Part shown: in pieces, positions 1 to 15,420 of the stretch | How positions within the stretch are numbered: position 1 is the stretch's first letter | Layout: each line of letters opens with the position of its first letter | Virus record (IMG/VR): IMGVR_UViG_2547132271_000004 | DNA length: 15,420 nt | Source of the DNA: a virus | Lineage: Duplodnaviria; Heunggongvirae; Uroviricota; Caudoviricetes | Reading direction: 5' to 3' (one strand) | Made by a program: the position numbers and the translations under genes | The notes under the pieces: model-generated | The model's database searches: none | What the model was told of the DNA's origin: nothing | The model's input: only the letters and a program-made list of their open reading frames with translations

Positions 1-1
1 G

Positions 2-454
2 ACGCCGTTTATCGATTTTGGCCCACGTATTGGCGATATCCCGGATGCATTACTGGCGCGGATCATGGCCTGTCGACCTTTAGTGTCACTCAATCGTCAA
101 GAGGCTGAGATTGCCGCCGAACGTTTTGCTTTATCCGCAGAGATAACAACACTAGGCAAGCAATGGCAGGAGAAATTTGCCGCGCCATTGATCGTTCGTC
201 TGGATAAAGAAGGTGCCTGGTATTTCAGCGACAACGCATCAGGCTGTGTTCCGGCATTTCCAACGCAAGTCGTTGATACGATTGGTGCAGGTGATAGCCA
301 TGCAGGTGGCGTACTTGCCGGGCTGGCATCCGGTCTGTCAATGGCAGATGCAGTGTTGCTGGGTAATGCGGTGGCGTCGTGGGTTGTCGGGCATCGGGGC
401 GGTGATTGCGCGCCAACGCGCGAGGAACTACTCCTCGCACACAAAAACATATAG
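2..454 (+). CDS. yegV: PfkB-family sugar/nucleoside kinase, C-terminal part (5' end lies outside the window)
   Basis: Open frame runs from the window edge to TAG at 452-454. The conserved PfkB C-terminal motif DTIGAGDSHAGGVLAGL is present. Gene neighbourhood (yegW, yegX, thiD, thiM) matches E. coli. The symbol is assigned from synteny and recall, not from a search. Confidence 0.75.
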   Translation, partial: TPFIDFGPRIGDIPDALLARIMACRPLVSLNRQEAEIAAERFALSAEITTLGKQWQEKFAAPLIVRLDKEGAWYFSDNASGCVPAFPTQVVDTIGAGDSHAGGVLAGLASGLSMADAVLLGNAVASWVVGHRGGDCAPTREELLLAHKNI

Positions 455-1174
455 ATCGCTGCGACAGTGACTGATGCTGTATTCAATTGGCCGTTGCTGT
501 TGGTCAAGCGCCACTTGCTTGATCACCAGCACCGGTATTTTGCTATCTAACTGAATATGTGACTGAAACTCGGCATCCGGCATTCGGGCGCTAACGCGGG
601 AACGGGTACGCTTTGGAAAAATATGCTGACTGCGAAAGTAGTCATAAAGAGAAATACCGATGGCATCAACATCATGAATTAAATGCGCAGGAACCCACGA
701 CTCCTCAATCGATACCGCTTCTTCATCCACGTAGCGAATGCGCTTAAGCAAGAAGACATCACTTCCTGCTTCAACCGCCAGCTGCTGCGCGACGTCTTCG
801 GGGCACTCTACCACTCGCTTGTTAACCCACAGCGTGTCGGGCTTTTTACCGCGCAACACCACCTGCTGCGAAAAGCCTCGCGCTTCTTTTAACGAGTATT
901 CGAAAATGTTGTTGATCTGCGTGCCGTAACCACGCGAACGCGTCACCACACCCTCTTCTTCCAGCGCCTGCATCGCCTTGCGCACCGTAATGCGCGAAAC
1001 GCCGGTTAACTGACTTAAATCGCGTTCGCCGGGCAAAATATTGCCATGCTCCAGCACCCCGCTGCGCACGGCATTTTTTACCGTTTCGGCAAACTTAATA
1101 TAAAGCGGCGTGTTGTCAGCCGCTAAAATACGTTCGTTCAGTTGGGCGATAAGCTGGGTATGCGCTTGTTCCAT
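428..1174 (-). CDS. yegW: GntR-family transcriptional regulator (N-terminal wHTH, C-terminal UTRA-like effector domain)
   Basis: 248-aa ORF. N-terminal helix-turn-helix segment LSQLTGVSRITVRKAMQALEEEGVV is typical of GntR/HutC regulators. It converges on and overlaps the yegV 3' end by 27 bp. Confidence 0.85.
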   Translation of the reverse strand: MEQAHTQLIAQLNERILAADNTPLYIKFAETVKNAVRSGVLEHGNILPGERDLSQLTGVSRITVRKAMQALEEEGVVTRSRGYGTQINNIFEYSLKEARGFSQQVVLRGKKPDTLWVNKRVVECPEDVAQQLAVEAGSDVFLLKRIRYVDEEAVSIEESWVPAHLIHDVDAIGISLYDYFRSQHIFPKRTRSRVSARMPDAEFQSHIQLDSKIPVLVIKQVALDQQQRPIEYSISHCRSDLYVFVCEE

Positions 1175-1225
1175 TTGTCTTTTTCCTGCCGGGGAGTCTG
1201 GTGGGAGTATATCACTGCTTCTTAT

Positions 1226-2053
1226 TTAAGGCGTTTCTTTAATCCCATGAACGAATGCCTGCAACTCCTCCACCGTGCCATTAAACACATTAAAATCTAC
1301 CGGACCATTAATGCCATCCACCTGTCCACGGTCGGAATGCTGCCAGAAACGCCAGGCTATTCCGTCATTGTCCGGACGACGTTGATAGTAGTGAGCCACC
1401 CACCACGGATATTCATTGAAATATCCCGCCAGATTGGTGTGATAAAAAACGGCTCCGGAGTAAATAATCGGCTTTTTCCCCGTACTTTTTTCGACCATTT
1501 TTAGCCACTGACTGACCCGCTTGCGTAATTCTTTTGCCGATAATTTTCCCCGCTCTTCTACGTCCAGCACCGCAGGAAAATCATCTTGTGTAAAATCCAC
1601 CGTTTGCAGAAATAATCGCGCCTGAACAGGCGCTGCTATCGACGGAGAAAAATAATGATATGCCCCACGCAGCAGGCCATTTTCGCGGCTTTGACGCCAG
1701 TTACGCGAAAAATAGGGATCCACCAGCTTTTCGCCTTCCGTCGCCTTAATAAAGGCAAATTGTAAGCGGATACCGTTATCGCGCATTTTTGCCACCCGCT
1801 GCCAGTCGATCCGCTCCTGCCAGCGTGAAACATCTATTCCGTGAATGGTATAACTGGCAGGAATGCGAATAGCAAAAGATTTGACCGGGCGATAACCGTA
1901 AAAGTGAATGTAGTCTTTGATCTGAATTGCTGTGGAATAGAAAAAATTCACCGTCTGGCGGGGATAAATCGCAACGATGGAAATTAGCGCCAGAGCGCAT
2001 AACAAAGCGGTGAATTTTTTGCGACTGACGATTTTTAGCTGCATTAGTTTCAT
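1226..2053 (-). CDS. yegX: Glycoside hydrolase family 25 (lysozyme-like) protein with N-terminal signal/anchor
   Basis: 275-aa ORF with a hydrophobic N-terminus (FTALLCALALISIVAI) and a GH25-like core. Position between yegW and thiD matches E. coli. The true start may be the internal Met at about 2044. Confidence 0.75.
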   Translation of the reverse strand: MKLMQLKIVSRKKFTALLCALALISIVAIYPRQTVNFFYSTAIQIKDYIHFYGYRPVKSFAIRIPASYTIHGIDVSRWQERIDWQRVAKMRDNGIRLQFAFIKATEGEKLVDPYFSRNWRQSRENGLLRGAYHYFSPSIAAPVQARLFLQTVDFTQDDFPAVLDVEERGKLSAKELRKRVSQWLKMVEKSTGKKPIIYSGAVFYHTNLAGYFNEYPWWVAHYYQRRPDNDGIAWRFWQHSDRGQVDGINGPVDFNVFNGTVEELQAFVHGIKETP

Positions 2054-2109
2054 CCCTGAATTTCAGCGCAAAAAAGCTGACAATAACCAAAGCAGCTATA
2101 GTACGGTGC

Positions 2110-2910
2110 TCACCACCAGGCGTGGAAGTGGTGAACCGGACCAATTCCGTGGCCGACTTCCAGTGAGTCTGCCTGGGCTAACGCTGCCGACAGCCAGCTT
2201 TTTGCTTCCTGAACGGTATCAGCCCAGTTTGTATGACGCGGGCGTAATGCCGCCAGTGCCGCAGAGAGCGTACAACCGGTGCCGTGGGTGTTTTTGGTCA
2301 TAATACGCGGCGCAGCAAAGCGTTGTTCGCCGTCACAGGTAAACAGCCAGTCCGGGCTTTGTTCATCATCCAGATGACCGCCTTTCATCAGCACAGCGCC
2401 ACAGCCCATCGCCAATAATTCACGTCCCTGCTCCAGCATTTCCTGTTCATTACGCGCGTGTGGCGCATCGAGCAAAGCGGCTGCTTCCGGCAAGTTCGGA
2501 GTAATTAATGAAACCTGTGGCAATAATCGACTACGCAGCGTGGCTACCGCCGAAGGTGAAAGCAGAGGGTCGCCGCTTTTCGCCAGCATGACGGTATCCA
2601 GCACCACGTTTTGGATCTGATAACGTTGCAGCCGTTCTGCTACCGCTTCAACGATATCGGTTTCTGCCAACATGCCGATTTTGGTGGTGTCGATTCGCAC
2701 ATCGCTGAACACCGAATCAAGCTGTGCGGCGACAAAATCAGGCTCAATGCGATACACCGACTGTACGCCACGGGTATTTTGCGCCACCAGCGCGGTGATT
2801 ACCGAACAGCCGTAAGCGCCAAGTGCCGAAAAAGTTTTAAGATCGGCCTGAATCCCCGCGCCGCCGCTCGGGTCAGTACCGGCTATCGTCAGAGCGTTAA
2901 TCCGTTTCAT
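2110..2910 (-). CDS. thiD: Hydroxymethylpyrimidine / phosphomethylpyrimidine kinase
   Basis: 266-aa ORF with N-terminus [31 protein letters not shown], characteristic of ThiD (PfkB superfamily). Its start overlaps the thiM stop by 4 nt (ATGA). Confidence 0.9.
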
Positions 2911-3695
2911 GCCTGCACCTCCTGCGTCAGCTGCCAGAGCGCATCAAGGAAATGTGGGACGAAACTGCCCGGCCCTTTGCTTCTGATGACTGCGCGTTCT
3001 CCCGCTTGTTTCATCCAGTGACAGGCAGATGCGACATTTTTCAACTGATCGCCTGGTAATGCACAACAGGCAGCGACAACTGCCGATAATGCGCAGCCAG
3101 TTCCTACTACTCTGGTCATTAACAGGTCACCGCCATGAATGCCAACGGTGCGACAACCATCGGTAACATAATCCACGTCGCCAGTGACCACGACGATTGC
3201 GCCGGTTTCATTTGCCAGAGTTTGTGCGGCGGGCAACGCGTTGGCGGCGGCGTCAGTAGTATCTACACCACGACCACCATTGGCAATGCCTGCTAATGCC
3301 ATGATTTCCGAAGCATTACCGCGTATGGCGCTTGGTTTATGAGACAAGAGTTCCAGACAAAAACGGCGGCGATAATCGAGTGCACCAACCGCTACTGGAT
3401 CAAGCGTCCAGGGCGTTTGGGAGCGTTTTGCCTGTTCTATGGCGGCACGCATCGCCTGTGCGCGTGGCTGCGTCAATGTACCAACGTTAATCAGCAAGGC
3501 ACTGGCAATTGCCGCAAATTGACTGGCCTCTTCGGTTTCGATAACCATCGCTGGCGATGCGCCGAGCGCCAGTAAAGTATTGGCAGTAAAGGTTTGCACC
3601 ACATCATTGGTCATGCAATGCACAAGGGGGGAATATTGGTGAAAAAGGTGTAACACGGGCGCAGATTGCGCCGGACTCAGCAGGTCGACTTGCAT
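2907..3695 (-). CDS. thiM: Hydroxyethylthiazole kinase
   Basis: 262-aa ORF beginning [32 protein letters not shown], typical of ThiM. A Shine-Dalgarno AGGAG lies upstream on the minus strand. Confidence 0.9.
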
Positions 3696-3790
3696 AATTT
3701 GCTCCTGCCATAACGTGAAGAAGCAATGACCTGGCGGTCTGTGACTTCCCTACGCTGGCATTATCCAGATCAGGTGATACGGGTATTTCT
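3696..3790 (-). promoter_or_regulatory. thiM leader with the 3' portion of the TPP (thi-box) riboswitch and expression platform; the 5' half of the aptamer appears to be missing
   Basis: Minus-strand sequence AGAAAUACCCGUAUCACCUGAUCUGGAUAAUGCCAGCGUAGGGAAGUCAC followed by the SD and AUG matches the E. coli thiM thi-box as recalled. Upstream of it (plus 3791 onward) the sequence becomes AT-rich and unrelated to the expected P2/P3 and CUGAGA segment. Confidence 0.7.
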
Positions 3791-3856
3791 TACTAATTCC
3801 TGTTACTAGTTGATAATAAATAAGTTTTTAAGAATGCATAAATTAAAAACCTCAAA

Positions 3857-3880
3857 ACTGACCACACAACTGACCACACA
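3857..3880. repeat. Perfect tandem duplication of the 12-mer ACTGACCACACA
   Basis: Read directly: ACTGACCACACA at 3857-3868 and again at 3869-3880, immediately upstream of a CGAACAA-rich stretch. Confidence 0.9.
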
Positions 3881-4260
3881 TTTCGTTGAAGCTCTACGAA
3901 CAACGACGAACAATAACAAACAAAAGGGAAATTTGCTGGGGGTTTTGCGTAACCGTTATCATTTTCCGGCTATCCGTCATGAAGCTGGTGGATGATCTGC
4001 GTGGTGATTTCCACCATTCAGAGCAGGGGCGGTCATCATGACCATGCCATAACAAAAACCCCATATTCGTGGGTTTTCTGTGTTGTGGCTATTCTGCCGT
4101 TGCCGTGCTGGTGGATATTTCCGGTATGTGGCTCACCATATCGGCATCAGGCCCACCAGCGTGAAGCGTTTTTCATTTTTCGCGGGTATAAAAAATCGAT
4201 GGGGCTGGCAGTCCGGAAGACGTCAGGGTACAGAGATTTGACCCGCCCCTCCCTGTGCAT

Positions 4261-4468
4261 GAGCACAATAAGTAACCGAAGGCGGAATTCCGCCCTCGGT
4301 GCTCACATATGAGAAACGATATTTCTTACACCGATACCCTTTATTTGGGTATCGCGAGTAAGCCCCAAAATCTGGGTGTTACTCTTACTACCCAAACTAC
4401 GGGTAGTTTCATAGTCGAGTTGCAGATCTGCAACTCGCCACCAGTTGCTAAGTGCATTTTTGCACTTT
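4261..4468. other. Cluster of five consecutive, sequence-distinct stem-loops in non-coding DNA downstream of the packaging operon
   Basis: Inverted repeats read directly: CCGAAGGCGG/CCGCCCTCGG around a GAATTC centre (4277-4300); CGATACCC-N7-GGGTATCG (4332-4354); ACTACCC-N7-GGGTAGT (4387-4407); perfect palindrome CGAGTTGCAGATCTGCAACTCG (4416-4437); AAGTGCA-TTTTT-TGCACTT (4450-4468). Confidence 0.6.
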
Positions 4469-4484
4469 CGGTAATATCAACCAG

Positions 4485-4775
4485 TTACCGCCGTAAGTGC
4501 TCCGGCTTCCTCCACTGGTAAGTATTTTTCGCGCTCTCCCTCCGTTGTTGAGAACGGCGACGGTATGCCAGCAACTCAAGAACTCTGGTTCGTATGTTGC
4601 GCATATCCACGCCGTTAAGCTCAATACCGTCACGGCGCATTACCTCAGCCACCACACGCGCGTAATTTTCGGCTATCACGCTGTCCGGCTGTGTAGCCTG
4701 TTCGTCAGGCTGCTGACTGATTCCGGTAATGCGGCGAATTATTTTTAGTAGATCAGTTTCAGTCATTCTCGTCAT
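4485..4775 (-). CDS. Hypothetical small basic protein, translationally coupled to TerL
   Basis: 96-aa ORF whose ATG overlaps the TerL stop (ATGA). The C-terminus is Arg-rich. No family recognised. Confidence 0.5.
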   Translation of the reverse strand: MTRMTETDLLKIIRRITGISQQPDEQATQPDSVIAENYARVVAEVMRRDGIELNGVDMRNIRTRVLELLAYRRRSQQRRESAKNTYQWRKPEHLRR

Positions 4776-6433
4776 ACCCCATCAAATGCCGCAAGTCGCT
4801 CTTTCTGGCTGTCGCTCATATCAAATGCAAATTCCTCATGCTCAGCCTGGAATGTGCCAAACGCCATCAGCGCCGCAACGCTCGGGTCTATCTTATTGGA
4901 TGATTTTTTCTTGTTCGGCTTGATATTGGCGTTCGCGTCACTCTGCATCACAACATTACTCATTGACCAGGCCAGCACCGGATCACCACGATGAACAATC
5001 ACCTTCCGGTTAACAAAAACTTCGAACGATTTCGCCGCCGGACTAAAACGAAGGTACGTTTGCGGGAACGGCTCCACCTCAAATCCCGCTCCCTGTAGCT
5101 GCGTCCTCAGGTGCGTGGCGTTCCATGTATCGAAACCCACCAGCCTGATATTGAAATTCTCTGCATCCGCCATGATGTCATCACGGATACGGTCATAATC
5201 AATGCAGTCACCCGGTGTTGTGCGTATCCAGCCCGCCTTTGCCCACTGGCGATAGATGGCGCGGTTTTTATTGGCAGGGTTCTGTAGCTGAAATTCCGGT
5301 AGATAGTGACGTGAAACCAGCATAATCTTTTTACCGACCGGAAAGGCATAGCACACGCTGGAAATATCGCTGGTTGATGATAAGTCCAGCCCCGCATAGC
5401 ACTCCTGCCCGTATAAATCCGCCTCAGCGAACGTTCCGGCGCACTCCGCCCATGCACCGTTACCCATCCACGGCGTAGCCCCCTGACACCAGATATTGAA
5501 TCGCTTGGTGAGCATTTCCACCCACTGCGACGGAATACCCCGCGCTTTCTGGATGGTTGAGGCAAGTTTTTCACGATCGACGGAAACATCGATATTGGGA
5601 TTCGCCTTTATCCACATCGCCGGATCGTCAACCTCGCTTTCATCATCCAGCTCGTAAATCAGTACGAACATGGATTCGTTCACCTCTTCACCATCCAGTA
5701 TCTGGCAGCAATAGTCGTAGTGTTGTTTACAGGCTGAAACAACGTTGCTCCCCGATGTGGTGATGGCAAATAACAGCCCCTCCGGACGCGCCCCCATCCC
5801 CAGTTCAAGTGCGGAATAAACCCCGTTGTCTGGGTGCAGGTGATATTCATCCACAATGGCAAGACTCGGGTTTGTCCCCTCAATGGTTGCCGCTTTTGCT
5901 GCCAGTGGCTTTAACAGGCTGTTGGTTTTCGGGTGTATCACCTTGTGCGCCTGAATATTTACCCGCTTTCGTAACGGTCGGGATAAAAGGCACATCTGAC
6001 GCGCATCATCAAACACGATCCGCGCCTGATCACGACTCACGGCGGCGGTGTAAATATCCTGCTGCCCGTTTTCCATAACCAGAAACCAGTTAGCCAGGAT
6101 AGCGGCGACCGTGGATTTGGCATTTTTTCGCGGTACTTCAATGAATGCGCTGGTGTATTTGCGCCGTCCGGTGGCCTTAACCTTAAATCCCAGGATGCAG
6201 GCAAAGGCGAACTGCTGCCACGGCTCAAGTTCAATGGGGCTACCGCGCATTGCGCCTTTTACGTGCGGGCACACCCGGGAAAAGGCAATAAACCGCTCCA
6301 CGACCTCCGGATCGAACGTGTAAAGGGAGTTTTCAAGGTCAGAAAAATACCGTTTAACAGCCTGTTTCAGTCGTTTACAGGCCGTAATTTTGCCGTTTTT
6401 TACGCCTTCTGCGTACTCATGCCAGGCGGTCAA
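4772..6433 (-). CDS. terL: Terminase large subunit
   Basis: 553-aa ORF with an N-terminal ATPase region (Walker A-like VPRKNAKST) and a C-terminal nuclease-like region. It overlaps the TerS 3' end. Confidence 0.9.
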   Translation of the reverse strand: MTAWHEYAEGVKNGKITACKRLKQAVKRYFSDLENSLYTFDPEVVERFIAFSRVCPHVKGAMRGSPIELEPWQQFAFACILGFKVKATGRRKYTSAFIEVPRKNAKSTVAAILANWFLVMENGQQDIYTAAVSRDQARIVFDDARQMCLLSRPLRKRVNIQAHKVIHPKTNSLLKPLAAKAATIEGTNPSLAIVDEYHLHPDNGVYSALELGMGARPEGLLFAITTSGSNVVSACKQHYDYCCQILDGEEVNESMFVLIYELDDESEVDDPAMWIKANPNIDVSVDREKLASTIQKARGIPSQWVEMLTKRFNIWCQGATPWMGNGAWAECAGTFAEADLYGQECYAGLDLSSTSDISSVCYAFPVGKKIMLVSRHYLPEFQLQNPANKNRAIYRQWAKAGWIRTTPGDCIDYDRIRDDIMADAENFNIRLVGFDTWNATHLRTQLQGAGFEVEPFPQTYLRFSPAAKSFEVFVNRKVIVHRGDPVLAWSMSNVVMQSDANANIKPNKKKSSNKIDPSVAALMAFGTFQAEHEEFAFDMSDSQKERLAAFDGV

Positions 6434-6773
6434 GTTCGTCCTCTTCCTCTGTTTCCGGTGGATTTCTGCGACGGCTTACCGGGTCAAAACCCAGCAAAGA
6501 AGCCATTTTGATCATTATTCTTTCTGCGTCAGCCTTTGCGCTCAGTGCGGGGTTTCTGCTCTCGCTGCCCTGACTGTTAACAATGCTGAACCCGCGCGTC
6601 GCAAGGTCTTCGACGGCTTTGCGGTATATAGAGTAGTTAACGCAATACAGTTCCAGATTGCTCCAGTCGGCGGGGGTAAGGTCTTCCCGCCCGGAAAGCT
6701 GGCGCGATTTTTCCTTCCACTGCCTGACCGCGATTTCATCCAGGTAAGCGGGGGCTTTTGGTGGTCTTGCCAT
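6417..6773 (-). CDS. terS: Terminase small subunit (P27-family-like)
   Basis: Product MARPPKAPAYLDEIAVRQWKEKSRQL...LELYCVNYSIYRKA...LGFDPVSRRR resembles P27-type TerS. The ORF track extends to 6914, but that extension translates the structured candidate cos region, so the internal Met at 6773 is preferred. Confidence 0.75.
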   Translation of the reverse strand: MARPPKAPAYLDEIAVRQWKEKSRQLSGREDLTPADWSNLELYCVNYSIYRKAVEDLATRGFSIVNSQGSESRNPALSAKADAERIMIKMASLLGFDPVSRRRNPPETEEEDELDRLA

Positions 6774-7061
6774 GTTCTTTTTTCGCCCAATTATTTTCAA
6801 AAAAATTACCGTGCACAAAAATTTGAGGGGGCGGTCGGTGTCCGGCAGGGACGGTTTCGTCCTGAAAACCACCCCCACCCCCTCTGACGGCCTCACCAGC
6901 GATTGCGAAAACATTCCATGACCTCGCGGTCACGGTCGGTTAATCGCTTCGCTGTGGTGCGTTTTGTGCGCCCTGTCCTGTTGGCTTTGTGCTCTGTCTC
7001 CTGTGTCTTCCATGTGTCACGCTGCCTTATCAGTCCACGTATCAGCCTGGTTTGCTCCTGT
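6774..7061. other. Candidate cos / packaging recognition region between HNH and terS
   Basis: 288-bp gap in the position where HK97-like phages carry cos. Contains a nested imperfect palindrome (GAGGGGGCGG ... CCACCCCCTC enclosing GGACG-GTTT-CGTCC, about 6825-6884) and a T/G-skewed tract with recurring CTGTC and TGTGTC motifs (about 6956-7030). Confidence 0.4.
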
Positions 7062-7502
7062 TCAGTCATCATCGCCATACATCCAGTCGTTACGGTGTGC
7101 CGCCCGTTCTTCCTGCTCGCGATACATGCCCGCTTTACGGTTTGCTTTCGTGGCTGGATCTTCCCGTGTCGTCTTACGGTTGTGGCACGTCTGGCACAAT
7201 GCCTGGTGATTCCACTCAGGCCAGAAGAGAACATCACCGCCGCCATTGATGGGAATGATGTGATCCACCACAAGAGCTGGCGTATAAATCCCCTTAGCCA
7301 GACAACGCACGCATAACGGGTTTTTGCTCAGGTACAGGGCGCGGTATTTGTCCCACTGTCGGGAATACCCGCGCGCGCGGCGGTGTCCCCGTCTGGCATC
7401 CTCTGCACGCCATGCAGCCCGCCTGTGCTCTTCACACTTGCCGGACTTCACGCGCTTATTACAGCCAGGCTCAGTGCATCGCCTTAATGGTTGCCACGGC
7501 AT
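7062..7502 (-). CDS. HNH endonuclease (packaging-associated)
   Basis: 146-aa ORF with Cys-rich zinc-binding motifs and the HNH core (CTEPGC, CVRC, DHIIP, HQALCQTCHNRK). Its ATG overlaps the connector stop. Confidence 0.9.
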   Translation of the reverse strand: MPWQPLRRCTEPGCNKRVKSGKCEEHRRAAWRAEDARRGHRRARGYSRQWDKYRALYLSKNPLCVRCLAKGIYTPALVVDHIIPINGGGDVLFWPEWNHQALCQTCHNRKTTREDPATKANRKAGMYREQEERAAHRNDWMYGDDD

Positions 7503-7804
7503 CAGTACACCCCTACGTCACGATAAACTGACCAGAGCGCAGAAATAGCCATAGGCAGTTCCGAGTGCTCCACTGGTGAAACCGCTTCCCGGTTCTCGTA
7601 CAGGAAAGCGATGTACATCAGGCAACCAACACGCATTGCCGGGGTAAATTCCAGCCCGTCTTCAAAACGTTTCCCGATATGCTTCTGGCAGGCTTCCAGC
7701 GCCGCATCGGTATACATTTTCAGAAGTTCGCCTTCACCGGATAAATCATCATCAAGTCGAAGATGTGCCCTGACTTCATCAGGTGTAATTCTGGCTTCAC
7801 TCAT
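7502..7804 (-). CDS. Head-tail connector / adaptor protein (gp6-like)
   Basis: 100-aa product MSEARITPDEVRAHLRLDDD... resembles gp6-like head-tail connectors. Start chosen at the internal Met with RBS GGGAGAAAAG; the longer ORF-track N-terminus would overlap the portal. Confidence 0.65.
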   Translation of the reverse strand: MSEARITPDEVRAHLRLDDDLSGEGELLKMYTDAALEACQKHIGKRFEDGLEFTPAMRVGCLMYIAFLYENREAVSPVEHSELPMAISALWSVYRDVGVY

Positions 7805-9011
7805 CTTTTCTCCCTTTAATTTCCACAGTCTGTTTCCATGCCTGGCTGAACTCATCACCACCTTCACGCGGCGGCATACCCTCACGCTCACGGGCTTCGT
7901 TCGGATTCATGATCCCGTTCTTAATCCCTTTCTCATACGTGGCATAACGTTCGGTGGGTGTGGCGCGTAATAAATCGGCTGAATCAAACTCAACCAGATA
8001 ACGGGTACCAGGTACGGGAGAAGCCACCAGCAAAGCGGCCTTGATTTGCTGTTCGAAGTTCGCTAGCCACGGGCGCATTGTCATGGTCAGAAACGCGCGG
8101 CTTGCCTCGCTGAAATTGCTGTAGGTGCTGTTGCTGTATTCCTGCAGAAAAATAGGCGATACGTTGAACATGCGGGCGATGTCTTCAATGGAGAAGCGAC
8201 GGGAGGCCAGCCATTCCGCATCCTGGTTACTCATTCCCAGTTGCCTGTAATCCATGCCCCCTTCAAGGATTGGCGTTTTTCCGGCATTTTTCGCCCCCTT
8301 GTAGCGTTCCAGAGCATCCAATGCCTGTTTACCTTTCACGCCGTCCAGCCATTCGCCTGACGTGATAATCCCTGCCGCCATCATGCCATCTTTCATAATG
8401 CTGGCTCCGTGACGCTGTTGAGCAAGGCCAAGCCCCAGCGCCTCACGGCAAATCGTGACGGGGGAACGCCCCAGAAAGCCATCATCCGAGGCATAGCGGA
8501 GATGCAAAACTTCTTCCTGTAAATACGTGCGCACCGTTCCTGTACAGGGTTCGGTGATGGTATAGCGGTATTTGTGTGCGCCTGTGCGTTCCGGTACAAC
8601 ACACCCCGGCGCATAAGGATGAAGTGATTTTGGCTGCCCGTCCTGCCCCCACTCAATAACCGCATAGGCGTTACCGTTCAGCAGGCAGTGACGCATCATT
8701 GTGCGTTTAAACTGGTAAGGTGTCTGGCACGAATTAGGCTGCTCATTCAGCAGAATATCTACCGGGTGACTGTCCAGCCATTCCCGCGCCTCCCTGCCCT
8801 TGTCATTACGTACCAGATACAGATAACACGGCATCGTGGCCACCGCCTCAGCGATGACAGAAACCGCATTCATCACTGCAGGCAATGATTCAGCCGTCCC
8901 GGCAGAAACATATTCTCCGGATCCGGTATTCGGTACGCCGGACAGCGCCAGAAAATCATCAATGGACAGGTTACGCTGCTCGCTTTTTTTACGACTAAAA
9001 GGCCACCACAT
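7797..9011 (-). CDS. Portal protein (HK97 family)
   Basis: About 404 aa from the internal Met (MWWPFSRKK...), which directly follows the protease stop. HK97-type portal signatures seen (GKTPILEGGMDYRQLG, FNVSPIFL). Confidence 0.85.
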   Translation of the reverse strand: MWWPFSRKKSEQRNLSIDDFLALSGVPNTGSGEYVSAGTAESLPAVMNAVSVIAEAVATMPCYLYLVRNDKGREAREWLDSHPVDILLNEQPNSCQTPYQFKRTMMRHCLLNGNAYAVIEWGQDGQPKSLHPYAPGCVVPERTGAHKYRYTITEPCTGTVRTYLQEEVLHLRYASDDGFLGRSPVTICREALGLGLAQQRHGASIMKDGMMAAGIITSGEWLDGVKGKQALDALERYKGAKNAGKTPILEGGMDYRQLGMSNQDAEWLASRRFSIEDIARMFNVSPIFLQEYSNSTYSNFSEASRAFLTMTMRPWLANFEQQIKAALLVASPVPGTRYLVEFDSADLLRATPTERYATYEKGIKNGIMNPNEAREREGMPPREGGDEFSQAWKQTVEIKGRKDE

Positions 9012-9012
9012 A

Positions 9013-9573
9013 TCACAACCCCGCCAGCTCAGACCAGCGATGACGATTATTTCCTGTCGGACGTAATTCAGGGTGCTGTGCAAACAACGAACGGTGGGCA
9101 ATCTCCACGCCAGATTCTGGATAAGCAGGCATCGACGTTATTGTGATTTCACGGAGTTCAGCGGCGGTTACGGTACGCAGATACGGTTTTTGCGCGATAC
9201 TCCACTCCTCGCATAATGCGCGAAAACCAAAGCTCATTCCTGTAATGTCGCCACGCTCCACCAGCGTAAGCACATCTTTTCCAAGCTGGGTATCCGGCGG
9301 TGTCAGTTCAAAACGTAACCCGGTGTTATCCTCAGTCAGTACCAGAGTGCCGGATTTGGTGCGCCCCAGCAGTTGGGTATAGTCATGCTCATACAGGCAG
9401 CGCACATCATTACCCGTCGCCAGATAGTCAGCAAAAGCCCCCGGCGTGAACTGTTCGCGGAATTCGTCCCAGATAATTTCTGAAAGGCTGTTCCAGCGAA
9501 CGGCATACCCCACCAGCTTTTTATTGCTGGCGGTCAGTTCAGATGTGCGGATTTCAAAATCGGTGTTTTTCAT
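9013..9573 (-). CDS. Prohead maturation protease (HK97 family)
   Basis: 186-aa ORF with HK97 protease-like segments (YEHDYTQLLGRT, GMSFGF, ITSMPAYPESG). Confidence 0.85.
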   Translation of the reverse strand: MKNTDFEIRTSELTASNKKLVGYAVRWNSLSEIIWDEFREQFTPGAFADYLATGNDVRCLYEHDYTQLLGRTKSGTLVLTEDNTGLRFELTPPDTQLGKDVLTLVERGDITGMSFGFRALCEEWSIAQKPYLRTVTAAELREITITSMPAYPESGVEIAHRSLFAQHPELRPTGNNRHRWSELAGL

Positions 9574-9593
9574 CGGTGTACTCCATAAAGCTG

Positions 9594-9614
9594 AAAAAGG
9601 AGGCCGCAGCCTCC
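9594..9614 (-). terminator. Intrinsic terminator/attenuator between the capsid and protease genes
   Basis: On the minus strand: GGAGGC-UGCG-GCCUCC hairpin followed by UUUUU (plus-strand AAAAA GGAGGC CGCA GCCTCC), lying between the capsid stop (9628) and protease start (9573). Confidence 0.55.
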
Positions 9615-9627
9615 TCCTTACTCATGA

Positions 9628-10797
9628 CTAGCCAGCTTTCATTTCCAGAATTTTGATGGCGTTTGAATCCACCACACCACCGCCCAGATATTTATCCGTG
9701 TGGACCTTGTAGAATCCGGGTTCAGTAATGTTGTCCGGTCGGGTGCGAATCCCTGTTACATGATCAACGATGAAATAACCACGACTGAAATCGCCAACCG
9801 CTAGCGGTGCTTTTCCTGCGCCGATGTCCGGCATGGACTCCAGGCAGTAAACAGGACGACCAAGCAACATATCCGGCGCACCTTCTTTAAGGCTGTCGCG
9901 CCAGATATAATCGCCGTTCTCATTTTTCAGCTTCTGTAGTGTCCCTGCCGTGCCCGAGTTCATCACCCAGACGGCATTTTTGCGGTATTTCGCTTTCAGC
10001 TTGTAGAGAATGTCGATCAGTTCGTCCGCTGTAATGGCGGTTCCACTTGCCGCTACTATTTTTTCAATGGTGCCAAAAGCGCGGGTTTTGTCACTGGTCG
10101 CCGCACGGGTGTAAGCCATGAAGCCTTTCGGCTTGCCGTTACCGTCGCCATTAACAAAATCATCCTCTTCGGTGCTGGCGAACGTGTCGGCAATTTCGGA
10201 GGATAACCAGCCCAGAATATCCACCTCTGAAAAATCCAGGATTTCCTGCGTGGTTTTCGGGTAGGCGTAGATCGGATTCAACTTGATGGTTACGCGTTCA
10301 ATTTTCGGGGTGTTGGTTTCACTGCGTGCGCTGCCTTCTGTGCCTCGTCCTACAGTTGCGCCGCCAGTGGAAACCAGTTTCTGAAACTCATTTGATTTTG
10401 CGGTCTTCACGGTCGCGATCACGCGCATAACACTGTCATCCTGTAGCTGGCGCATGACTTCGCGATCAAGCTCAGGAATTACGGTATATCCGCCATCCCT
10501 GCCGCTGTCAGTGCTGGTGGACAGTGATCGCACATCTCCGGTTACGATGTAGTTACGCAATTCATCAGATGATAATTTCTGGATGCCCGTTCCTGGCTTG
10601 CTGCGTTCTTCATCAGCCACAGACTCGAGGCGGGAAATTTCTGTGTCGAGGGCATCAGCTTTTGCACGCAGTTCATCAAACTGTTTGCCTTCTTCAGCGT
10701 TCAGACTACGGTTTTCACTGTCGGCTTTTTCCAGCAGGGATCGCATCTGGTTTTTCAGGGCGTTTTTTTGCTGGCGGAGTTCGATTAATTTCTTCAT
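9628..10797 (-). CDS. Major capsid protein (HK97 fold) with N-terminal coiled-coil delta/scaffold domain
   Basis: 389-aa ORF. The first ~100 aa are a charged coiled-coil (LRQQKNALKNQMRSLLEKADSE...), followed by an HK97-like capsid core. Confidence 0.9.
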   Translation of the reverse strand: MKKLIELRQQKNALKNQMRSLLEKADSENRSLNAEEGKQFDELRAKADALDTEISRLESVADEERSKPGTGIQKLSSDELRNYIVTGDVRSLSTSTDSGRDGGYTVIPELDREVMRQLQDDSVMRVIATVKTAKSNEFQKLVSTGGATVGRGTEGSARSETNTPKIERVTIKLNPIYAYPKTTQEILDFSEVDILGWLSSEIADTFASTEEDDFVNGDGNGKPKGFMAYTRAATSDKTRAFGTIEKIVAASGTAITADELIDILYKLKAKYRKNAVWVMNSGTAGTLQKLKNENGDYIWRDSLKEGAPDMLLGRPVYCLESMPDIGAGKAPLAVGDFSRGYFIVDHVTGIRTRPDNITEPGFYKVHTDKYLGGGVVDSNAIKILEMKAG

Positions 10798-11083
10798 GAA
10801 GGTTTTCTCGTATTGGTTAAGATTCAGGACGTGAAACCAACACGGGGGGAGCGCCGCCCGACACTCTCGGCATCTCGCAGATCAACCCGGCATCGCGCAG
10901 GGGGTCAGGCGGCATTGTGGCGGCTCACGTCTGAGTGCCACGCTCCAACATATACATAAAAATCAGTATGTAAACACCTGTCAGTCAGACCGAACAACCA
11001 CGAAAGAACACGAACAAATAATTTACAAAAGAAGTAAACCATGGCCTATTATTGCTGTCTCTGACTACAACAAAGGACGCATC
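10798..11083. promoter_or_regulatory. Divergent control region between the capsid operon (minus) and the plus-strand cargo gene
   Basis: 286-bp gap with a GC-rich segment (10840-10940), an inverted repeat TACATA-N8-TATGTA (10953-10972), CGAACAA repeats (10991-11017), and a weak sigma70-like TTTACA ... TATTAT (11022-11052) upstream of the 11084 ATG. Confidence 0.4.
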
Positions 11084-11590
11084 ATGAATTTAAGCGCAAT
11101 GGTATACCCTGATACTTTCATAATTAATGGCGAATCATTCAGAGGTAAAAGAAACGCAAAAGAAAACAAGGTATTAATTCCATATACAAATGAACCGGAA
11201 GTAACTATTGGTCAACACATTATCCAGCGTGTCGGTAAAAACGAGATAAATCTAAAAATTATAGATATGAAGTTGCTTCCCAATGTAACCCGCAGACAGG
11301 GAACCAATCATCAAAATATGTTGACTCTCTATATTGAAAATATCACGGGAAATGAACATATGACGCCAACTAAAAGTAATACATTTAACATTGGTTCAAT
11401 TAGTGGTGATCAAGTGCAGATAGGTGAGCATAACCATATGCTGGTAAACATCAGCATCACTGAACTGGTTGAAAAAGTCGCTAAATCGGGGGATGTACAA
11501 GCCAAATCAGTATTAAAGCAGTTACTGGAAAACAGTACCGTTGCCAGCATTGTTGGGGCTGGCGCAAGTGCCCTAATAGGCTTACTGTAA
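11084..11590 (+). CDS. Hypothetical AT-rich cargo protein with C-terminal hydrophobic Gly/Ala-rich segment; function unknown
   Basis: 168-aa ORF with RBS AGGA before the ATG and its own terminator. It is the only plus-strand gene in the island and is visibly AT-rich relative to flanking genes (not computed). C-terminus STVASIVGAGASALIGLL is hydrophobic. No family recognised. Confidence 0.7.
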   Translation: MNLSAMVYPDTFIINGESFRGKRNAKENKVLIPYTNEPEVTIGQHIIQRVGKNEINLKIIDMKLLPNVTRRQGTNHQNMLTLYIENITGNEHMTPTKSNTFNIGSISGDQVQIGEHNHMLVNISITELVEKVAKSGDVQAKSVLKQLLENSTVASIVGAGASALIGLL

Positions 11591-11627
11591 AAAAATGGCC
11601 TGGATTTTACCAGGCCTTTATTATTTT
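11591..11627. terminator. Bidirectional intrinsic terminator
   Basis: AAAAA-T-GGCCTGG-ATTTTA-CCAGGCC-TTTATTATTTT; a GC stem flanked by an A-run and a T-run, placed between the convergent 11084-11590 (+) and 11626-11922 (-) genes. Confidence 0.7.
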
Positions 11628-11922
11628 ACCGTTTCACGGGATCTCGCATTCTGCGCCTTATTTTCCACAGATATTCGATCATCGCTTCCACCTGCTCACG
11701 GTTGGTTGCGAAAATTTCCCCGGTCAGTGAGCTACGCAGAAAATCATGATGATCCACAACAAACAACGCATCGGAAGAAAGCAGACGGCGATATTTTTTT
11801 GCTGTCATGGTTTCCAGATCATCAAAATCATGAAACTTTTTATGTTGCTGGACTTCTTCAAATGTCACTGGAATGTCCCCTCTGTTGTCGCTAAAACGGT
11901 ATGTTGTCCCCGTACGGATCAT
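11626..11922 (-). CDS. Hypothetical protein
   Basis: 98-aa ORF ending at the bidirectional terminator. It overlaps the SSB 3' end by 32 nt, so the real start may be internal. No family recognised. Confidence 0.45.
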   Translation of the reverse strand: MIRTGTTYRFSDNRGDIPVTFEEVQQHKKFHDFDDLETMTAKKYRRLLSSDALFVVDHHDFLRSSLTGEIFATNREQVEAMIEYLWKIRRRMRDPVKR

Positions 11923-12316
11923 CGTGCTGACCCGTCTGCTGTTTTGCCCTGTTCAGTGCGTCAGTGGCCTGCCCCTGCTGGCCTTTTTTGCCGCCCGGTC
12001 GCGCTGTTCGCGCACTGATCACGCTGTCTGCGATAACCTGCCAGCCCTGCCGCGTTTCGCCGTTCTGGCCTGTCCACTGGCTTACCTGCATGTTACCCGC
12101 CACGCTCACCAGTTCGCCTTTGTGGTGTTTTGCCAGTGCGTCGGCCTGTCTGCCAAACGCCAGGACGGATAACCACATCATCGCCGTTCCGTCATCTGCC
12201 TGGCTGCACGGAAGGGGGACCGCCATACTAGCCATCGTCATTTGTGTACCCTTGCTGGTGGTCTTTAACTGCGGGTCAGCCACCAGCCGCCCGTAAGCCG
12301 CTATCTGTGCTGTCAT
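11891..12316 (-). CDS. Single-stranded DNA-binding protein (SSB-like OB fold) with SSB-type C-terminal tip
   Basis: 141-aa product aligns by eye to the E. coli SSB OB core (MWLSVLAFGRQADALAKHHKGELVSVAGNMQVSQWTGQNGETRQ vs [44 protein letters not shown]). It has a Gly/Gln-rich linker and ends DDPYGDNIPF, like the host SSB tip DDDIPF. Confidence 0.75.
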   Translation of the reverse strand: MTAQIAAYGRLVADPQLKTTSKGTQMTMASMAVPLPCSQADDGTAMMWLSVLAFGRQADALAKHHKGELVSVAGNMQVSQWTGQNGETRQGWQVIADSVISARTARPGGKKGQQGQATDALNRAKQQTGQHDDPYGDNIPF

Positions 12317-12558
12317 GCTGTCTGCTCTCCGGTTTTAACGTTGATGGTTGTCACCTGTTCCGCTTCGGCAATCTCCCGTTCTGTCAGCGTGGCAAAGTTT
12401 GCAGCTGCCGTTGTCATGAATGCGCTAATCAGTTCGGGAAGTGCTTTCGCATATCCTTCCCCGGCGTTGCGGTCGATGATTTTTATCGACACCCTTAACC
12501 AGTGTTCCGTCAAATCAAGGGCGTGCGATTGTGATTTTTTTGTGTGCTTCGCTGTCAT
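12313..12558 (-). CDS. Hypothetical small protein adjacent to the origin
   Basis: 81-aa ORF whose stop overlaps the SSB start (ATGA). No family recognised. Confidence 0.45.
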   Translation of the reverse strand: MTAKHTKKSQSHALDLTEHWLRVSIKIIDRNAGEGYAKALPELISAFMTTAAANFATLTEREIAEAEQVTTINVKTGEQTA

Positions 12559-12603
12559 AGGCTTTATCTCACAGCAGTAAATTAAAATTTTTGCGTTTTA
12601 ACC

Positions 12604-12832
12604 CTTCACCTGTTCACCTTTTGATATTTTCCATTTAAATTCATACTGTTAAGGGGTGAACAGTTTCACAAAAACTATTCACCAACTGTTCACCACTGTT
12701 CACCCTTGAAGCTCAATAAACAACCAAAAAGGTGAACAGTGAATAGTTTGGTGAACAGTTCATAAATAACTGTTCACCCTATAATATACTGATATAAAAG
12801 ATAATTATGACAGGGTGAACAGTGGTGAACAG
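12604..12832. repeat. Iteron-type replication origin: about nine copies of GGTGAACAG in both orientations flanking an AT-rich segment
   Basis: GGTGAACAG or its complement CTGTTCACC read at about 12611, 12655, 12686, 12696, 12731, 12750, 12770, 12814 and 12824. AT-rich spacer ATAATATACTGATATAAAAGATAATTATGA at 12781-12812. It sits immediately 3' of the primase-helicase gene. Confidence 0.7.
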
Positions 12833-12845
12833 TTATTCAATAAGT

Positions 12846-14663
12846 TTAATTTTTGCTATCGTCATTAGTGACCGATACACATGATGGCATCCAGTCTTCT
12901 GATTCCTCCGTCAGTGTCACGTTTGAACGAAAACCGTGCTTCGTTTTCCGTTTCATATACTCCCTGCCATATTCCGCCATTGCCCCCGGCATATCTTTAC
13001 CGAAGCGCGTCAGTGTTACAGGTTTACCAAACCCATGTGCCCTCATATAAGCCAGATAGGCATGATAGAGATACCTGCGTGGGCTGAATGGCACAATTTC
13101 AGCATTACCCACTAACAGGCCATCACACATTACCGACGCCATGAGATAGCCGCAGAAGTCCACCAGCGAATCCCCCTCTCGCTTTATCGCCAGTGCTTCT
13201 TCAGATTTCTGCTGCTCATATAACAGGCGTCTGGCTTCGTCCTGGTCAGCAAACCGTGTAAGCAGATGGCGAATCACTACCGCCAGCTCACCTTCTATTT
13301 TTTCCGCCAGCATTGGATCGCGTTCGTTCTCCGGTACAACTTCCGAAAAATTGAATATCACCCGACGACGTGAGATCCCCCCGCTGCGGTCACTGAATGA
13401 CATGGCGTTATTGTTAACCGCCAGCACTACTGCCGGAATACGCGTTGAGTAGGGGGCTTTGTGTTTCGGGTCAATTGCCACCTTGTCACCGCCTGTAATA
13501 GCCTTAATCCCTGCCCCATCACCAGCGTAGCGGGTCATATCCGGCATGATAATCAGCGAAAAGCCAACCACTAACGCGCGTTCCCTTGCATCTTCCAGCG
13601 CCTTCATGCTTGCCGATACTGTGTTGGCCTTACCCGCCAGCATGGTGCAAATCTCCGCCATCACGCTTTTACCACTTCCCCCTGGACCTGTTACCTCAAT
13701 GAATAACTGCCAGTCGTACCGGTTCGCCAGCACCATGAATAATGCAGCCAGTACGCGATCCGCCTTGCGGTCATTCTCAGCCACCGAACGGCGTAACCAC
13801 TTCCAGAAATTCGGCGCATGTGTTGCCAGCGTTTCCCCCTCTGCTGGTGGGCTGAAAGGTAATTCACTGGCAATTAACAACCAGTCGTTTTTGTTATGCT
13901 CCCGAAAATTACCTGTTCTGGTATCAAATACCCCGTTACTGAATCCAATCAGGTTACGGGCTGTATTCCCCATTACAGGCAAACTTAACTTCATGGTATC
14001 GACCGCCGATTTAATGGCGTTCTGCGAATAGCTGATCTCCGCATCAATGAAAATCTGTGCCATAGCTCGCTGTAATTCTTTATCCTGTACTGGCTCCCAT
14101 ACAACGCCGTTGTAATGGTGAACAGTGTCAGAGTCAGCATGAATCGCCAGTTCACCGCCATAATGTGCCAGGAGAACTTCGCCGCGTTGACTTGCTCCCA
14201 TCTGGTTAAGCGCCAGTGATGAAGCGTTATCGTCTTTTACCCGCTCTTTTTTCTTTACAGGCAGTTCAACTACCTTTTTCTTTTCCGCCTGCTCTGCCCG
14301 TTCACGTTCCAGATATTCGCGCCAGTTCTCCCGTTTCTGGCTGTGCATTCCTTCAGGGTAATAATCAGCATCCCTGACACCTGCCACTGCCAGTTTCTGC
14401 CCGATGGTATTAACAAGCCCCGGACGCAATAACCCCGCCTGATAGAGACGCACGCGATAGCGTCCGTCCGGTACGATTTGCAGGTTGTCCAGTTCGGCAA
14501 GTTGTTGCTCTCCAAGCCAGACAGGTGGCACGTTATCGCCAGCCAGTCGCCCGTCCTGTTCCTGCCACTGTTTCGCATGTGCCCACGCATCACTACCCGC
14601 AAAAATGATGACTTCCGTCATTTTGTCACGCGGCTGGTGTTTTAAATTTGGCGCTTTTTTCAT
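12846..14663 (-). CDS. Primase-helicase / replication initiator (P4-alpha / D5-type C-terminal P-loop NTPase)
   Basis: About 605 aa from MKKAPNLK (ATGA overlap with the upstream gene; RBS GGAGAG). Walker A VTGPGGSGKS and Walker B-like LIIMPDM, with a D5_N/primase-C-like central region. Confidence 0.85.
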   Translation of the reverse strand: MKKAPNLKHQPRDKMTEVIIFAGSDAWAHAKQWQEQDGRLAGDNVPPVWLGEQQLAELDNLQIVPDGRYRVRLYQAGLLRPGLVNTIGQKLAVAGVRDADYYPEGMHSQKRENWREYLERERAEQAEKKKVVELPVKKKERVKDDNASSLALNQMGASQRGEVLLAHYGGELAIHADSDTVHHYNGVVWEPVQDKELQRAMAQIFIDAEISYSQNAIKSAVDTMKLSLPVMGNTARNLIGFSNGVFDTRTGNFREHNKNDWLLIASELPFSPPAEGETLATHAPNFWKWLRRSVAENDRKADRVLAALFMVLANRYDWQLFIEVTGPGGSGKSVMAEICTMLAGKANTVSASMKALEDARERALVVGFSLIIMPDMTRYAGDGAGIKAITGGDKVAIDPKHKAPYSTRIPAVVLAVNNNAMSFSDRSGGISRRRVIFNFSEVVPENERDPMLAEKIEGELAVVIRHLLTRFADQDEARRLLYEQQKSEEALAIKREGDSLVDFCGYLMASVMCDGLLVGNAEIVPFSPRRYLYHAYLAYMRAHGFGKPVTLTRFGKDMPGAMAEYGREYMKRKTKHGFRSNVTLTEESEDWMPSCVSVTNDDSKN

Positions 14664-14959
14664 TTCTGCTCTCTCCACGCGGCAATCATGTTTTTTAGTT
14701 CCTGTAGTTTTTTATCAACATCCATACATGACACATGGTTATTTCTGGAAAGCGGGATTTCCCGACTGAATCTGCTAATAAAGATCTCCACGTTCAGCGA
14801 ACTAAGAAATGAATAGCCATCACGGATAAAATACACACGGTCAAACATCAGTTCTTTTACCGTTACTCTGTTACCGTTCTTATCCAGATAAATAGCGCCG
14901 GGGATAATTTGGGGGTGTGCATAACCGCTGGCAGTCAAGCCAGATAAATACGTTCTCAT
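14660..14959 (-). CDS. Hypothetical protein (AT-rich cassette gene B)
   Basis: 99-aa ORF with RBS GGGGA upstream. Its stop overlaps the primase ATG. Visibly AT-rich. No family recognised. Confidence 0.55.
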   Translation of the reverse strand: MRTYLSGLTASGYAHPQIIPGAIYLDKNGNRVTVKELMFDRVYFIRDGYSFLSSLNVEIFISRFSREIPLSRNNHVSCMDVDKKLQELKNMIAAWREQK

Positions 14960-14965
14960 GATTAT

Positions 14966-15286
14966 TTATCCCCGATTTGAATCAGTATTCGCTTTCTTTA
15001 TAGCATTTAATGCATCTGTGGCATTTTCAATGGTGCACCGTAACGAAATATCAAAATGTCCAAGCATTGCCAGTAACAAACCGATATTACCCATATCAAT
15101 GCGCATGGCCTTTTCGTCATAGTCCTCATTTTCTGACGCATGCCACATCAGGCTACCAATTGACGCAACAGCCATTGATATATTGTCAGTAGCCCCATCC
15201 GCAGCGGAATAAATCTTTTTAGCAATATCATGCTCACAGTTAAAATGCGGATTAATCAGGTACTGGTAATTTGACATATCAGGCAT
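14966..15286 (-). CDS. Hypothetical protein (AT-rich cassette gene A)
   Basis: 106-aa ORF with RBS AGGGGG upstream, 6 bp from gene B. Visibly AT-rich with a sharp switch to GC-rich sequence at about 15287. No family recognised. Confidence 0.55.
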   Translation of the reverse strand: MPDMSNYQYLINPHFNCEHDIAKKIYSAADGATDNISMAVASIGSLMWHASENEDYDEKAMRIDMGNIGLLLAMLGHFDISLRCTIENATDALNAIKKANTDSNRG

Positions 15287-15420
15287 GGCACACCCCCTGA
15301 CGAATACGGGCGGCGAATACCATCACGCAGCCAGCCGGGGATTGCTGGCGTGCTTCCTGTTCGCTGGTGGCCACGATGTGAATCACGCGCGGTTGTGCGG
15401 TGCTCAGGGCGATAAAACGC
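15279..15420 (-). CDS. 3' end of an upstream GC-rich gene continuing beyond the window (product unknown)
   Basis: Minus-strand frame open from the window edge to TGA at 15281-15279, ending ...AARIRQGVCHA. The stop overlaps the start of gene A. Not in the ORF track because no start codon is in view. Confidence 0.4.
   Translation of the reverse strand, partial: RFIALSTAQPRVIHIVATSEQEARQQSPAGCVMVFAARIRQGVCHA

Follow-up and report, generated by a model that had tools for sequence, protein, structure and literature searches.

A capsid-forming PICI (cf-PICI)-type satellite of ~15.8 kb is integrated in the centre of the thiM TPP riboswitch of its Escherichia host, where its right attachment site (attR) splits the aptamer and probably leaves the downstream thiMD operon blind to TPP; its leader is predicted to be locked in the ON state, its transcription would be whatever enters from the island end, and excision would reverse the arrangement. 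The known targets of integrative elements are tRNA genes, tmRNA genes and some protein genes, and as a rule the interrupted sequence is restored by the element. Here a well-studied model riboswitch is cut and left unrebuilt in natural isolates. The split falls on a 14-bp core that is used recurrently, by elements with different late genes and in hosts of different species. In what follows, the window is the whole stretch of 15,420 nucleotides that was analysed, which runs from the host genes across this junction and ends inside the island.

The Junction in the thiM Leader

The host side of the window contains yegW, yegX, thiD and thiM, all of them intact ORFs on the minus strand. The features of the thiMD operon, of its leader and of the adjoining island end are the following:

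2110..2910, minus strand: thiD, HMP/HMP-P kinase, second gene of the thiMD operon; intact 266-aa ORF
2907..3695, minus strand: thiM, hydroxyethylthiazole kinase; intact 262-aa ORF
3696..3742, minus strand: thiM expression platform, from sequence and fold predictions
3705-3702, minus strand: SD GGAG, with the thiM ATG at 3695-3693
3726-3715, minus strand: anti-SD strand TTGCTTCTTCAC, in the expression platform
3743..3790, minus strand: retained 3' part of the TPP aptamer (AGA of J3-2, P2 3' strand, P4/P5, P1 3' strand), from the cmscan alignment
3774-3749, minus strand: P4/P5 in the retained aptamer part, from the RF00059 alignment
3777..3790, minus strand: att core AGAAATACCCGTAT, the 14-bp identity block common to attB, attL and attR; this copy is the attR core
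3791..3853, minus strand: AT-rich right island end, which varies among island variants, each copy ending in ...AGTA before the core
3854..3923, minus strand: 70-nt direct repeat inside both island ends (repeat search, copies 97% identical), putative arm-type integrase sites

The exact protein encoded by thiD in the window occurs in public collections as Escherichia ThiD, and homologous loci are annotated thiD. Upstream of thiM, the minus strand reads AGAAATACCCGTATCACCTGATCTGGATAATGCCAGCGTAGGGAAGTCAC...GGCAGGAGCAAATT from 3790 to 3696, directly followed by the thiM ATG at 3695; AGAAATACCCGTATCACCTGATCTGGATAATGCCAGCGTAGGGAAGTCAC spans 3790 down to 3741, and the leader portion GGCAGGAGCAAATT, with the anti-SD region, lies closer to the ATG. 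This leader matches the native one and agrees with the original prediction, made from the sequence of the window, that the 3' portion of the aptamer and the expression platform are kept. From 3791 upward the DNA is AT-rich and bears no relation to the thiM leader, and the P2 5' strand, P3 and most of the CUGAGA element are replaced by it, also as predicted (cmscan and sequence).

An Rfam scan of the whole window at the gathering threshold, which is 54.3 bits for RF00059, finds no TPP riboswitch. A permissive cmscan of the window does report RF00059 at 3729-3811 on the minus strand, with 37.5 bits and thus below the gathering score, whereas the intact controls, the empty sites of K-12 and of an island-free contig (L021), score 71.2 and 70.5 bits, respectively. 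The break lies inside the thiM aptamer, and the scan yields the partial match that had been foreseen. In this match P4/P5 (ACCUGAUCUGGAUAAUGCCAGCGUAGGGAA), which is kept and native-identical at 3776-3746, and the P1 3' strand align perfectly to the model, P3 and the P2 5' strand are missing, and the CUGAGA element is reduced to UAAGA, with a G-to-A change at the junction. The idea that the island end mimics the lost P1 and P2 strands was rejected, given that the pairs that island sequence would supply for these helices, those with the retained P1 3' strand among them, are non-canonical in the cmscan alignment and the score is under the threshold; in the RF00059 alignment the segment 3791..3853 has no pairing partners and offers no surrogate for P1, P2 or P3. 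Judged by its sequence, the window locus is a TPP riboswitch fragment and not a functional member of RF00059.

The position of the break, placed by the original prediction at about 3790, is exactly 3790. In L021, which belongs to the same lineage and has an identical ThiM, identity to the window from 3790 downward is 100.000% over 3,384 nt, and above 3790 the two sequences diverge fully, with rcnR, the promoter region and a complete aptamer in L021 in place of the island DNA. This contig comes from a look-up by identical ThiM that returned 24 contigs, of which L021 and L022 were shown, both island-free, with 22 similar places grouped under L021; empty attB sites are thus abundant in the window's own lineage. 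Among complete E. coli genomes that match, homology begins at 3790 in 5,350 of 5,425, at a locus annotated 'riboswitch'. Because the 14-mer of the core occurs a single time in the window, against 0.00 occurrences expected by chance, and because of these empty-site comparisons, the junction is neither a chance resemblance nor native sequence. No complete aptamer is present at the locus, and genomes without the island differ from the window above 3790.

Attachment Sites and the Displaced Half of the Aptamer

Since the window ends inside the island, we infer the attL of its genome from homologous carriers, given that those with 100% identical island proteins have an intact attL. The island of E. 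coli GF66.1 (L001) has rcnR on one side and thiM on the other. Its rcnR side reads ...gactcggggtgcccttctttgtgaaggctg AGAAATACCCGTAT tttctcattt..., with the gene of a 406-aa integrase starting 189 nt after the core, and its thiM side reads ...aggaattagta AGAAATACCCGTAT cacctgatctgg..., so that AGAAATACCCGTAT forms a direct repeat at both island ends with a spacing of 15,772 bp. The same string is found once at empty sites and once in the window. With slashes at the boundaries of the core, attL is ...gactcggggtgcccttct..gtgaaggctg/AGAAATACCCGTAT/tttctc... and attR is ...aattagta/AGAAATACCCGTAT/cacctgatctgg... A search for the other junction, the missing 5' half and a direct repeat had been proposed, and the 5' half and the 14-bp repeat are found at that junction in L001 and L017, and also in L007 and L011. 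In complete carriers, the thiM promoter region and the aptamer 5' half lie ~15.8 kb away at the integrase end, so that the thiMD copy at attR no longer adjoins the native promoter region or a complete aptamer, as had been anticipated.

The core is identical in 12 island copies and in the Salmonella attL (three-way attB/attL/attR and variant alignments), and the structure lines of intact aptamers place it over the AGA of J3-2, the P2 3' strand and J2-4. From these sequences, the aptamer is split by conservative site-specific recombination without replacement sequence, and because the island brings none, neither junction should have a working aptamer; the half at attL scores 20.5 bits against RF00059 in E. 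coli and 22.2 bits in Salmonella. The thiM riboswitch binds TPP through two arms, the pyrimidine sensor (P2/P3 with CUGAGA) and the pyrophosphate sensor (P4/P5), and requires both of them. A single arm is left at either junction, and given this known architecture neither should bind TPP. The P3 loop of the displaced 5' half reads TTTG in some E. coli carriers (L001 32574-32577, L007 attL), which is also the Salmonella sequence, whereas K-12 and further carriers have TGCG (compared: L002, L011, L017, L021); the difference may be plain polymorphism or may have been left by exchange at the att site.

The predicted attP, AGAAATA-CCCG-TATTTTCT, likely forms an imperfect inverted repeat around the probable crossover region, as is expected for core-type integrase sites. 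The string has 0 matches in viral contigs and 0 in metagenome contigs, an absence that constitutes weak evidence. Inside both island ends, at 32687-32756 and 48227-48296 in L001, lies the 70-nt block, which in the window holds a tandem TGTGTGGTCAGT x2 at 3857-3880, a motif that occurs twice versus 0.06 times expected. TTGTT(T/C)GT repeats are also present in the block. The Salmonella relatives, with integrases 69-74% identical, have a tandem TGTG(T/A)GGTCAGT pair before int, with one co-varying base. The TGTGTGGTCAGT-bearing block is a probable candidate for the arm-type Int sites and possibly holds Xis/AlpA sites too; a doubled motif of a similar kind has been reported in the attP of other PICIs (PMC10111431).

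The Inserted Element

The genes of the island within the window are arranged in a late module and a replication region:

4772..10797, minus strand: island late module (Pfam, all matches above curated cut-offs; annotation agrees in L001 and L017)
4772-6433, minus strand: TerL (Pfam)
within 6417-6914, minus strand: TerS (Pfam)
7062-7502, minus strand: HNH (Pfam)
within 7502-7891, minus strand: head-tail connector (Pfam)
within 7797-9101, minus strand: portal (Pfam)
9013-9573, minus strand: prohead protease, S78 (Pfam)
9628-10797, minus strand: HK97-type major capsid protein (Pfam)
11891..15420, minus strand: island replication region (Pfam; gene order as in L001 and L017)
11891-12316, minus strand: SSB (Pfam)
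12846-14678, minus strand: D5-type primase/helicase (Pfam)
14660-14959, minus strand: DUF4222 (Pfam); the replication region also holds a separate small ORF

The island continues past 15420, the end of the window, with Icd-like, AlpA, DUF6387, the integrase and attL in the part that follows. The genes run in the order int, DUF6387, AlpA, Icd-like, DUF4222, primase, SSB, capsid, protease, portal, connector, HNH, TerS and TerL. The integrase, the gene of which was examined in L001, contains Arm-DNA-bind_3 (PF13356) and Phage_integrase (PF00589) domains (Pfam), and the annotation of L001 and L017 lists no gene for tail or lysis functions from attL to attR. By this layout the island fits the capsid-forming type of PICI; its core-to-core length of 15,772 bp is slightly over the 10-15 kb used as a cf-PICI search criterion (10.1101/2022.09.08.507074). 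A search of phage records with the island gives only partial matches of 75-77%, and the island is thus not deposited as a named phage. In the carriers inspected, the thiM locus harbours satellites and one decayed element of undefined type only.

Some variation was observed at the right end of the element. The GF66.1 copy is ~750 bp longer than that of the window in the non-coding DNA between TerL and attR (L001 46917-48226 vs window 3924-4771), and the extra DNA holds a 121-nt direct repeat (L001 47264-47384 and 47702-47822; 96% identical) rich in short palindromes. In the window, the otherwise 'non-coding' island end is occupied at 3810-4521 by three short ORFs of 61, 106 and 70 aa on the plus strand, directed away from thiM, and PGAP annotates a hypothetical protein at the island end in one variant (L017 18102-18371), not in GF66.1.

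Expected Expression of thiMD

In ViennaRNA predictions, GCCAGCGUAGGGAAG (3759-3745) pairs with CUUCUUCACGU..GGC (3723-3707) and thereby occupies the anti-SD sequence. This anti-sequestor helix is predicted for the intact leader without ligand and belongs to the MFE structure of all truncated leaders that were folded. To obtain the SD-sequestering helix (UUGCUUCUUCAC with GGCAGGAGCAA), the aptamer of the intact leader has to be barred from pairing, which mimics TPP binding. As the retained half holds GCCAGCGUAGGGAAG, the strand that pairs with the anti-SD sequence, the truncated leader is expected from these folds to stay in the ON state, TPP-blind and translation-competent. The predicted thermodynamic probability that all four SD bases are unpaired is a modest 0.10-0.36 in leaders of this insertion type, varying with the assumed 5' end.

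As to the transcription of thiMD, the original prediction proposes that it may depend on island-end sequences or on read-through from the packaging operon, with a possible regulatory cost to the host. A crude consensus scan finds no sigma-70 consensus match on the thiM strand from 3790 to 4737 (~950 nt upstream), and it calls one further feature on that strand:

4275..4300, minus strand: terminator-like GC-rich hairpin between the packaging genes (3' of TerL) and thiM, from a pattern scan (consensus match only)

A second terminator-like hairpin, at 4060-4073, is called on the opposite strand only. The AT-rich island end contains TATTAT at 3818-3813, a near-consensus -10-like hexamer picked out as a candidate by eye. 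At attL, the host promoter region contains a TTTACA-17-TACCAT match that is now directed into int (consensus scan). The hybrid attL leader was also considered as a notable structure or a terminator before int and discarded, with a fold z-score of -1.38 and no terminator in the scan.

The same split might instead be polar and silence thiMD, the promoter being 15.8 kb off with a terminator in between, so that carriers need external thiamine; we consider this possible, though unlikely. thiD is required for de novo thiamine synthesis, and silencing would thus entail a real fitness cost that is tolerated in thiamine-rich habitats. The lack of a sigma-70 consensus match within ~950 nt, the hairpin at 4300-4275 on the thiM strand and the expectation from PICI biology that late genes of the island stay silent unless a helper phage is present all point in this direction, and so does the small number of carriers, as the junction is present in 75 of 5,426 complete E. 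coli genomes. However, the consensus scan is crude and the near-consensus TATTAT lies in the AT-rich end, and thiM and thiD are intact in all carriers inspected, including the long-resident, IS-decayed elements of a second type described below. The leader 3' half is moreover invariant across 12 island copies, which together with the intact genes argues, weakly, that the operon is still used.

In the reading that we prefer, and which we hold to be likely, the operon would be freed from TPP control and not silenced. The tyrosine integrase of the element recombines its AGAAATACCCGTAT with the matching 14 bp in the middle of the thiM aptamer. The thiM promoter region, the P1 5' strand, the P2 5' strand, P3 and the CUG are thereby carried to attL, facing int, and the P2 3' strand, P4/P5, the P1 3' strand, the expression platform and thiMD are left at attR. 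The aptamer is split because the exchange is conservative and the element is without replacement sequence, and thiMD would escape TPP control because neither half should be able to form the ligand pocket. With the platform predicted to be locked ON, only transcription that enters from the island end would set thiMD output. If the element were excised precisely, the riboswitch would be restored, with the junction 5'-CTGAGAAATACCCGTATCACC-3'.

Recurrence and Host Range

Against the 5,425 matching E. coli genomes, the host flank of the window reaches no more than 91.8% identity (~90% with GF66.1), and the ThiM of the window is filed as 'MULTISPECIES [Escherichia]', which makes the host probably a cryptic-clade Escherichia and not E. 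coli. The island proteins, in contrast, are 100% identical to those of the copy in E. coli GF66.1, a chicken-meat isolate. This comparison clearly points to an island that has recently moved from one species to another, using the same core for integration.

Beyond this pair, the integrase cluster at 96% identity comprises 588 member sequences (protein search), and the attR string is present in 9 IMG/VR provirus contigs. An integrase-based scan of species-representative genomes returned no relatives, and the exact attR string is likewise absent there; since no species-representative genome carries the island, taxonomic breadth rests on the protein search and the contig look-ups. Salmonella integrases 69-74% identical to that of the island are located at fimbrial-rcnB-...-int with the same core, the attL reading ...gaaggctg AGAAATACCCGTAT tttcta... 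and the island-end DNA being different. The next group of integrases, 66-67% identical and from E. coli, is at another site, macB-cspD, and integrase site specificity therefore shifts between ~67% and 69% identity. The thiM-site and macB-cspD integrases thus constitute a useful pair for mapping the determinants of integrase specificity. In L015/L016 (2097-2500) the integrase of this second group, which has hundreds of E. coli members, lies by macB, between cspD and the island, and precedes a near-identical AlpA/DUF4222/primase module.

The site is also shared by satellites of ~11 kb (L007 and L011, both IMG/VR proviruses; core-to-core ~11.0-11.1 kb) that have the common int-DUF6387-AlpA-primase module and both att junctions. 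Instead of the cf-PICI module, the late genes of L007 and L011 encode a 637-aa ClpP-protease/capsid fusion, a lambda tail-assembly-I-like protein and DUF1441, and PADLOC detects no defence system among the cargo genes of the 11-kb variant. Taken at the level of sequence, the thiM site is used recurrently in Escherichia and Salmonella.

That the right-end sequence is near-identical in many carriers could also reflect a single ancestral junction, inherited or spread with its flanks by homologous recombination, and not repeated integration. This is very improbable, because the host flank of the window matches contigs of its own lineage that lack the island at 100%, and no E. coli at more than 91.8%, while the island proteins equal the E. 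coli copy, because the Salmonella carriers combine diverged integrases and different island-end DNA with the same core, and because different late modules use the same site. The suggestion in the original prediction that the aptamer 5' half was deleted, which would call for illegitimate recombination or a junction deletion on arrival of the island and would have removed the promoter as well, accounts for the absence of that half within a window that stops short of the other junction but is barely credible, given that every complete carrier examined has the 5' half intact beside rcnR with the 14-bp core at attL, that the break matches the core to the base in independent hosts, and that a carrier with an intact attL encodes island proteins 100% identical to those of the window.

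A Second Element in the Same Aptamer

A second type of junction, located 28 nt deeper in the thiM aptamer, was found in 12 of the 5,426 E. coli genomes, several of them clonal. The element at this junction is unrelated to the AGAAATACCCGTAT satellites and has a core of its own, ATGCCAGCGTAG. With slashes at the boundaries, its attL is ...ctggataATGCCAGCGTAG/ttatccaag (L019 5345-5334, minus strand) and its attR ...ttcttaga/ATGCCAGCGTAG/GGAAGTC (L018 ~2990-3016). The element is decayed, its integrase fragment being broken by IS3. Because the ATGCCAGCGTAG core lies further 3', nearly the whole aptamer is kept at attL, where the PGAP annotation has a TPP riboswitch immediately before the integrase fragment (L020 17814-17908; locus L020 17814-19748). 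The anti-sequestor strand GCCAGCGUAGGGAAG is kept in both insertion types. On this sequence evidence, the thiM aptamer is exploited by two unrelated recombination systems.

Implications

Carriers of these insertions are probably natural riboswitch knock-outs, in which the importance of TPP control of thiMD under natural conditions can be gauged, and they extend the types of att site by a cis-regulatory RNA. They also set an annotation trap, as pipelines lose the riboswitch call in carriers of the first island and place a TPP riboswitch before an integrase fragment in those of the second type. Similar boundary effects could, by analogy, explain the TPP and SAM-IV matches described as 'encoded' by prophages in a survey of Mycolicibacterium (PMC8190616).

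A bolder proposal, which we regard as quite unlikely, is that riboswitch aptamers are a genuine class of att site, with thiM as a hotspot with at least two independent cores, and that their splitting is functional and not incidental. If so, aptamers would be picked like tRNA genes, for sequence that is invariant across genera. Splitting would leave thiMD TPP-blind yet translatable while setting the int-alpA genes of the satellite downstream of a host promoter, and the insertion would act as a reversible switch, excision bringing back thiamine control.

Comparison with Known Systems

A riboswitch had been put forward as an unusual integration target, and we agree. None of the papers searched in full text reports an insertion in the riboswitch of thiM or in any other of the TPP class, though the locus may stand in PICI supplementary tables under its flanking genes. 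The main text on cf-PICIs counts six E. coli attB sites and leaves them unnamed (10.1101/2022.09.08.507074), and the available text of the PICI papers, in which E. coli PICIs use eight attC sites, names neither thiM nor a riboswitch. With the cf-PICIs, of which EcCIEDL933 is the prototype, the thiM island shares its small size, an early region with int, AlpA and primase, its own HK97 capsid, protease, portal, connector, HNH, TerS and TerL, and the lack of tail and lysis genes. For cf-PICIs, close relatives in other species are reported (10.1101/2022.09.08.507074), and the thiM island is likewise found across species. It differs from these elements in that its integration module is also used by the ~11-kb satellites with the ClpP-capsid fusion.

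Structured RNAs are established targets of integration, as exemplified by the tRNA and tmRNA genes used by sublocation-specific tyrosine integrases (Williams, 2002, as cited in PMC10111431) and by ffs, the gene of the 4.5S RNA, a recently described phage integration site (PMC12540744). Like those systems, the thiM element relies on an arm-binding tyrosine integrase and a short identity block inside a highly conserved structured-RNA sequence, with int beside attL, arm-type repeats (putative in our case) around the core and a site that is used across species. Unlike them, it targets a cis-regulatory aptamer in a 5' leader and not an RNA gene, and it brings no replacement, so that the target is left split and not rebuilt.

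Elements that interrupt genes without replacing what they cut have been framed as 'regulated gene integrity' or active lysogeny, an example being the helper-embedded PICIs in prophage late genes (PMC10111431). The thiM case resembles them in that the target is disrupted, the attP contains no surrogate, precise excision would restore the target, the integrases are of the PICI type and the attP motifs are doubled in tandem. At thiM, however, the insertion breaks a ligand sensor and not a coding sequence, the downstream genes are intact, and there is no sign of excision timed to a host process. Compared with the E. coli thiM TPP riboswitch (RF00059) itself, the window locus retains everything from the AGA of J3-2 through P4/P5, the P1 3' strand and the whole expression platform, whereas it is without the P1 5' strand, the P2 5' strand, P3 and the CUG and scores under the threshold of the family.

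Follow-up and report, generated by a model that had tools for sequence, protein, structure and literature searches.

What is a dense string of hairpins doing in the non-coding DNA at the end of a phage satellite island? The question is raised by the window analysed here, i.e., the whole 15,420-nucleotide stretch of IMG/VR record IMGVR_UViG_2547132271_000004, in which enterobacterial chromosome (yegX, thiD, thiM) gives way to a satellite island. On its minus strand the island encodes a major capsid protein, a protease, a portal protein, a connector, an HNH protein, a P27-family small terminase, a large terminase and a 96-amino-acid protein, with a P4-like primase encoded further along. It is a capsid-forming PICI (cf-PICI)-type satellite, its gene content and order being those of the capsid-forming PICIs of Proteobacteria (bioRxiv 10.1101/2022.09.08.507074). 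Between the last packaging gene and thiM lies a non-coding arm in which a sequence-only reading had picked out five stem-loops, for which it offered several functions: insulation of thiM from read-through, a structured 3' UTR or small RNA, or sites for protein binding or recombination.

The alternative that this region belongs to the host backbone failed, and the arm is island DNA. When positions 3650-4520 were compared with 5,426 E. coli genomes, host homology stopped at approximately 3790. In about 5,400 of the genomes the match was limited to the first 141 bases of the query, and the complete arm (3791-4484) was present in 49. The island is inserted within the TPP riboswitch of thiM, and the 5' part of the riboswitch has been removed together with the promoter. 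The truncated TPP match and a chance snoRNA match were the sole Rfam matches (E ≤ 1) between 3500 and 4800; none of the Rfam 15 families (including C4, isrK and TPP) reached the gathering threshold in the window, and no Rfam family was found in the related arm of another satellite (L057). Outside the hairpins and the cos site described below, the rest of the arm (3791-4170) holds Chi sites at 3984-3991 and 4107-4114 on the plus strand and at 4153-4160 on the minus strand, att-proximal direct repeats (3849-3925) and a bidirectional terminator-like hairpin, AAAACCC-N9-GGGTTTT (4055-4077), which had been noticed earlier and does exist. Segments 3843-3997 and 3981-4160 were found again in other satellites.

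Folding yielded seven consecutive local stem-loops at 4260-4467, which we refer to as hp1, hp1b, hp2, the centre hairpin, hp3, hp4 and hp5. All five hairpins of the sequence-only reading were present where it had placed them; hp1b and the centre hairpin were additional. When the 231-nt array stretch was folded on both strands its structure was clearly non-random, with z scores of -9.36 for RNA (the same on the two strands) and -8.6 for DNA; the 200 dinucleotide shuffles included none as stable. The first hairpin, hp1 (4260-4305), combines an inner palindrome (4275-4300) with an outer stem (4260-4266 paired with 4299-4305); its arms are 13 nt long, with a single A.C mismatch on the plus strand, and the outer pairs have decayed in three relatives (L083, L210 and L214). 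It is followed by hp1b (4310-4328), a short A/T-rich stem-loop, and then by three hairpins that share a CCC-N7-GGGT dyad, i.e., hp2 (4332-4354; CGATACCC-N7-GGGTATCG), the centre hairpin (4356-4384; GAGTAA/TTACTC around CCCA-N5-TGGG) and hp3 (4387-4407; ACTACCC-N7-GGGTAGT), from which a 9-bp unit present in most relatives is missing in the window. The centres of the three dyads (4343, 4370 and 4397) are exactly 27 bp apart, and common half-sites flank variable 7-nt spacers. Matches to this pattern number eight in the window, against 1.4 expected, and five of the eight fall within the array. A tandem-repeat origin of the dyads was rejected, TRF having found no tandem repeat there.

Nearer the operon, hp4 (4416-4437; CGAGTTGCAGATCTGCAACTCG) is palindromic without a mismatch over 22 bp and is centred on GATC. 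Between it and hp5 lies a Chi-like octamer, ACTGGTGG (4438-4445, on the minus strand, which is the sense strand of ORF96), that is a perfect Chi (GCTGGTGG) in most relatives. The last hairpin, hp5 (4450-4467, minus strand), is situated 17 nt past the stop codon of ORF96 (4485-4775, minus strand), the gene for the 96-residue protein that ends the packaging operon. Starting at that same stop codon is a conserved box, TAACTGGTTGATATT (TAACNNGNTGATATT; 4473-4487, minus strand), which on the plus strand reads TATCAACCAGTTA and fits the IHF consensus WATCARNNNNTTR. The view that the stem-loops differ in sequence and form no repeat family was partly true, the exceptions being the 27-bp-spaced dyads shared by hp2, the centre hairpin and hp3, and hp5, which belongs to a unit family described below.

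A terminator scan of positions 3650-4800 returned two sites, against 1.3 expected from shuffles, one at 4060-4073 on the plus strand and the other being hp1 on the minus strand, with an 11-bp stem and an interrupted tail (TACTTATTGT). From hp2 to hp5 there is no T-run, and the stem-loop followed by a U-run that defines an intrinsic terminator is not seen; the original observation that canonical U-tracts are missing holds, with the exception that hp1 passes this loose scan on the minus strand. A protein-coding array was also rejected. There are stops in all three sense-strand frames, relatives differ by a 2-nt length change (a frameshift) near hp5, so that the frames are not conserved, and the plus-strand ORFs at 3992-4312 and 4309-4521 had no Pfam or PHROG match.

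Comparison of homologous islands separated the array into two parts. The core (4329-4439), which comprises hp2, the centre hairpin, hp3 and hp4, had a median identity to the window of 97.3% across 53 distinct loci from two genera, whereas in the adjacent ORF96 identity was 75.3% at third codon positions and approximately 89% at positions 1 and 2. Changes in the core were rare, one-sided and seldom compensated, and its loops and linkers were conserved as well as its stems. One base pair of hp2 had a C-G to T-A double change. In hp4 the seven inner pairs were invariant in 38 distinct arrays, the 3' base of the eighth could be G, A or C, and in 31 of the 38 the outermost pair was gapped or unpaired. 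As the core is near-invariant and its changes are seldom compensated, selection appears to act on the sequence and not on pairing alone, which argues for sequence-specific recognition over structure alone, and against hairpins that merely stabilise. The high identity could partly reflect recent recombinational spread of the module.

In contrast to the core, hp5 had double changes at four of its seven pairs; the sequence of the stem varies between loci, but pairing is always kept. It is part of a family of "box + hairpin" units in related islands, where there are sometimes several tandem copies. Among 28 distinct units we distinguished at least nine stem classes, each of them unlikely in shuffles (we relied on this shuffle test to assess the pairing, RNAalifold having given no consensus owing to register shifts). 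The G.U pairs of hp5 numbered 16 on the sense strand versus 3. This stop-codon-proximal stem-loop, with its compensatory changes, is probably a separate structural element that acts in the mRNA. The hairpins are conserved in homologous islands, and the covariation that had been suggested as a check on them is found in hp5, whereas the core hairpins are near-invariant.

At least part of the array was present in 664 of 5,426 complete E. coli genomes (approximately 12%), at least 80% of it in 423, and it was unannotated in nearly all of the E. coli matches listed. It is present in Salmonella too. Wherever upstream sequence was available, a homologue of ORF96 lay upstream of the array. This was the arrangement in 81 of 99 metagenome/viral loci with BLAST hits, the remainder including 14 with the cos core alone (the locus set was made up of viral and metagenome contigs, a search of species-representative genomes for ORF96 having given 0, then 1 locus). 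The protein encoded by ORF96 belongs to phrog_1561, a family of 929 protein clusters whose label carries no function. It had no sequence match in the PDB, and its AF2 model, which has three helices (pLDDT 72), had no Foldseek match at E ≤ 0.001. As it also had no sequence homology to Rpp, the idea that it might be an Rpp or a TerS-like specificity factor was unsupported. The PDB likewise held no match for DUF1441, its neighbour in some satellites.

The satellites that bear the array differ in their late genes: some are cf-PICIs, others have terS with capsid and decoration genes, a ClpP-capsid fusion, or DUF1441 only. Their arms are mosaic, with modules shuffled and duplicated, and in some loci the core itself is duplicated. 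This core occurs in many satellites that lack a P27-type cos, and in the Salmonella cf-PICI L218 the array is present with no copy of the neighbouring cos (cos2, described next) after it. These two observations tie the array to the end of the late operon and indicate that it is not an obligatory part of a cos.

In the window, a phage-type cos core of 83 bp, cos2 (4171-4253, minus strand), begins 7 bp from hp1. Phages SfV, SfIV and SfI have sequence 92-95% identical to it at their physical ends, and SfII and ST64B have such sequence close to theirs; for P27 the identity is 82%, and the matching region bears an annotated 10-nt cos-site. When the right and left ends of SfV were aligned on the window, the cut site was placed at approximately 4201-4218. 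By these features cos2 is of the HK97/P27 type (HNH-dependent), whereas the hairpin array is not. Approximately 100 viral contigs share exactly this 83-bp core, the phage homology stopping exactly at 4253. In phages the core sits between the HNH gene and terS, with the end of the HNH gene abutting it, and the array is absent. The island's own canonical cos, cos1 (approximately 6775-6890, minus strand), also lies between HNH and terS, and has the G-box, C-box and T-run architecture seen in the cos of P27 and SfV. A packaged cf-PICI record of 16.5 kb (LR881103), representing an element without ORF96 and the arm, ends at the position of cos1. On these comparisons the island bears, besides its own cos, a second one that is a copy of the helper type.

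In bearing a near-identical helper-type cos, the arm resembles P4, the cos-SaPIs and EcCICFT073, in which cos1 and cos2 occur in one island (PMC6092414). Unlike all of these, the present island belongs to the capsid-forming PICIs and has a terminase, an HNH protein and a cos of its own, and its proteins are only distantly related to those of the phages whose cos is copied, TerS, TerL and HNH being merely 36%, 30% and 37% identical, respectively, to the SfV proteins. In the cf-PICI literature examined we found no report of two cos sites in one element. The hairpin array is absent from every described cos. Related arms contained no lambda or P2 cosN, and an L041-type satellite arm had no match when compared with phages.

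The hairpins themselves do have counterparts in phages, at a different place. A search of metagenome and viral contigs with the hp4 palindrome returned approximately 140 loci in large phage contigs, in which it falls inside a KilA-N-domain gene between rusA and Q; given this position within coding sequence, a chance match or a terminator was rejected. When the 231-nt array was compared by BLAST with 50,697 phage records (E ≤ 10), 40 records matched, and in 33 of these the match was in, or at the position of, a single KilA-N gene family, confirmed as Pfam KilA-N and with the gene order rusA, kilA-N, Q. The hairpin matched was hp4 in SfII, Stx2a phages, 2H10, Kati and YeP1, hp1 in SfV, ST64B, F1055, Adana and Stx2c phages, and hp3 in mEp460. 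Both the cos core and a palindrome are common to the arm and SfII, SfV, ST64B, F1055 and Adana. The phages named are candidate helpers of the island.

From the KilA-N loci collected we then took the allele segments between conserved flanks of the gene. At least four alleles of its variable stretch (codons ~31-75) were distinguished, and each has a palindrome, different from those of the others, at one common position (codons ~51-77). Agreement with allele A (SfII, Stx2a phages, 2H10, Kati, YeP1) was 22/23 for hp4 (shuffle p ≤ 0.002), and that with allele B (SfV, ST64B, Stx2c phages) was 21/22 for hp1 (p ≤ 0.002). Allele D (mEp460) has two dyads, the first of which matched hp2 at 20/25 (p ≤ 0.004) and the second hp3 at 25/28, flanking bases included (p ≤ 0.002). 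The centre hairpin shared with allele D an unbroken 16/16 run, CCCAAAATCTGGGTGT (p ≤ 0.004), and was similar to the palindrome of allele C, CAACACCCAgaattTGGGTGTTG. Significance was estimated from 500 shuffles, of which each of these hairpins beat at least 498 and four of the five beat all. In the same alignment and shuffle test, hp1b and hp5 had no match to the KilA-N gene. The phage matches are short (16-28 nt) and in coding DNA, where conservation of the peptide may contribute.

The satellite pieces all lie in the sense orientation of the KilA-N gene, but in three reading frames with stops between them, and are thus non-coding. In hp1 and hp4 the satellite palindromes are as good as, or better than, the phage versions, and there is little homology flanking the palindromic cores. 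In an unbiased sample of 10 allele A sequences, i.e., one free of the loci fetched by exact match to hp4, none of 13 variable sites fell in the palindrome versus 2.3 expected (P = 0.08), a result that is suggestive only. The sequences compared throughout are closely related, and the counts are not independent.

KilA-N is a DNA-binding domain, and the Roi protein of phage HK022 reportedly binds a site in its own gene, with an IHF site adjacent. In HK022 roi, an IHF consensus follows the palindrome CCTGCATTGCAG (nt ~126-138), whose place is equivalent to that of the palindrome in the KilA-N gene, i.e., a constant position in the 5' portion of a Bro-network regulator gene situated between the replication/nin genes and Q. 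In allele B of SfV an IHF consensus (box-like AATCAACCAGTTA) likewise occurs 10 nt past the palindrome. The arrangement of a Roi-type autogenous operator, a dyad within the regulator gene and an IHF consensus nearby, is thus present at the level of sequence; HK022 Roi and the KilA-N proteins had no homology. The satellite arm is like the roi site in having KilA-N gene palindromes and an IHF-consensus box, and unlike it in that the sites lie outside genes and combine several alleles, and in that the island does not encode a cognate protein. The N-terminal domains of KilA-N and Rha proteins have been described as DNA-binding modules of a "Bro network" (PMC10111431), and the pairing of a satellite arm with a palindrome in a phage regulator gene of this kind generalises, as far as the following matches go. 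For the arm of satellite L059, the matches are to a palindrome in the 5' portion of Rha/Roi/Ant-family genes of SSU5 (E = 6e-8), ES2, PAN70 ("Roi") and APSE ("Roi"); for that of L058, they are to Fels-1 (E = 1e-6) and to the Rha or antirepressor genes of SPN3UB-like phages.

Of the functions originally offered, protein binding fits this evidence best. We tentatively favour, with less than even confidence, a reading in which the array is a conserved, non-coding, cis-acting module at the interface with the helper, presenting mimics of the binding sites of helper regulators, possibly with IHF. The module closes the late (packaging) operon on its 3' side, and in many islands a copy of a helper-phage cos lies directly beside it. 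Its hp1, hp2, centre hairpin, hp3 and hp4 would be copies of the allele-specific palindromes of SfV-, SfII-, ST64B- and mEp460-type lambdoid phages, and these palindromes, in phage gene and satellite alike, would be DNA recognition sites of KilA-N proteins, on the model of HK022 Roi. Strung together, sites of several allele classes may be bound by the regulator of whichever helper is present, allowing sensing, titration or architectural assistance, and the IHF-consensus box near hp5 may assist. A more specific proposal, that the array is a multi-allelic operator mimic in which each palindrome is the site of one allele class of a Bro-network regulator (KilA-N, Rha/Roi/Ant), is possible but more doubtful. 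If it were true, one satellite would detect or titrate the regulators of many helpers, just as the cos copy would give it the use of their terminases, and the variable segment of the regulator and the DNA encoding that segment would form a self-matching pair of protein and site.

The identities to KilA-N genes would also fit an effect at the level of RNA, in which the array is the 3' UTR of the late operon and its hairpins pair, by kissing loops or as a duplex, with the KilA-N mRNA of the helper or are targets of an immunity RNA; by either route a Bro-network gene would be controlled, as with CI/seqA of P4 and c4/ant of P1. Perfect palindromes fold equally well as RNA, the array is directly past the last gene on the transcribed strand, and the hp4 loop, GAUC, is self-complementary. 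The non-Watson-Crick cells lean towards G.U on the sense strand (63 versus 36), a bias that comes mostly from hp5 and hp1 and from counts that are not phylogenetically independent. Phages and satellites also offer precedents for short structured elements that lie within KilA/Ant/Bro-type genes, i.e., CI/seqA/seqC of P4, c4/ant of P1, and the Rfam families C4 and isrK. Immunity RNA elements of the P4/P1 type act on such genes in cis or in trans, and the Bro-network genes of P4, PICIs and HE-PICIs harbour regulatory RNAs (PMC10111431). The array differs from these in being composed of simple perfect palindromes and in lying in the 3' region of the late operon instead of the Bro zone, and neither the window nor the related arm contains C4, isrK or another Rfam family. 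Moreover, neither a promoter nor a defined 3' end is evident, and stable intramolecular hairpins disfavour intermolecular pairing. We regard an RNA-level mechanism as unlikely, but as a rival to be taken seriously. A function at the operon end, i.e., protection of the 3' end or termination of the late mRNA, stabilising it and limiting read-through into cos, attR and thiMD, is possible especially for hp5, a classic variable stem with kept pairing, and for hp1, which the terminator scan returned on the operon strand. The stop codon of the last gene marks the start of the array, the presence of the array in L218 without cos2 ties it to the operon end, and GC-rich stem-loops past a last gene are a feature of Rho-independent terminators. 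As an account of the whole array, with the likeness to phages being historical, it is rather improbable: no hairpin has a true U-tract, seven hairpins exceed the need, and the core, loops and linkers included, is far more conserved than the synonymous sites of ORF96, unlike typical terminators and far beyond what a terminator would require. It also leaves five independent matches to one phage gene unexplained. In REP/BIME elements (RIP/RIB), too, stable palindromes follow one another in 3' untranslated DNA and enclose an IHF consensus; the sequences here appear unrelated to those, are confined to satellite arms and have phage-gene counterparts for each unit.

The shared orientation of the pieces, their three frames with stops and the shuffled, duplicated modules of the arms are what would be expected of recombination debris, i.e., a decaying and now functionless mosaic of KilA-N/Bro gene fragments acquired from helpers, all the more so as Bro-network genes are known to swap domains (PMC10111431). 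We consider this improbable, because the palindromic cores alone survive with little flanking homology, because the satellite versions of hp1 and hp4 are at least as good palindromes as those of the phages, and because conservation in the 53 loci of two genera is 97% versus 75% at synonymous sites. Proximity to cos2 (7 bp) and the nearby IHF consensus and Chi sites raise the question of whether the palindromes might be sites for a terminase or specificity factor, cosB- or cosQ-like, that fit the phage-type cos for use by the satellite; Rpp-TerS is known to recognise PICI-specific cosB regions (PMC6739421). Such a role is very improbable, given that phages have the cos core without the array, with HNH and terS abutting the core, that the core module is found in many satellites without a P27-type cos and the array in L218 without cos2, that the array is on the last-packaged side and not the terS side, and that ORF96 is not an Rpp homologue by its sequence. 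The density of hairpins and the candidate sigma70-like promoter TTGCTG-N18-TATCAT are the whole case for a plus-strand small RNA or a replication origin, which we regard as scarcely credible. The promoter scan did not return the candidate, there was no Rfam match, and neither the plus-strand ORFs nor their frames are conserved; the small RNA that had been suggested is unsupported. An origin in the array was ruled out: at least 11 copies of the P4-type iteron TGTTCACC form an iteron origin at 12600-12850, and there are none in the arm (3791-4484).

Returning to the module as a set of binding-site mimics, the array and the phage palindromes together suggest a satellite-helper interaction that has not been described. 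There is only a partial understanding of how Gram-negative PICIs and cf-PICIs single out and use particular helper phages, and the cf-PICI literature examined gives no mapped cos sites. The analysis provides four testable leads, namely a conserved and mostly unannotated non-coding module in about one-eighth of E. coli genomes, its specific link in sequence to a regulator gene in phages that are candidate helpers, the retention by a cf-PICI of a helper-type cos besides its own, and the allele-specific palindromes within phage Bro-network genes. The module would also serve as a useful marker in satellite annotation. If the palindromes are binding sites of the regulators, they would offer a way into the study of helper range, of satellite induction or interference, and of the little-understood KilA-N/Roi/Ant proteins.

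Between the HNH and terS genes, at ~6775-6890, the island carries a canonical cos-like site (cos1) in which the G-box, C-box and T-run are laid out as in the cos sites of P27 and SfV. Because it is present besides cos2, the phage-type cos core adjoining the stem-loop array, the island contains two cos sites. The ends of a packaged cf-PICI (capsid-forming PICI) record, LR881103, map to window ~6775-6890, i.e., to cos1. Most of the HNH-terS interval is occupied by a small ORF of ~60 aa (6893-7078, minus strand). The RefSeq genome that matches the window has an annotation for this ORF, and in LR881103 a comparable small ORF precedes the end of the record.

The whole 15.4-kb window contains 15 Chi sequences (GCTGGTGG), against 0.5 expected from shuffles. 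Three of these lie at most 230 bp from cos2, at 3984-3991 and 4107-4114 on the plus strand and at 4153-4160 on the minus strand. Within the array, the interval between stem-loops hp4 and hp5 holds a Chi variant in the window (4438-4445, minus strand) and a perfect Chi in most relatives, oriented so as to meet RecBCD coming from the right end of cos2. The window and its closest relatives also lack, at 4400-4403, a 9-bp unit that is present in almost all other arrays. Relatives possessing the unit have the direct repeat GAAACTAC-G-GAAACTAC, together with an alternative 9-bp hairpin (AAACTACGG/CCGTAGTTT) that overlaps hp3.

At every locus where upstream sequence was available, the array is adjoined by ORF96 (4485-4775, minus strand), a widespread satellite protein whose family, phrog_1561, comprises 929 clusters at 90% identity. 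Three helices are predicted for ORF96, and its C-terminus is rich in arginine; its fold had no match in the PDB.

Palindromes also occur inside phage regulator genes. In lambdoid phages, a gene lying between rusA and Q codes for a KilA-N-domain protein, and one segment of this gene is variable, occurring as at least four alleles. The comparison covered 46 distinct segments; phages SfII, SfV, mEp460 and YeP1 (L452-L455) carry the gene. Every allele both encodes and consists of its own perfect or near-perfect palindrome, at a position that is constant across alleles, and recombinant alleles were found (L510). Genes of the Rha/Roi/Ant family, from very different phages, likewise carry an allele-specific palindrome at a single site beyond the N-terminal DNA-binding domain, such as CTTTTCCACCAaTGGTGGAAAAG in SSU5 (L537) and CCTGCAaTGCAGG in PAN70 (L538). 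The roi gene of HK022 (L456:4656-5381) has CTGCAtTGCAG, followed by an IHF consensus.

Immediately 3' of the primase gene, at window 12600-12850, the P4 type I iteron TGTTCACC occurs at least 11 times, in both orientations; this cluster is probably the island's replication origin. In three other loci (L010, at 3460-3650, L016 and L120) the hairpin module is duplicated, and between the copies lie three TGCGGGTTA repeats, an AT-rich stretch and three inverted TAACCCGC repeats, a block whose make-up resembles an origin. An IS element interrupts the second copy in L010.

At its thiM end, the island interrupts the thiM TPP riboswitch (3729-3811, minus strand; junction at ~3790-3792), with island DNA taking the place of its P2/P3 portion and of the native promoter side. 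Whereas the aptamer of an island-free strain reaches 71.2 bits, the one at the junction scores 37.5 bits, below the gathering score (54.3). An identical riboswitch junction is present in a Salmonella satellite (L217). Other satellites with the same arm (L002, L210, L214 and L083) sit in truncated prophage genes for the portal or large terminase (gpA). Helper-embedded PICIs have been described (PMC10111431), and these four satellites are elements of that kind.

Follow-up and report, generated by a model that had tools for sequence, protein, structure and literature searches.

The described packaging sites closest to the one analysed here are those of phage HK97 and of the phages SfI and SfV, and the closest described elements are the capsid-forming PICIs (cf-PICIs). 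In HK97, the cut falls between the last and the first base of the genome record and leaves 10-nt 3' overhangs; the minimal TerS site spans +15 to +29 (CTAACCCGATTTTTT), where recognition goes through the G:C pair at 21 and the A/T tract at 24-29 is essential (PMC11331095), and cos cleavage is stimulated by the HNH protein gp74 (PMC9410871). Run-off sequencing of SfI particle DNA revealed a 10-nt gap, 5'-TGCCCGCCCC-3', in a cos that differs from that of SfV by one base (PMC3636060). The cf-PICIs package their own DNA via hnh-terS-terL with cohesive ends, and two of them, EcCIEDL933 and KpCIDSM30104, are induced by helper phages and combine their own small capsids with helper tails (bioRxiv 10.1101/2022.09.08.507074; 10.1101/2025.02.11.637232). 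The literature that we searched does not give the cos sequence or the cut of cf-PICIs.

The window, which is the whole 15,420-nt stretch of DNA that we analysed (IMG/VR record IMGVR_UViG_2547132271_000004), carries an E. coli cf-PICI on its minus strand, with the gene order capsid, protease, portal, connector, HNH, small ORF, cos, terS, terL. Pfam profiles identified, in a mostly minus-strand region, the major capsid protein (9628-10797), an HK97-type prohead protease (9013-9573), the portal (7797-9101), and a gp6-like connector (7502-7891). They also identified, all on the minus strand, the HNH endonuclease—the accessory nuclease of the packaging module—at 7062-7502 (HNH, E=8.8e-10), the 118-aa P27/Terminase_4 small terminase TerS at 6417-6773 (PF05119, E=1.6e-23), and the large terminase TerL, with ATPase and nuclease, at 4772-6433 (TerL_ATPase, E=4e-26; TerL_nuclease, E=3e-52). 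A D5-type primase (12846-14678) and an SSB (11891-12316) complete the Pfam assignments. The counterpart of the HNH gene in E. coli SMS-3-5 is labelled HNH endonuclease by PGAP, and the ATG of terS is the start common to all relatives. In SMS-3-5 the island extends over ~14.5 kb from an integrase beside rcnR to a small ORF past terL beside thiM, and no tail or lysis genes are annotated in it, either there or in the window. Both the order of the genes and the lack of tail and lysis functions agree with a cf-PICI, an island of ~10-18 kb that has integrase, regulation, and replication genes beside its capsid-to-terL module. The segment 6600-7200 occurs with 100% identity in several E. coli chromosomes, and sequences similar to it are present in at least 500 of 5,426 complete genomes.

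Some other parts of the window are worth describing. Positions 1-3695 are chromosomal (yegV, yegW, yegX, thiD, and thiM, by identity with SMS-3-5), and the island junction lies somewhere within 3695-4485. The last gene of the island before this thiM-side junction is a 96-aa ORF on the minus strand (4485-4775), which overlaps the terL stop and matches phrog_1561, a family of unknown function (E=3e-52). Since the cos points to the thiM flank, in-situ packaging of an unexcised island would enter thiM and thiD. An AT-rich patch at 10950-11590 (GC 0.34-0.38) contains a 168-aa ORF on the opposite strand (11084-11590, plus) that lacks a Pfam match; located between the replication and capsid modules, it resembles an accessory or cargo gene. 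The HNH-cos-terS region is found in up to five copies in some E. coli genomes, so several related islands can share one cell.

The initial annotation had proposed a cos site in the 288 bp between the HNH gene and terS. The Pfam calls confirm both flanking genes, and the location holds: we consider it very likely that 6791-6885 is the cos of this cf-PICI, which is integrated between rcnR and thiM in E. coli, and that it is used by the island's own TerS, TerL, and HNH. Its core is homologous to the mapped cos sites of HK97 and SfI/SfV, and the ends of a related cf-PICI contig coincide with it. The size was overestimated, since the putative functional site covers ~95 nt rather than 288 nt.

We aligned the DNA upstream of terS in 71 loci encoding TerS relatives (62-87% identical) from Enterobacterales, Aeromonas, Orbales, and Pasteurellales. 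When read along the coding strand, every locus follows one plan: a G-box (GGGGTGGGGG), an A-rich stretch with GAC, ~20 variable bases, and a C-rich box, then CTCAAATTTTT, ACGCACGG(T/C)(G/A), a run of seven T, GAAAATAA, and ~20 bases including the RBS before the ATG. The mean pairwise identity is 0.90 at +1 to +11 (51 unique loci) and 0.85 at +12 to +37, against 0.47 in the spacer (-35 to -11), with +1 being the first base after the predicted cut. For the core as a whole (-10 to +37), it is 0.84, versus 0.53 at the third codon positions of terS, and in pairs of enteric and Gilliamella/Haemophilus loci the two values are 0.85 and 0.375. Conservation of the core thus exceeds that of the adjoining gene, and the site is under strong purifying selection.

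In the window, these elements lie on the minus strand as follows. The G-box, GGGGGTGGGGGTGG, is at 6869-6882 (-55 to -42) and forms an imperfect inverted repeat with the predicted cohesive end. The variable spacer (6838-6868) ends with AC at 6838-6839 (-12/-11), directly 5' of the overhang, and this dinucleotide is invariant in nine of nine aligned sites. The predicted first bases of the packaged left end, CTCAAATTTTT, occupy 6817-6827 (+1 to +11). They are followed by the predicted TerS recognition site, GTGCACGGTAATTTTTTT, a C/G element and then a T7 tract, at 6799-6816 (+12 to +29), and by the near-invariant end of the core, GAAAATAA, at 6791-6798 (+30 to +37). The window departs from the consensus of the core at a few bases (GTGCACGGTAA versus ACGCACGGTGA).

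A few loci have unusual layouts. In Xenorhabdus hominickii, the G-box is enlarged to a tandem array of five GGGGTA units, located ~60-95 nt upstream of the cut. Two Rodentibacter loci (L058 and L059) have ~100 nt of other sequence before terS; a cos-like block is found further upstream in L059, and none is visible in the 150 nt examined in L058. One contig starting 132 nt before terS (L133) was considered as a genome end and rejected as an ordinary assembly break.

The same plan is found in phages. Searches with tblastn gave TerS relatives in SfV, SfII, SfIV, ST64B, phi644-2, and EPP-1, at ~35-39% identity. We joined the record ends of HK97, SfV, ST64B, phi644-2, and EPP-1 end to end and aligned them with the window at the cut. 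The window and these five phages share a G-box whose 3' edge is at -41 to -45 and which a variable spacer separates from AC and a 10-nt C-rich box. There follow (C/G)YYNAATTT, a C/G element, and an A/T tract, with the RBS and terS coming last. The 10-nt gap mapped in SfI is the C-box, and the phi644-2 and EPP-1 records are interrupted at the equivalent point of the alignment. The cut precedes AATTT by 5 nt in these two records and in the SfI-mapped site, as read in SfV and ST64B; in HK97 it precedes it by 6 nt, i.e., one base off. In the SfI-mapped site, phi644-2, EPP-1, and HK97 alike, it follows a 10-nt C-rich box preceded by AC. The start of the SfV record was also considered as the cut; that junction falls in the spacer and seemed contrary to HK97, and we set it aside in favour of the SfI-mapped overhang, which is the C-box.

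By alignment to these mapped relatives, the predicted cohesive end of the window is a 10-nt 3' overhang at 6828-6837, CGACCGCCCC on the minus strand and GGGGCGGTCG on the plus strand. It lines up with the SfI-mapped gap and, in HK97, phi644-2, and EPP-1, with the final 10 nt of the record. The minus strand would be nicked between 6828 and 6827, the latter being +1, and the plus strand between 6837 and 6838, so that the minus strand reads ...ACAC CGACCGCCCC | CTCAAATTTTTGTGCACGGTAATTTTTTTGAAAATAA around the predicted cut. The exact position is transferred from the relatives, and the 3' polarity is deduced from SfI, HK97, and the 10 nt missing from the contig described below. The bases -10 to -1 are polymorphic among cf-PICIs: CACCCGCCCC occurs in 83 copies, CGACCGCCTC in 50, CGACCGCCCC (the window type) in 49, CGCCCGCCCC in 32, and CGCCTGCCCC in 25. 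This polymorphism could limit annealing between different islands.

The genome ends of related elements are informative on the position of the cut. IMG/VR contig 3300022664_000095 (15,518 bp) has the full cf-PICI gene set, with TerS and TerL 86% and 82% identical to those of the window. It starts exactly at +1 (CTCAAATTTTTACGCACGG, opening with the motif CTCAAATTTTT) and ends at -11 (...GGGGTGGGGGAGGTTTTCAGGACAAAACCCAAGCCGCAAGGCAC, finishing with CAAGGCAC). Integrated relatives read ...CAAGGCAC CACCCGCCCC CTCAAATTT across the junction, so the contig lacks exactly the 10-nt box, as identified from these relatives. Removal of 3' overhangs in the course of library preparation would give this pattern, and both ends would hardly fall on the predicted bases by chance. 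It is the only contig found with both ends on the site: the 39 matches of the metagenome scan were all internal, as were the 13 matches to the window-type left end in IMG/VR.

A second element concerns particle DNA. The 16.5-kb record of vB_KppS-Ant (LR881103) is the cf-PICI KpCIDSM30104; it was assembled from particles of K. pneumoniae DSM 30104 with a Nextera XT library, and its source paper describes it as a filamentous ssDNA phage (PMC8006926). Compared with the integrated copy of the same strain, the record lacks 68 nt, 31 before and 37 after the predicted cut. Tagmentation libraries under-sample the ends of linear DNA, and a gap of this kind is therefore as expected; it is also possible that the assembly failed at the G/C runs. 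The support established at the level of sequence for a cos at 6791-6885 thus comprises the homology of the site, its purifying selection, and the ends of relatives' genomes at these positions.

The inverted repeat that drew attention to the region can be placed within this layout. Its outer arms (6825-6834 and 6875-6884) are 10 nt long and 90% complementary. In the predicted fold, an outer stem of 10 bp and a middle one of 4 bp enclose an inner hairpin, GGACG-GTTT-CGTCC (6849-6862). The fold energy of the DNA is -18.3 kcal/mol (z = -2.0, with 6 of 200 shuffles as stable); taken alone, the fold is only modestly beyond chance. The nested palindrome described in the initial annotation is thus present, but its perfect inner hairpin lies in the variable spacer (47% identity) and is not seen in relatives. 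The C-rich arm is the predicted cohesive end, and the G-rich arm is the conserved G-box, whose distance from the cut is fixed: its 3' edge is at -41 to -45 in the five phages aligned above, and 266 of the 290 cf-PICI copies where a G-box was found have it at -43 to -45. The two boxes can pair in 43 of the 49 unique relatives, and, the arms being runs of G or C, this may reflect either a structure or two protein sites. We found no account of the role of the G-box in the literature searched.

Such a repeat might act mainly as an RNA hairpin that serves as an intrinsic terminator or attenuator where the head-gene/HNH transcript meets terS-terL, in which case its conservation would reflect transcriptional control. 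The RNA indeed folds with -38.2 kcal/mol into a 10-bp G/C stem followed by a U-run, and this is the pairing kept in most relatives. Yet the z-score of this fold is only about -1.9, the loop is ~40 nt long, and the U-run begins 5 nt past the stem, whereas intrinsic terminators have a short G+C stem-loop with an immediate U-run. The promoter and terminator scan did not call the G-box/C-box structure, its two short terminator-like hairpins being off the conserved features, and an Rfam scan of 6600-7200 (E<=1) gave no match. Transcriptional control would also leave unexplained the near-invariance of the 37 nt past the stem and the genome ends at the C-box. We regard it as an unlikely main function, although a side role in termination or attenuation alongside cos is possible.

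The cos interpretation leaves much of the interval between the HNH gene and terS to another feature. The initial annotation took all 288 bp as structured non-coding DNA, in which TerS could bind CTGTC and TGTGTC repeats on the HNH side and the ORFs would be artefacts. The truly non-coding part is restricted to 6774-6892 (119 nt). The remainder belongs to a minus-strand ORF (6893-7078) that overlaps the HNH stop, is annotated by PGAP, and encodes a small basic protein of 61 aa and unknown function. This protein matches phrog_3173 over its full length (E=6.3e-27) and has no Pfam family. We collected 44 unique orthologues from E. coli, Klebsiella, Enterobacter, Kosakonia, Kluyvera, Serratia, Rahnella, Erwinia, and others. 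Across this set, the median dN/dS is 0.34, third codon positions are 1.6 times as variable as positions 1 and 2, the frame is kept, and indels are in frame. The orthologues have in common an N-terminal motif, M(T/N)E(Q/K/R)(E/D), and a C-terminal one, R(D/E)R(E/D).x.E(C/A)FRNR. By these sequence signatures, the ORF is a real conserved gene, separate from cos; its position beside the site suggests an accessory role in packaging. The gene is missing in relatives from Xenorhabdus, Photorhabdus, Haemophilus, and Gilliamella, where HNH stops ~130-150 nt before terS; those from Xenorhabdus, Haemophilus, and Gilliamella retain the cos core.

The skewed tract with its motifs does exist. Positions 6893-7061 are T-rich and A-poor (AT skew -0.48), with CTGTC at 6973 and 6994, TGTGTC at 7002 and 7013, and a 19-nt direct repeat of 79% identity (6963-6981 and 6986-7004). 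The enrichment of the motifs is weak (shuffle P = 0.06 and 0.004), and the repeats are confined to a 7-codon stretch that only the orthologues of the E. coli/Shigella type possess. Because the tract is coding and relatives that keep the cos core lack the whole segment, it must be dispensable for the site and is not an array of TerS-binding repeats. In HK97, moreover, TerS binds on the side of the cut that faces terS. A non-coding region with TerS repeats on the HNH side is therefore very improbable. Equally hard to credit is a role of the conserved block as promoter or operator of terS-terL—as its AT-rich sequence with TTGAAA directly upstream of terS could suggest—or as a pac site for headful packaging. 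Neither a usable -10 element nor adequate spacing precedes the RBS and ATG, there is no room for a leader, and the only promoter-like match, a weak one, is on the opposite strand. HK97 employs this type of module, with HNH and terminase, in cos packaging, and the discrete ends of a relative, 10 nt from each other, contradict headful packaging.

Under the cos interpretation, the TerS site of the island likely lies on the terS side of the cut, in a region that the initial annotation did not single out. The C/G element and T7 tract at 6799-6813 resemble the proven HK97 site at +15 to +29, and binding of TerS to 6799-6816 is suggested by this similarity of the DNA and by the position relative to HK97. 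The TerS proteins themselves show no detectable similarity (BLASTP E=4, no Pfam hit), and a search of PDB sequences with the window TerS returned only noise. The binding mode may thus differ despite the similar DNA element, and for this reason we do not claim the arginine-clamp mechanism of HK97 for the window TerS.

We propose the following scenario. After induction, the island's TerS, TerL, and HNH would act on concatemeric island DNA. By analogy with HK97, TerS would most likely bind the C/G element and T7 tract, and TerL, aided by HNH, would introduce two nicks 10 nt apart at the C-rich box (minus strand, 6828/6827; plus strand, 6837/6838), leaving CGACCGCCCC as a 10-nt 3' overhang. Which nuclease would cut which strand can be surmised from HK97 and SfI. 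The DNA would then be pumped into the small capsid encoded by the island, the terS/terL side entering first, until a second cut at the next cos. In a more tentative extension of this scenario, the cos might be bipartite, the G-box acting as a second docking site that is essential to HNH or TerL, or as a cruciform arm that positions the staggered nicks, with the tract downstream acting as a discriminator. Here the hypothesis is that T7, found in cf-PICIs and HK97, versus A5, found in the SfV group, may separate the packaging of the satellite from that of the helper. Such a bipartite arrangement may not yet have been described for HK97-like systems. A discriminator of this kind could let a cf-PICI package only itself beside a helper with similar machinery. 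If so, one satellite packaging system would be interchangeable across orders, given how nearly identical the core is in Enterobacterales, Pasteurellales, Orbales, and Aeromonas.

The cf-PICIs move from one bacterial species to another in their own capsids, into which they package no DNA but their own, and cos gives this specificity. A cut and an overhang predicted to the base, together with a probable TerS site, provide a target for cos-plasmid packaging tests. The predicted cos may also be useful for engineering satellite-based DNA delivery and for recognising the ends of cf-PICI genomes in viromes. The local annotation is corrected as well, with a small conserved gene between HNH and cos.

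Among the known systems, the cf-PICIs EcCIEDL933 and KpCIDSM30104 share gene order and island size with the island of the window. The EDL933-associated sequence and KpCIDSM30104 have the same cos core and differ in the predicted 10-nt overhang, which is CGCCCGCCCC in the former and CACCCGCCCC in the latter, versus CGACCGCCCC in the window. In SfV/SfI, ST64B, EPP-1 (Edwardsiella), and phi644-2 (Burkholderia), the cos is likewise between HNH and terS, TerS is of the same P27/Terminase_4 Pfam family, and the DNA has the G-box, AC, the 10-nt C-rich overhang, and AATTT in register. These phages differ from the cf-PICIs downstream of the cut (ATACCCGCGAAAAATGAAATTTAA, with an A5 tract, versus GTGCACGGTAATTTTTTTGAAAATAA, with a T7 tract) and in their TerS, which is ~45 residues longer at the N-terminus (164 versus 118 aa). 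Their genomes are 37-48 kb, whereas the carrier here is a 15-kb satellite lacking tail genes. HK97 has the C-rich box as its 10-nt 3' overhang and a G-run ending at -43, as in the plan of the window, but ~320 nt separate its HNH gene from the cut, unlike in the window. With the HNH-terS-terL gene order and a core homologous to mapped cos sites, the site of the window is very likely an HK97/SfV-type cos carried by a satellite, and its biology follows the known HK97/SfV pattern, hence with little surprise.

What the first reader, a model, noticed from the sequence alone, without database searches (positions are those of the whole stretch)
11084..11590. Lone AT-rich, opposite-strand cargo gene wedged between the replication and capsid modules
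This is the only plus-strand gene in an otherwise uniformly minus-strand satellite. It is strongly AT-rich compared with its neighbours, has its own RBS and a dedicated bidirectional terminator, and sits on a divergent control region shared with the capsid operon. The 168-aa product has no motif I can place; it has a probably beta-rich N-terminal part and a C-terminal helix ending in a hydrophobic Gly/Ala-rich tail (STVASIVGAGASALIGLL) that could anchor in or disrupt membranes. In P4-like satellites and PICIs, variable AT-rich cargo at fixed positions often encodes anti-phage or helper-interference functions. This is therefore my best candidate for an undescribed single-gene defense or exclusion effector, but the function is not established by the sequence.
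Basis: partly seen in the sequence, partly recalled or inferred. Interest (0 to 1): 0.75.

Follow-up and report, generated by a model that had tools for sequence, protein, structure and literature searches.

The report
RHIM-like membrane-tail cargo gene in satellite
A small accessory gene in an E. coli phage satellite encodes an undescribed modular protein: a swappable front domain, a conserved motif resembling the amyloid "RHIM" switch of animal cell-death signalling, and a greasy membrane tail, which makes it a testable candidate for a self-triggering anti-phage suicide protein.

Summary
ORF 11084-11590 (+, 168 aa) is real, AT-rich (GC 0.377 against 0.51 for the island), has an RBS and ends at a bidirectional terminator.

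The island is a capsid-forming PICI (cf-PICI), about 14.9 kb, inserted between thiM and rcnR. The gene is cargo: closely related islands have the slot empty, or filled with other genes. The slot matches a published PICI immune hotspot next to pri.

No Pfam, NCBIfam or PADLOC family matches the protein above threshold, and it is not Tai.

The new finding is its architecture:
- an N-terminal beta-barrel (residues 1-92);
- a stretch (residues ~100-124, core VQIGEHNHM) that is the most conserved part, yet AlphaFold leaves it unstructured;
- two amphipathic helices;
- an uncharged small-xxx-small (glycine-zipper-like) hydrophobic C-terminal tail.

This C-terminal module, always at the protein's end, is joined to at least 19 unrelated N-domains. 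Sequence searches link the motif to RHIM in both directions. Pfam RHIM is the top family for the module proteins, and one homolog passes the curated cut-off. The module profile retrieves RIPK1/RIPK3 RHIM fibril constructs as 7 of its 10 PDB hits.

Best reading (about 0.45): a sensor-switch-effector protein that oligomerises, possibly as an amyloid, and damages the membrane to abort phage infection. The function is untested.

The parts
11084..11590 (+). Cargo CDS, 168 aa (RefSeq WP_001053662.1, 'hypothetical protein'); stop codon included
   Evidence: PHROG phrog_5789 (unknown function) full length, E 3e-83; 93 homologs
11073..11077 (+). Shine-Dalgarno-like AAGGA, 6 nt upstream of the ATG
   Evidence: sequence
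11084..11359 (+). N-terminal beta-barrel domain (residues 1-92). It evolves faster than the rest and is the putative sensor
11381..11455 (+). RHIM-like motif region (residues 100-124, TFNIGSISGDQVQIGEHNHMLVNIS). Core VQIGEHN = residues 111-117 (11414-11434)
   Evidence: I103, Q112, G114 and N117 invariant. pLDDT <50 in the full-length model and 55-67 in the module-only model, with no secondary structure. Pfam RHIM is the only hit: 15.4 bits for the protein, 18.2 bits for the motif alone. The module profile retrieves RIPK1/RIPK3 RHIM constructs
11456..11533 (+). Two amphipathic helices (residues 125-150)
   Evidence: AF2 helices 125-135 and 138-149, pLDDT 85-92; hydrophobic moments 2.34 and 1.47
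11537..11587 (+). Uncharged hydrophobic C-terminal tail TVASIVGAGASALIGLL (residues 152-168) with small-xxx-small spacing (A154, G158, S162, G166)
   Evidence: KD mean 1.91 over 17 aa; the best 19-aa window elsewhere in the protein scores 0.56. The small-xxx-small-xxx-small pattern occurs in 171/189 module proteins. There is no charge in the last 16 aa in 143/189
11597..11616 (.). Bidirectional intrinsic terminator hairpin between the cargo gene and the convergent 98-aa gene
11032..11616 (.). Approximate extent of the cargo cassette (GC 0.385). It is absent from otherwise near-identical islands
   Evidence: alignment A3; the D8 match is 556 bp shorter; GC
10798..11031 (.). Conserved island backbone between the capsid start and the cassette. 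It includes a GC-rich structured leader of the capsid operon and ends in CAAATAATTTACAAAA

Best explanation
The gene is accessory cargo in the mid-island hotspot of a capsid-forming PICI. It encodes one member of an undescribed modular superfamily built as sensor, switch and effector.

- Sensor: the N-terminal domain, here a 92-residue beta-barrel, is exchangeable and probably recognises a trigger such as a phage protein.
- Switch: the central RHIM-like motif (phi-Q-phi-G-x-x-N, flanked by short beta-prone segments) is unfolded in the resting monomer. It drives cooperative, possibly amyloid-like and self-templating, oligomerisation once triggered.
- Effector: oligomerisation clusters the two amphipathic helices and the glycine-zipper-like hydrophobic C-terminal tail. 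The tail then inserts into and permeabilises the inner membrane, and the infected cell dies before phage release (abortive infection).

In related islands a tail-less paralog (about 255 aa) carrying the same motif is encoded immediately upstream. It may act as a separate trigger or template.

Shown: cargo status, domain architecture, modularity, conservation pattern and sequence similarity to RHIM.
Inferred: amyloid formation, membrane damage, phage sensing and defence.
For: Cargo and hotspot:
- The slot is empty in D8 and ATCC 43886, and differently filled in N64.
- The gap between the 98-aa gene (p98) and the capsid gene ranges from 243 bp to about 1.9 kb, with unrelated genes, across 80 capsid-anchored loci. 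Only 6 of the 80 carry this module.
- 45 of 55 IMG/VR loci with the gene are cf-PICI-like, with the capsid gene divergent next door.
- A protein with another N-domain but the same module (P0090) sits in the same slot of another island.
- A distant homolog sits in the moron slot between Rz and the terminase genes of a lambdoid phage.
- He et al. 2024 showed experimentally that this kind of PICI region carries immune genes.

Modularity:
- A profile search of 1.84 billion proteins gave 236 hits. Many match only profile positions ~90-168.
- The module ends within 10 residues of the C-terminus in nearly all of them.
- At least 19 unrelated N-domain clusters carry it.

Switch:
- The motif is the most conserved part, yet AF2 leaves it unstructured in two independent runs.
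- phi-Q-phi-G-x-x-N occurs in 168 of 189 module proteins, against 9 of 9,798 unrelated ORFs.
- Pfam RHIM is the only hit for the window protein (E 0.014). It is the top family for module-only proteins (13 of 48, best E 4.4e-5). P0223 reaches 21.0 bits against a curated cut-off of 20.
- In the reverse direction, the module profile searched against 177,635 PDB sequences returns RIPK1/RIPK3 RHIM fibril constructs as 7 of its 10 hits.
- There are weak hits to EAD10, which Kaur et al. found as the N-terminal adaptor of TPR-GreA/B-C-PIN proteins, the architecture of Agp, whose N-terminus carries the BASS11 amyloid motif.
- The 255-aa neighbour shares only the motif region with the 168-aa protein.

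Effector: hydropathy and small-xxx-small statistics for the tail.

Defence company: neighbours in chromosomal contexts match PADLOC candidate families PDC-S31 and PDC-S60 and a subtilase model.

Precedent: Bab/Agp in E. coli uses a shared amyloid motif to activate a small membrane-targeting Abi effector (10.1101/2024.11.07.622273).
Against: - The window protein's own RHIM score (15.4 bits) is below Pfam's cut-off of 20. The best PDB E-value is only 0.13.
- The strict G-phi-Q-phi-G signature shared by RHIM, PP and BASS3 is present in only 9 of 189 members. The window protein reads G-D-Q-V-Q-I-G.
- The motif is internal, not at a protein terminus. No NLR or TPR-GreA/B-C-PIN partner is present.
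- The neighbours in Pseudomonas, Xanthomonas and Shewanella lack the motif.
- Short Q/N/G-rich motifs can converge. Low pLDDT does not prove amyloid.
- The tail is short for a membrane span: 17 residues, with KD mean 1.48 over 19 aa.
- The protein matches no PADLOC model, and no phenotype data exist.
- No promoter was identified.
Confidence: 0.45

Rival explanations
1. A membrane-anchored exclusion or interference protein that works without amyloid and without killing the cell. The tail anchors the protein at the inner membrane. The motif is just a beta-hairpin used for ordinary oligomerisation. The N-domain blocks an incoming or developing phage, by stopping DNA entry or an assembly step, as Sie or Tai-type proteins do.
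For: - Tail-anchor-like C-terminus.
- Moron or hotspot positions identical to those used by Tai and other single-gene systems.
- RHIM similarity is sub-threshold for the window protein.
- The N-domain resembles small barrels of phage neck and tail-completion proteins.
Against: - Not homologous to TaiEcA: BLASTP E 0.067, hhalign probability 0.13%.
- The extreme conservation of an AF2-disordered Q/N/G motif across at least 19 N-domain families, and its reciprocal retrieval of RIPK1/RIPK3 RHIM, are not explained by a plain linker.
- Foldseek finds no significant structural relative.
Confidence: 0.2
2. A satellite life-cycle factor. The N-terminal barrel mimics a head-closure, stopper or adaptor protein. 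It manipulates helper heads or tails so that the tail-stealing cf-PICI wins the competition for tails.
For: - The gene lies next to the capsid operon.
- cf-PICIs depend on helper tails, and their adaptor and connector proteins set tail specificity (10.1101/2025.02.11.637232).
Against: - The gene is absent from closely related islands, including some with >=95% identical flanks.
- Homologs occur in chromosomal islands and prophages without cf-PICI genes.
- The same slot holds the same module with unrelated N-domains.
Confidence: 0.1
3. A non-defence moron: a small membrane protein that alters host physiology (envelope stress, fitness, addiction or stabilisation of the island) with no link to phage.
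For: - Morons at these positions have many functions.
- There is no hit to any defence model.
- No phenotype is known.
Against: - It recurs in immune hotspots and next to PADLOC candidate families.
- A fast-evolving, swappable N-domain joined to a conserved effector-like module is the usual signature of conflict systems.
Confidence: 0.15

Closest known systems
Bab/Agp amyloid-signalling Abi system of E. coli ECOR25 (BASS11 motif; Ibarlosa et al. 2024, bioRxiv 10.1101/2024.11.07.622273)
   Same: - An E. coli mobile-element defence locus.
- A small protein (109 aa) that combines a short conserved amyloid-forming motif with a small helical, membrane-targeting domain carrying a hydrophobic helix.
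- The motif is shared with the product of the adjacent gene. Here this holds only in related cassettes (255 aa + 169 aa).
- Module proteins give weak hits to EAD10, the N-terminal adaptor domain of TPR-GreA/B-C-PIN proteins such as Agp.
   Different: - The domain order is inverted: motif first, then the helical part with the hydrophobic helix at the C-terminus.
- A sensor-like domain is fused in the same polypeptide, and there is no TPR-GreA/B-C-PIN partner.
- The spacing of the conserved residues reported for BASS11 (I87-G88-S89-V90, Q92, D99, N100) does not line up one-to-one with the motif here.
RHIM (Pfam PF12721) of RIPK1/RIPK3/ZBP1/TRIF, with its fungal PP and bacterial BASS3 relatives (Dyrka et al. 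2020)
   Same: - Core phi-Q-phi-G followed by N at +3 and a hydrophobic residue at +5.
- Flanking short beta-prone segments rich in N, S and G.
- Disordered as a monomer.
- Reciprocal profile hits.
- Associated with cell-death or immune contexts.
   Different: - The strict G-phi-Q-phi-G signature is mostly absent (9 of 189).
- BASS3 was described at the C-terminus of Bell domains and the N-terminus of NLRs, in multicellular Actinobacteria and Cyanobacteria. This motif is internal, sits in front of a tail-anchor-like helix, occurs in unicellular Gammaproteobacteria and lies on satellites and prophages.
- Homology versus convergence is unresolved.
Tai (tail assembly inhibition) single-gene systems of PICIs, P4-like satellites and prophages (He et al. 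2024, PMC11364771)
   Same: - A single gene missed by DefenseFinder and PADLOC.
- Carried in the PICI accessory region next to pri, and upstream of the packaging module in lambdoid prophages.
   Different: - No sequence relationship to TaiEcA.
- TaiEcA is a 204-aa protein without the motif or the hydrophobic tail.
HET-S/HET-s and NWD2 of Podospora anserina (as summarised)
   Same: - An amyloid motif controls a latent membrane-targeting domain.
- A partner that carries the motif but has no killing activity acts as a template. This is comparable to the tail-less 255-aa paralog.
   Different: - No HeLo or Bell domain.
- The effector here is only two amphipathic helices plus a 17-residue tail.
- Everything about templating is inference.

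Membership tests
RHIM / BASS3-type amyloid signalling motif | Pfam PF12721 match at or above the curated cut-off (20 bits) | tested here: inconclusive
   Window protein 15.4 bits (E 0.014), isolated motif 18.2 bits (E 0.0018): below the cut-off. Homolog P0223 reaches 21.0 bits, above it. 13 of 48 module-only proteins hit at E<=1, best E 4.4e-5.
RHIM / BASS3-type amyloid signalling motif | Central G-phi-Q-phi-G signature (Dyrka et al. 2020) | tested here: not met
   The window protein reads G108-D-Q-V-Q-I-G114, so phi-Q-phi-G is present but the first G is displaced by two residues. The strict signature is found in 9 of 189 module proteins. phi-Q-phi-G-x-x-N is found in 168 of 189.
RHIM / BASS3-type amyloid signalling motif | Motif at the C-terminus of an effector and the N-terminus of an NLR encoded by the adjacent gene | tested here: not met
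   The motif is internal (residues 100-124 of 168). There is no NLR in the window or in related loci.
RHIM / BASS3-type amyloid signalling motif | Same motif in the products of adjacent genes | tested here: inconclusive
   Not in this window, where the gene is solo. It is met in the related two-gene cassettes of Klebsiella, E. coli N64, Winslowiella and others, where the ~255-aa neighbour carries TFNI...[VA]Q[FL]G[TS]xN. Another partner type (201 aa, N-terminal TM helix) lacks the motif.
RHIM / BASS3-type amyloid signalling motif | Forms cross-beta fibrils or behaves as a prion-forming domain | not testable with these tools
   The only indirect evidence is conserved sequence left unstructured by AF2 in two runs. 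No multimer prediction or experiment was available.
Bab/Agp (BASS11) system | TPR-GreA/B-C-PIN sensor encoded next to a Bell-like effector | tested here: not met
   The neighbours are the capsid gene and a 98-aa gene. No such protein is in the island.
Bab/Agp (BASS11) system | Sequence match to EAD10 (Pfam PF19954), the N-terminal adaptor domain of TPR-GreA/B-C-PIN proteins | tested here: not met
   3 of 46 family members and 3 of 48 module-only proteins give weak hits (best E 0.0096, 16.4 bits against a cut-off of 24.1). The window protein gives none.
Capsid-forming PICI (host element) | Integrase, primase-type replication gene, HK97-type capsid, protease, portal, head-tail connector, HNH, TerS and TerL; no tail or lysis genes; flanked by att repeats | tested here: met
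   Pfam, PHROG and RefSeq annotation. 70-nt direct repeats 14,910 bp apart.
Accessory (hotspot) cargo of the island, as opposed to core gene | Presence or absence and replacement among islands with the same backbone | tested here: met
   51 of 5,426 complete E. coli genomes hold the full region.
Tai systems | Homology to TaiEcA (phi80 orf63) | tested here: not met
   BLASTP E 0.067; hhalign probability 0.13%.
Known or candidate defence systems in PADLOC-DB v2.0.0 | Match to any of its 5,027 models | tested here: not met
   No hit at E<=1 for the protein or E<=0.01 for the 255-aa partner.
Phage head-tail connector proteins (head-closure, stopper, adaptor) | Sequence or confident fold homology, and a place in the structural operon | tested here: not met
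Tail-anchored membrane protein | Single hydrophobic segment at the extreme C-terminus, and no signal peptide | tested here: inconclusive
   KD mean 1.91 over the last 17 residues but 1.48 over 19. The N-terminus is not hydrophobic. No dedicated TM predictor was available.

The most novel reading that the evidence does not exclude
The protein is a one-polypeptide, prion-like abortive-infection device. A phage-sensing domain nucleates a RHIM-type amyloid. The amyloid templates all other copies in the cell and converts a latent C-terminal glycine-zipper helix into a membrane pore.

That would put RHIM-type amyloid death signalling, so far known from animals, fungi and multicellular bacteria, into unicellular Gammaproteobacteria. 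It would be spread by phage satellites and prophages as a plug-and-play module with interchangeable sensors.
Probability: 0.3. Interest if true: 0.88.

Novelty: new variant of a known kind. Interest (0 to 1): 0.72.

Why it matters
If the reading holds, it matters in three ways.

1. It would add a widespread, compact family to bacterial immunity: 236 representatives at 50% identity clustering, with at least 19 sensor types.
2. It would show that RHIM-like motifs are not confined to multicellular organisms, which bears on the origin of necroptosis-type amyloid signalling.
3. It would offer a 168-residue, single-gene, E. coli-native system for studying how an amyloid switch is kept silent and then fired.

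Even if the amyloid part fails, the work still defines the variable hotspot of capsid-forming PICIs between the replication and capsid modules, and a new candidate effector module for defence-gene discovery.

Tried and rejected
Rejected readings:
- Known families: Pfam, NCBIfam and PADLOC give no match at or above a curated threshold for the window protein. PHROGs gives only an unannotated family.
- Tai: rejected by direct comparison with phi80 orf63.
- L1R_F9L, HEAT and AARP2CN weak Pfam hits: treated as noise, being sub-threshold and inconsistent across members.
- Obligate partnership with the upstream gene: rejected. The solo arrangement is the commonest. The neighbours in Pseudomonas (HEPN RiboL-PSP-like), Xanthomonas (DUF2971) and Shewanella (DUF4062) lack the motif and sit 78-506 bp away.
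- Interference with eukaryotic host RHIM signalling: considered unlikely. There is no secretion signal, and homologs occur in environmental Shewanella, Xanthomonas and Pseudomonas.
- ncRNA in the region: none found by Rfam.
- Holin or lysis role: the architecture is atypical and the gene is not conserved among islands.

Dead ends:
- The afdb50 fold library was unavailable.
- A plus-strand sigma-70 promoter was not found by the scan. By eye, TTTACA (11022-11027) pairs with TATTAT (11047-11052) only with a 19-nt spacer.
- Papers citing WP_001053662, WP_000365446, WP_244565340 or phrog_5789: none found.
- The Bab sequence could not be retrieved, so BASS11 was compared only through the residues named in the preprint.
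Full report
**1. Observation**

ORF 11084-11590 (+) exists as stated: ATG start, 168 aa.
- AAGGA lies 6 nt upstream of the ATG.
- GC is 0.377 for the ORF (GC3 0.357), against 0.51 for the rest of the island and a GC3 of 0.551 for the capsid gene.
- The hairpin at 11597-11616 scores as an intrinsic terminator on both strands, with dG -16.6 kcal/mol and z -4.65.
- The gene is under purifying selection. Against homologs 61-77% identical in protein, pS is saturated at 0.7-0.8 while pN is 0.10-0.37. The N-terminal half changes about three times faster than the C-terminal half: pN 0.36 against 0.10.

**2. Context**

Pfam, PHROGs and the RefSeq annotation of the near-identical (99.7%) region in E. 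coli SMS-3-5 show the gene order. In the window, all on the minus strand, are TerL, TerS, HNH, head-tail connector, portal, HK97 protease, HK97 capsid, then this gene, then a 98-aa gene, SSB, an 81-aa gene, a D5-type primase and DUF4222. Beyond the window come Icd-like, HTH, DUF6387 and the integrase.

70-nt direct repeats 14,910 bp apart bound the element between thiM and rcnR. There are no tail or lysis genes. This is a capsid-forming PICI of the kind studied by the Penades group, not a P4-like element. The first ~3.85 kb of the window is chromosome.

**3. Cargo, not core**

- Megablast of the region finds 156 E. coli genomes, but only 51 of 5,426 hold most of it.
- Islands with 95-97% identical flanks lack the gene (D8), and ATCC 43886 also has the slot empty. 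N64 carries a different plus-strand pair of 254 + 169 aa there.
- The alignment shows an identical backbone up to about 11031 (…CAAATAATTTACAAAA). After that the cassette, including its hairpin, is present or absent.
- In 80 capsid-anchored loci from other species, the gap between the 98-aa gene (p98) and the capsid ranges from 243-269 bp (empty) to about 1.9 kb. The contents are unrelated: a 257-aa TM protein, a 344 + 173 aa pair, an Hcp-like protein plus a 201-aa protein, a 228 + 140 aa pair in Xenorhabdus, and a DUF2971-like protein. Only 6 of the 80 carry this module.
- Conversely, 45 of 55 IMG/VR loci that carry the gene are cf-PICI-like with the same divergent arrangement.
- He et al. 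2024 showed experimentally that PICIs keep an immune-gene region next to pri, and that phages keep the same genes upstream of the packaging module. A distant homolog of our protein (26% identity, full length) lies in exactly such a position, between Rz and the terminase genes of a lambdoid phage.

**4. What the protein is**

No Pfam family matches at E<=0.01, and there is no NCBIfam or PADLOC family. PHROG 5789 has no annotated function. No paper in the searched library cites its accession.

AlphaFold2 with 46 homologs gives three parts:
- a confident beta domain (residues 1-92, pLDDT 81-92);
- an unstructured stretch (93-122, pLDDT <50);
- helices at 125-135, 138-149, 151-157 and 160-167.

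The last 17 residues, TVASIVGAGASALIGLL, are uncharged. Their Kyte-Doolittle mean is 1.91, and small residues recur every fourth position.

**5. The unexpected part: a conserved, disordered motif**

The AF2-disordered stretch is the best conserved part of the family. I103, Q112, G114 and N117 are invariant, and G104, G108 and V111 are nearly so.

Its core, VQIGEHNHM, has the form phi-Q-phi-G-x-x-N-x-(M/L). From memory, that is the form of the RHIM core of RIPK1 and RIPK3. The tool outputs confirm the RIPK1 sequences IFNSSGIQIGNHNYMDV and YNSTGIQIGAYNYMEI.

Tests:
- (a) At E<=10, Pfam returns RHIM as the only family for the protein: 15.4 bits, E 0.014. The isolated motif scores 18.2 bits. Both are below the cut-off of 20.
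- (b) 9 of 46 family members hit RHIM.
- (c) Among 48 proteins that share only the C-terminal module, RHIM is the top family (13 of 48, best E 4.4e-5), and P0223 passes the curated cut-off at 21.0 bits.
- (d) In the reverse direction, a profile of the module searched against all 177,635 distinct PDB sequences returns ten hits at E<=10. Seven are RIPK1 or RIPK3 RHIM fibril constructs, including the top four (best E 0.13). Individually these are weak. Collectively they are highly specific.
- (e) phi-Q-phi-G-x-x-N occurs in 168 of 189 module proteins, against 9 of 9,798 unrelated ORFs.
- (f) A second AF2 run on a module-only, more diverse alignment again leaves the motif without secondary structure (pLDDT 55-67). 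The helices reach 83-92.

Caveats:
- The strict G-phi-Q-phi-G signature shared by RHIM, PP and BASS3 is present in only 9 of 189 proteins.
- The motif is internal rather than terminal.
- Convergence cannot be excluded.

**6. A mobile C-terminal module**

The profile search of 1.84 billion representatives gave 236 hits (100 at E<=1e-10). Many match only profile positions ~90-168. The match ends within 10 residues of the C-terminus in nearly all of them.

By BLAST clustering, the parts in front fall into at least 19 unrelated groups. These include a Zn-ribbon, DUF2513-like winged helices and several unknown domains. This is a lower bound, because only the best 150 hits were returned.

The module alignment shows four elements:
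- a first beta-prone segment (x-N-I-G-x-I/V);
- the phi-Q-phi-G-x-x-N core;
- a third segment (I/V-x-I-x-I/L);
- then LVExIxxSxDxEAKxxLKxLLENxTVASxxGAGxSxLLxLL.

One such protein with another N-domain (P0090) occupies the same cf-PICI slot.

**7. Two-gene versions**

In Klebsiella, E. coli N64, Enterobacter soli, Winslowiella and others, a ~255-aa gene lies 3-29 bp upstream.
- Its product aligns with the 168-aa protein only over the motif and first helix: residues 95-137 against 170-210. It carries TFNIDTVNS..[VA]Q[FL]G[TS]xN.
- In these cassettes it has lost the hydrophobic tail. Stand-alone relatives (P0151, P0196) keep it.
- Adjacent genes whose products share a short motif are the hallmark of fungal and bacterial amyloid signalling.
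- A second partner type (201-217 aa, with an N-terminal TM helix) has no motif.
- The solo form, as in this window, is the commonest.

**8. Other contexts**

- Pseudomonas: at the end of a P2-like prophage, beside a HEPN-like gene and a subtilase.
- Xanthomonas: beside a DUF2971 gene.
- Shewanella: beside a DUF4062 gene.

These neighbours match PADLOC candidate defence models PDC-S31 (E 2e-23), the N-terminal part of PDC-S60 (E 2e-30) and a subtilase model (E 6e-24). They do not carry the motif.

**9. Mechanism proposed**

The precedent is Bab/Agp of E. coli. There a shared amyloid motif lets a sensor convert a 109-aa helical, membrane-targeting protein and cause abortive infection. In HET-S, amyloid folding likewise releases a membrane-inserting segment.

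By analogy, the variable N-domain would sense a phage cue. The RHIM-like motif would assemble cooperatively, possibly templating further copies. The clustered amphipathic helices and glycine-zipper-like tails would breach the inner membrane.

Every step after "architecture" is inference. I put about 0.45 on the overall model, about 0.85 on the RHIM-like similarity being real, about 0.4-0.45 on true amyloid formation and about 0.55 on an anti-phage role.

Rivals:
- a non-lethal membrane-anchored exclusion or interference protein (0.2);
- a neck-mimicking helper-interference factor (0.1);
- a non-defence moron (0.15).

**10. Comparison and novelty**

- It is not Tai.
- It is not a member of any PADLOC, Pfam or NCBIfam family.
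- It does not meet the architectural definition of Bell/NLR BASS pairs.
- It works most like Bab or HET-S, but with the order inverted, the sensor fused, and a much smaller effector.
- A 2026 review still places RHIM-like bacterial motifs only in multicellular filamentous bacteria.

I rate it a new variant of a known kind. It has high test value, because one small gene in E. coli can settle the question.

Noticed in passing
window 10798-10945 (minus strand): A GC-rich stretch just upstream of the capsid start, almost invariant among islands whatever the cargo. It folds stably as RNA (-56.5 kcal/mol, z -3.2) and has no Rfam match. It is possibly a regulatory leader of the capsid operon.
   Followed up: partly
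window 3854-3923; L001 7055-7124 and 21965-22034: 70-nt direct repeats (96% identical) 14,910 bp apart mark the island ends between thiM and rcnR. The first ~3.85 kb of the window is therefore chromosomal.
   Followed up: yes
window 3992-4312 (+) and 4309-4521 (+): Two overlapping plus-strand ORFs (106 and 70 aa) just inside the att repeat. They are not annotated in RefSeq. The 106-aa ORF has no PHROG hit and neither ORF has a PADLOC hit. They could be a second small cargo site or spurious.
   Followed up: partly
window 12749-12769 and 12823-12843 (L001 15950-15970, 16024-16044): Two copies of a 21-nt repeat (TGGTGAACAGTT...) in the AT-rich (GC 0.33) gap downstream of the primase gene. They look iteron-like, so this may be the island's replication origin.
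   Followed up: no
L003 3153-3683 (E. coli ATCC 43886): A ProQ/FinO-family gene is inserted between the 98-aa gene homolog and SSB in an otherwise similar island. This is a second variable spot in the replication module.
   Followed up: no
plasmid records CP018459.1 (16,971 bp) and NZ_CP069874.1 (15,995 bp), Klebsiella pneumoniae: Two 'plasmids' of cf-PICI size carry the homolog. They may be excised circular islands assembled as replicons.
   Followed up: no
L025 4616-5682; L038/L040/L056/L062 (~4400-5580); L018 3085-4642; L042 266-994: Other cargo in the same cf-PICI slot: an Hcp-like 161-aa protein with a 201-aa protein (Erwinia); a conserved 228 + 140 aa pair in Xenorhabdus; a 344-aa protein with a multi-TM 173-aa protein (Citrobacter); and a DUF2971-like protein. 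None was characterised here.
   Followed up: no
L078 5106-5715 (Photorhabdus temperata): The homolog is split into 102-aa and 58-aa ORFs, apparently a pseudogene broken just before the motif.
   Followed up: no
L152 44365-44979 (phi80 orf63 = TaiEcA): The TaiEcA sequence contains R-N-D-L-A-H. From memory, this fits the HEPN Rx4-6H motif. It was not tested.
   Followed up: no

Follow-up and report, generated by a model that had tools for sequence, protein, structure and literature searches.

An ssb (single-stranded DNA-binding protein) gene in the replication module of a capsid-forming PICI of Escherichia coli

Judged by its sequence, the product of an ssb gene carried by a chromosomal island of E. 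coli is a genuine member of the bacterial-type SSB (single-stranded DNA-binding protein) family and part of the replication module of a capsid-forming PICI (cf-PICI). The gene occupies positions 11891..12316 on the minus strand (141 aa plus stop) of the window, i.e., of the whole stretch of 15,420 nucleotides analysed here (virus record IMGVR_UViG_2547132271_000004), and its product probably assists the replication of the island itself. At this level the finding is already known: in each of the genomes inspected the product already bears the name single-stranded DNA-binding protein in RefSeq, and the gene represents a known type of accessory gene that is annotated correctly. What is added here is that its lineage is distinct from the host SSB, that its ancestral C-terminal tip has been kept under selection while the linker in front of it was swapped, and that the gene adjoins a putative iteron origin and accompanies five families of replicases.

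Satellites are usually described by their integration, regulation, replication and hijacking, with the replication module drawn as rep (or pri-rep) plus ori. The island SSB would be a third and widely conserved component of this module, found in a third of the complete genomes of E. coli. Should it enhance the replication of the island or select host partners via its tip, this would help to explain how PICIs replicate efficiently beside a replicating helper.

A capsid-forming PICI between thiM and rcnR

The island has a size of 14.9 kb and resides in the E. coli chromosome between thiM and rcnR. It is flanked by a 53-bp direct repeat (52/53 identical) with copies 14,910 bp apart, one at 3854-3906 of the window and the other at 21765-21817 of the compared locus L001, the right copy being situated just past the integrase gene and beyond the right end of the window. 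The left copy is only about 43 nt away from the thiM TPP riboswitch, which indicates that the island was inserted just upstream of the thiMD leader. The riboswitch itself (3729-3811, minus strand, 5' of thiM) reaches 37.5 bits against Rfam RF00059 and thus stays below the gathering score of 54.3, which is why a search of the whole window against Rfam at gathering thresholds gave no matches. A separate 14-nt match, ATACGGGTATTTCT, lies at window position 3777 inside the riboswitch and is found again close to the island's opposite end.

At an identity of 99.7%, the window is matched by strain SMS-3-5 and by many others, and the capsid and backbone gene calls used here are those of the PGAP annotation of this 99.7%-identical SMS-3-5 island. 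Read from the thiM side, the latter comprises genes for the large and small terminase subunits, an HNH protein, a head-tail connector, the portal, a prohead protease and the major capsid protein, followed by a convergent 168-aa gene, the operon in which ssb stands between ORFs of 81 and 82 aa, and a primase family protein, and finally, towards rcnR, by DUF4222, an Icd-like protein, an HTH regulator, DUF6387 and a tyrosine integrase. Of these, the genes for the integrase and the HTH regulator lie, going by the SMS-3-5 locus, beyond the right end of the window, and no tail genes are annotated by PGAP in the SMS-3-5 island. The architecture reported for cf-PICIs consists of int, alpA and rep together with genes for capsid, protease, portal, connectors, HNH, TerS and TerL on a tail-less element of about 15 kb (bioRxiv 10.1101/2022.09.08.507074). 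The island combines the backbone and the putative iteron origin with its own capsid and terminase set without tails, a length of about 15 kb and attachment-site repeats, and is accordingly identified by its architecture as a capsid-forming PICI and hence a phage satellite. The original prediction that the SSB is satellite-encoded is thus borne out by the 14.9-kb island, the 53-bp repeat and the cf-PICI gene set.

Identity of the ssb gene product

The ssb ORF starts with an ATG that is preceded at a distance of 10 nt by a GGAG Shine-Dalgarno sequence, encodes 141 aa and has its stop codon within 11891-12316; PGAP gives the product as single-stranded DNA-binding protein. The C-terminus of the protein reads QHDDPYGDNIPF, and its final ten residues are DDPYGDNIPF, so that the ORF and the C-terminal residues originally predicted are exact on the minus strand. 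An identical copy of the ssb DNA is found in E. coli ST648, and across 4.4 kb the ssb region is 99.7% identical to that of SMS-3-5, where the protein is WP_000126652.1.

With respect to family membership, the protein scores 57.3 bits against the Pfam family PF00436 SSB (gathering score 26) and 59.5 bits against TIGR00621 (cut-off 53.95), and matches the PHROG family phrog_44 (single strand DNA binding protein) with E = 8e-38. A sequence search of the PDB with this protein retrieved 27 solved SSBs and one weak unrelated match. The expected alignment of the core with E. coli SSB, for which the query sequence was verified to be exactly that of PDB 1eqq_A, does exist, but it is a distant one (25% identity over 100 residues, E = 9e-9). 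With an identity of only 25% in the core, a recent duplication of host ssb is ruled out as the source of the gene. A protein of some other family with a tail resembling that of SSB by chance is likewise ruled out by the Pfam and TIGRFAM scores, which both exceed their cut-offs, by the predicted fold, and by the conservation of the tip throughout the family.

OB-fold core, linker and C-terminal tip

Residues 1-103 (12008..12316, minus strand) correspond to an OB-fold ssDNA-binding core, as delimited by an AlphaFold2 model, Foldseek, sequence alignment and dN/dS. In the model, a monomer prediction computed from 37 family members, the block means of pLDDT are 80-91 for residues 1-100. All of the best 50 Foldseek matches in the PDB are bacterial SSBs, with E values from 1.7e-9 to 1.5e-7 and TM-scores, normalised to the target, of 0.65-0.81; among these best 50 matches, the predicted OB fold therefore resembles solved bacterial SSBs only, and the structure prediction and alignment proposed as a check on the original prediction have both come out in its favour. 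Three of the four aromatic residues of E. coli SSB that stack on ssDNA are kept, W54, F60 and W88 of the latter aligning with W48, F54 and W81 of the island SSB, and these three residues are invariant across its close family. However, at the position of the fourth, W40, the island SSB has Gln, and at that of the tetramer-interface residue H55 it has Leu; since neither W40 nor H55 is kept, the binding mode and the oligomeric state are uncertain, which has to be counted against the explanation favoured below. Codon comparisons with other islands gave a dN/dS of 0.13-0.25 for the OB core, which is under purifying selection.

The core is followed by a short, basic and Gln/Gly-rich linker (residues 104-131; 11924..12007, minus strand), defined by pLDDT, alignment and pN. 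For residues 104-141, comprising linker and tip, pLDDT is below 50, and the linker is predicted to be disordered. It shows indels among close relatives and has in some of them been replaced by an unrelated linker, e.g., by GNRRKTTGTQGNQPPAGG instead of GKKGQQGQATDALNRAKQQTGQH. Within the linker, the segment ATDALNRAKQQ coincides with a short helix predicted at low confidence for residues 116-129; the segment is kept in one linker type and missing from the other, and could be a second interaction motif. Among the few islands compared, ATDALNRAKQQ did not track the type of replicase, and a co-variation of linker type and replicase type was not seen, as the locus L005 has a DUF5906 primase like that of the window and yet carries the other linker.

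The tip itself, DDPYGDNIPF (residues 132-141; 11894..11923, minus strand), is a variant of the SSB-Ct according to alignments and pN. When compared to the host sequence PMDFDDDIPF, it has in common with it the aromatic residue at -7, Asp -5 and the terminal I-P-F (-3 to -1), and differs from it at two positions, -6 being Gly and -4 Asn where the host has Asp; the resemblance to the host tip that had been pointed out originally is thus that of a mild and conserved variant. Due to Gly -6 and Asn -4, the affinity for host partners may be lower or shifted. The 120 database clusters closest to the island SSB are 71-97% identical to it, and nearly all of their full-length sequences end in D-x-[Y/F/W]-x-D-x-I-P-F, Asp -5 and the terminal Phe being invariant and position -4 being occupied by N, G, E, D or S. 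An exhaustive HMMER search against representatives at the 50% clustering level yielded 5769 relatives at E <= 0.001, and a terminal Phe is present in 67 of the 112 top 50%-identity representatives of at least 120 aa, with the consensus P-F-D-D-x-[I/L]-P-F; tips of other Enterobacterales read PPFDDDIPF (Edwardsiella), PPFDDETPF and QAYDDQIPF.

Alignment and codon comparison further show that the tip persists where the linker has been swapped: against the three islands with the alternative linker (L002, L005 and L016), pN is 0.45-0.5 for the linker and 0.04-0.08 for the last ten codons. From these comparisons the tip can be regarded as the ancestral SSB-Ct motif of a lineage of short SSBs that has been kept under selection, of which the form PYGDNIPF of the E. 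coli islands is a slightly derived version with a lower acidity at -6 and -4. A disordered linker followed by an acidic tip ending in [I/L]-P-F is a feature of the SSB family that the island SSB possesses, and because the island SSB is only 25% identical to the host SSB, its tip is an inherited hallmark of this family as a whole and not a mimic of the host.

The clients of the SSB-Ct in E. coli include the chi subunit of the Pol III holoenzyme, PriA, DnaG, RecQ, ExoI and others. It is conceivable that the island SSB hijacks such partners or, as the original prediction had also considered, competes for them, mainly titrating ExoI, RecQ, PriA or chi from the ssDNA of host or helper and thereby biasing replication towards the island, modulating the SOS response or interfering with the helper. 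In line with this, the residues for the partner pocket, namely I-P-F with the terminal carboxylate and Asp -5, are all kept, the tip is conserved independently of the linker, and for an SSB-like protein of a phage whose tip is FDDDIPF, a perturbation of host ssDNA processing has been proposed (bioRxiv 10.64898/2026.04.29.721553). Yet the prototype cf-PICI leaves the yield of its helper phage unreduced (bioRxiv 10.1101/2022.09.08.507074), the constant position of ssb on the origin side is explained more simply by a role in replication, and no feature of the sequence tells recruitment from competition, so that competition for partners seems rather unlikely to be the main function of the protein.

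The ssb operon and the putative origin of replication

In the operon, ssb is preceded by an ORF of 81 aa (phrog_1231; 12313..12558, minus strand) whose function is unassigned. The TGA stop of this ORF and the ATG of ssb overlap by 4 nt in the form of ATGA, which suggests a translational coupling of the two genes. Out of five islands compared, three have a homologue of the 81-aa ORF 5' of ssb and two have unrelated small ORFs at this place, and although the 4-nt overlap is present in all five, the 81-aa ORF is thus not supported as an obligate partner of ssb.

The last gene of the operon, as defined by PHROG match and island comparison, is an ORF of 82 aa (phrog_1957; 11626..11874, minus strand). 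It is unrelated to the genes that follow ssb in other islands (L002-L005 and L015-L017), which code for either a regulator of the PerC family or an RNA-binding protein of the ProQ/FinO family, and this place in the operon seems to hold variable cargo. A GC-rich hairpin resembling a bidirectional terminator (11597..11616) ends the ssb operon as well as the 168-aa gene that converges on it (phrog_5789; 11084-11590, plus strand). The latter gene, for which neither a Pfam match above the cut-off nor a PADLOC match was found, lies between the replication and the capsid modules, which is the typical position of accessory genes in PICIs.

Upstream of the operon, the 287-bp gap that separates it from the primase-helicase gene harbours a cluster of ten GGTGAACAG iterons (12600..12850), nine of them exact and one with one mismatch, arranged in both orientations around AT-rich stretches. 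In the whole window, GGTGAACAG has 17 matches as compared to 3.2 expected, a number reached in none of 200 shuffles. An inverted pair made up of one further exact copy and one further copy with a single mismatch is located within the primase gene (14117-14156). The adjacent gene (12846..14678, minus strand) encodes the replicase of the island, a primase-helicase with D5_N, DUF5906 and Pox_D5 domains and the C-terminal region of P4-family primases. Origins of PICIs are situated 3' of rep (PMC6092414), and in agreement with this layout the iteron cluster is likely to be the origin of the island, with ssb located 243-544 bp downstream of it.

Distribution and genomic contexts

Of 5426 complete E. 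coli genomes, 1815 contain DNA homologues of ssb, with up to six of them per genome, and 2361 of the 2363 places matched in this species lie on the chromosome; among the matches listed, all that cover the gene in full or in part are annotated as SSB. The genomic context was surveyed in nine hand-picked loci (L001-L005, L015-L017 and L010 from Edwardsiella), i.e., seven chromosomal islands or island-bearing fragments of E. coli, one circularised island of Klebsiella filed as a plasmid and one island of Edwardsiella; a single-protein scan of public genomes yielded only nine loci, and the census across taxa is accordingly thin. In all nine contexts, the element carrying ssb is an island with the order int-HTH-Icd-DUF4222-replicase, both capsid-forming and classical PICIs being included, and ssb is the first, second or third gene past the replicase and an intergenic gap of about 190-410 bp.

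Two of these loci are recorded as plasmids. The first (L004, NZ_CP033626.1), a circular "plasmid" of 22.9 kb from Klebsiella pneumoniae, contains a single integrase, a primase-helicase, ssb and PerC, while its block of HTH, antA/antB and DUF4222 is duplicated at two positions, and looks like an excised or concatemeric PICI that became a plasmid in the assembly; the SSB encoded there has IPL at its end and not IPF. In the second (L005, CP088587.1), an E. coli "plasmid" of 32.6 kb, a complete cf-PICI is flanked by the chromosomal genes pntB and mdtJI, and it is probably a fragment of the chromosome that has been misassigned. A plasmid SSB as the source of the gene is ruled out, as the close matches inspected in the plasmid database are PICIs or chromosome fragments filed as plasmids. 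Nor is an acquisition from a helper phage supported, given that a search of the phage database returned no relatives from sequenced phages above about 35% identity. The island contexts and the lack of close relatives in phages or plasmids together argue that this ssb lineage is a core, island-borne part of the replication module of enterobacterial PICIs.

The constancy of the neighbourhood also bears on the idea that the protein might act in recombination, assisting a recombinase or an annealing protein in the circularisation or recombination of the island and not at replication forks. Many phage ssb genes do adjoin genes for annealing proteins of the Erf or Sak type, as is the case in the phage matches found here. 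However, the neighbour of ssb in the nine island contexts is always the replicase with its origin, and no gene for an annealing protein or a recombinase adjoins ssb in any of them, which renders a recombination accessory very improbable.

The replicases next to ssb are of five types, namely the D5_N/DUF5906 primase-helicase, a RepA-family helicase, a P4-family primase, a Zn-finger primase-helicase and DUF927. One might therefore speculate that the SSB of PICIs acts as a universal adaptor, the tip plugging unrelated helicase-primases into the host Pol III via chi without DnaB/DnaC, and that during infection by the helper it could in addition draw host SSB partners or SSB-sensing defences towards or away from the satellite. 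If this were true, the derived tip of the E. coli clade with its Gly -6 and variable -4 would tune which partners are engaged; as a whole we consider this scenario unlikely.

A possible role in island replication

Because ssb adjoins the origin, we favour a role in the replication of the island itself. The protein is probably an accessory booster that covers the ssDNA of the satellite, adds to the pool of SSB and brings in host partners via its tip. Its binding of ssDNA and of partners, its oligomeric state and any effect on island replication are inferences. The following order of events can be envisaged: upon induction by the helper phage the island would be excised, and its primase-helicase would open the adjacent iteron origin; the SSB, produced from the operon directly downstream of the origin, would then cover the exposed single strands via its OB fold, and its D-x-I-P-F tip would dock SSB-interacting proteins of the host, whose machinery would thereafter copy the satellite. 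The main benefit would probably consist in a larger pool of SSB at a time when the replication of helper and satellite together yields much ssDNA.

A function of this kind cannot be an essential one, as in the PICI EcCICFT073 the rep gene and the origin alone suffice to drive replication in E. coli (PMC6092414). In the literature searched, no functional study of an island SSB was found, SSB is not mentioned in the cf-PICI papers and the SatelliteFinder paper, and on the in-vitro requirements of P4 replication nothing usable was found.

Alternatively, the protein might protect the satellite, either by shielding its ssDNA from nucleases of the host or by blocking or decoying anti-phage systems that respond to foreign SSB or ssDNA. 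There are precedents for such a connection, since SSB genes occur in the leading regions of plasmids alongside genes for anti-defence and SOS inhibition (PMC11541004, PMC9849209), and since SSB-like proteins of phages trigger a reverse-transcriptase defence system. But PICI DNA enters the cell as packaged dsDNA, unlike the ssDNA transferred by conjugation, and the genes consistently found beside ssb include none for defence or anti-defence, its neighbours coding for PerC, ProQ/FinO or uncharacterised proteins. The PADLOC defence models, moreover, match neither the ssb product nor its neighbours, so that the gene was rejected as a member of a defence system and an anti-defence function must be viewed as distinctly unlikely. 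An accessory contribution to replication thus continues to be the preferred explanation.

Comparison with known systems

The chromosomal SSB of E. coli (P0AGE0; PDB 1eqq and 4mz9) belongs to the same PF00436/TIGR00621 family as the island SSB and shares with it the OB fold, the disordered linker and the acidic I-P-F tip. It has, however, 178 aa as compared to the 141 aa of the island SSB, the identity in the core amounting to 25%; the island linker of about 28 residues is basic and lacks the long Gly/Gln/Pro-rich region of E. coli SSB, the tip reads PYGDNIPF in the former and DFDDDIPF in the latter, and the island gene, unlike the chromosomal ssb, resides on a mobile island.

The phage SSBs of phrog_44, e.g., those of Staphylococcus phages encoded next to Erf or Sak genes, are likewise of the same Pfam family and PHROG. 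The best match to the island SSB in the phage database is nevertheless below 35% identity, suggesting that the lineage is island-borne and not common to sequenced phages, and the island ssb gene is without an adjacent gene for an annealing protein.

The SSBs of conjugative plasmids, such as SsbF of F and Ssb of ColIb-P9, also constitute an extra SSB on a mobile element. Their genes are found in the leading region together with psiB and are expressed from ssDNA promoters active on entry, and they can complement chromosomal ssb mutations (PMC9849209). The psiB/ardA setting and the close kinship with host SSB that characterise this class are absent from the island SSB, which is set apart from it by the 2361 out of 2363 chromosomal places, by contexts that are all islands and by the 25% identity to the host protein; tblastn with the island SSB retrieved no conjugative-plasmid SSB. 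Still, the SSB of a plasmid is dispensable and yet speeds the early replication of its element, probably via a larger SSB pool, and SsbF of the F plasmid shows co-localisation with host Ssb and is not required for transfer (PMC9849209). By analogy, SsbF may be taken as the best precedent for an accessory SSB that boosts the replication of its own element.

The closest counterparts are found in the PICIs themselves. Primase, SSB and DUF5906 genes of Gram-negative PICIs have been assigned to the category Replication and co-localise with the mapped origins (Mageeney et al. 2023, PMC10111431). The SSB genes of these PICIs and helper-embedded PICIs belong to the same gene class and occupy the same place as the island ssb; they were categorised in that study, tip, fold and function being left unanalysed.

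Follow-up and report, generated by a model that had tools for sequence, protein, structure and literature searches.

We identified a cluster of short repeats at positions 12604–12832 that is very probably the replication origin of a capsid-forming phage-inducible chromosomal island (cf-PICI) of Escherichia coli, and that belongs to the family formed by the ori and crr sites of satellite phage P4; throughout, the window refers to the whole 15,420-nucleotide stretch of DNA that was analysed. We observed the repeated sites and their layout, their homology to P4, the selective conservation of the sites among relatives, and their co-variation with the DNA-binding domain of the protein encoded alongside. 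A preliminary description of this DNA had proposed a satellite- or PICI-type iteron origin bound by its own initiator, a proposal that is upheld computationally by the similarity of the initiator to PDB entry 1KA8, by the identity of the repeat with the P4 type 1 repeat, and by the correspondence of the layout to that of the P4 ori. It gains further support from the conservation of the iterons relative to the spacers, from the concerted change of iteron and predicted initiator wing, and from the layout of PICI origins as given in PMC6092414.

The repeats form two inverted modules with AT-rich spacers

Within 12604–12832 we found nine exact copies of GGTGAACAG, one copy with a single mismatch and two partial copies, distributed over both orientations. 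A motif search placed the exact copies at 12610, 12686, 12696 and 12770 on the minus strand and at 12655, 12731, 12750, 12814 and 12824 on the plus strand, and the single-mismatch iteron, GGTGAATAG, at 12675–12683 on the minus strand; the partial iterons, cttcacc at 12604–12610 and AGTGAATAG at 12738–12746, were read directly from the sequence. When up to one mismatch was allowed, the 15.4-kb window contained 17 sites, 10 of which fall within 12610–12832, compared to an expectation of 3.17 ± 1.69 (largest value 8) from 200 dinucleotide-preserving shuffles, none of which attained 17. The earlier count of about nine copies of a 9-mer in direct and inverted orientation is therefore borne out. The GC content over 12550–12850 is 30–38%, compared to about 50–60% for the flanking genes, and only 13 bp separate the end of the first iteron from the stop codon of the replication gene (12846–12848, minus strand). 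No Rfam family reached its gathering score anywhere in the window.

The cluster comprises two modules of ~105 bp that are mutually inverted, each consisting of two tandem iterons, an AT-rich spacer of 35 or 36 bp, one inverted iteron, an 11-bp gap and three iterons. In the orientation of the initiator gene, and writing '<' for CTGTTCACC, '>' for GGTGAACAG and numbers for gaps in bp, the arrangement reads < 1 < [35 AT] > 11 < (partial) < [26] > 1 > 2 > 11 < [36 AT] > (partial). Module A (12731–12832, minus strand, the orientation of the initiator gene) begins with tandem iterons at 12824–12832 and 12814–12822, continues through its 35-bp spacer (12779–12813) to the inverted iteron at 12770–12778 and, beyond the 11-bp gap, ends with an iteron at 12750–12758, the partial copy at 12738–12746 and an iteron at 12731–12739. 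Module B (12604–12704, plus strand) has the same layout on the other strand, as seen in inverted repeats I1, I2, I5 and I13. Here, the partial copy at 12604–12610 and an iteron at 12610–12618 are followed by a 36-bp spacer (12619–12654), an inverted iteron at 12655–12663, the 11-bp gap, and iterons at 12675–12683 (the GGTGAATAG variant), 12686–12694 and 12696–12704. The two modules are 66% identical to one another with their iterons in register, and a 26-bp linker (12705–12730) forms the centre of the inverted pair. The length of this linker is the same in the relative L062, described below, and the central distance differs in the other relatives compared.

The AT-rich spacers may act as unwinding elements. 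The 30-mer at 12779–12808, within the module A spacer, is the least stable of the window, with a nearest-neighbour dG of -27.0 kcal/mol relative to a mean of -41.6 and a standard deviation of 3.5 kcal/mol over all 30-mers of the window, and the module A spacer is accordingly our predicted DNA-unwinding element. The module B spacer, whose 30-mer at 12624–12653 ranks fifth among the least stable of the window, is a second candidate. The preliminary description had a single AT-rich stretch bracketed by the repeats; the AT-richness holds, but it is divided between two spacers in two inverted modules.

Of 5426 complete E. coli genomes, 669 contain the iteron-bearing region (12590–12845), which is without any RefSeq annotation and is found at a median of 2 and a maximum of 12 places per genome.

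The modules are related to the ori and crr of P4

In the P4 genome record (NC_001609), TGTTCACC, which is the reverse complement of GGTGAACA, is labelled 'ori type 1 repeat' in both the rep_origin (9086–9809) and crr. The P4 genome contains 11 exact copies of this 8-mer, a number that no shuffle attained, and the P4 ori contains five exact copies of GGTGAACAG, including the 19-mer GGTGAACAGTGGTGAACAG, which is identical to 12814–12832 of the window. Judged by its sequence, the repeated unit of the window is the P4 type I iteron, the classical binding site of the P4 alpha protein.

The likeness to the P4 ori extends from the shared iteron (GGTGAACAG / TGTTCACC) and the identical 19-mer to the layout, as the type I repeats of P4 (9310–9413) comprise two tandem iterons, a 35-bp AT-rich spacer, one inverted iteron, a gap and three tandem iterons, with the gap measuring 12 bp in P4 and 11 bp here. 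Aligned with their iterons in register to the reverse-complemented P4 ori, module A is 61% identical over 114 columns (P4 positions 9310–9414) and module B is 69% identical over 112 columns. The first two-thirds of each 120-bp P4 crr repeat also align with modules A and B. The preliminary description had called the short unit and its two-orientation layout distinctive, which does not hold, because both correspond to the type I iteron and the ori layout of P4.

Similarity of the spacers gave a more divided picture. Against the P4 ori spacer, the module A spacer outscored 997 of 1000 shuffles, while the score of the module B spacer was equalled in 0 of 1000 shuffles when compared with the P4 crr spacers and in 123 of 1000 when compared with the P4 ori spacer. 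On this sequence evidence we treated modules A and B, the P4 ori and the crr repeats as one module family. Because the signals are mixed, with overall identity pointing to ori and the module B spacer pointing to crr, we labelled neither module 'ori' or 'crr'. A blastn comparison with P4 detected no DNA similarity outside the modules, and the kinship to P4 is visible only when the modules themselves are aligned. In a blastn search of a phage collection, the sole match was the satellite-like vB_KppS-Ant.

The arrangement in the window nonetheless differs from either P4 site. The P4 ori is a single module located 2.1 kb upstream of alpha, beyond regulatory genes, and requires crr 4.5 kb away, whereas the window contains two back-to-back modules and no distant partner. 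The P4 crr (NC_001609 4291–4590), like the present cluster, is directly 3' of the initiator gene and also represents a duplication of an iteron module, with spacers significantly similar to that of module B. However, the crr repeats are direct and 60 bp apart, while the modules described here face opposite ways with 26 bp between them; iterons are arranged differently in the final third of the crr unit; and a terminator lies between alpha and crr, while no terminator-like hairpin was detected within 12200–13000 of the window. The initiators of both systems share a homologous winged-helix origin-binding domain and a superfamily-3 (SF3) helicase.

Taken against the features of a P4-type replicon, the window has type I iterons in both orientations and encodes a 1KA8-like C-terminal domain and an SF3 helicase in the same polypeptide, but lacks both the combination of zinc ribbon and Toprim primase and the bipartite arrangement of ori and distant crr. 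Because these two strict features of P4 are absent, we classified the cluster as a compact, mirrored P4-type origin rather than as 'the P4 replicon'. The two-site logic of P4 may be kept in compact form within the two-module cluster.

The adjacent gene encodes an alpha-like initiator

The gene that ends next to the cluster encodes an alpha-like replication initiator on the minus strand (12846–14663), with the ATG annotated by RefSeq at 14663 being its most likely start and giving a protein of 605 amino acids; a longer mechanical ORF (12846–14678, minus strand) begins with a GTG at 14678 and encodes 610 amino acids. The protein consists of a degenerate Toprim-like N-terminus, a D5_N/DUF5906 SF3 helicase and a C-terminal winged-helix origin-binding domain. 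Its Pfam matches are D5_N (1.5e-13), DUF5906 (1.3e-10) and Pox_D5 (4.6e-13), and it matches TIGR01613, 'primase, P4 family', at 3.5e-27, under the curated cut-off. Overall, it is 46% identical to P4 alpha (alignment A1), with the Walker A motif GPGGSGKS invariant across the alignment.

Residues 502–598 of the 610-aa ORF, encoded by 12885–13175 (minus strand), matched residues 2–99 of 1KA8 chain A, the solved origin-binding domain of P4 alpha, in a phmmer search of the PDB (E 3e-24). Within this domain, the codons at 12924–12959 (minus strand) encode YMKRKTKHGFRS, the predicted beta-hairpin wing, whose tip reads T-K-H-G and which is our candidate specificity determinant. An AlphaFold (AF2) prediction of this domain, built from a shallow alignment, had a pLDDT of 40 and gave no usable position for the wing; the placement follows standard winged-helix topology and PMC2777425.

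P4 alpha combines a DnaG-type primase, an SF3 helicase and a C-terminal winged helix (PMC2777425). Residues 1–170 of the initiator matched no Pfam family even at E ≤ 5. The N-terminus of P4 alpha, by contrast, matched Zn_Ribbon_Prim (4.8e-19) and, weakly and under the curated cut-off, Toprim_3 (E 0.056). In alignment A1 the zinc ribbon is deleted from the initiator and no acidic residues lie opposite the Toprim motifs of P4. By our own reading, the initiator sequence 'IIFAGSD' would have Ala in place of the catalytic Toprim Glu, although A1 aligns this segment otherwise, and we read the N-terminus as a degenerate Toprim remnant. The neighbouring gene had previously been described as a primase-helicase; it is indeed adjacent, at 13 bp, and a helicase, but because neither a zinc-ribbon nor an active Toprim primase domain is detectable in its sequence, its product is better named a helicase/origin-binding protein.

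The cluster lies within a capsid-forming PICI

The 4.4 kb surrounding the cluster matches the chromosomes of E. coli SMS-3-5 and many other strains at 99.7% identity. In SMS-3-5, the element spans about 14 kb between thiM and rcnR and begins with genes for an integrase, a DUF6387 protein, an HTH regulator, an Icd-like protein, a DUF4222 protein and a 'DNA primase family protein'. The iterons come next, and are followed by genes for a small protein, SSB, major capsid, prohead protease, portal, head-tail connector, HNH, TerS and TerL, with no tail or lysis genes according to the RefSeq annotation of SMS-3-5. A Phage_capsid match in the element scored 1.9e-71. The gene set that defines capsid-forming PICIs has been described in two studies, neither of which maps a cf-PICI origin (PMC10085698; bioRxiv 10.1101/2022.09.08.507074), and the element contains this set as given in PMC10085698. 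One member of the class, EcCIEDL933, replicates after helper induction, with its origin left unmapped in that work (bioRxiv 10.1101/2022.09.08.507074).

Immediately downstream of the cluster, the small protein (12313–12558, minus strand) has 81 amino acids, corresponds to phrog_1231 and matches no Pfam or NCBIfam family, and the single-strand DNA-binding protein (SSB) is encoded at 11891–12316 (minus strand). The order of initiator, iterons, small protein and SSB is also found in three other satellites, L164, L165 and L166. As its position after the origin is kept in these satellites, the 81-aa protein may be a replication accessory factor.

Some of these satellites exhibit variations in what surrounds the replication module. 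L164, from E. coli O157:H7 NE122 (NZ_CP038319.1 1783850–1802105), carries the initiator, origin, small protein and SSB with an origin that is 95% identical, but is located inside a prophage terminase gene, which it splits into two partial CDSs, and contains a protease/capsid fusion gene. As this satellite differs and yet has the same module, the replication module is common to several satellite types. In L165 and L166 the module is found alongside PerC and ProQ/FinO genes. The sole match from the phage collection (L002; LR881103.1, 'Escherichia phage vB_KppS-Ant', 16.5 kb) was deposited as an induced phage; it carries the cf-PICI gene set together with a tape-measure gene and the same two-module origin with GGTGAACAC/G iterons, and its sequence suggests a satellite, or else a chimeric assembly, and not a complete phage.

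Iterons are conserved and co-vary with the predicted initiator wing

To compare close relatives, we used 80 viral-contig loci whose initiator proteins are 88–100% identical and which yielded 53 distinct versions of the region. Of 90 iteron positions, 3 varied in at least 3 of the 53 variants, as did 27 of the 133 positions in the spacers (Fisher p = 1e-4), and when the iteron mask was shifted circularly, no more than 4 of the 223 shifts gave a score as low as that observed. Counting positions that varied in any variant gave no significant difference (Fisher p = 0.48, Mann-Whitney p = 0.33), this measure being dominated by singletons that a small number of gapped sequences contribute; only recurrent variants separate iterons from spacers.

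A broader set of 80 loci from different species, at 48–87% identity, included Raoultella, Klebsiella, Pectobacterium, Serratia, Xenorhabdus, Photorhabdus, Erwinia and Zobellella, and almost all of these loci have 7–11 sites resembling iterons in the 400 bp that follow the gene. The layout < 1 < 35 > 11 < 2 < ... > 11 < 35/36 > recurs with small central differences in L002, L094, L099 and L162, whose iterons are GGTGAACAC in the first two, GGTGGAGAC in L099 and GGTGTATAG in L162. Across the 80 species, distinct wings are paired with distinct iterons, including GGTAGACAC, GCGGACAGT, GGTAGATAG and GGTATACAC among others. Thus, the wings KRKTKxGxR and RKKSKxGIR occur with GGTGAAYAG/C, IRKKSTKGNMR with GGTGGAGAC, KRKQCTRGPDKGRTI with GGTAGACAC, KKAESKKKATRGRIQ with GCGGACAGT, LTRTIKGRRQ with GGTAGATAG, and RKERKNRGMV with GGTATACAC.

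Co-variation among such distant relatives is confounded by shared ancestry, and the case rests mainly on one close pair at the sequence level, with one further comparison in addition. The pairing of the window with L062 (IMGVR_UViG_2784132061_000002) is free of this confounding: positions 4331–4680 of L062 are homologous to 12500–12845 of the window and its initiator is 95% identical, yet every homologous site reads ATGAACAG (nATGAACAG, the first G not being conserved) instead of GTGAACAG/GGTGAACAG, with the positions of the sites unchanged. Of the few substitutions that the C-terminal domain of the L062 initiator carries, six lie within KRKTKHGF -> KKRTTAGV, in the predicted wing, and by these sequences L062 constitutes a natural specificity switch. 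The other comparison is with L158, whose wing tip is TNAG, with no Lys, and whose iterons are nGTGAACAS, in which the first G is likewise not conserved. Because L165 has the wing KKRTKEGV and yet retains the iteron GGTGAACA, the candidates for specificity narrow to K580/H581 at the wing tip.

Comparison with PICI and plasmid origins

The cluster also resembles PICI origins, namely those of EcCICFT073 and the SaPIs. SaPI initiators come from another helicase/Rep family. In work on E. coli PICIs, origins are described as following the rep gene on its 3' side, with sets of iterons located on both sides of AT-rich DNA, and a rep-ori fragment of EcCICFT073, the one island for which this is shown there, replicates autonomously (PMC6092414). 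Measured against that description, the present cluster is directly 3' of its initiator gene, 13 bp past the stop codon, and its iterons bracket AT-rich DNA twice, at the spacers 12619–12654 and 12779–12813. The likeness thus covers the position of the origin relative to rep, the iteron sets around a presumed AT-rich melting site, and the pairing of an origin with the island's own initiator. The host element is itself related to PICIs and shares their left-hand module (PMC10085698). The mirrored pair of complete modules is where the cluster differs from PICI origins.

Iteron origins of plasmids provide a more remote comparison. Plasmid iterons such as those of pSC101, R6K and P1, which are bound by winged-helix Rep proteins, are typically direct repeats of 17–22 bp, and Rep recruits the host DnaB. 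The units described here, in contrast, are 8–9 bp long and face either way, and an SF3 helicase forms part of the initiator itself.

Alternative explanations

We considered whether the cluster might instead be a crr-type, cis-acting replication enhancer that binds the initiator while DNA synthesis starts elsewhere. Position alone would suggest this, because the P4 iteron cluster at the equivalent site, directly 3' of alpha, is crr rather than ori, with the ori 4.5 kb away, and the module B spacer is closer to the crr spacers than to the ori spacer by the shuffles given above. Such a reading calls for a second site, however, and no other cluster of GGTGAACAG-like sites was found in the ~14-kb element or its flanks when the 32-kb SMS-3-5 locus was scanned. 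Furthermore, both modules match the P4 ori over their full length (2-35-1-11-3), while the crr repeats diverge in their last third, and the least stable DNA of the window sits within the cluster. On balance, we regard the enhancer as improbable.

The only other pair of sites lies within the initiator gene, at 14117–14125 (plus strand, exact) and 14148–14156 (minus strand, one mismatch), in inverted orientation. We considered this pair as a second origin resembling P4 'ori2' and rejected it: the sites encode the conserved residues GGEL and TVHH, their synonymous positions vary in relatives, they do not occur in P4 alpha, and they show no switch in L062. By these sequence comparisons the pair is a by-product of coding and not a second origin, and its codons account for it where the enhancer is concerned.

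A regulatory role was also weighed, in which the repeats would serve mainly as operators for the downstream genes (the 81-aa protein and SSB) or for read-through from the initiator gene, with no replication start. Iterons of plasmid replicons often double as operators, and by this general knowledge, together with the location of the cluster between co-oriented genes that no terminator-like hairpin separates, such a role has some appeal. Yet a scan of both strands of 12200–13000 turned up no sigma-70-like promoter, although this is a weak test, and some twelve sites that keep a conserved helical spacing, together with two AT-rich spacers of 35 bp, exceed what an operator needs. The full-length layout is, moreover, homologous to a mapped origin, the P4 rep_origin, and as regulation is compatible with origin function, it would not exclude an origin in any case. 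Operators as the main function are therefore very unlikely in our judgement. We give hardly any credence to a packaging site (cos/pac), a recombination site (att) or a chance low-complexity feature. Repeats and AT-rich DNA do occur at packaging and recombination sites too, with nothing specific to them here, but the integrase gene lies ~5 kb off at the far end of the element, the HNH, TerS and TerL genes lie ~6 kb off on the other side, and the sequence of the repeats tracks the DNA-binding domain of the initiator rather than terminase or integrase. Chance is ruled out by the shuffles and by conservation in hundreds of genomes.

Proposed mechanism of initiation

For the cluster as an origin, we infer the following steps, from binding of the protein to the supply of primers. 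By homology and co-variation, the winged-helix domain of the alpha homologue would bind the approximately twelve GGTGAACAG sites in the two inverted modules. P4 alpha has been reported to bridge ori and crr. The bound protein, possibly bridging both modules, would then melt an AT-rich spacer, most likely that at 12779–12813, as suggested by duplex stability and by the precedents of P4 and PICIs. The SF3 helicase domain of the same protein would load at the melted spacer, and the SSB of the element would coat the unwound strands. Priming would probably be carried out by host DnaG or by the helper phage, as the initiator is without a recognisable zinc-ribbon/Toprim primase.

Several of these observations can be joined in a broader reading, which we put forward only tentatively and which combines a specificity code in the wing, cross-talk between satellites through a common iteron, and loss of the primase together with compaction of ori and crr. 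In the proposed code, the wing-tip Lys (T-K-x-G) may pair with the 5' GG of GGTGAACAG, and loss of this Lys may pair with nATGAACAG in L062 (TTAG) and with nGTGAACAS in L158 (TNAG). Enterobacterial P4-like satellites, PICIs, cf-PICIs and helper-embedded satellites have an identical iteron in common, so that co-resident satellites could fire or titrate each other's origins. Rare concerted switches of the iteron such as that in L062 would let a satellite escape this and become an orthogonal replicon. The present lineage would have lost the primase that P4 alpha has and drawn ori and crr together into one mirrored 230-bp unit that needs priming by the host or helper.

Significance

The cluster is, as far as its sequence can tell, almost certainly a further instance of an origin type already known from P4. 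It leaves the current understanding of origins unchanged, and its value lies in a clean annotation, which locates the probable origin of a satellite replication module that is very common in E. coli. That cf-PICIs and related satellites would use a P4-type pair of initiator and origin links two satellite families that are usually kept apart. As a cell often holds several satellites of the same specificity, the region matching at a median of 2 places per genome and at as many as 12, cross-talk between their origins is possible. The natural iteron switch of L062, which is accompanied by few protein changes, may offer a ready system for studying how origin specificity evolves, and for building orthogonal satellite-based vectors.

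Follow-up and report, generated by a model that had tools for sequence, protein, structure and literature searches.

The window, that is, the whole stretch of 15,420 nucleotides that was analysed, corresponds in database sequence comparison to the rcnR-thiM interval of E. coli chromosomes. It contains a cassette of two small genes, here called ORF-A and ORF-B, which is preceded by the 3' part of an Icd-like gene and followed by a replicase (primase) gene and an array of iterons. The features of the region are the following:

15279..15420, minus strand: 3' part of the Icd-like gene (host cell division inhibitor), from the sequence and the RefSeq annotation of an identical locus
15293..15297, minus strand: Shine-Dalgarno-like (SD-like) GGGGG, 6 nt ahead of the ORF-A ATG
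14966..15286, minus strand: ORF-A, 106 aa, ATG start at 15286-15284
14973-14969, minus strand: SD-like GGGGA for ORF-B, within the final codons of ORF-A
14960..14965, minus strand: spacer of 6 nt between ORF-A and ORF-B
14660..14959, minus strand: ORF-B, 99 aa, ATG start, stop TGA at 14662-14660
12846..14663, minus strand: replicase of the pri-rep type, 605 aa from the ATG at 14663-14661
14259..14663, minus strand: N-terminal domain of the replicase, ~135 aa, the conserved flank on the right of the exchangeable cassette
12609..12852, no strand: probable replication origin of the island, iterons in an AT-rich stretch

The original prediction had placed here two small ORFs of 106 and 99 aa, 6 nt apart, and both were confirmed by ORF calls and by RefSeq, which annotates identical starts in a locus matching the 921-bp query at 100% identity over its length. 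The Icd-like gene is the first gene of the operon visible in the window, and its product shares 93% amino acid identity with the Icd-like protein of E2865. Its stop codon (TGA 15281-15279) overlaps the ATG of ORF-A by 8 nt (shared string ATGCCTGA), and the stop of ORF-B overlaps the ATG of the primase by 4 nt (shared string ATGA). Judged from the sequence, this arrangement shows ORF-A and ORF-B to be translationally linked to their neighbour genes. Concerning the start signals, the SD:anti-SD duplex energy was -10.7 kcal/mol for ORF-A (strong), -5.7 kcal/mol for ORF-B (moderate, within the top ~19% of positions) and -6.4 kcal/mol for the primase ATG at 14663, with a background of anti-SD pairing of -2.6 +/- 2.65 kcal/mol; the good ribosome-binding site that had been ascribed to each gene thus holds for ORF-A and is only moderate for ORF-B. 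GTG 14678 was considered as the primase start and rejected, the ATG at 14663 being preferred by SD energy and by the RefSeq annotation. Consensus scans found no promoter-like or terminator-like sites on the sense strand in or beside the cassette, and a promoter-like site was seen in the identical locus ~105 nt upstream of the Icd-like gene. Since there are overlaps on both sides, no sense-strand promoter or terminator inside and a promoter-like site upstream, the data support the placement of the cassette in one predicted operon with the Icd-like gene and the primase, as had been proposed from the start/stop overlaps.

The genes described earlier as a GC-rich upstream gene and a downstream primase are the Icd-like fragment, with 62.7% GC, and the pri-rep replicase, with 51.0%. 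The GC content of the cassette is 40.7% (ORF-A 40.2% and ORF-B 41.7%, with GC3 values of 0.38 and 0.45, respectively), which differs from the 50.5% of the island, and the predicted sharp changes in composition were found at both borders, at ~15250-15300 and ~14600-14650 in windows of 100 nt. The cassette is among the lowest 3-5% of 627-nt windows, and GC contents equally low or lower are present elsewhere in the window at 10950-11550 and 12450-13050. Low GC as a trait of the whole family was rejected, given that the ORF-A genes of Klebsiella and Serratia have 52% GC and rgdR has 51%; it is a peculiarity of the present ORF-A/ORF-B allele pair. Moreover, dN/dS among E. coli alleles is 0.14-0.28 for both genes (0.14-0.18 for ORF-A), and this substitution pattern shows ORF-A and ORF-B to be genuine genes conserved under purifying selection.

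By its gene content and order, the host of this cassette is an E. coli capsid-forming PICI (cf-PICI), i.e. a phage satellite, which has its insertion site between rcnR and thiM. The genes annotated between rcnR and thiM are int, DUF6387, AlpA, Icd-like, hypothetical, DUF4222, primase and SSB, followed by capsid, protease, portal, connector, HNH, TerS and TerL. The integrase and AlpA (PF05930) were confirmed just beyond the window edge, in loci 97.8-100% identical, and the capsid and packaging content was read from L002, a locus of 97.8% identity, as RefSeq annotates it. In this island int, alpA and pri-rep lie in a single orientation with an iteron ori after pri, and capsid, protease, portal, connector, HNH, TerS and TerL are all encoded by the island itself, with tail genes absent. 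The assignment is made because the rcnR-thiM gene set, AlpA and integrase, and the ori iterons match the published cf-PICI description (bioRxiv 10.1101/2022.09.08.507074), in which Gram-negative cf-PICIs likewise carry a full capsid and packaging module and lack tail genes. Furthermore, the order int - alpA - small ORFs - rgdR-like - pri-rep - ori iterons - SSB is shared with the Gram-negative PICIs/cf-PICIs EcCICFT073 and EcCIEDL933 (Fillol-Salom et al. 2018, PMC6092414). In the accessible parts of the EcCICFT073/EcCIEDL933 papers, the small ORF between the Icd-like and rgdR-like genes, which corresponds to ORF-A, is neither named nor studied. Unlike EcCICFT073 and EcCIEDL933, the island described here uses the low-GC allele pair.

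A similar organisation is present in the left operon of satellite P4, where small proteins are encoded upstream of the alpha primase, such as epsilon, the anti-repressor of the P2 helper, and are co-transcribed with the satellite primase-helicase. The small proteins of the P4 left operon are not known to share sequence similarity with the cassette proteins. Distant homology of PICI to P4 proteins has been described for AlpA, Pri-Rep and Int only (PMC6092414).

The replicase presents the domains D5_N, DUF5906 and Pox_D5, and its N-terminal ~135 aa share 72-96% amino acid identity with PICI replicases of the RepA-helicase and DUF927 types. Directly downstream of its stop codon, the iteron GGTGAACAGT occurs in at least 10 copies in both orientations; this array (12609-12852) is probably the origin of replication of the island, and its layout is the same as that of the published PICI ori (PMC6092414).

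The original prediction had assigned neither protein to a recognised family, which was its sole error of observation and concerns ORF-B. This is a basic protein (pI 9.4) with a predicted fold of a small beta-barrel followed by a C-terminal helix, which matches Pfam PF13973 (DUF4222) over residues 17-67 (60 bits versus a cutoff of 27, E 1.6e-16) and PHROG 285 (E 2e-21). In addition, it aligns over 99 of 99 residues, without gaps and with 34% identity (E 2e-16), to the DUF4222 protein of CP-933C/OI-51 in strain TW14359, whose gene was equated with RgdR/ECs1581 by position, length and literature. On these sequence matches, ORF-B is shown to be a divergent member of the DUF4222/RgdR family. RgdR (ECs1581; encoded by E. 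coli O157:H7 on the cryptic element CP-933C / O-island 51; Flockhart et al. 2012, PMC3378721) has the PF13973 domain, is basic and 99 aa long as ORF-B is, and occupies the same slot, being the last small gene before a PICI replicase with a 4-nt overlap; the two proteins also have in common K35 and the motifs SG..ASG and RV...R.GY. They differ in pI (9.4 in ORF-B versus 10.2 in RgdR), in the upstream neighbour (ORF-A here versus genes of 154 and 77 aa in CP-933C) and in the downstream neighbour (D5-type primase here versus RepA-type helicase in CP-933C). RgdR has been described as a protein of 99 aa and pI ~10 with weak, non-specific DNA binding in vitro, which activates LEE1 and represses motility (PMC3378721). 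The RGD tripeptide, or its residue 20, matters for the activation of type III secretion (PMC3378721), and ORF-B has P20-G21-A22 in place of the RGD at residues 20-22 of RgdR.

According to the literature, every E. coli PICI analysed has RgdR in this slot, immediately 5' of the replicase. A DUF4222 gene abutting the replicase as ORF-B does was found in L001, L002, L022-L025, L031 and L032, RgdR-type alleles were present in 1459 E. coli genomes with a RepA, primase or DUF927 replicase abutting in 25 of the 30 records listed, and gene profiles of the cf-PICI type from Salmonella likewise contain the order 'DUF4222,Primase' (PMC10111431 supplement). These data show that the DUF4222/RgdR family fills the slot 5' of the replicase gene in E. 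coli PICIs irrespective of the replicase type. Such a position could indicate a replication accessory, ORF-B, perhaps with ORF-A, aiding the replicase in the recognition or remodelling of the iteron origin, or in helicase loading or regulation through the shared N-terminal domain. In E. coli, an ATGA overlap joins the DUF4222 gene to the start of replicases of three classes, which share the N-terminal ~135 aa encoded 3' of the cassette, and RgdR binds DNA in vitro (PMC3378721). Moreover, Kluyvera, Serratia and Trabulsiella have a different small protein (112-122 aa, PHROG 6610) at the position before the replicase, which suggests that the slot itself is functionally linked to the replicase. 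However, covariation between the gene just 5' of the replicase and the type of its N-terminal domain was not found, Kluyvera being the counter-example, as it pairs an E. coli-type domain with the PHROG 6610 protein; in L026 and L027 a 190-aa ORF separates DUF4222 from the replicase; and the cloned rep and ori of EcCICFT073 drive plasmid replication in a construct for which no upstream gene is mentioned (PMC6092414). Regarding these data, an accessory role in replication seems somewhat unlikely.

ORF-A is an acidic protein (pI 4.8), and its AF2 model (pLDDT 81.7) presents two long helices, 19-51 and 58-105, that form a hairpin. No significant match to anything characterised was obtained for ORF-A, either by sequence or by structure, and Foldseek gave no match below E 0.3 in PDB and BFVD. 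The TraM anti-activator and WXG100/EsxB, which also consist of two long antiparallel helices in ~100 aa, were among the best Foldseek matches of the model, but these matches, at E 0.75-3, fall short of significance, and the sequences are unrelated to ORF-A; the helical hairpin is too generic a shape for a function to be deduced from this likeness. An exhaustive phmmer search matched ORF-A to long TPR proteins of the kinesin-light-chain type, and its assignment as a TPR protein was rejected, the score being summed from one 36-aa stretch repeated 12 times; no Pfam TPR match was found at E <= 1, and the model is a single hairpin, not tandem repeats. Homology to the alternative upstream genes of CP-933C (154 and 77 aa) was also rejected (hhalign probability <1%). 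The profile search, in turn, gave 135 relatives, with members in about nine other taxa including Klebsiella, Kluyvera, Serratia, Pantoea, Trabulsiella and Gilliamella, and thereby assigns ORF-A to an unnamed family of acidic proteins with a helical hairpin (PHROG 15327). A replicase of at least 456 aa lies on the same strand 288-1235 nt downstream in 25 of the 26 ORF-A loci, and three replicase classes are represented. All the family members that were traced lie in the small-ORF array 5' of a satellite replicase, in Enterobacterales and Gilliamella. The remote-homology searches thus placed ORF-B in DUF4222/RgdR and ORF-A in an unnamed satellite family, and the possibility that these are conserved satellite regulators present in relatives, against which the original prediction had been set, applies to ORF-B through the RgdR family and largely to ORF-A.

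Concerning the distribution of the pair, ORF-A and the present ORF-B allele occur in 513 places each, in 474 of 5426 E. coli genomes. Strict pairing is confined to E. coli and breaks down elsewhere: the ORF-A relatives of Kluyvera, Serratia and Trabulsiella have another gene as their partner ahead of the replicase, and relatives of ORF-A without DUF4222 are found in Kluyvera, Trabulsiella, Serratia, Pantoea and Gilliamella. DUF4222 genes without ORF-A are present in CP-933C-type islands, and in the 1459 E. coli genomes it is other small ORFs that stand before the RgdR-type genes. In comparison with other E. coli PICIs, homology ends at query position 137-143, where ORF-A starts, and resumes at query 754, where the primase starts, and the same cassette was found upstream of D5-type and of DUF927-type replicases. 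The low-GC pair is therefore shown to be one of several alternative modules swapped among PICIs by recombination in conserved flanks, namely the 3' end of the Icd-like gene and the 5' end of the replicase with its shared N-terminal domain, because the homology breaks exactly at the cassette borders; this explains the switch in composition. Acquisition of the pair as a unit, which had been suggested from the composition, thus stands for E. coli, where both genes occur in the same number of places and the breakpoints fall at the borders, and fails for other genera and CP-933C-type islands, where the pairing between the upstream gene and the primase is lost.

The pair had also been read as an acquired module of toxin-antitoxin (TA) type or of two-component anti-phage defence. 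It consists of two small adjacent genes of opposite charge, with strict co-occurrence in E. coli and atypical composition. However, no TA or defence family was found in the Pfam, NCBIfam and PADLOC scans, in which DUF4222 was the sole match, and PADLOC gave no match at E <= 1 for ORF-A or ORF-B. Of what characterises a type II TA system, neither a known toxin or antitoxin domain, nor an autonomous promoter, nor pairing across relatives was found here: both ends of the cassette overlap the neighbouring genes, a promoter belonging to the pair was not detected, and the pairing is lost in other genera, with DUF4222 standing without ORF-A in the 1459 E. coli genomes. Concerning satellite defence systems, there was no match to a defence protein model, and the accessory/defence region reported for PICIs is downstream of pri (PMC11364771), on the opposite side from the cassette, which is upstream. 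Searches of PDB sequences with both proteins gave no phmmer matches, and the best E-values of the profile searches (0.14 and 0.25) were not significant. A TA or defence function is very improbable, so that the original interpretation as a whole is only partly supported: what it said about operon membership and composition agrees with the data, and the function it proposed does not.

Another explanation is that ORF-A and ORF-B act on the helper or the host and not on the satellite's own DNA, by interference, by cell-cycle arrest together with the Icd-like protein or by neutralising a host or helper protein. Every variant examined has small acidic helical proteins encoded in the interval from the Icd-like gene to the DUF4222 gene (pI 4.8 in ORF-A, 5.0 in h154, 5.1 in h77 and 4.95 in Klebsiella h72), and the gene content of this interval varies among PICIs, as would be expected if the partners change. 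In addition, tblastn against 50,697 phage records found no homologues of either protein in sequenced phages, and therefore both look satellite-specific. Nevertheless, neither protein resembles known PICI interference proteins or any PADLOC model, and the selection on ORF-A is purifying, not diversifying; takeover of the helper or host is accordingly considered unlikely. A more speculative proposal, which we regard as improbable, is that ORF-A and ORF-B form a co-adapted acidic/basic pair in which ORF-A binds the RgdR-like ORF-B as an anti-activator or chaperone, a satellite switch that would operate on the host transcription machinery during induction through Tudor/SH3-like contacts with RNA polymerase or DNA. 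In a wider form of this speculation, the ORF-A family could represent a hitherto unrecognised class of satellite-specific takeover factor, conserved from Enterobacterales to Orbales.

Most probably, the cassette consists of two small, genuine genes that an E. coli cf-PICI carries in its early operon, which is under AlpA control and has the order Icd-like > ORF-A > ORF-B > replicase. ORF-A and ORF-B appear as ordinary parts of an early regulation and replication operon, and nothing marks them as a TA or defence module. When the helper phage triggers activation by AlpA, the three proteins would be made together. ORF-B would act like RgdR, as a cofactor that modulates transcription, and as a small basic beta-barrel (SH3/Tudor-like) it might bind nucleic acid weakly and perhaps the transcription machinery. 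The analogy with RgdR would transfer to ORF-B a host-side phenotype and not a mechanism. ORF-A would work by binding another protein, of the satellite, the helper or the host, and might do so as a dimeric four-helix bundle.

The picture of the field is little changed, as a suspected defence or TA cassette is filed under the conserved early operon of PICIs; a gene of the RgdR family is now placed in a cf-PICI. The defining slot of this family is 5' of the replicase, which it usually abuts, with three replicase classes and in about one third of complete E. coli genomes. Since this replicase-adjacent slot defines the family across the three classes, it suggests that the native role of RgdR is in satellite biology and that the regulation of virulence is secondary. 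The interval from the Icd-like gene to the replicase behaves as a recombination module with breakpoints at gene borders, and the uncharacterised acidic-hairpin family of ORF-A is defined as a recurrent satellite early gene. As a side observation on its annotation, part of the ORF-A family is misnamed 'ubiquinol-cytochrome C reductase' in RefSeq.

The arrangement proposed for the cassette (14660-15286), two small genes 6 nt apart and overlapped at both ends, was confirmed by ORF calls and by RefSeq, which annotates identical starts at a locus 100% identical across the 921-bp query.

15286-14966, minus strand: ORF-A, 106 aa, ATG start
14959-14660, minus strand: ORF-B, 99 aa, ATG start

Upstream, the gene for a host cell division inhibitor Icd-like protein extends past the window edge, and its stop codon (TGA, 15281-15279) overlaps the ORF-A start within the string ATGCCTGA. 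At the other end, the string ATGA is shared by the ORF-B stop and the primase ATG at 14663. G-rich Shine-Dalgarno-like boxes are present at all three starts, with anti-SD pairing energies of -10.7 (ORF-A), -5.7 (ORF-B) and -6.4 kcal/mol (primase ATG) against a background of -2.6 +/- 2.65. The GTG at 14678, picked as primase start by a mechanical ORF caller, lacks such a box and was discarded. Among E. coli alleles up to 7% divergent, dN/dS is 0.14-0.28 for ORF-A and ORF-B, low values that mark the two as genuine coding genes. Some strains have a small indel in the Icd-like gene that joins it in frame to ORF-A, with products of 166-171 aa or more (proteins P0001 and P0003; L002:4849-5457 in strain ST648, where RefSeq calls the Icd-like gene a pseudogene).

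Concerning expression, a consensus scan of 12300-15420 found no sense-strand promoter-like or terminator-like site. In the identical locus of strain 2015C-4136CT1 (L001), the same kind of scan gave a single sense-strand promoter-like site, TTGACA-16-TAAAGT, about 105 nt upstream of the Icd-like ATG. Together with the gene overlaps, these scans fit a single transcript over Icd-like, ORF-A, ORF-B and replicase, and membership of the cassette in its neighbours' operon was thus upheld.

In 25 complete genomes, E. coli chromosomes match the window at 97.8% identity over 100% of its length, with the island placed between rcnR and thiM. Its annotation, in island orientation, reads integrase (a tyrosine recombinase), DUF6387, HTH regulator (AlpA; PF05930, 58.8 bits), YlcI/YnfO (reverse strand), Icd-like, hypothetical (ORF-A), DUF4222 (ORF-B), DNA primase family protein, small ORFs, SSB, major capsid, prohead protease, portal, head-tail connector, HNH, and small and large terminase. 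PICIs that encode their own capsid and packaging functions but lack tail genes are classed as capsid-forming (bioRxiv 10.1101/2022.09.08.507074). ORF-A and ORF-B are conserved early-operon genes of a PICI, a divergent member pair within a known element type. A 35%-GC stretch directly 3' of the replicase stop carries the following repeats:

12609-12852, both orientations: iteron array, at least 10 copies of 10-nt GGTGAACAGT / ACTGTTCACC

By analogy with Gram-negative PICI origins, for which this layout has been described (PMC6092414), this array is probably the island's replication origin.

The sharp composition switch reported at the cassette borders was reproduced: GC is 40.7% in the cassette, 62.7% in the Icd-like fragment, 51.0% in the primase and 50.5% in the island, and the switch points coincide with the borders. 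The cassette lies within the lowest 3-5% of equal-length windows, and 10950-11550 and 12450-13050 are AT-rich to the same degree. The Icd-like gene is 91-94% identical at the nucleotide level in other E. coli PICIs up to query position 137-143, the ORF-A start codon, beyond which they are entirely dissimilar; homology resumes at query position 754, 4 nt ahead of the primase ATG. There, about 135 N-terminal residues are shared by D5-type (window), RepA-type (CP-933C) and DUF927-type (KSC9) replicases:

14259-14663, minus strand (also L022:9005-9400 and L025:4758-5200 in two compared loci): shared replicase N-terminal module (~135 aa), 72-96% amino acid identity

This module has no Pfam domain, matches only PHROG 2850 and PHROG 864, and is joined to one of three bodies, a D5-type primase-helicase, a RepA-type helicase or DUF927. 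The low-GC cassette is found 5' of both D5-type and DUF927-type replicases, and an identical copy is present at the same chromosomal site in an island without capsid genes. GC is 52% in the ORF-A genes of Klebsiella and Serratia and 51% in rgdR; low GC is a peculiarity of the E. coli ORF-A/ORF-B allele pair. Breaks at gene borders, conserved flanks and this allele-specific composition thus identify the cassette as one of several alternative modules swapped by recombination within conserved flanks. Acquisition as a unit is right in the ordinary sense of satellite mosaicism. The L001 island (12687-28012, rcnR-thiM site) has an identical Icd-like/ORF-A/ORF-B segment and a primase of equal length and annotation, with ProQ/FinO, PerC and other genes replacing the capsid module; the early and late island halves therefore recombine independently.

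Regarding ORF-B, the statement that neither protein matches a recognised family had to be corrected, since it matches Pfam DUF4222 at 60 bits (cutoff 27), as well as PHROG 285. The DUF4222 protein that has been studied is RgdR (ECs1581), from O-island 51/CP-933C of E. coli O157:H7 (PMC10877973; PMC3378721). In strain TW14359 this element sits between roxA and phoQ with the order int, HTH, Icd-like, three small ORFs, 99-aa DUF4222, 'helicase RepA family' replicase, SSB, PerC and capsid; its DUF4222 gene, which overlaps the replicase by 4 nt, was equated with rgdR on the grounds of length, family and position between the genes that the paper names. ORF-B aligns with RgdR without gaps over 99/99 residues (34% identity, E 2e-16) and shares K35, but the RGD tripeptide at 20-22 is P-G-A in ORF-B. 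Sixteen positions (S6, G7, A10, S11, G12, P16, G21, D26, G29, R41, V42, R46, G48, Y49, F60 and F64) are invariant in an alignment of E. coli, Klebsiella and one further homologue. By sequence, ORF-B is a member of the RgdR family. Its structure was predicted with low confidence (pLDDT 60.5) as four strands (23-53) followed by a C-terminal helix. RgdR, basic and 99 aa long, stimulates the LEE1 promoter and represses motility; it binds DNA weakly and non-specifically and was proposed as a cofactor of other regulators (PMC3378721). By analogy, ORF-B probably acts in the same way.

The literature places rgdR directly ahead of the replicase in every E. coli PICI analysed, and the counts obtained here agree. 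Of 5426 complete E. coli genomes, 1459 carry the RgdR-type allele. Among 30 listed records, 25 have it next to a replicase (RepA helicase, DNA primase family or DUF927); the other five were partial matches. The order DUF4222 then primase is also found in Klebsiella and in Salmonella cf-PICI-type gene profiles ('DUF4222,Primase'; PMC10111431 supplement). This constant adjacency would favour a rival explanation, a replication-accessory role for the cassette proteins; takeover of the helper or host is another.

ORF-A had no match in Pfam, NCBIfam or PADLOC and matches PHROG 15327, of unknown function. Word-indexed and exhaustive phmmer searches returned only a handful of relatives, and a profile built from them retrieved 135 proteins of 100-108 aa in Klebsiella, Raoultella, Kluyvera, Erwinia/Pantoea, Phytobacter and E. 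coli. The family has a median pI of 4.5 and a core motif, G-x-S-x-[IV]-G-[SN]-L-M-[FYW], followed by Y and then D-M-x-x-[IV]-G. RefSeq and UniRef label 100-106-aa homologues (P0073-P0165; Klebsiella, Erwinia, Raoultella, Phytobacter) 'ubiquinol-cytochrome C reductase', a name without support from sequence, predicted fold or genomic context. Across 26 loci (E. coli, Klebsiella, Kluyvera, Trabulsiella, Serratia, Pantoea, Gilliamella and two more), the gene order is int - AlpA - (Bro/Ant) - small ORFs, and a replicase of at least 456 aa lies 288-1235 nt downstream on the same strand in 25, the exception being a short contig. These replicases fall into three classes: D5_N/DUF5906/Pox_D5, AAA_25 (RepA-like) and Zn-ribbon/Toprim/DUF927. 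The ORF-A family, as yet unnamed, is conserved in satellites. The AlphaFold2 model of ORF-A (40-sequence alignment, pLDDT 81.7) consists of two long helices, 19-51 and 58-105; Foldseek against PDB and viral models gave only insignificant generic hairpins, and PDB profile searches no significant match. As modelled, this acidic hairpin would most likely act by binding another protein.

The reading of the cassette as a two-component unit stood in part. In E. coli, ORF-A (513 places, 474 genomes) is always accompanied by the window's ORF-B allele (likewise 513 places in 474 genomes; coverage reached 80% or more in 471), but the pairing is lost elsewhere. In Klebsiella, a 72-aa gene (PHROG 2196) separates the ORF-A homologue from DUF4222; in Kluyvera, Trabulsiella and Serratia, a 112-122-aa protein (PHROG 6610) occupies the E. 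coli DUF4222 slot, and other small ORFs are found in Gilliamella and Pantoea. In CP-933C-type islands, unrelated acidic 154-aa and 77-aa proteins precede rgdR. The linkage in E. coli is as expected for genes 6 nt apart within a single recombination module and is no evidence of an obligate pair, although the two may be co-adapted. The Klebsiella island of L003-L005 (ORF-A, 72-aa gene, DUF4222, primase) is inserted between phage capsid and tail genes, a layout matching the 'helper-embedded PICI' configuration (PMC10111431).

A toxin-antitoxin-like or defence module is the weakest explanation, given the absence of homology, of autonomy and of conserved pairing; moreover, the cassette is upstream of pri, whereas the PICI accessory/defence region is reported downstream (PMC11364771). 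Operon membership and unit-like exchange are what stand of the original prediction; the toxin-antitoxin or defence role does not.

A further ORF is located in that reported accessory region, downstream of pri/SSB and antisense to the island operons:

11084-11590, plus strand: 168-aa ORF, 37.7% GC

It had no PADLOC match and no significant Pfam match. It occupies the window's lowest-GC segment (34-38% per 300-nt windows) and is a better cargo candidate than the cassette.
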